Of a stretch of 12,952 nt of DNA, positions 1-12,952 are shown in pieces (positions within the stretch are counted from its first letter, which is position 1; every line of letters begins with the position of its first letter). The stretch is from an uncultured Nitrososphaeraceae archaeon. GTDB lineage: Archaea > Thermoproteota > Nitrososphaeria > Nitrososphaerales > Nitrososphaeraceae. Under the pieces are notes generated by a model. The model was not told the DNA's origin. It did no database searches and worked only from the letters and a program-made list of their open reading frames with translations. The position numbers were made by a program, and so were the translations under genes. Location of the stretch: the NCBI GenBank assembly GCA_963837175.1, contig CAWIMJ010000032.1:1-12952 (forward strand). The letters run 5' to 3'.

Positions 1-240
1 TATTTGACTACCCCAAGGATTGAGTTACATTGACAGTTACCAAATCCTTATTACTTTTGCATTGTCTCTATTGGGATATCTTTTTCTCTATCTATTCTTA
101 CTCTTGCATTCACTACCATTTCATTTTTGAGGTCTTATTTCCATAGACAGTCCTATCAAAACCAAAATATCCAAAGATTGTTTTTGCCGTATCGAATTTC
201 ATCTCCTATATTTTTCCTTTCATAATCCTGTTTTCTACTT

Positions 241-384
241 TTATATCCAGTAGAGTCCATGCATAATTTGTCTTGCTTGTGCTGATTGTTGTGTCATTAT
301 TCCTTCTGTTATTATTACTGTAAGTAAAGCCGCTAATAGGGCAACATAGAATACTATTTTAGTTGTCGTTTTTATATTCTCTAT
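241..384 (-). pseudogene. Possible N-terminal fragment of a secreted protein, broken by frameshifts and continuing toward the window start
   Basis: Manual translation gives IENIKTTTKIVFYVALLAALLTVIITEGIMTQQSAQA, which resembles a signal peptide ending in AQA. Downstream coding-like sequence changes frame several times. Confidence 0.3.
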
Positions 385-767
385 CTATCTAACGGTTATT
401 TGGATGTAGTAAATAAGTGAGCGTATTCTCCTGTATACCTATCCACATATCCATCACAATACAGATATTATACGTTTTTTTCTTTCCTCAGTTAATTGCA
501 AATTAATCTCATAATATAAATAAGCACTTAAAAAAGGGAAGGAAAATAGGACATATCAGACAATGAAGCAGCATATATAGACACCAGAAAAAATAGTGTT
601 TTCTTTCTTTTAGTCATGATGAATCTTCTATTTCCTGGTTATAGAAAATGTCTGCATAATGTCGTAGTATATTGTGTATATATGGTGTTACTTTGAATAC
701 ACCATCTTATTAGGCTTTGTGTTCTCTACATTGGTAACGTTATCGACCATTGAAGAAGACTAGAGCC

Positions 768-900
768 TATTGTGTATTAATAACTTTTTTGTGCATTAAA
801 TTAGAGTGGTGTAAAATGTCGTGTAATTTTTTTAAAATCGTGTAAAGTCGTGTAATTCTGGGCTACACTAAAATGCACTAAAATATATAACTTATTGTGT
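768..900. repeat. Cluster of short GTGTAA-type direct repeats with inverted partners
   Basis: TCGTGTAA at 819, 838 and 848; TGGTGTAA at 807; CACTAAAAT at 866 and 876; TATTGTGT at 768 and 893 (also at 670). Confidence 0.6.
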
Positions 901-998
901 GACCGCAGTTTTCTTGTAGAAATCTACCAATCTCTATCACATAGGATAAAGTATCTATATATCATAAGAAGCGAGTGGTAATAAAGGGACGAAATTGA

Positions 999-1049
999 CA
1001 CGAGTTCGGTGGAACCCAAGACAGATTTGACTCAAATTTACCACCCAGA
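999..1049 (+). repeat. Dispersed palindromic site, copy R1
   Basis: CACGAGTTCGGTGGAACCCAAGACAGATTTGACTCAAATTTACCACCCAGA; 42/51 identical to R2 without gaps; GGTGG...CCACC inverted arms. Confidence 0.92.
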
Positions 1050-1064
1050 AGAAAATCTTATATA

Positions 1065-1262
1065 TTATATTTTAGTACGACCTAACATCAGTGTTATAGA
1101 GTCATATGGTATCATCGTCTGATGAAAGAAGAACAGGAAGATAGTGACTAAGGTTAGAATAAAAAGGAGAAAATCTTTTCTGTCGGCTGTATGTCTTGCA
1201 ATGGCTATGAAAAATACTATAAGCGGTCCAGTAGCAGGTAAAAATGTAACTGTTACTGGCAA
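1065..1262 (-). CDS. Small hypothetical membrane protein or gene fragment
   Basis: 65-aa ORF with two hydrophobic segments, TTG start, no recognisable motif; stop lies about 15 bp from the end of R1. Confidence 0.3.
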   Translation of the reverse strand: MPVTVTFLPATGPLIVFFIAIARHTADRKDFLLFILTLVTIFLFFFHQTMIPYDSITLMLGRTKI

Positions 1263-1481
1263 ATGGATTTACAGATCTTGAGGGGTCGTCAGGTCTTCAC
1301 AGCTGAAATGAAATTCATCCTGTTACTAGAGTTGTAAATGCAAAATAACTTTACTGAATTTGCGAAACTGCATAAGCAGGAATATGATGAATTGCTCTCC
1401 ATTTTATTTTGCATTATTATTACCTCATTATTCTTCTTTCTAATTCAGATATAATTGCAGAATTTTAGGTTTTAGGGAACC

Positions 1482-1489
1482 TTATATAT
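1482..1489 (+). promoter_or_regulatory. Archaeal TATA box for the ester cyclase gene (likely leaderless transcript)
   Basis: TTATATAT ends about 20 bp before ATG 1510 and is preceded by purine-rich AGGGAA (BRE-like). Confidence 0.55.
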
Positions 1490-1509
1490 TGCTCTTAGAT
1501 GTAACAGCC

Positions 1510-1938
1510 ATGGACAAACAACAACCCTCCCACATGTCAGAAGAAGAAGAAAAAAATGAAGCGTTAGCTCTTCGTTACCACAATGACATTTTTTCAAAAG
1601 GCAAACTAGAGGTAGCAGATGAAATTCTATCGTCTGATTTTGTTTTACACAATCCAGTTCTTCCTGAAGAATTACGCAAAGGTCCAGAAGGAATAAAGAA
1701 ATATGCAGCTGCAATAATAGCAGCTGTACCAGATAGAAAACTTGTACATGACGATATTTTTTCAAAAGGAGATAAGGTACTAATCAGATGGACAAATAGT
1801 GGAACAAATACAGGGCCATTGTTTGGTAATCCACCTACAGGCAAACCATATGTTGCAACAGGGTTTGATTTGTTTCGCATTTCAAATGGGAAAATCATGG
1901 AGATGTGGCAGCAATATAATTTTGCCAGCTGGTCATAA
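1510..1938 (+). CDS. SnoaL-like ester cyclase (NTF2-like fold)
   Basis: Family-typical pattern EKNEALALRY...ADEILSSDFVLH...GPEGIK...GDKVLIRWT.SGT.TG.LFG.PPTGK...FRISNGKI.E.W. ATG 1510 preferred to TTG 1489, which overlaps the TATA box. Confidence 0.9.
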   Translation: MDKQQPSHMSEEEEKNEALALRYHNDIFSKGKLEVADEILSSDFVLHNPVLPEELRKGPEGIKKYAAAIIAAVPDRKLVHDDIFSKGDKVLIRWTNSGTNTGPLFGNPPTGKPYVATGFDLFRISNGKIMEMWQQYNFASWS

Positions 1939-2172
1939 ACAACTGCCGACTCATAGATAAAGCTGAAAATCTGATTCATAGGATAGGAATGGAAGAAGCA
2001 TAAAAAAAGCAAGAGTAGAAGAATAGATAGATAGTACCTACTATCGTTTATTGTTAGTTTTTCTCTCTAGATACGTGTGTCAGCAATTCATTCTTTCCAA
2101 TTTTGAGTTATATCAAAGCAGGATTTAAACAAGAAGAATAATCCGCAGTGGTAGTATCTATAGAATTTAATT

Positions 2173-2223
2173 CACGGGTTCGATGGAATGTGGGACAGAA
2201 TTGACTCAAATATACCACCCAGA
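2173..2223 (+). repeat. Dispersed palindromic site, copy R2
   Basis: CACGGGTTCGATGGAATGTGGGACAGAATTGACTCAAATATACCACCCAGA; 42/51 identical to R1 and 42/51 to R3. Confidence 0.92.
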
Positions 2224-2520
2224 TTAGTATAAGGATGATATTATATAGTAATGAAGCAGGAACTATTCACACAAAATAATGAGATCGATATTATCTGAAT
2301 CAATAAGCTGGCTTAAAGGATGTAAATATGGATATACTTACAAGGATAAGATTGTCTTATTTTTGTATATATTAATGCAATCATTATAATAATTTTCATT
2401 ATTGGTATATTTGGTAAGAACAAACTCATAGATACATACTTTAAAAGAACTTATCTGTTAAATTGGATACCTGTAAAATCTGTTCTAGTAAAGATAGATG
2501 GCGCCATACTCTCCTTACCT

Positions 2521-3234
2521 ATGATTCTTGATTATATCATTCTTGTCAAACCGGATTGGGAAGAAAAAGAAAGGGAATTTATGACTCAGTTAAACTTGAA
2601 TTATAATAATAATGCCATAGTTATGGACATTGGTGCAAATATAGGAATTTATACAATATTATTGTCATACATCTATCCAAAGGCTAAGATTATAGCCGTA
2701 GAAGCATCTCCAACTATATTTGAAATGCTTAAATCAAACTGCAAACTAAATAATCTTCTTTTTCCTTCAGGATCACATGTTCTTTTGATAAATAAGGCTA
2801 TATCAGATAAAGATGACATAATAACAGAATTTTATGAGAAGCATAGTATGTCTACAATGCTTAAGGAATTTCTTACAAATCTAAGTTCAACAATATTAAC
2901 CAACCAGGATGAATTGAATAAGAAATTAGTTAGAACAGTAACAATAGATAATTTAGTTGAAACTATAGGCATAAATGAAATCTCATTACTTAAGATAGAT
3001 GTAGAAGGTGCAGAAGTCTTAGCTTTAAAAGGTGCAATCAACACATTAACCCATAAGAAGATAAAGAATATAGTAATTGAGTACCATTCACTTGAAAATT
3101 ATAATTATATAATTAAATTATTGGAGGAGGAGAAGAAGGAATTACGATACACAATAATCGATTCACAAGAACGATTTAATAACAAAGAGACAGAATTCAT
3201 TAATGGCCATATTATGGCAATTTTGCAAGAATAA
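2521..3234 (+). CDS. FkbM family SAM-dependent methyltransferase
   Basis: Motifs VMDIGANIGIY, IIAVEASP, LLKIDVEGAE and IVIEYH. The frame is open back to 2350; the true start is probably ATG 2328 with one extra T in the T-run at 2360-2364, adding a hydrophobic N-terminus. Confidence 0.92.
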   Translation: MILDYIILVKPDWEEKEREFMTQLNLNYNNNAIVMDIGANIGIYTILLSYIYPKAKIIAVEASPTIFEMLKSNCKLNNLLFPSGSHVLLINKAISDKDDIITEFYEKHSMSTMLKEFLTNLSSTILTNQDELNKKLVRTVTIDNLVETIGINEISLLKIDVEGAEVLALKGAINTLTHKKIKNIVIEYHSLENYNYIIKLLEEEKKELRYTIIDSQERFNNKETEFINGHIMAILQE

Positions 3235-3400
3235 TATAATCATCATAAAAAAATTGGTCTTATCTTCATCCATGTTATCTTCTGCTTCAACTGTTACTAA
3301 GGGAAGGTATTTGATTTTAGATGATATTGTACCAATTTAATGTGTTTAAATAAGAAAAGCAACTGCCAGTATCTATCTCATTTTTCTGTTGTTTGTTCTT

Positions 3401-3439
3401 ACACAATAGTCAGATTTGCCTTTTTTCCACATCGAACTT
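3401..3439 (-). repeat. Degenerate inverted copy of the dispersed site (R-inv)
   Basis: Minus strand reads AAGTTCGATGTGGAAAAAAGGCAAATCTGACTATTGTGT. The first 10 nt are identical to R5 and the core GGCAAATCTGAC matches R5 GACAAATTTGAC at 10/12; the right arm is not conserved. Confidence 0.6.
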
Positions 3440-3443
3440 CTAA

Positions 3444-4214
3444 TTAACAACAATAAAAATTATTTATCTTTCCGATCATCGTTCCGCTTACTTTGTCTCT
3501 GAAAATTGTTGAACTTTTTGGGACATACCCATTAGGTTTAACAAGATAAGGAGTACCATAAATGTCAGTTAATACAAATTCATAATGCCATAAAAGGTAC
3601 TTTTCTTCTTCTGTCATTAAGCTTTTTAGTACTAAAGTAGGATCATTATATCCTTCCACAACTTTTGTATTATTATGCCAAATAGGATATTTCTCCCAAA
3701 CAATATGCGATGGCTCTGGTCTATTTCTTATATAGAGTAAACCGGGCTTGTATCCAATAATTATGCTAAATACAATCATTCCTATTCCTTGGAAGAAATA
3801 GCCATGAGATGCATTGAATATTGACTGCTCTGTTGCAAAGCCGTAAGATGATCTATAATGGACTTCTCTGACCATATTAACTGAATATATGGGAAAAAGA
3901 ATTCCAATGGATGTTAGAGTAAGTCCTATAGCACATATTGCTATTGGCGCTATTCCTTTCCAGATTACCGAAATTGCTATAATAGAGATTAGAATAATGG
4001 TTGTTAGGATAACAAATTTTTCAGCGATAGATCCTAGAACAATTTGAACCGTTATAACGGTCAAATGAAGAAGAAATAGTAACATAATACTAACGACGCC
4101 AAGTGTTAGTAGCAATGACTTTTTTCGATTGAACCATTCATTAATTACATAATACTTGGGATGCCGACTATCTTTATGTGAATTATGAGATCTGGATTCT
4201 GATGTTGTGGCCAC
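3444..4214 (-). CDS. Hypothetical multi-pass membrane protein
   Basis: Intact 256-aa ORF with about four hydrophobic segments and a soluble C-terminus; GTG start with TTTTATAA (4238-4245, minus strand) about 24 bp upstream. Confidence 0.8.
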   Translation of the reverse strand: MATTSESRSHNSHKDSRHPKYYVINEWFNRKKSLLLTLGVVSIMLLFLLHLTVITVQIVLGSIAEKFVILTTIILISIIAISVIWKGIAPIAICAIGLTLTSIGILFPIYSVNMVREVHYRSSYGFATEQSIFNASHGYFFQGIGMIVFSIIIGYKPGLLYIRNRPEPSHIVWEKYPIWHNNTKVVEGYNDPTLVLKSLMTEEEKYLLWHYEFVLTDIYGTPYLVKPNGYVPKSSTIFRDKVSGTMIGKINNFYCC

Positions 4215-4553
4215 TATAGTTTAGTAGAATTTTTACCTTATAAAATGATCAAGTTCTCATTAGTTTCTAATTTAACTATATTATTGATTTGTCAGCCTCA
4301 GATAACATTATTGCACATAACCAGTCAAGAAAACGCTAAATTTGACTTTGTTTCATGTTAGGGACATTTTGTGTTATTTAGGGACACTCCTAGGAGTTTA
4401 TGCTCCGTATTTAGCACAGGCTAATAATCACTGATATCGTAACAGGTTAGGTGGTATTAGGTCCCAGCATGTATACGGGTTCTGTTGTTTTGTTAATTTA
4501 GCTTTTCTTTCACTTACAGAGTGTGAACTAGGAATATCTAGTAGAGACTTAAT

Positions 4554-6281
4554 TCAAAGTTTGCAACCCACTAAAATTGGGCTTACTATTATTTTTACAG
4601 ATTCTAATGGTACTAAATCAGGACCAACTATATGTCTTGTTGTTCTTGTATCATCATGTGTTGCTATGTGAGTGAAGTGTGTGCATACCAAACTACAATA
4701 TCCTTGTTCTTAATAAGCTCATGATTCACAAAGTTATCTAGTTGAGCTTCAGAAGGTGAACCTAGTGCCACAATTCCATCATCAAACTGATTTAAACGAT
4801 TCTTTAAAAACCAGATGTCTCTTTTCCCAAAACTATCGGCAATGCCATCATTAGCACCTGGATTGATCAAATAACCTTTACTTGTTTGTTGGTTTTGGAT
4901 TCTCCATTTTCTGTTACTTGAAGGATTTCTTAGCCTCTTAGTTTCATATTTGATCAAATGCCAATTTGATGAGCCTGATATTGGAGGATCATTCGTACTC
5001 TTCTACTACATTCTTTTTTGTATTTCCTACATCAAAGTTGAGTCTCCAGTATACATGGTGGTGATGAGGATTACAAACACAAGAGTCAGTGACAGCACTA
5101 AAACCAAACCGTGGTTTTATAGTTCCATTTGCATGAAGACGCCATTCACTTATGTAGCGATACCATCCTGCCTTCATCTCACTTGCCAGTACTATTTCTT
5201 CTAGTCCATCTACATAAACGGCTACACCAAGAAAGTTTCCCTGATTGCTTCCACTGGCAAGAATTGTTTTAGCTGGAGTGGGACATAATCGAAAACCTGG
5301 TATGACATCATCACCATTTGCTTCAATCATACTTTCTTGCCATTGCCAATCTCTGAAAGGACCGCAAGCATCATGATCATACTGTACGTTTAGGATTGGA
5401 ACATTTGCTCTACGAAGAACTCTTTTTCCCTTATAGTTTACATATTGCAGTTCTATGCCAGAACCGTTTGTTCCTGAAGAAGCAGCTGGTCTTGTTACTA
5501 TGAAATCCCATAGTAATGTATTTCCTTGAGTAACTGTCACTTTGGCACTTCCTGGTGTTCCTCTAGCTGCCGTAGGTTGATTAGCATCAGGAGAGCCACA
5601 AACTAATTCTTCAGCTCTAGAGTTTGCAGGTGCTCTATTATCAAATCTAACAATGGCTTTGTTAATCATATTTACTGCCACAATCTCATGTTGATATTTA
5701 GAACTGCTGTTACTATTACCACCACCACTATTTGTAGGTCGAAGCCCAACACAGAGCGTCCTTTCTATATCTCCATCAGGAGTTTCTTGTATAAATAGAG
5801 GAGGCATTGGTTGATATGGCTTTAAAATGTTGTTCTGTATTGATTCGCCTATACTTGGTTCGCTTTGGCTAAGTATTCGCAACGCCTCCTTCAAACTCTT
5901 CATCATTTGGCAATGGTTGTTGTTTTGATTCGATTATTTCTGTAGGATTGCGTTGACCAAGCTTACCTTTAACGGAAAGACAGCAATTATTCTCATAATC
6001 ATAGTATTTAGCTAAATAGGATTTTGGTAAGGCAATACGCTTGGTGGCGGCAGTAGCAACAGTTTCTGGAAGGAGCTCAACAGATAATAGCCTAGGTGTT
6101 TGTTTATTTCTTTTTCTTTTCTAATTCTTCACCACTTATACTTTTAAGGTAACTTCTGACCTTTGGACGATTAAGAAGTTTACTTGTGAGAGAATTAATA
6201 TTTCTGAGACGTGGGTCCAAAAGGAATCAGTTTTACAACTATTTTATCTTGAGAGCTATTCCCATTATTGGACAATATCAT
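4554..6281 (-). pseudogene. Copper amine oxidase-like protein, frameshifted (main ORF pieces 4989-5906 and 4664-4957)
   Basis: Motifs resembling the copper amine oxidase catalytic domain: GWYRYISEWRLHANGTIKP, HHHHVYWRLNFDVG, NKDIVVWY..HFTH. Manual reading joins frames from MILSNNG (6281) to HIVGPDLVP via about five 1-nt indels (near 6221, 6110, 5890, 4993, 4683). Confidence 0.7.
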
Positions 6282-6402
6282 CTTACAGTATCTATGTTCT
6301 TAAAAAGTATTTTTGATTCTAACAGCACCAAATCAAGAAGGCCATCAGGAGAGCCATTATATTATAAATTATTATAAAATACCTATTCAACTATGTAAAG
6401 TC

Positions 6403-6453
6403 TACGGCCTCGGTGGGATGTTGGACAGAATTGACTCAAATATGCCACCCAAT
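6403..6453 (+). repeat. Dispersed palindromic site, copy R3
   Basis: TACGGCCTCGGTGGGATGTTGGACAGAATTGACTCAAATATGCCACCCAAT; best hairpin of the set (GGTGG-G-ATGTT pairing with AATAT-G-CCACC). Confidence 0.92.
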
Positions 6454-6731
6454 TTCTTACATTAATTCCTATTCAAGTGAATATGCTTGACCTTTGTTTT
6501 TATTATCTGTTAATTCAGCTTTGGTATCTTCTTCCTTACTAATTACTTAAAGTTCCAGGCACACCTTTCTGTTGTTTGCTGTATATTATTAAAATTATTT
6601 TATTAATTGTGTATTTTCTATTTTTATACTTAGCTTAGAGACATGACAAAATATGGCCTGTTGTTTACCAAAAGTTAATTTTACAAGACTATCTATAGTA
6701 TTCCTTATATACTCATTATCATGCTTTTCGG

Positions 6732-7579
6732 ATGTTGTTCCTGAAAATAGTAGCGATAGTTATTTCTCTTCTCTATTCTATGTCCTCCTTGTTTTATGCT
6801 ACAACTCTCACAGTTAATGCTCAATCAGACTTACAGACAATAAAATATAGAAATTTAGTTATAGATTTAGGTAATGGTTTAAAGACTAATGCTAGGCTAA
6901 ATCTTCCATCTATTGGTGACGGTCCATTCCCAGGTGTCCTTCTTGTTCCTGGCTCTGGACCTGTTGATATGAATGAAACTGCAGGCTACGTTCGTACAGA
7001 TAACGAAACAGGCTCAATTATTTATCCGCCTGCTAGACCGTTCTTTGATATAGCTAAATATCTTTCAGAAAGAGGCTTTGCAGTTTTGCAGTATGACAAA
7101 AGGGGCATAGGTGCAAATTTTACAATTTTGGATAGCAATGTATGGGGGAATGCTACATTTGACGATCTAACACAAGATGCAGAGAAGGCGCTCGATGTTC
7201 TTGTACAGCAACCAGAAGTTGATTCTAACAATGTAATTCTAGTTGGACATAGCGAGGGTAAATGGTTGTCCCAAGAGTTGCAATCAACAATCCAGGTATA
7301 GTAGATAATATTGTACTGATGGGGGCAGTGGCCCAGAACTTGCGTGAAATAGGATACTCTCAAGGTGTTAGCACTCCAATACTCTACGCTCAACAGGTTC
7401 TAGACCATAATCACAATGGATTGATATCAGGTACAAGAAGCGTCAGAGAATCCTGTTTTCAGCTCTTTGGTCGGAAATCTCACTCTAGTTCTTGCTCAAA
7501 ATATTACTACTGTCAATGGGACAGCCGAGCAACTCAATTCCCAATATAATTTAAACAACGACACGTCCATAAGCATTAA
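6732..7579 (+). pseudogene. Secreted alpha/beta hydrolase (serine aminopeptidase/esterase-like), frameshifted and apparently truncated at site R4
   Basis: Signal peptide, GVLLVPGSGP, GFAVLQYDKRG and nucleophile motif GHSEG. Continues through frames 7262+ and 7467+ (indels near 7260 and 7431). No segment with the catalytic Asp and His is visible after 7580. Confidence 0.85.
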
Positions 7580-7620
7580 CGGTGGGATGCAGACAGATTT
7601 GACTCATTTTCTCACCCAGA
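7580..7620 (+). repeat. Dispersed palindromic site, copy R4
   Basis: CGGTGGGATGCAGACAGATTTGACTCATTTTCTCACCCAGA; 14-bp core identical to R1, each arm 1 nt shorter, left flank replaced by hydrolase coding sequence. Confidence 0.88.
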
Positions 7621-7816
7621 CTCATTTTCCAGGTATAACAATGCTGATGCACACATTTAAAGGGTCAAATAATGGGGTGTGAAGTATAGTTGCCGTCACA
7701 GATGGAAAATTAGACTTTGGTCCATGAGACTAGAGATATTCTATTATGGAGAATTTGATGGTCGTAGAAATAAGAGAGTATTAGTGAAAGTAATTGGTGT
7801 TGATGAATAGATCTCA

Positions 7817-8353
7817 TTATCTTTTCTGTCTTGATAATGCAGCAATTATGGGAGCATCATTGTTACCAACTACTTCTACTAATTCAGACCAGGTTGCTGA
7901 AGAAACATAAGGAATCTTCTTGACTTGTTCTAATATATTGTATAATTCTGATGAAGTGTTGTATATAATCTCAGTTATAACGTTATTTACGTCATTAATA
8001 CGTGTAGATGAAGATATCGCATTACTTTTATTTCTTTCAAGAATGATTTTTGCTACTTCTTTAGCCTTTCCTCTTTCCACATTTGCCAAAATAATTCCAG
8101 TTCTCAAACCTCCTTTCTTTATGTCTATGAGATATTTCTTTTCTAATATGGAGTCCACAAGCCTTTTTCTTCTTCTCTGAATAGTAGATATAGGAACCTT
8201 ATATTTAGATGCAATATCTGCACTTCTGATATCAGCTTTAGCTAGTAATTCTCTGATTATATTAATATCAATAGAGTCTAAAGGAAACATTTGACTGTCC
8301 TTTTCGTTAATTTTTTCACTTCCAATTGTAGGATTACTTAATTTTCGCCTCAT
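7817..8353 (-). CDS. Lrp/AsnC family transcriptional regulator
   Basis: N-terminal LDSIDINIIRELL...SADIASKYKVPISTIQRRRKRL winged HTH followed by a RAM-like domain; alternative start at the internal Met (MFPLD). Confidence 0.88.
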   Translation of the reverse strand: MRRKLSNPTIGSEKINEKDSQMFPLDSIDINIIRELLAKADIRSADIASKYKVPISTIQRRRKRLVDSILEKKYLIDIKKGGLRTGIILANVERGKAKEVAKIILERNKSNAISSSTRINDVNNVITEIIYNTSSELYNILEQVKKIPYVSSATWSELVEVVGNNDAPIIAALSRQKR

Positions 8354-8381
8354 ATTTTCAGTATACCAGCAATAATTACTC

Positions 8382-8397
8382 TATACTCAGCAGTATA
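8382..8397. promoter_or_regulatory. Candidate operator palindrome upstream of the Lrp/AsnC gene
   Basis: TATACT-CAGC-AGTATA perfect inverted repeat about 30-45 bp upstream of the start; a further half-site AGTATA at 8360. Confidence 0.4.
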
Positions 8398-8414
8398 AGA
8401 ACCCCTATATTAGC

Positions 8415-8458
8415 AAGTTCGATGGATACATGACAAATTTGACCATTTGCAACTCGAA
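8415..8458 (+). repeat. Dispersed palindromic site, degenerate copy R5
   Basis: AAGTTCGATGGATACATGACAAATTTGACCATTTGCAACTCGAA; GTTCGATGGA shared with R2, core GACAAATTTGAC, own TTCGA...TCGAA arms. Confidence 0.75.
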
Positions 8459-8591
8459 AAGAGTAGATTATATCATGCATATGTTGGTAGTGATCTAACA
8501 ACATTCCTACAGCTTTAAATAAAATTAAGAGATTGTAGGAAGAGGTAGGAGAAATAATTATTTAGATAAATAATAATACCTCTGTCTTATC

Positions 8592-9071
8592 TTATCTTAT
8601 CGTTTCTTCTTTTATCAAAGTTTTACGTGCTGTAGATATCAAATATACTGACATGCCAATCATTATTACTTGAAGTGCTTTACTAACCATGTCTAGCTTG
8701 CCTATGTAATACTCTACTCCCACTATTGGAACACCAATTGTTCTAGATGCTACATACGTTGCAATTAATATAACAGATACTGCTGCTACAACAATGTATG
8801 GAATCTTACTTCTAATCTTTGTCTTAAGGATCCAAACAAATAATCCAAGATATACAATTCCAGCGCCTATAAAAAGAGTCATTTCAACTTGTTTTTCTTG
8901 TGTTTCACCTTGGATACCTACTTCCAAAAATTCAAGTAAATCGCCATATTCTTGTGATGCAACTATAAAGTAGATTACAGCTGTTGATACTATTAGTGCT
9001 AACAAAATATACATTATAATAATGGAGCAAGAGGTGATAGACATCTTTCTTATAAACAACTTATCATACAT
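8592..9071 (-). CDS. Hypothetical four-helix membrane protein
   Basis: Intact 159-aa ORF with four hydrophobic segments; loop ASRTIGVP and GKLDMVSKALQ. Confidence 0.82.
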   Translation of the reverse strand: MYDKLFIRKMSITSCSIIIMYILLALIVSTAVIYFIVASQEYGDLLEFLEVGIQGETQEKQVEMTLFIGAGIVYLGLFVWILKTKIRSKIPYIVVAAVSVILIATYVASRTIGVPIVGVEYYIGKLDMVSKALQVIMIGMSVYLISTARKTLIKEETIR

Positions 9072-9234
9072 CTTATTTAAATACTATAATAATAAACATC
9101 ACTAAGTTTATTATTAAAACCAAAAATCAAACTAATTCTTGGTATTAAAACCGAATTTATGGTACACATATTAAGATAATTGGTCAGTAATGAGATTGCA
9201 CTCATTTAATACATATGTGATCTACTGGGTGATT

Positions 9235-9693
9235 ATGGCAAACGTTCAATATGAAACAGAAATAAATGCACCAGTTCAAAAAGTATTTGAATATTATACT
9301 AATCCAGATAATATCAAAGAAGCATGGCCACGTGATATAGTCAAAGAATCAGAATCACTTTCAGGTTCAAAAAGTGAAGAAGGCTCTGAAATGAAAGTAA
9401 AAGGAGAATATATGGGGAAAGAAGAAGAAATGAGATTAGAAGTAAAAGATAAAGAACAGAATAGAAGACTGGTTACCAGACAAACAGAGGGGCCATTTAA
9501 GAAATGGGAAAGTATTCAGGAATTCCAAGGAAATGGAAATAGTACACATATTAGACATTCAATTGATTATGAATTACCGACAACTGGAAAAGTTGCAAAT
9601 ATGCTTTCTGGTAGTCAAGCAGACAATAAGATAAGAAAAGGATTAGAGCAAGTCTGCTCAAACAGTAAAGCAAAAACTAGAATCATCTGGTAG
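9235..9693 (+). CDS. SRPBCC (START/polyketide cyclase-dehydrase) family protein
   Basis: EINAPVQKVFEYYTNPDNIKEAWP and EGPFKKWE motifs. ATG 9235 lies about 23 bp after TTTAATA. Removing one base near 9652 gives a more typical end SAQTVKQKLESSGST with stop at 9700. Confidence 0.88.
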   Translation: MANVQYETEINAPVQKVFEYYTNPDNIKEAWPRDIVKESESLSGSKSEEGSEMKVKGEYMGKEEEMRLEVKDKEQNRRLVTRQTEGPFKKWESIQEFQGNGNSTHIRHSIDYELPTTGKVANMLSGSQADNKIRKGLEQVCSNSKAKTRIIW

Positions 9694-9711
9694 CACCTAG
9701 AGGAGAAAAGA

Positions 9712-10344
9712 TTGGACAAAGTTCTAGAGGCAGTTCTCAAACGACAAATTCCCTTTATTATAGGTGGTACTATAACAGGTATAATTATGACATATTACTA
9801 TGGCTTTTTATTTAGTATTATCATAAACAGTGCTATTTGGATGTTTATCTCTTTTATTGTCAATAAGTATTATTGGAAGTCAACAGGATTTAAAGATGAG
9901 AAGTATCTTATGCACTATGCATTGAAAATATTTACAAAACCATTTATTCTTACTCGCCTGAGAGCTGTTCACCTTTTAGTAGTAAATGACCATTGTTTAG
10001 CTGAATCTAATGCATTACCTGCTAGATCTTCTGCTCCTATATCTATTGCAGCAACATATTTAGTATTTGGAGAAAAGTCTTGCGTAGAATCAAATATAGC
10101 AGTTTTACCATCTGAGCTAAGAGAGACTATACCTGTTATAGCGGTAGTCTCATCTGCCTTTTTTACAGTGAATGTATTTGCATTAATAGACGGACTGCTC
10201 ATAGGCTCACTAAACGTAGCGCTAACAAGCGAGGTAACTGGAACTTCTGTGGCTCCATCCGCAGGCATAGTATTAAGTCACTTTTGGTGGTACTTTCTCG
10301 CCAGGTGGTTTTGTAGCAGAAGCGAGCAGCTGCTTTCTCTGTAG
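9712..10344 (+). CDS. Small two-helix membrane protein; only the first 75-85 codons look real, the rest is read-through antisense to the Ig-like gene
   Basis: TTG start preceded by GAGGAG, directly after the SRPBCC gene; two hydrophobic helices; beyond about 9969 the ORF mirrors the minus-strand Ig-like domain. Confidence 0.55.
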   Translation: MDKVLEAVLKRQIPFIIGGTITGIIMTYYYGFLFSIIINSAIWMFISFIVNKYYWKSTGFKDEKYLMHYALKIFTKPFILTRLRAVHLLVVNDHCLAESNALPARSSAPISIAATYLVFGEKSCVESNIAVLPSELRETIPVIAVVSSAFFTVNVFALIDGLLIGSLNVALTSEVTGTSVAPSAGIVLSHFWWYFLARWFCSRSEQLLSL

Positions 10345-11072
10345 CAGATTCTGCTCCTCTCATTCCAAAATAAAATGCAATTATTGTTGCTAATGCTGTT
10401 CCAAGTATTGTACCAAGGTTCTTTAGTATGTCAATCAAAGATTGAAGAACAGGGCTTGTTGAATTATTGATATTTAGAGTAATTAGAGCAAGAAGATAAA
10501 ATATAACTGTTCCAACTAATACTATAATTCCAAACGTCATTAAAGATCTATATAATCCTGGCATTCCGACAACTCGGCTATTATCTTTATCAGTACCTAT
10601 CCTTAGGTTTTTTTCTATAGGCTAGATACATATCAAAAACTAAGGGAATAATTATGATAAGAAAAATTACAATTATAAAAAGAGCTGGAAGATTATTATC
10701 AAAGATTGAATTTATTACTTTAGTAGCATTAACTGCAGTTGCATTAGCAGTAGTAGGTAATGGTCTAGCAGCAGCAGAAATACTGGAAATATTTTGTAAA
10801 GCTTGTGTAGCGTTAGTTAATGCAGCTGTTGCATTTGCCAAAGCGCTTGTAGTATTCTGGGTTATATTTGTAGCATTTTCTAAAGCACTTGTAGCATTTG
10901 CTAATGTACCAGTAACGTTTTCTGATATGGCATTCGTAGCATTCGTAGTATTAATTAATCCGCCATCAATAGTTGTCATGGATTTACTGGAATTAGGAAC
11001 GGTTGAAGAGAAACTAGCTATTACCTTCCCTGAAGACAAATTGTCGATGAATAATAGAGATACGAGCATCAC
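9969..11072 (-). pseudogene. Membrane/surface protein with N-x-T heptad stalk, three TM helices and a C-terminal Ig-like (Big_5/SbsA-type) domain, split over three ORFs
   Basis: ORFs 10590-11072, 10199-10564 and 9969-10268 join when single extra bases are removed (near 10597, 10324, 10278). C-terminus PADGATEVPVTSLVSATFSEPM...PNTKY...EDLAGNAL...WSFTT is typical of Big_5 domains. Confidence 0.82.
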
Positions 11073-11392
11073 TGCGGAAATTGTGTTTACGTATACTCTT
11101 TTCGTTTTGCTCGCAATATAACAATCGCTAAATCTTTTAAGCTTTTTATTGTGAGTGTTCTATAAAATATTTCAGGTTCTATATACTTAAAATCAAGCGT
11201 TTAAAACTGTCATAGAAATAGATTACAAGAAAATCTTCCTATATTATTATACTCATGGTTTGCCTTTATTCTTGTGTATATATGGCACAATATCCACATA
11301 GAGGAAAACTTTTTTCATGTTTTAGAAGGCAGATTATTCATTGTTGCAGTTGTGTAATAAATGTGTACCTTTCATAGCTTCTAAACAATTCT

Positions 11393-12222
11393 TTAAGATA
11401 ATTCAGCAGATTTATCATCCCAGTTTAGAATCACATTCTTTATTATATAGCCATCTGCACCTACAGCAGGAATGGATTTGAAAAAATCTCCTTCTATTAA
11501 TTTGGAACGAGAAAGAATATCATGGATGTTGTCTCTATTATTATTCTTTGAGTTTGCAGATTCTTTAGCATATATTTTCTTGGCACTTTCAATTGCATGA
11601 GGTAAATCAAATAATATACCATGAAGATTGGGATTATTCTTTAGAATAGTTAATAAAAGCATTCCTTGTCCTCCTCCAATATCAATAATAGTATTAAATT
11701 GTGAAAAATCATACATAGAAGAGATTAATGAAGCGTGTAAGGAGGTAAGCGAAGCCATTACGCTGTTAAATATTTGAGCCTCTTTTTGATTTTGCTCAAA
11801 ATACTCATATATTTCCAAGCCGTTTGCATGTTTAAATGAATTCTCCCCAGTTTGTATGCTGTATAAAAGATTATCTATAGCTTTCTTAAATGGTTCTATC
11901 AAAACAATAAAGCAAAATTTCTAATTGAATCTTTTGCTTCAGATTGAAGAAGAGATGCCATAGGTGTTAGCTCAAATCTTCTTATTCTTGTTTGATTAAC
12001 TTGTTGTTCTTGTTTTTCTCCTTCTTTCTCTTCTGCTTTTGTTTCACCAAATATACCAATGCTAGCTAGCATATGCAATAACCTATAAAGAGAATCAGGA
12101 TGAGTTTTGGTCTCTTCTGCTAATTTCTCAAGGCTTTTAGGACCATCTTTTAAATAATCAGTTATTCTTAGCTTTGCAACAATGTATATAGCCTGAGTAG
12201 TTAACTGGTCGCGAGCAAGCAT
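11393..12222 (-). pseudogene. SAM-dependent O-methyltransferase (Methyltransf_2 with N-terminal dimerisation domain), frameshifted and C-terminally incomplete
   Basis: AKLRITDYLKDGPKS..LAEET..HPDSLYRLL dimerisation domain; IIDIGGGQG, LFDLP, GDFF, ADGYIIKNVILNWDD. Split near 11900; after a further shift near 11401 it reads IILKNCLEAMK and then stops. Confidence 0.88.
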
Positions 12223-12341
12223 CTCAAAAATTTCTAACCTGGAGTTTGCATAGATAACAATTGATTTTGCTGTAATAATATTATTGTTTATAGTATTTGA
12301 CTATGGCCATATATACAATATCATATAAAGTATAAACTAAA

Positions 12342-12952
12342 TTGAACAATTCAATTATGTTGCCTGCGATTGTTACTGTTGTTATTATTGCTCTAATGCT
12401 TGTCATTATCAGCTTGGGAATATCTCTTCCAATTAACATCACAACATATGGTCAACAGGAGCATAAGCTCAATGATACAATCAGTGAAAACAGTAAAGTG
12501 GTAATTCTAACTTTTGGCGATACCCATAAAAGTCAATTTACTACAGCCAAACCAATCCTGGATAAATATGGATTTAAGGCAAGTTTTTTTATTACGTGTA
12601 GTTATGCAGAGGATTGAAAGAAAACACAGCATTTGAGCTGGAATGATATACTTACATTACAAGAAGATGGACAGGATATAGAGTCCAAAGGTATGACTCC
12701 AGTAAGTAATCCCCAAATCATGTGTCTTCAAAAGCTTTGGATTTTGAAACTGCCAATTCTAAACAATGCTTGGAAAATCACGGTATCAAAACACCAAACA
12801 TCTTTGCAGCAAAATATGGTAATGTATGGAATAATAAAACTGTGATAGATGCAATATCCAAGTACTACGGCTTTGCAGACAATGGAATTGCTTCATTAAT
12901 GTATTTGCATTGTGATGGATACAAAAACAAGTCTCCAAGTCAAACTGATTGT
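12342..12952 (+). pseudogene. Polysaccharide deacetylase (NodB/CE4-like), membrane-anchored, frameshifted, runs off the window end
   Basis: N-terminal TM helix; KVVILTFGD...AKPILDKYGFKASFFIT and LSWNDILTLQEDGQDIES in successive frames. Confidence 0.82.

Follow-up and report, generated by a model that had tools for sequence, protein, structure and literature searches.

Repeat sites and cargo genes in the window

The stretch of DNA analysed here (the window; 12,952 nucleotides) comes from the 3.8-Mb, 91% complete genome of a soil ammonia-oxidising archaeon of the Nitrososphaeraceae (G000). It carries six repeat sites, all on the + strand, which bound unrelated accessory genes:

999-1049, + strand: site S1 (R1), family A; tRNA-derived core at 1001-1015, then the A arm; 51.9 bits
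1489-1938, + strand: module 1, SnoaL-like protein (Pfam PF07366, E 1e-27)
2173-2223, + strand: site S2 (R2), family A; core at 2175-2189, preceded by a flank that we label 'U-a'; 62.9 bits
2521-3234, + strand: module 2, FkbM-type methyltransferase (Pfam PF05050, E 4e-20)
3444-4214, - strand: module 2, 256-aa protein matching no Pfam family
4441-4513, + strand: site S3, family C; nhmmer E 3.5e-14, absent from the profile seed
4664-5906, - strand: module 3, copper-amine-oxidase-like gene in two ORFs (4989-5906 and 4664-4957), weak PF01179 match
6403-6453, + strand: site S4 (R3), family A; core at 6405-6419; 56.3 bits
6732-7579, + strand: module 4, alpha/beta-hydrolase gene (Pfam), frameshifted, its 3' end cut by S5
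7580-7622, + strand: site S5 (R4), family A, 5'-truncated; 40.7 bits, model positions 13-57
7817-8353, - strand: module 5, AsnC/Lrp-type HTH regulator (Pfam PF13404 and PF13412)
8406-8455, + strand: site S6 (R5), degenerate family A; 16.1 bits, E 7e-5 for 8410-8455

The five same-strand copies described in an earlier note are real: the motif GACARAWTTGAC, with an expected count of 0.01, occurs five times, always on the + strand (1020, 2194, 6424, 7592 and 8432), and none of 200 shuffles reached five copies. Three of the copies extend over 51 nt (starts 999, 2173 and 6403), and recomputing their pairwise identities gave the same figures as before for R1/R2 and R2/R3 (42/51 each), with 36/51 for R1/R3. 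The bit scores of R1-R4 stem from a sequence-only covariance model that had these four copies in its seed, so that their matches are by construction; a profile built from R1-R3 alone recovered R4 independently (E 2.3e-4). S6 was also matched in a second profile search (E 0.044). While the five copies of the earlier set stood, the sister-family site at 4441-4513 had been overlooked, and its addition as S3 changes the start-to-start intervals to 1174, 2268, 1962, 1177 and 824 nt. A further, degenerate inverted copy proposed at about 3420 did not hold up with the covariance model (- strand: 0 bits, E 7.9; + strand: 2.5 bits, E 1.3).

Individual sites differ in their composition. S3 combines a degenerate core with a longer stretch like the T-arm of a tRNA, and its left flank resembles the 3' flank of the tRNA-Lys gene. 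S5 begins at CGGTGGG and is devoid of CGGGTT, and S6 is preceded by a multi-copy flank, U-b, which is formed by the upstream region of the AsnC/Lrp-type regulator gene.

The SnoaL-like, methyltransferase, hydrolase and regulator genes lie in separate intervals, in line with the earlier description of unrelated cargo bounded by the sites. Module 1 recurs between two sites with other neighbours in a related genome (G001:C76). The 256-aa protein of module 2 was judged from its hydrophobic stretches to be a putative membrane protein, and the two PF01179 matches of module 3 (E 3e-4 and 2e-3) are both below the curated cut-off. The hydrolase gene of module 4 continues beyond the S5 cut point in G003:C298. 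The window is best read as part of an array; it comprises five or more modules of 0.8-2.3 kb, and decaying genes are present in several of them.

The tRNA-Lys core, its arms and the adjoining integrase

Read on the + strand, each site has three parts: a left flank that varies (U), a core of 15 nt (CGGGTTCGGTGGGAT) and a right arm that is conserved (D). In reverse complement, the core corresponds to the 3' end of tRNA-Lys(CTT) and comprises the 3' strand of the T-stem, the 3' strand of the acceptor and the discriminator base. ARAGORN places this tRNA gene at G000:C7 c[3527-3621], and its last 15 nt have 51 matches in the genome with at most two mismatches, whereas the reversed control has 0; no other of the 30 tRNAs found in G000 has as many. 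Among the tRNAs compared, matches in the window come only from the tRNA-Lys(ctt) end. The core GGGTTCGGTGGGAT occurs 77 times in G000 and its control twice. The 3' end of a tRNA is a classic target of tyrosine integrases, and the sites are thus not of a new kind, as had been proposed, but share a core of a known integrase target type.

The 50-nt family from which the earlier description started is not the whole system either. It corresponds to the type A right arm (GCAGGACAGAATTGACTC..CCACCC), which carries a 13-nt dyad, and is only one of several arm families with a common core: nhmmer detected 63 A, 24 B, 27 C and 10 D matches in G000. The U and D arm types pair freely on either side of the core, sites with unrelated arms have in common only the core of about 15 nt, and some 'modules' consist of only about 105 nt of arms.

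Throughout G000, we found about 111 sites on 39 contigs with a median spacing of 3.6 kb. Clustering in arrays was checked at this scale: 76 sites have a neighbour within 5 kb, whereas 500 random trials gave a mean of 26.6 and a maximum of 40; of the pairs of adjacent sites, 59 are co-oriented and 13 opposed. The contig of the window ends short of any tRNA, and the anchoring of an array at the tRNA gene was seen in the complete genome of another genus (G007). There, tRNA-Lys lies at 2091279-2091368 (+), and all five family-A matches are found at 2096573-2133258, co-oriented, on the predicted strand and no more than 42 kb downstream of it; of the core matches in the 80 kb examined, 18 are on this strand and none on the opposite one. 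G000 also carries sites inside large contigs distant from any tRNA-Lys gene, and the 23 matches in G021, from a different genus, are spread over about 19 contigs with no single array, so that rearrangement or secondary integration must be invoked for both. The model matched all seven same-genus genomes including G000 (25-65 matches each), 10 of 18 other genomes of the family (1-23 matches) and none of the 16 genomes of the same order that belong to other families.

A recombinase in the vicinity of the sites was likewise looked for, and a tyrosine integrase gene adjoins the tRNA-Lys of the core in G000, G002 and G021. In G000, the PF00589 match (C7:2493-3047, - strand) belongs to a frameshifted gene that starts 148 nt from tRNA-Lys; the frameshift could be an assembly error. 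G002:C198 has an intact gene for a 384-aa integrase at this position, and in G021:C62 a 47%-identical relative adjoins tRNA-Lys. The protein matches PHROG_1 'integrase' (E 3e-12), and its gene is not split and sits on the array side of the primary site. Hence, a candidate enzyme lies outside the window, as the earlier note held, but the system is not enzyme-less. An intact integrase is also present within an array of G005, whereas most of the approximately 12 family members in G000 are fragments. The PF00589 profile and tblastn found no integrase in the G007 island, the array of which may thus be fossil. Since the integrase family is present in 27 of 41 relatives, some of them without these sites, its presence is not specific to the sites.

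Homology breakpoints and competing explanations

Comparison between genomes revealed that homology ends at the core. Among the endpoints of alignments of at least 400 nt, 13 of 33 (our own count from the alignment table) lie within the six sites, and the sites make up 3.7% of the region. Within S2, homology to G001:C76 stops at 2189 and that to G003:C151 begins at 2174; within S3, homology to G003:C464, G005:C36 and G006:C383 begins at 4447-4456; and homology to G003:C464 stops at 6419, the core end of S4. In both G001:C76 and G003:C464, module and U flank are retained as far as the core, beyond which another arm follows.

Population variants were taken from assembled metagenome contigs. In two sets of contigs from different metagenome studies, X1 (joint 6423->7592, side 132) and X4 (joint 6410->7580, side 58), S4 is joined to S5 and the hydrolase module of 1168-1169 nt is precisely missing. 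S4 and S5 are both type A and share about 43 nt, and homologous recombination could therefore explain this loss. At S1 and S6, metagenome contigs show alternative continuations, with a full site at the S6 position. Two 'goes back' joints rest on at most 32 nt of multi-copy flank and are not evidence for circles.

We conclude, with a probability of roughly 0.78, that the repeats are att sites made and used by a tyrosine integrase which targets the 3' end of tRNA-Lys(CUU). The mechanism is best read as a known one, here in a cassette-like form of unusual density. The earlier idea of recombination sites is in part borne out by the arrays, the breakpoints and one precise module loss, although the type of site is not new and a candidate enzyme exists. 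The integrase next to tRNA-Lys probably catalyses the exchange, with the crossover presumably positioned at the core, and the arms are likely to bind protein; the 13-nt dyad of the A arm (AATTGA-C-TCAATT) is, from its sequence, a candidate binding site. Modules without an integrase gene would be moved in trans. In such a mechanism, a circular module carrying U-core-D would recombine at the tRNA gene or at any of the displaced core copies, and repeated integration would stack modules head to tail, each junction being a co-oriented core between the arms of two modules. Recombination between two direct cores would then remove the intervening DNA, presumably as a circle, and re-integration of an excised module elsewhere would shuffle the modules.

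Alternatively, the sites could be inert att scars, with present-day shuffling, gain and loss resulting from homologous recombination between 50-nt repeats, segmental duplication and decay. The abundance of split or truncated genes in the window, the fragmentary integrase copies of G000 and the G007 island without a detected integrase would fit such an explanation, as would the fact that the single precise loss joins two type-A sites. Moreover, homologous recombination is given in a review as the cause of module exchange between archaeal elements arranged in tandem (PMC8371274). However, exchanges also occurred between sites with unrelated arms, where the shared 15 nt or so are short for homologous recombination, and the type-A arm is kept across genera, which argues for constraint. 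Together with the intact integrases beside tRNA-Lys in G002 and G021 and within the G005 array, this makes inert scars an unlikely account.

If the sites were instead small-RNA genes or binding sites for a regulator or a chromosome-organising protein, and conserved as such, this would agree with the strong conservation of the primary sequence, including the dyad, and with the intergenic location of 54 of 63 sites on a crude ORF map. Nevertheless, we regard this as very improbable. As the earlier note had pointed out, the sites keep no fixed distance or orientation to genes: flanking genes occur in all four orientations (16/16/14/7) at variable distances, and no promoter at a fixed distance was seen when the flanks were read by eye. 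Rfam gave no match in the whole window at E up to 1, and the sites showed neither a stable fold nor meaningful covariation. The only predicted pairing is a 5-bp GGTGG/CCACC stem with its arms 28 nt apart, and single-strand DNA folds of six strands did not surpass those of shuffles (z -0.57 to +1.65); the term 'palindromic' thus overstates the symmetry of the sites. A binding site or small RNA would also leave the identity to the tRNA 3' end, the tRNA-anchored array and the breakpoints unexplained.

That the sites are ends or relics of a transposable element (a MITE, REP/RAYT or IS200/IS605-type element) spread by transposition is hardly credible. The family is multi-copy, short and mostly intergenic, and its co-orientation could be accommodated, as single-strand transposons can have an orientation bias relative to replication. 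However, a search for the Y1 HUH transposase (PF01797) gave 0 matches in the 91% complete G000, terminal inverted repeats and target duplications were not seen in the aligned flanks, no hairpin is predicted and the flanks themselves sort into recombining families. Integron attC sites in a cassette array would fit the gene-sized spacing, co-orientation and unrelated cargo, and integrons have been reported in Archaea (10.1101/2022.02.06.479319), but this candidate was rejected as having next to no probability, since the fold predictions contain just the 5-bp stem in place of an attC-like hairpin, flanking genes take all four orientations with cargo on both strands, and the core is a tRNA end. 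Compared by eye with the R''/R' box consensus of attC, the closest stretch in the sites, GTTCGGT, is one position off, and neither an IntI-type integrase with an adjoining attI site nor attC folds of the bottom strand were seen.

Relation to known systems and significance

The arrays resemble tRNA-targeting genomic islands and integrative elements that encode tyrosine integrases, for which the Islander catalogue is available (PMC4383910). Like those elements, the arrays have an att core that matches a tRNA 3' end exactly, a tRNA restored at one end, displaced tRNA fragments lying as direct repeats, an integrase gene adjoining the tRNA and tandem re-use of a single site. In contrast to such islands, an integrase gene is absent from most modules here, a single core is common to several unrelated arm families and some modules are reduced to their arms. 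Gene capture by integrated elements in Sulfolobus chromosomes was reportedly described by She et al. in 2001-2002; those elements are said to be few and larger, with an integrase gene often split by integration. Similarities include direct repeats overlapping tRNA genes in archaeal integrated elements and later loss of the integrase, whereas the integrase beside tRNA-Lys is unsplit. Thaumarchaeal integrated elements also have short att sites, given as mostly under 26 bp by Krupovic et al. 2019 (PMC6563490). That survey lists 74 elements in 20 genomes, with cryptic elements of a median 17 kb defined by integrase carriage (PMC6563490), whereas the single 3.8-Mb genome studied here has about 111 sites, spaced by a median of 3.6 kb.

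With integrons, the arrays share a resident tyrosine recombinase beside the primary site, co-oriented arrays of small units with unrelated cargo and without their own recombinase, and gain and loss of units at their boundaries. Unlike the folded hairpins of integron attC, the sites are double-strand motifs derived from a tRNA, and the integrase is a divergent PF00589/PHROG_1 protein encoded on the array side of the primary site. Cargo on both strands also means that there is no common promoter logic, unlike in integrons. It is tempting to speculate, and we do so tentatively since we consider it rather doubtful, that Nitrososphaeraceae run an integron-like gene-capture platform based on a tRNA gene, in which a single resident integrase encoded next to tRNA-Lys(CUU) mobilises over 100 small modules in trans, each with no integrase gene but with its own promoters and with interchangeable arms around a 15-nt core derived from the tRNA. 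From the number of sites and their median spacing, we estimate that the arrays may cover roughly a tenth of the genome.

Nitrososphaeraceae, including Nitrosocosmicus-type organisms, are major soil nitrifiers with unusually large genomes rich in paralogs. The sites mark the flexible part of the genome, and it is because of them that assemblies of this family come in many small contigs. To our knowledge, no genetic tools exist for Nitrososphaeraceae, and the short core with its arms and the integrase represents a candidate tool for site-specific integration. If the arrays are fossil, they constitute an ordinary, though extreme, record of past integrations. If they are active, they would provide a concrete and testable route for the entry and shuffling of accessory genes in Nitrososphaeraceae, and would be an archaeal counterpart of integrons, with its origin in ordinary integration at tRNA sites. 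Should the platform reading be true, it would offer these large-genome archaea a principal means of acquiring and reshuffling accessory genes, among them those for histidine kinases, regulators, methyltransferases and hydrolases.

Sites in the window and their sequence

A repeat search of the window returned three 51-nt copies, at 999, 2173 and 6403, with exactly the identities given in the earlier note (42/51 for R1/R2 and for R2/R3); R1 and R3 agree at 36/51 positions. The five same-strand copies that it had reported (R1–R5) were likewise recovered, since the 12-nt motif GACARAWTTGAC occurs five times, always on the + strand, against 0.01 expected, and an unfiltered scan with a sequence-only covariance model returned five sites and nothing further above noise. 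Its inverted copy near 3420 is not supported, as this model scores it at no more than 2.5 bits (0 at the lowest; E between 1.3 and 7.9). One site had been missed; it was absent from the seed and splits the long R2–R3 interval. R4 is truncated at its 5' end and interrupts an alpha/beta-hydrolase gene whose version in a relative's genome (G003:C298) runs on.

Sites in the window
999, + strand: S1 (R1), type A
2173, + strand: S2 (R2), type A
4441-4513: S3, type C, nhmmer E 3.5e-14
6403, + strand: S4 (R3), type A
7580, + strand: S5 (R4), type A, truncated
8406, + strand: S6 (R5), type A, degenerate

The sites had also been called palindromic, a description that fails for single strands. RNAalifold predicts a single 5-bp stem (GGTGG/CCACC, 28-nt loop, one compensatory change in 24 sequences), and neither strand of R1-R3 folds better as DNA than shuffled sequences do; an RNA or single-strand DNA structure was rejected on these predictions. 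At the duplex level, the conserved arm contains a 13-nt dyad, AATTGA-C-TCAATT. Scans of the window for tRNAs and Rfam families gave no match to either.

Other repeats and several split genes are present in the window. Just left of S1 lies a repeat of ~330 nt (600-960; ~240 nt seen by BLAST at 72-95% identity) with 11 BLAST matches in G000, the window's own assembly, some of them on large 'core' contigs (C50, C25 and C47). CGTGTAA(A/T) is iterated four times within this repeat, which matches no Rfam family; an unknown RNA, iterons or the end of a transposon are possible explanations. A 223-nt unit (9699-9921) occurs five times in G000 (82-94% identity) and six times or more in genomes of the same genus; in each of the four metagenome runs compared, contigs break or diverge exactly at 9921, and this module boundary lacks the tRNA-Lys core. 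A unit of ~160 nt (7640-7799) has three copies in G000, and further copies in G002, G003, G005 and G006 at 81-86% identity. The metagenome contigs show 1-nt deletions relative to the window at 7430, 8443, 10279, 10324 and 10596, so that some of its frameshifts may be strain-specific or assembly errors.

Genes split into adjacent ORFs
4664-5906: Cu-amine-oxidase-like
6732-7682: alpha/beta hydrolase
11393-12222: O-methyltransferase
12342-12952: last gene of the window, unannotated

A tRNA-derived core with several arm types

The window is an entire contig (C32, 12,952 nt) of G000, an assembly of 3.81 Mb in 58 contigs (~34% G+C, 91% complete, 3% contaminated). A profile of R1-R3 found 54 copies in G000 at E up to 1e-3 and 63 in a second round. 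On a crude ORF map, 54 of these 63 type-A copies are intergenic, and all four orientation combinations of the nearest genes occur (16/16/14/7), which argues against an operator or leader and bears out the earlier note, where a simple operator had been doubted. The 400-nt flanks group into families, with upstream and downstream families combined in many ways, and copies that match only the left part of the profile continue into other conserved sequences, one of them into a tRNA.

The repeat opens with CGGGTTCGGTGGGAT, 15 nt identical to the reverse complement of the tRNA-Lys(ctt) 3' end (G000:C7, c[3527-3621]). At up to two mismatches, a 14-nt core occurs 77 times in G000 versus twice for the reversed control; the last 15 nt of tRNA-Lys(ctt) occur 51 times versus none, the highest count among the 30 ARAGORN tRNAs of G000. 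The core is followed by several unrelated conserved arms, including some beyond types A to D, and preceded by a few flank families, one of which is the 3' flank of the tRNA-Lys gene itself; flank types and arm types are freely combined. Core position 12 is G in 23 of 24 type-B and type-C sites and A in 4/5 type-D sites. This association is only a hint of where the crossover may lie; cleavage by the integrase would be expected within GGGTTCGGTGG.

Arm types following the core in G000, counted with nhmmer
Type A: the family of the earlier note; 63
Type B: a 14-nt palindrome; 24
Type C: retains a stretch resembling a T arm; 27
Type D: with CCGATATCGG; 10

Other tRNA 3' ends in G000 are multi-copy too (21, 11, 10 and 10 copies). 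At up to two mismatches, the 21 copies belong to the end common to tRNA-Ala(ggc) (C16:85931) and a tRNA at C50:203777, while tRNA-Val(gac) accounts for 11 and tRNA-Ala(cgc) for 10; some of these counts may include genuine tRNAs with similar ends. These repeated ends suggest parallel att families on other tRNAs. The tRNA-Lys(ctt) gene (C7 3527-3621) measures 95 nt; its variable region carries ~20 inserted nt that may be a non-canonical intron. ARAGORN finds only 30 tRNAs in G000, and many intron-bearing ones have therefore probably been missed.

Some downstream flanks consist of the 3' ends of sensor histidine-kinase paralogs, called from translations read by eye. These genes lie on the strand opposite to type-A sites, terminate 110-124 nt from them and have a common 3' flank.

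Histidine-kinase paralogs in G000
C36: 12295-13989 and 31874-33676
C17: 58999-60717
C34: 104890-106533

Arrays and module differences

The earlier note had taken the sites for recombination sites or mobile-element ends and proposed looking for clustering in arrays and for synteny breaks at them; both were found. G000 contains 111 sites on 39 contigs at a median spacing of 3.6 kb, and 76 of them have a neighbour within 5 kb, versus 26.6 on average at random (never above 40 in 500 trials). Neighbouring pairs are co-oriented in 59 cases and opposed in 13, and some core-to-core units span only ~104-106 nt, that is, arms without cargo. Near-identical site-bearing stretches occur between contigs C23/C35, C28/C40/C26, C30/C31, C18/C9, C8/C55, C10/C11 and C45/C51; these could reflect real duplications or strain variants that were assembled together, so that the G000 counts may be somewhat inflated.

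In the complete 2.84-Mb genome of another genus (G007), tRNA-Lys(ctt) lies at 2091279-2091368(+), and all five model matches fall within 2096573-2133258, on the strand where displaced ends of the tRNA would be expected. Over the 80 kb examined, core matches (at most three mismatches) number 18 on the predicted strand and none on the opposite one; a few of the 18 lie in coding repeats and are probably due to chance. No integrase and no PF00589 match was found in this island. Contig C17 of the relative G005 carries nine co-oriented sites (types A, B-like, C and D) over 37 kb, enclosing an intact integrase of the family described below, whose module holds a response regulator and hydrolases, and no replication genes. 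Among the best 80 of 92 stretches, the named carriers are Nitrososphaeraceae, Nitrosocosmicus-type and Nitrososphaera sp. genomes, generic Thermoproteota MAGs, one MAG labelled Nitrosopumilus sp., and at least two cultured Candidatus Nitrosocosmicus strains.

When the window was compared by BLAST with five same-genus genomes, 13 of the 33 endpoints of alignments of at least 400 nt within 900-8600, counted from the table, fell inside the six sites, which cover 3.7% of that span. The modules are spread over contigs C14, C15, C25, C29 and C36 of G005, a well-assembled genome in which these contigs are often large, at 71-94% identity, and some of these counterparts may be paralogs. In G001:C76, the SnoaL module and its right flank are kept up to the core and a type-D arm follows, where the window has a type-A arm and the methyltransferase gene. 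Similarly, G003:C464 keeps module 4451-6419 up to the core and then continues into a different arm, and in G003:C151 the methyltransferase module follows a core that has the tRNA-Lys-flank type. The module pair C16/C51 was discarded as a clean unit, its interiors being mosaic.

Twenty metagenome runs from seven studies, all assembled contigs and labelled soil metagenome or metagenome (two unlabelled), contain half or more of the sampled words. Four runs, each from a different study, were compared with the window; parts lacking contig cover in some runs are uninformative. A 936-nt contig of run X1 joins 6423 to 7592 (shorter side 132 nt) and a contig of X4 joins 6410 to 7580 (58 nt), the 1168-1169-nt hydrolase module being missing precisely from S4 to S5; the flanking parts of this joined form are single-copy in G000. 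Other continuations past the S6 flank occur in X1, X2 and X4, and S1 has a different left neighbour in X18 and is joined to S4 in X1 (side of 26 nt). Joints that go back, 8409 to 1004 (X1, side of 32 nt) and 8403 to 6416 (X2, depth 2.3), are short and cannot be read as circles because their left flank is multi-copy. A joint from 1050 to 9202 (X1, X18) most likely stems from a paralogous locus, e.g. G000:C8 near 98.7 kb.

A candidate integrase and the probable origin of the arrays

PF00589 matches in G000 include C7:2493-3047(-), in a gene whose start lies 148 nt past the tRNA-Lys 3' end and which shares the direction of transcription of that tRNA. This copy is frameshifted; the equivalent position in G002:C198 holds an intact 384-aa gene (P0001), 95% identical across the C-terminal part, and that in G021:C62, from a different genus, a 47%-identical relative. 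P0001 scores 23.9 bits against PF00589, under the 27.1 cut-off, and the G000 copy 32.4; P0001 also matches PHROG_1 'integrase' (E 3e-12), and the R, H-x-x-R, H and Y positions were found by eye. Among solved structures P0001 has no sequence relative (best match E 0.9, unrelated). G000 contains ~12 paralogs, mostly fragments, several of which adjoin other tRNA genes (Met, Val, Ile), and in G005 one paralog follows tRNA-Arg. Phyletic co-occurrence of integrase and sites was rejected, as the family is present in 27 of 41 relatives, including genomes without sites. On G000:C12, an integrase of this family (23232-25366) is broken by an ORF on the - strand (23878-24351), called transposase-like from its translation by eye; a type-A site lies 1.9 kb away, at 21300.

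We consider it probable (about 0.78) that the sites are tRNA-Lys att sites of integrase-driven modules in arrays. The tyrosine integrase would recombine an element-borne site with the 3' end of the tRNA gene, and integration would regenerate the tRNA and displace its old end. Tandem arrays would arise as one site is used again and again, and the 50-nt family of the earlier note would be the core plus one type of element arm. The principle of such array formation follows PMC4383910, PMC6563490 and PMC8371274. A bolder extension, which we consider less likely than not, would have modules that lack an integrase gene still being moved in trans, in the manner of integrons.

Alternatively, most of the sites could be dead scars that homologous recombination and decay have reshuffled, a view helped by the many broken genes and broken integrases. 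From exchanges between sites with only ~15 nt in common we infer that site-specific recombination is favoured over homologous recombination, and we regard this alternative as improbable. The sites show the features of att sites of tRNA-targeting integrases, with catalysis by the integrase putative, and lack those of attC sites, REP/MITE elements and Rfam families. Judged by eye, C/D-box sRNAs and origin-recognition boxes were dismissed since their boxes do not match, a retroelement primer-binding site since no TGG precedes the core, and split-tRNA halves since only a single acceptor strand is present. A search of G000 for Y1 transposases gave no match, nor did viral contigs scanned with a degenerate type-A site, and these contigs thus yielded no attP on a free virus or plasmid.

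Krupovic et al. 2019 (PMC6563490) catalogued 74 integrated elements from 20 genomes of thaumarchaea. Those classed there as cryptic integrated elements are defined by an integrase and have a median size of 17 kb, whereas here we find ~100 short modules in which integrase genes are rare. Our literature searches turned up no account of this site family, nor of some hundred short modules arrayed on a single core taken from a tRNA. The arrays are unusual in being so dense, in having small units that seldom contain integrase genes, in mixing arm families on one core and in retaining the type-A arm across genera. The simplest account is that the mechanism is the known one of tRNA-targeting integrase att sites, here in an unusually dense form with several arm families.

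Follow-up and report, generated by a model that had tools for sequence, protein, structure and literature searches.

A hydrolase gene broken at the core edge of a modular intergenic repeat in a Nitrososphaeraceae archaeon

Genes and repeats of the locus

The window, meaning here the whole stretch of DNA analysed, is contig C32 (12,952 nt) of the draft genome G000, an assembly of 3.81 Mb with 34% G+C in 58 contigs, 91.5% complete and with 3.2% contamination. G000 encodes an archaeal AmoA, and the related records bearing the repeat described below are Nitrososphaeraceae/Thermoproteota metagenome-assembled genomes (MAGs); the organism is therefore taken to be a soil ammonia-oxidising archaeon. 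Such archaea are difficult to cultivate, we know of no genetic tools for them, and what is known of change in their accessory genomes comes largely from elements integrated at tRNA genes. The related genomes G001 to G005 were used for comparison, and contig numbers without a genome label refer to G000. Population data were Logan contigs from three DNA soil metagenomes of three studies (X1, X2 and X4) and from one RNA run (X15).

At the locus, a truncated gene for a secreted alpha/beta hydrolase runs into a copy of a repeat of about 50 nt, termed R, which is followed by a second gene fragment and an intact regulator gene (Table 1).

Table 1. Features of the window bearing on the hydrolase junction
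Feature	Position	Strand	Details
R1, full copy	999-1049	+	Left module CACGAGTTC and core GGTGG..CCACCCAGA
R2, full copy	2173-2223	+	SnoaL-like gene and R2 left module shared with C1:10574-11235; similarity ends at +8
R3, full copy	6403-6453	+	C at 6411, GGTGG at 6412-6416
Hydrolase pseudogene (secreted, alpha/beta type), 5' two-thirds only	6732-7579	+	Cut after codon ~283 of 433-439
Junction, last hydrolase base A (7579) joined to first R4 base C (7580)	7579-7580		0 nt microhomology
R4, left-truncated, decayed repeat core	7580-7625	+	CGGTGGGATGC-AGACAGATTTGACTC-ATTTTCTCACCCAGA and CTCATTTTCCAGGT; the G002 orthologue is a complete long-form copy
3' fragment of a UPF0047/YjbQ-family gene, ~60 codons, out of frame	7626-7810	+	86% identical to the intact C12 copy
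AsnC/Lrp-type HTH regulator gene, intact	7817-8353	-	Start codon ~25 nt from the long-form left module of R5
R5, diverged long-form copy	8378-8455	+	TACTCTATACTCAGCAGTATAAGAACCCCTATATTAGCAAGTTC and GATGGATACATGACAAATTTGACC..

Elsewhere in the window, the first ~1 kb (1-1000) holds no ORF of at least 40 aa in any frame, and 721-962 is a dispersed repeat with at least seven related copies in G000 (76-84% identity). At 11393-12222 (minus strand) an O-methyltransferase is apparently split into two ORFs, one with the dimerisation domain (11899-12222) and one matching Methyltransf_2 (11393-11902) over profile positions 7-144 of 210 only; it is probably another broken gene. Two adjacent minus-strand ORFs at 4664-5906 give weak, sub-threshold matches to different parts of PF01179 (copper amine oxidase; 17.7 and 20.3 bits, cut-off 27) and may be a decayed gene.

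The truncated hydrolase gene

The ORF at 6732-7301 encodes the N-terminal part of the hydrolase and scores 30.4 bits against PF12146 (cut-off 27) and 24.1 bits against PF00326 (cut-off 22.6); the full-length G003 orthologue reaches 47.6 bits with PF00326, 41.1 with PF12146 and 38.8 with PF00561. With its signal-like N-terminal segment, core fold and GHSEG elbow, the product resembles enzymes of the Hydrolase_4, Peptidase_S9 and Abhydrolase_1 families, but differs from active alpha/beta hydrolases in being cut before the acid and the histidine and in carrying two frameshifts. The nucleophile elbow (VILVGHSEG), whose GxSxG pattern is invariant in eight homologues, stands directly before the first frameshift. 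Both frameshifts are single-base changes, one base missing near 7260 and one extra G at 7430, and past them the frame reads ...NNDTSISIN into the C-GGTGG of R4. Contigs of all four runs have one base more after 7260 and one fewer at 7430, which restores the frame; the absence of the frameshifts from other strains fits decay after truncation.

Homologues were found in 17 of 41 genomes searched, most of the full-length ones being open frames of ~420-450 aa. The closest two are the orthologues of G003 (439 aa, 86% identity over the N-terminal ORF) and G001 (433 aa). DNA alignment with the G003 orthologue covers window positions 6426-7578 (90% nucleotide identity over 1159 nt), and alignments with the G001 orthologue (80%) and with a paralogue on C1 (89%) reach 7579. 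Since similarity to all three copies stops at 7578/7579, the hydrolase DNA ends at 7579 (..CATAAGCATTAA). The sequence-only reading had described the hydrolase frame as running straight into C-GGTGG and had proposed checking whether similarity to full-length homologues ends there; both points were confirmed, with a boundary sharper than it had given.

About 145 C-terminal residues are missing, as judged by alignment with eight homologues. In that alignment the conserved G.ND..(T/S)P motif, which carries the Asp, and the (D/N)LGH motif, which carries the His, lie beyond the break, and both are absent from the window, in agreement with the earlier remark that no acid and His follow the GxSxG serine. 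With its 3' third gone, catalytic Asp and His included, the gene now passes at codon ~283, without microhomology, directly into the left edge of the R4 core. Truncated before two members of the triad and twice frameshifted, it cannot encode an active enzyme.

The missing 3' half, for which a search next to other repeat sites had been suggested, was not found beside one in G000. A tblastn search with the G003 protein returned only a pseudogene on C1 (residues 128-432), a 48% paralogue on C16 and a small fragment on C34; the C1 copy is a second pseudogene, diverged and 5'-truncated. Contigs of the RNA run X15 reached only portions of the hydrolase gene and the AsnC-type gene (90-95% likeness) and are uninformative about R.

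The junction and R4

The GGTGG of R4 occupies 7581-7585 and is preceded by the C at 7580, so that the last Asn codon (7578-7580) is a hybrid of two sources. The intact gene reads ..ATTAA/TGACG, the complete R4 ..GATT/CGGTGG and the window ..ATTAA/CGGTGG. Membership of R4 in the family was examined against the core GGTGG - GACAGAWTTGACTC - CCACCCAG: R4 has the GGTGG, a centre that agrees fully with R1, and CTCACCCAGA with two 1-nt deletions. The identity to R1 is 16/16 over AGACAGATTTGACTCA, flanked by GGTGG and CACCCAGA. None of the family's left modules (aCGGGTTC, long form or B type) precedes the R4 core; hydrolase coding sequence stands there instead, and repeat alignment bore out the earlier statement that the left part (C/T)ACGRSYT of R1-R3 is replaced in this way. 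A 25-mer of R4 matched R4 alone, and none of 200 shuffles matched.

Three features of the locus went beyond that earlier description, namely the two hydrolase frameshifts, a frame passing through R4 and the UPF0047/YjbQ fragment. The frame stays open to 7682 (71 codons) and is due to chance. The fragment is 85-86% identical in nucleotide sequence, over 161 nt, to copies on C12 and C14; the intact C12 protein scores 131.9 bits with PF01894, and the window piece by itself gives no Pfam match. R4 is therefore flanked by two gene fragments, those of the hydrolase and of the UPF0047/YjbQ gene. At the orthologous locus of G002, a different species (87-91% identity), a PhnB-like gene is followed by a complete long-form R4 and then by the same UPF0047 fragment. 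As G002 shares the join of R4 to this fragment, that join is old. G002 also keeps the left module of R4, whose loss is specific to G000.

A lineage-specific repeat family

The consensus of R is aCGGGTTC/GGTGGGATGCaGGACAGAwTTGACTCwAtTtTgCCACCCAGa. At least 45 copies lie in G000 within 11 mismatches of the 41-nt core; a stricter pattern gave 33 matches, against none for the reversed control. The family motif gave 28 matches in G000, likewise against none when reversed. Within the genus the stricter pattern was present in all six further genomes; beyond it, 4 of 18 further family members and none of 16 genomes from other families of the order had it. Across 185,579 species, each represented by one genome, it matched 26 stretches, all in Nitrososphaeraceae/Thermoproteota MAG records; an R pattern had no match in a viral contig collection. 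The closest spacing observed within the family occurs in one Nitrososphaeraceae MAG record (L128, 3443-3577), where two same-strand cores lie 107 nt apart.

All 46 G000 copies examined are intergenic, none overlapping an ORF of at least 90 aa. No orientation preference was seen in the flanking genes (upstream 22 plus and 19 minus, downstream 17 plus and 25 minus). Recurrent neighbours within 3 kb of these copies are His kinases, alpha/beta hydrolases, SnoaL proteins, methyltransferases and a deacetylase. Many copies stand at contig ends, and R would for this reason explain why short-read assemblies break there. Near-identical stretches of up to ~10.6 kb are shared between G000 contigs (C26/C28/C40, C30/C31, C23/C35, C45/C51 and C8/C55), with ends often near repeat copies; they are either true multi-copy islands or strain variants separated by the assembler.

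R was rejected as a structured RNA gene, with no Rfam family at E<=1, no tRNA or tmRNA, no consensus structure and no covariation. In 66 copies, covariation of the GGTGG/CCACC arms was 0.118 vs 0.116 in shuffles, 174 of 500 shuffles reaching 0.118, and RNAalifold predicted no pairs. Conservation of sequence and not of structure points to a protein-binding DNA element, and R is probably such a binding site. In the literature searched, on Nitrososphaera-type MITEs, archaeal integrons and attC cassettes, and thaumarchaeal integrated elements, no description of the repeat was found; a term search within a survey (PMC6563490) likewise yielded none. The family thus appears undescribed in the literature searched, and it is a more interesting object than the junction itself.

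Exchange of partners around GGTGG

Left modules occur as a short form (aCGGGTTC), a long form containing two inverted repeats (TACTCTATACTCAGCAGTATAAGAACCCGTATAGTTAGCGGGTTC; 14 copies in G000) and a B form (AAGACAGATyTGAyATCTATGC) common to G000, G001 and G003. Beyond GGTGG, copies with the long left module carry either the canonical core or a right module of one of three other kinds; every right module has its own palindrome of 9-13 nt. Among the copies of G000, and among 76 from ten related genomes, left and right modules pair combinatorially in this way.

The window supplies several examples. The SnoaL-like gene and the R2 left module are 93% identical to C1, where the similarity ends at +8 inside R2 and another right module follows the gene and its R2-type left module. 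The 2 kb of R3 left flank (4451-6419) are 92-93% identical in G003 and G004, joined there to a different right module, and the R3 core with its spacer of ~280 nt travels with the hydrolase gene in G003 and G005. Each half of R thus goes with the DNA on its own side, left with left and right with right, and the GGTGG region is a recurrent place at which partners have been exchanged. Upstream of the truncated repeat before the intact G003 hydrolase (L011, G003:C298, ~130-180), the minus strand resembles the T-arm and acceptor end of a tRNA (GGTTCAAATCC...).

A second coding sequence is fused to a truncated R core on C11 (10666/10667), also without microhomology. There a copy of window 8356-8906, 96% identical, breaks off and continues as TGCAGGACAGAATTGACTC..; the gene concerned, a homologue of the window gene at 8592-9071 (minus strand), is cut at the equivalent of 8906, and the repeat begins at position +8 (TGCAGGACAG..). 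The preferred repeat edge is therefore not one fixed base. Relative to GGTGG, paralogous segments of at least 90% identity end at -7, -4, +7, +8, +11, +37 and +42, that is, at both core edges and not at one bond.

On a rival account R plays no active part: a commonplace illegitimate deletion, in a region rich in pseudogenes, ended by chance at a repeat edge, and the modularity is only a relic of old homologous exchange between dispersed repeats. Many genes of the region are indeed broken (the split O-methyltransferase, the amine-oxidase-like fragments and the UPF0047 fragment), other hydrolase fragments of G000, on C1 and C34, are cut at places without R, the C11 join lies at a different repeat position, and homology alone can account for partner switching between copies that share modules. 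However, the hydrolase ends within 1 nt of a module boundary that recurs in several other left-replaced copies (C14, C29, C30/C31, the B-type family and L038/L081), the microhomology that microhomology end-joining would require is lacking, and two independent joins of a coding sequence to R exist in one genome. On balance a passive role seems rather improbable.

Alternative arrangements in soil metagenomes

X1, X2 and X4 contain both flanks of the junction at ~99% identity. No Logan contig of these three metagenomes runs across 7579/7580, and depth in the bin 7532-7608 equals the sum of contigs stopping at 7579 and contigs starting at 7580 (7591 in X2). One X1 contig (record 6) matches the window over 7414-7579 except at the extra base of 7430 and then reads TGACGAACTTAAACCCAGACTAATAGACCG, the intact hydrolase as in G003; its continuation past 7579, TGACGAACTTAAACCCAGAC.., equals the G003 coding sequence. 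Alignments of X2 record 22 and X4 record 30 also stop at 7579 despite further letters in these contigs. The hydrolase continues intact past this point in contigs of X1, X2 and X4, and orthologues and near-identical metagenome contigs read on as ..TGACGAACTTAAACCC...

The R4 side is equally variable. X1 record 7 and X4 record 31, from two studies, join 6410 directly to 7580, skipping 1,169 nt, with the 10-nt CGGTGGGATG common to both sides of the joint. In X2 the long-form left module (..GTTAGCAGATTC) precedes the R4 core. The core is thus found with three left partners, namely hydrolase coding sequence (G000), the R3 left flank (X1, X4) and the long-form left module (X2, G002), and the R3 left flank with three right partners. 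In the relatives examined (G002 and G003) the hydrolase and R4 are not adjacent, and neither the exact 29-mer of the junction nor the exact R4-core pattern had a match in a metagenome contig collection.

A break of DNA and a new joining at the C-GGTGG edge, as originally proposed, is well supported by these data: orthologues and metagenome contigs carry the hydrolase past the break, and the left module of R4 is kept in G002 and X2. With no bridging contig in three metagenomes, an intact hydrolase and an R4 with other left neighbours, the break is probably strain-specific. It is probably also real, although no independent data set contained it. Absence of the junction from the contig collection and from three metagenomes that hold both flanks would also be expected of an assembly chimera; the draft consists of 58 contigs, some of them near-duplicates, with 3.2% contamination, and consensus errors could account for both frameshifts. 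Against this, the intact hydrolase and the complete R4 have no overlap by which an assembler could join them, a random chimeric read within the repeat would have a chance of ~1 in 50 of hitting the module boundary, and the left join, between the R3 left flank and the R3 core, recurs in an X2 contig (record 17). A chimera is, in our judgement, very unlikely. Since a gene is broken exactly at the start of a repeat and related strains show other arrangements, the repeat marks a place of genome reshuffling.

The form without 6411-7579 invites a different account, a conservative, site-specific, integron-like insertion of a 1,169-nt unit (R3 core, spacer and 5' part of the hydrolase) into the C/GGTGG pivot of a complete repeat, for which a recombinase would be needed. 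The unit would have been excised elsewhere, one of its ends being a secondary site in the hydrolase, the recipient would have been the X1/X4 form, and the pivot CGGTGGGATG would now stand duplicated on both sides. The segment absent from X1 and X4 begins exactly at the R3 pivot and ends exactly at the R4 pivot, the recipient would lose and gain nothing, and fewer events are needed than for a deletion, counted on the alleles seen. Left modules travel with the upstream unit and right modules with the downstream unit, as in cassette arrays, and single-gene units lie between same-strand repeats in several contigs. Yet ATTAA/TGACGAACT, the sequence at the hydrolase break, agrees with the pivot in no more than 3 of 10 positions, the genes beside R point either way, other segments end at -7 to +11 and at +37 to +42, and a deletion between two 10-nt direct repeats yields the same picture. 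Neither an attC-like R''/L''/L'/R' layout nor hairpin covariation was found, and the window and the arrays have no integrase beside them, the six PF00589 matches of G000 lying elsewhere. We regard such an insertion as unlikely.

Search for an enzyme

A recombinase adjoining the window or the R arrays, or co-distributed with R, was not found. Searches of G000 returned no Y1_Tnp (PF01797; 91.5% complete genome, with control matches in 6 of 14 genomes), no TnpB (PF07282) and no IS110; a Y2_Tnp search gave no match in G000 and likewise none in its controls. Of the six tyrosine recombinase matches (PF00589), none is on the window contig, and one, inside the R-rich island of C12 (C12:23199-23834), is a truncated fragment; further tyrosine recombinases lie on C2, C19, C45 and C54. 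A single serine recombinase of 207 aa (PF00239, 116 bits) is encoded at C47:137571-138191 (minus strand), inside a biotin cluster (bioD/bioA ... bioB/bioF-like ORFs). As a single-copy gene it is present in 22 of 24 other family genomes at 67-94% identity and therefore does not track R; conservation across the family is unusual for a gene of the resolvase/invertase type.

Several candidate mobile elements were rejected. R is unlikely to form the end of an IS or MITE, its neighbours being ordinary accessory genes and not transposases. A 1.7-kb repeat with R-like inverted ends on C26, C27 and C35 holds no transposase. G000 also contains two insertion-sequence families of ~0.7-0.8 kb, presumably IS6-like (C5:15682-16369 with ~6 further copies and C3:62333-63130 with ~5), which have ends GGCTCTGTTCACTTAAC... 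and a transposase-like ORF of ~196 aa, several copies being frameshifted; as a partner of R the multi-copy IS6-like element was discarded, its ends GGCTCTGTTCACTTAAC being unrelated to R. By the usual marks of a MITE, R has only the 5-bp GGTGG/CCACC arms, with no flank duplication visible among the copies listed and no autonomous element found; by those of an integron, it has no integron-type tyrosine recombinase next to an array and no imperfect hairpin kept in structure.

The sequence-only reading had gone further and taken the repeat for an active junction. An active, site-specific junction is not supported, given the second join at +8, the scattered segment ends, the lack of a linked recombinase and the lack of covariation; such a role is plausible but unproven.

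Comparison with known systems

Bacterial REP/BIME elements are ~40-50 nt long, strictly intergenic, present in tens of copies, mosaics of palindromic modules and sites of rearrangement. R resembles them in being short and intergenic, in its tens of copies with interchangeable palindrome modules in either orientation, and in marking rearrangement sites. It differs in being archaeal and confined to one Nitrososphaeraceae lineage, in the absence of a RAYT/Y1 transposase from a 91%-complete genome, in 5-bp GGTGG/CCACC arms that do not covary and in lacking inverted doublets.

In deletions adjacent to insertion sequences, and at solo MITE ends, one end lies exactly at the element edge and the other at an arbitrary place inside a gene, without microhomology. 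The hydrolase junction has this form, one end at a repeat edge and the other within a gene with no microhomology, but no target-site duplication is visible beside the R copies listed and no autonomous partner was found, the ends of the IS6-like element being unrelated.

Integrons have been reported in archaea (10.1101/2022.02.06.479319). As with attC sites and cassette arrays, copies of R separate single-gene units, the repeat halves travel with different neighbours, and a unit bounded by two repeat pivots in one strain is absent in others. Unlike integrons, the arrays have no integron integrase beside them, no R''-L''...L'-R' layout and no structural conservation; genes lie in both orientations, the repeats are dispersed over many contigs, and the "cassette" ends mid-gene.

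A proposed origin for the junction

We tentatively favour the view that a real rearrangement, specific to this strain, left the junction as a scar in an island of accessory genes that is decaying, most likely through a deletion from hydrolase codon ~283 to the edge of the R4 core. R would be a lineage-specific modular intergenic element built of variable left modules, the GGTGG pivot and a right module with a palindrome of 9-13 nt, and DNA would tend to break and be exchanged at the edges of its core. Once the hydrolase would have lain in cis with a complete R4, the DNA between codon ~283 and the R4 core edge being later deleted, and the X1/X4 form without 6411-7579 would most likely have arisen when the R3 and R4 cores recombined across the CGGTGGGATG that they share. 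The deletion route uses ordinary processes. It needs a cis arrangement that no relative examined shows and that is therefore hypothetical.

A bolder proposal casts R as the site at which a so far unrecognised archaeal system for gene shuffling recombines DNA in soil Nitrososphaeraceae. In such a system, units of GGTGG core, gene or genes and left module might be exchanged, inserted and excised at C/GGTGG by a putative recombinase. The hydrolase/R4 join would then be the scar of an excision through a secondary in-gene site and of re-integration at another R, in an integron-like manner with unrelated sites and enzyme. This seems quite unlikely.

Implications for ammonia-oxidising archaea

A lineage-specific element of 50 nt marks where neighbouring DNA is swapped between strains and species, and R would explain the fragmented, pseudogene-rich islands of ammonia-oxidising archaeal genomes. 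If no dedicated enzyme acts on it, the locus would be a clean natural example of repeat-associated gene decay. If a dedicated enzyme does, R would belong to a new archaeal recombination system and could offer a possible handle for genetics.
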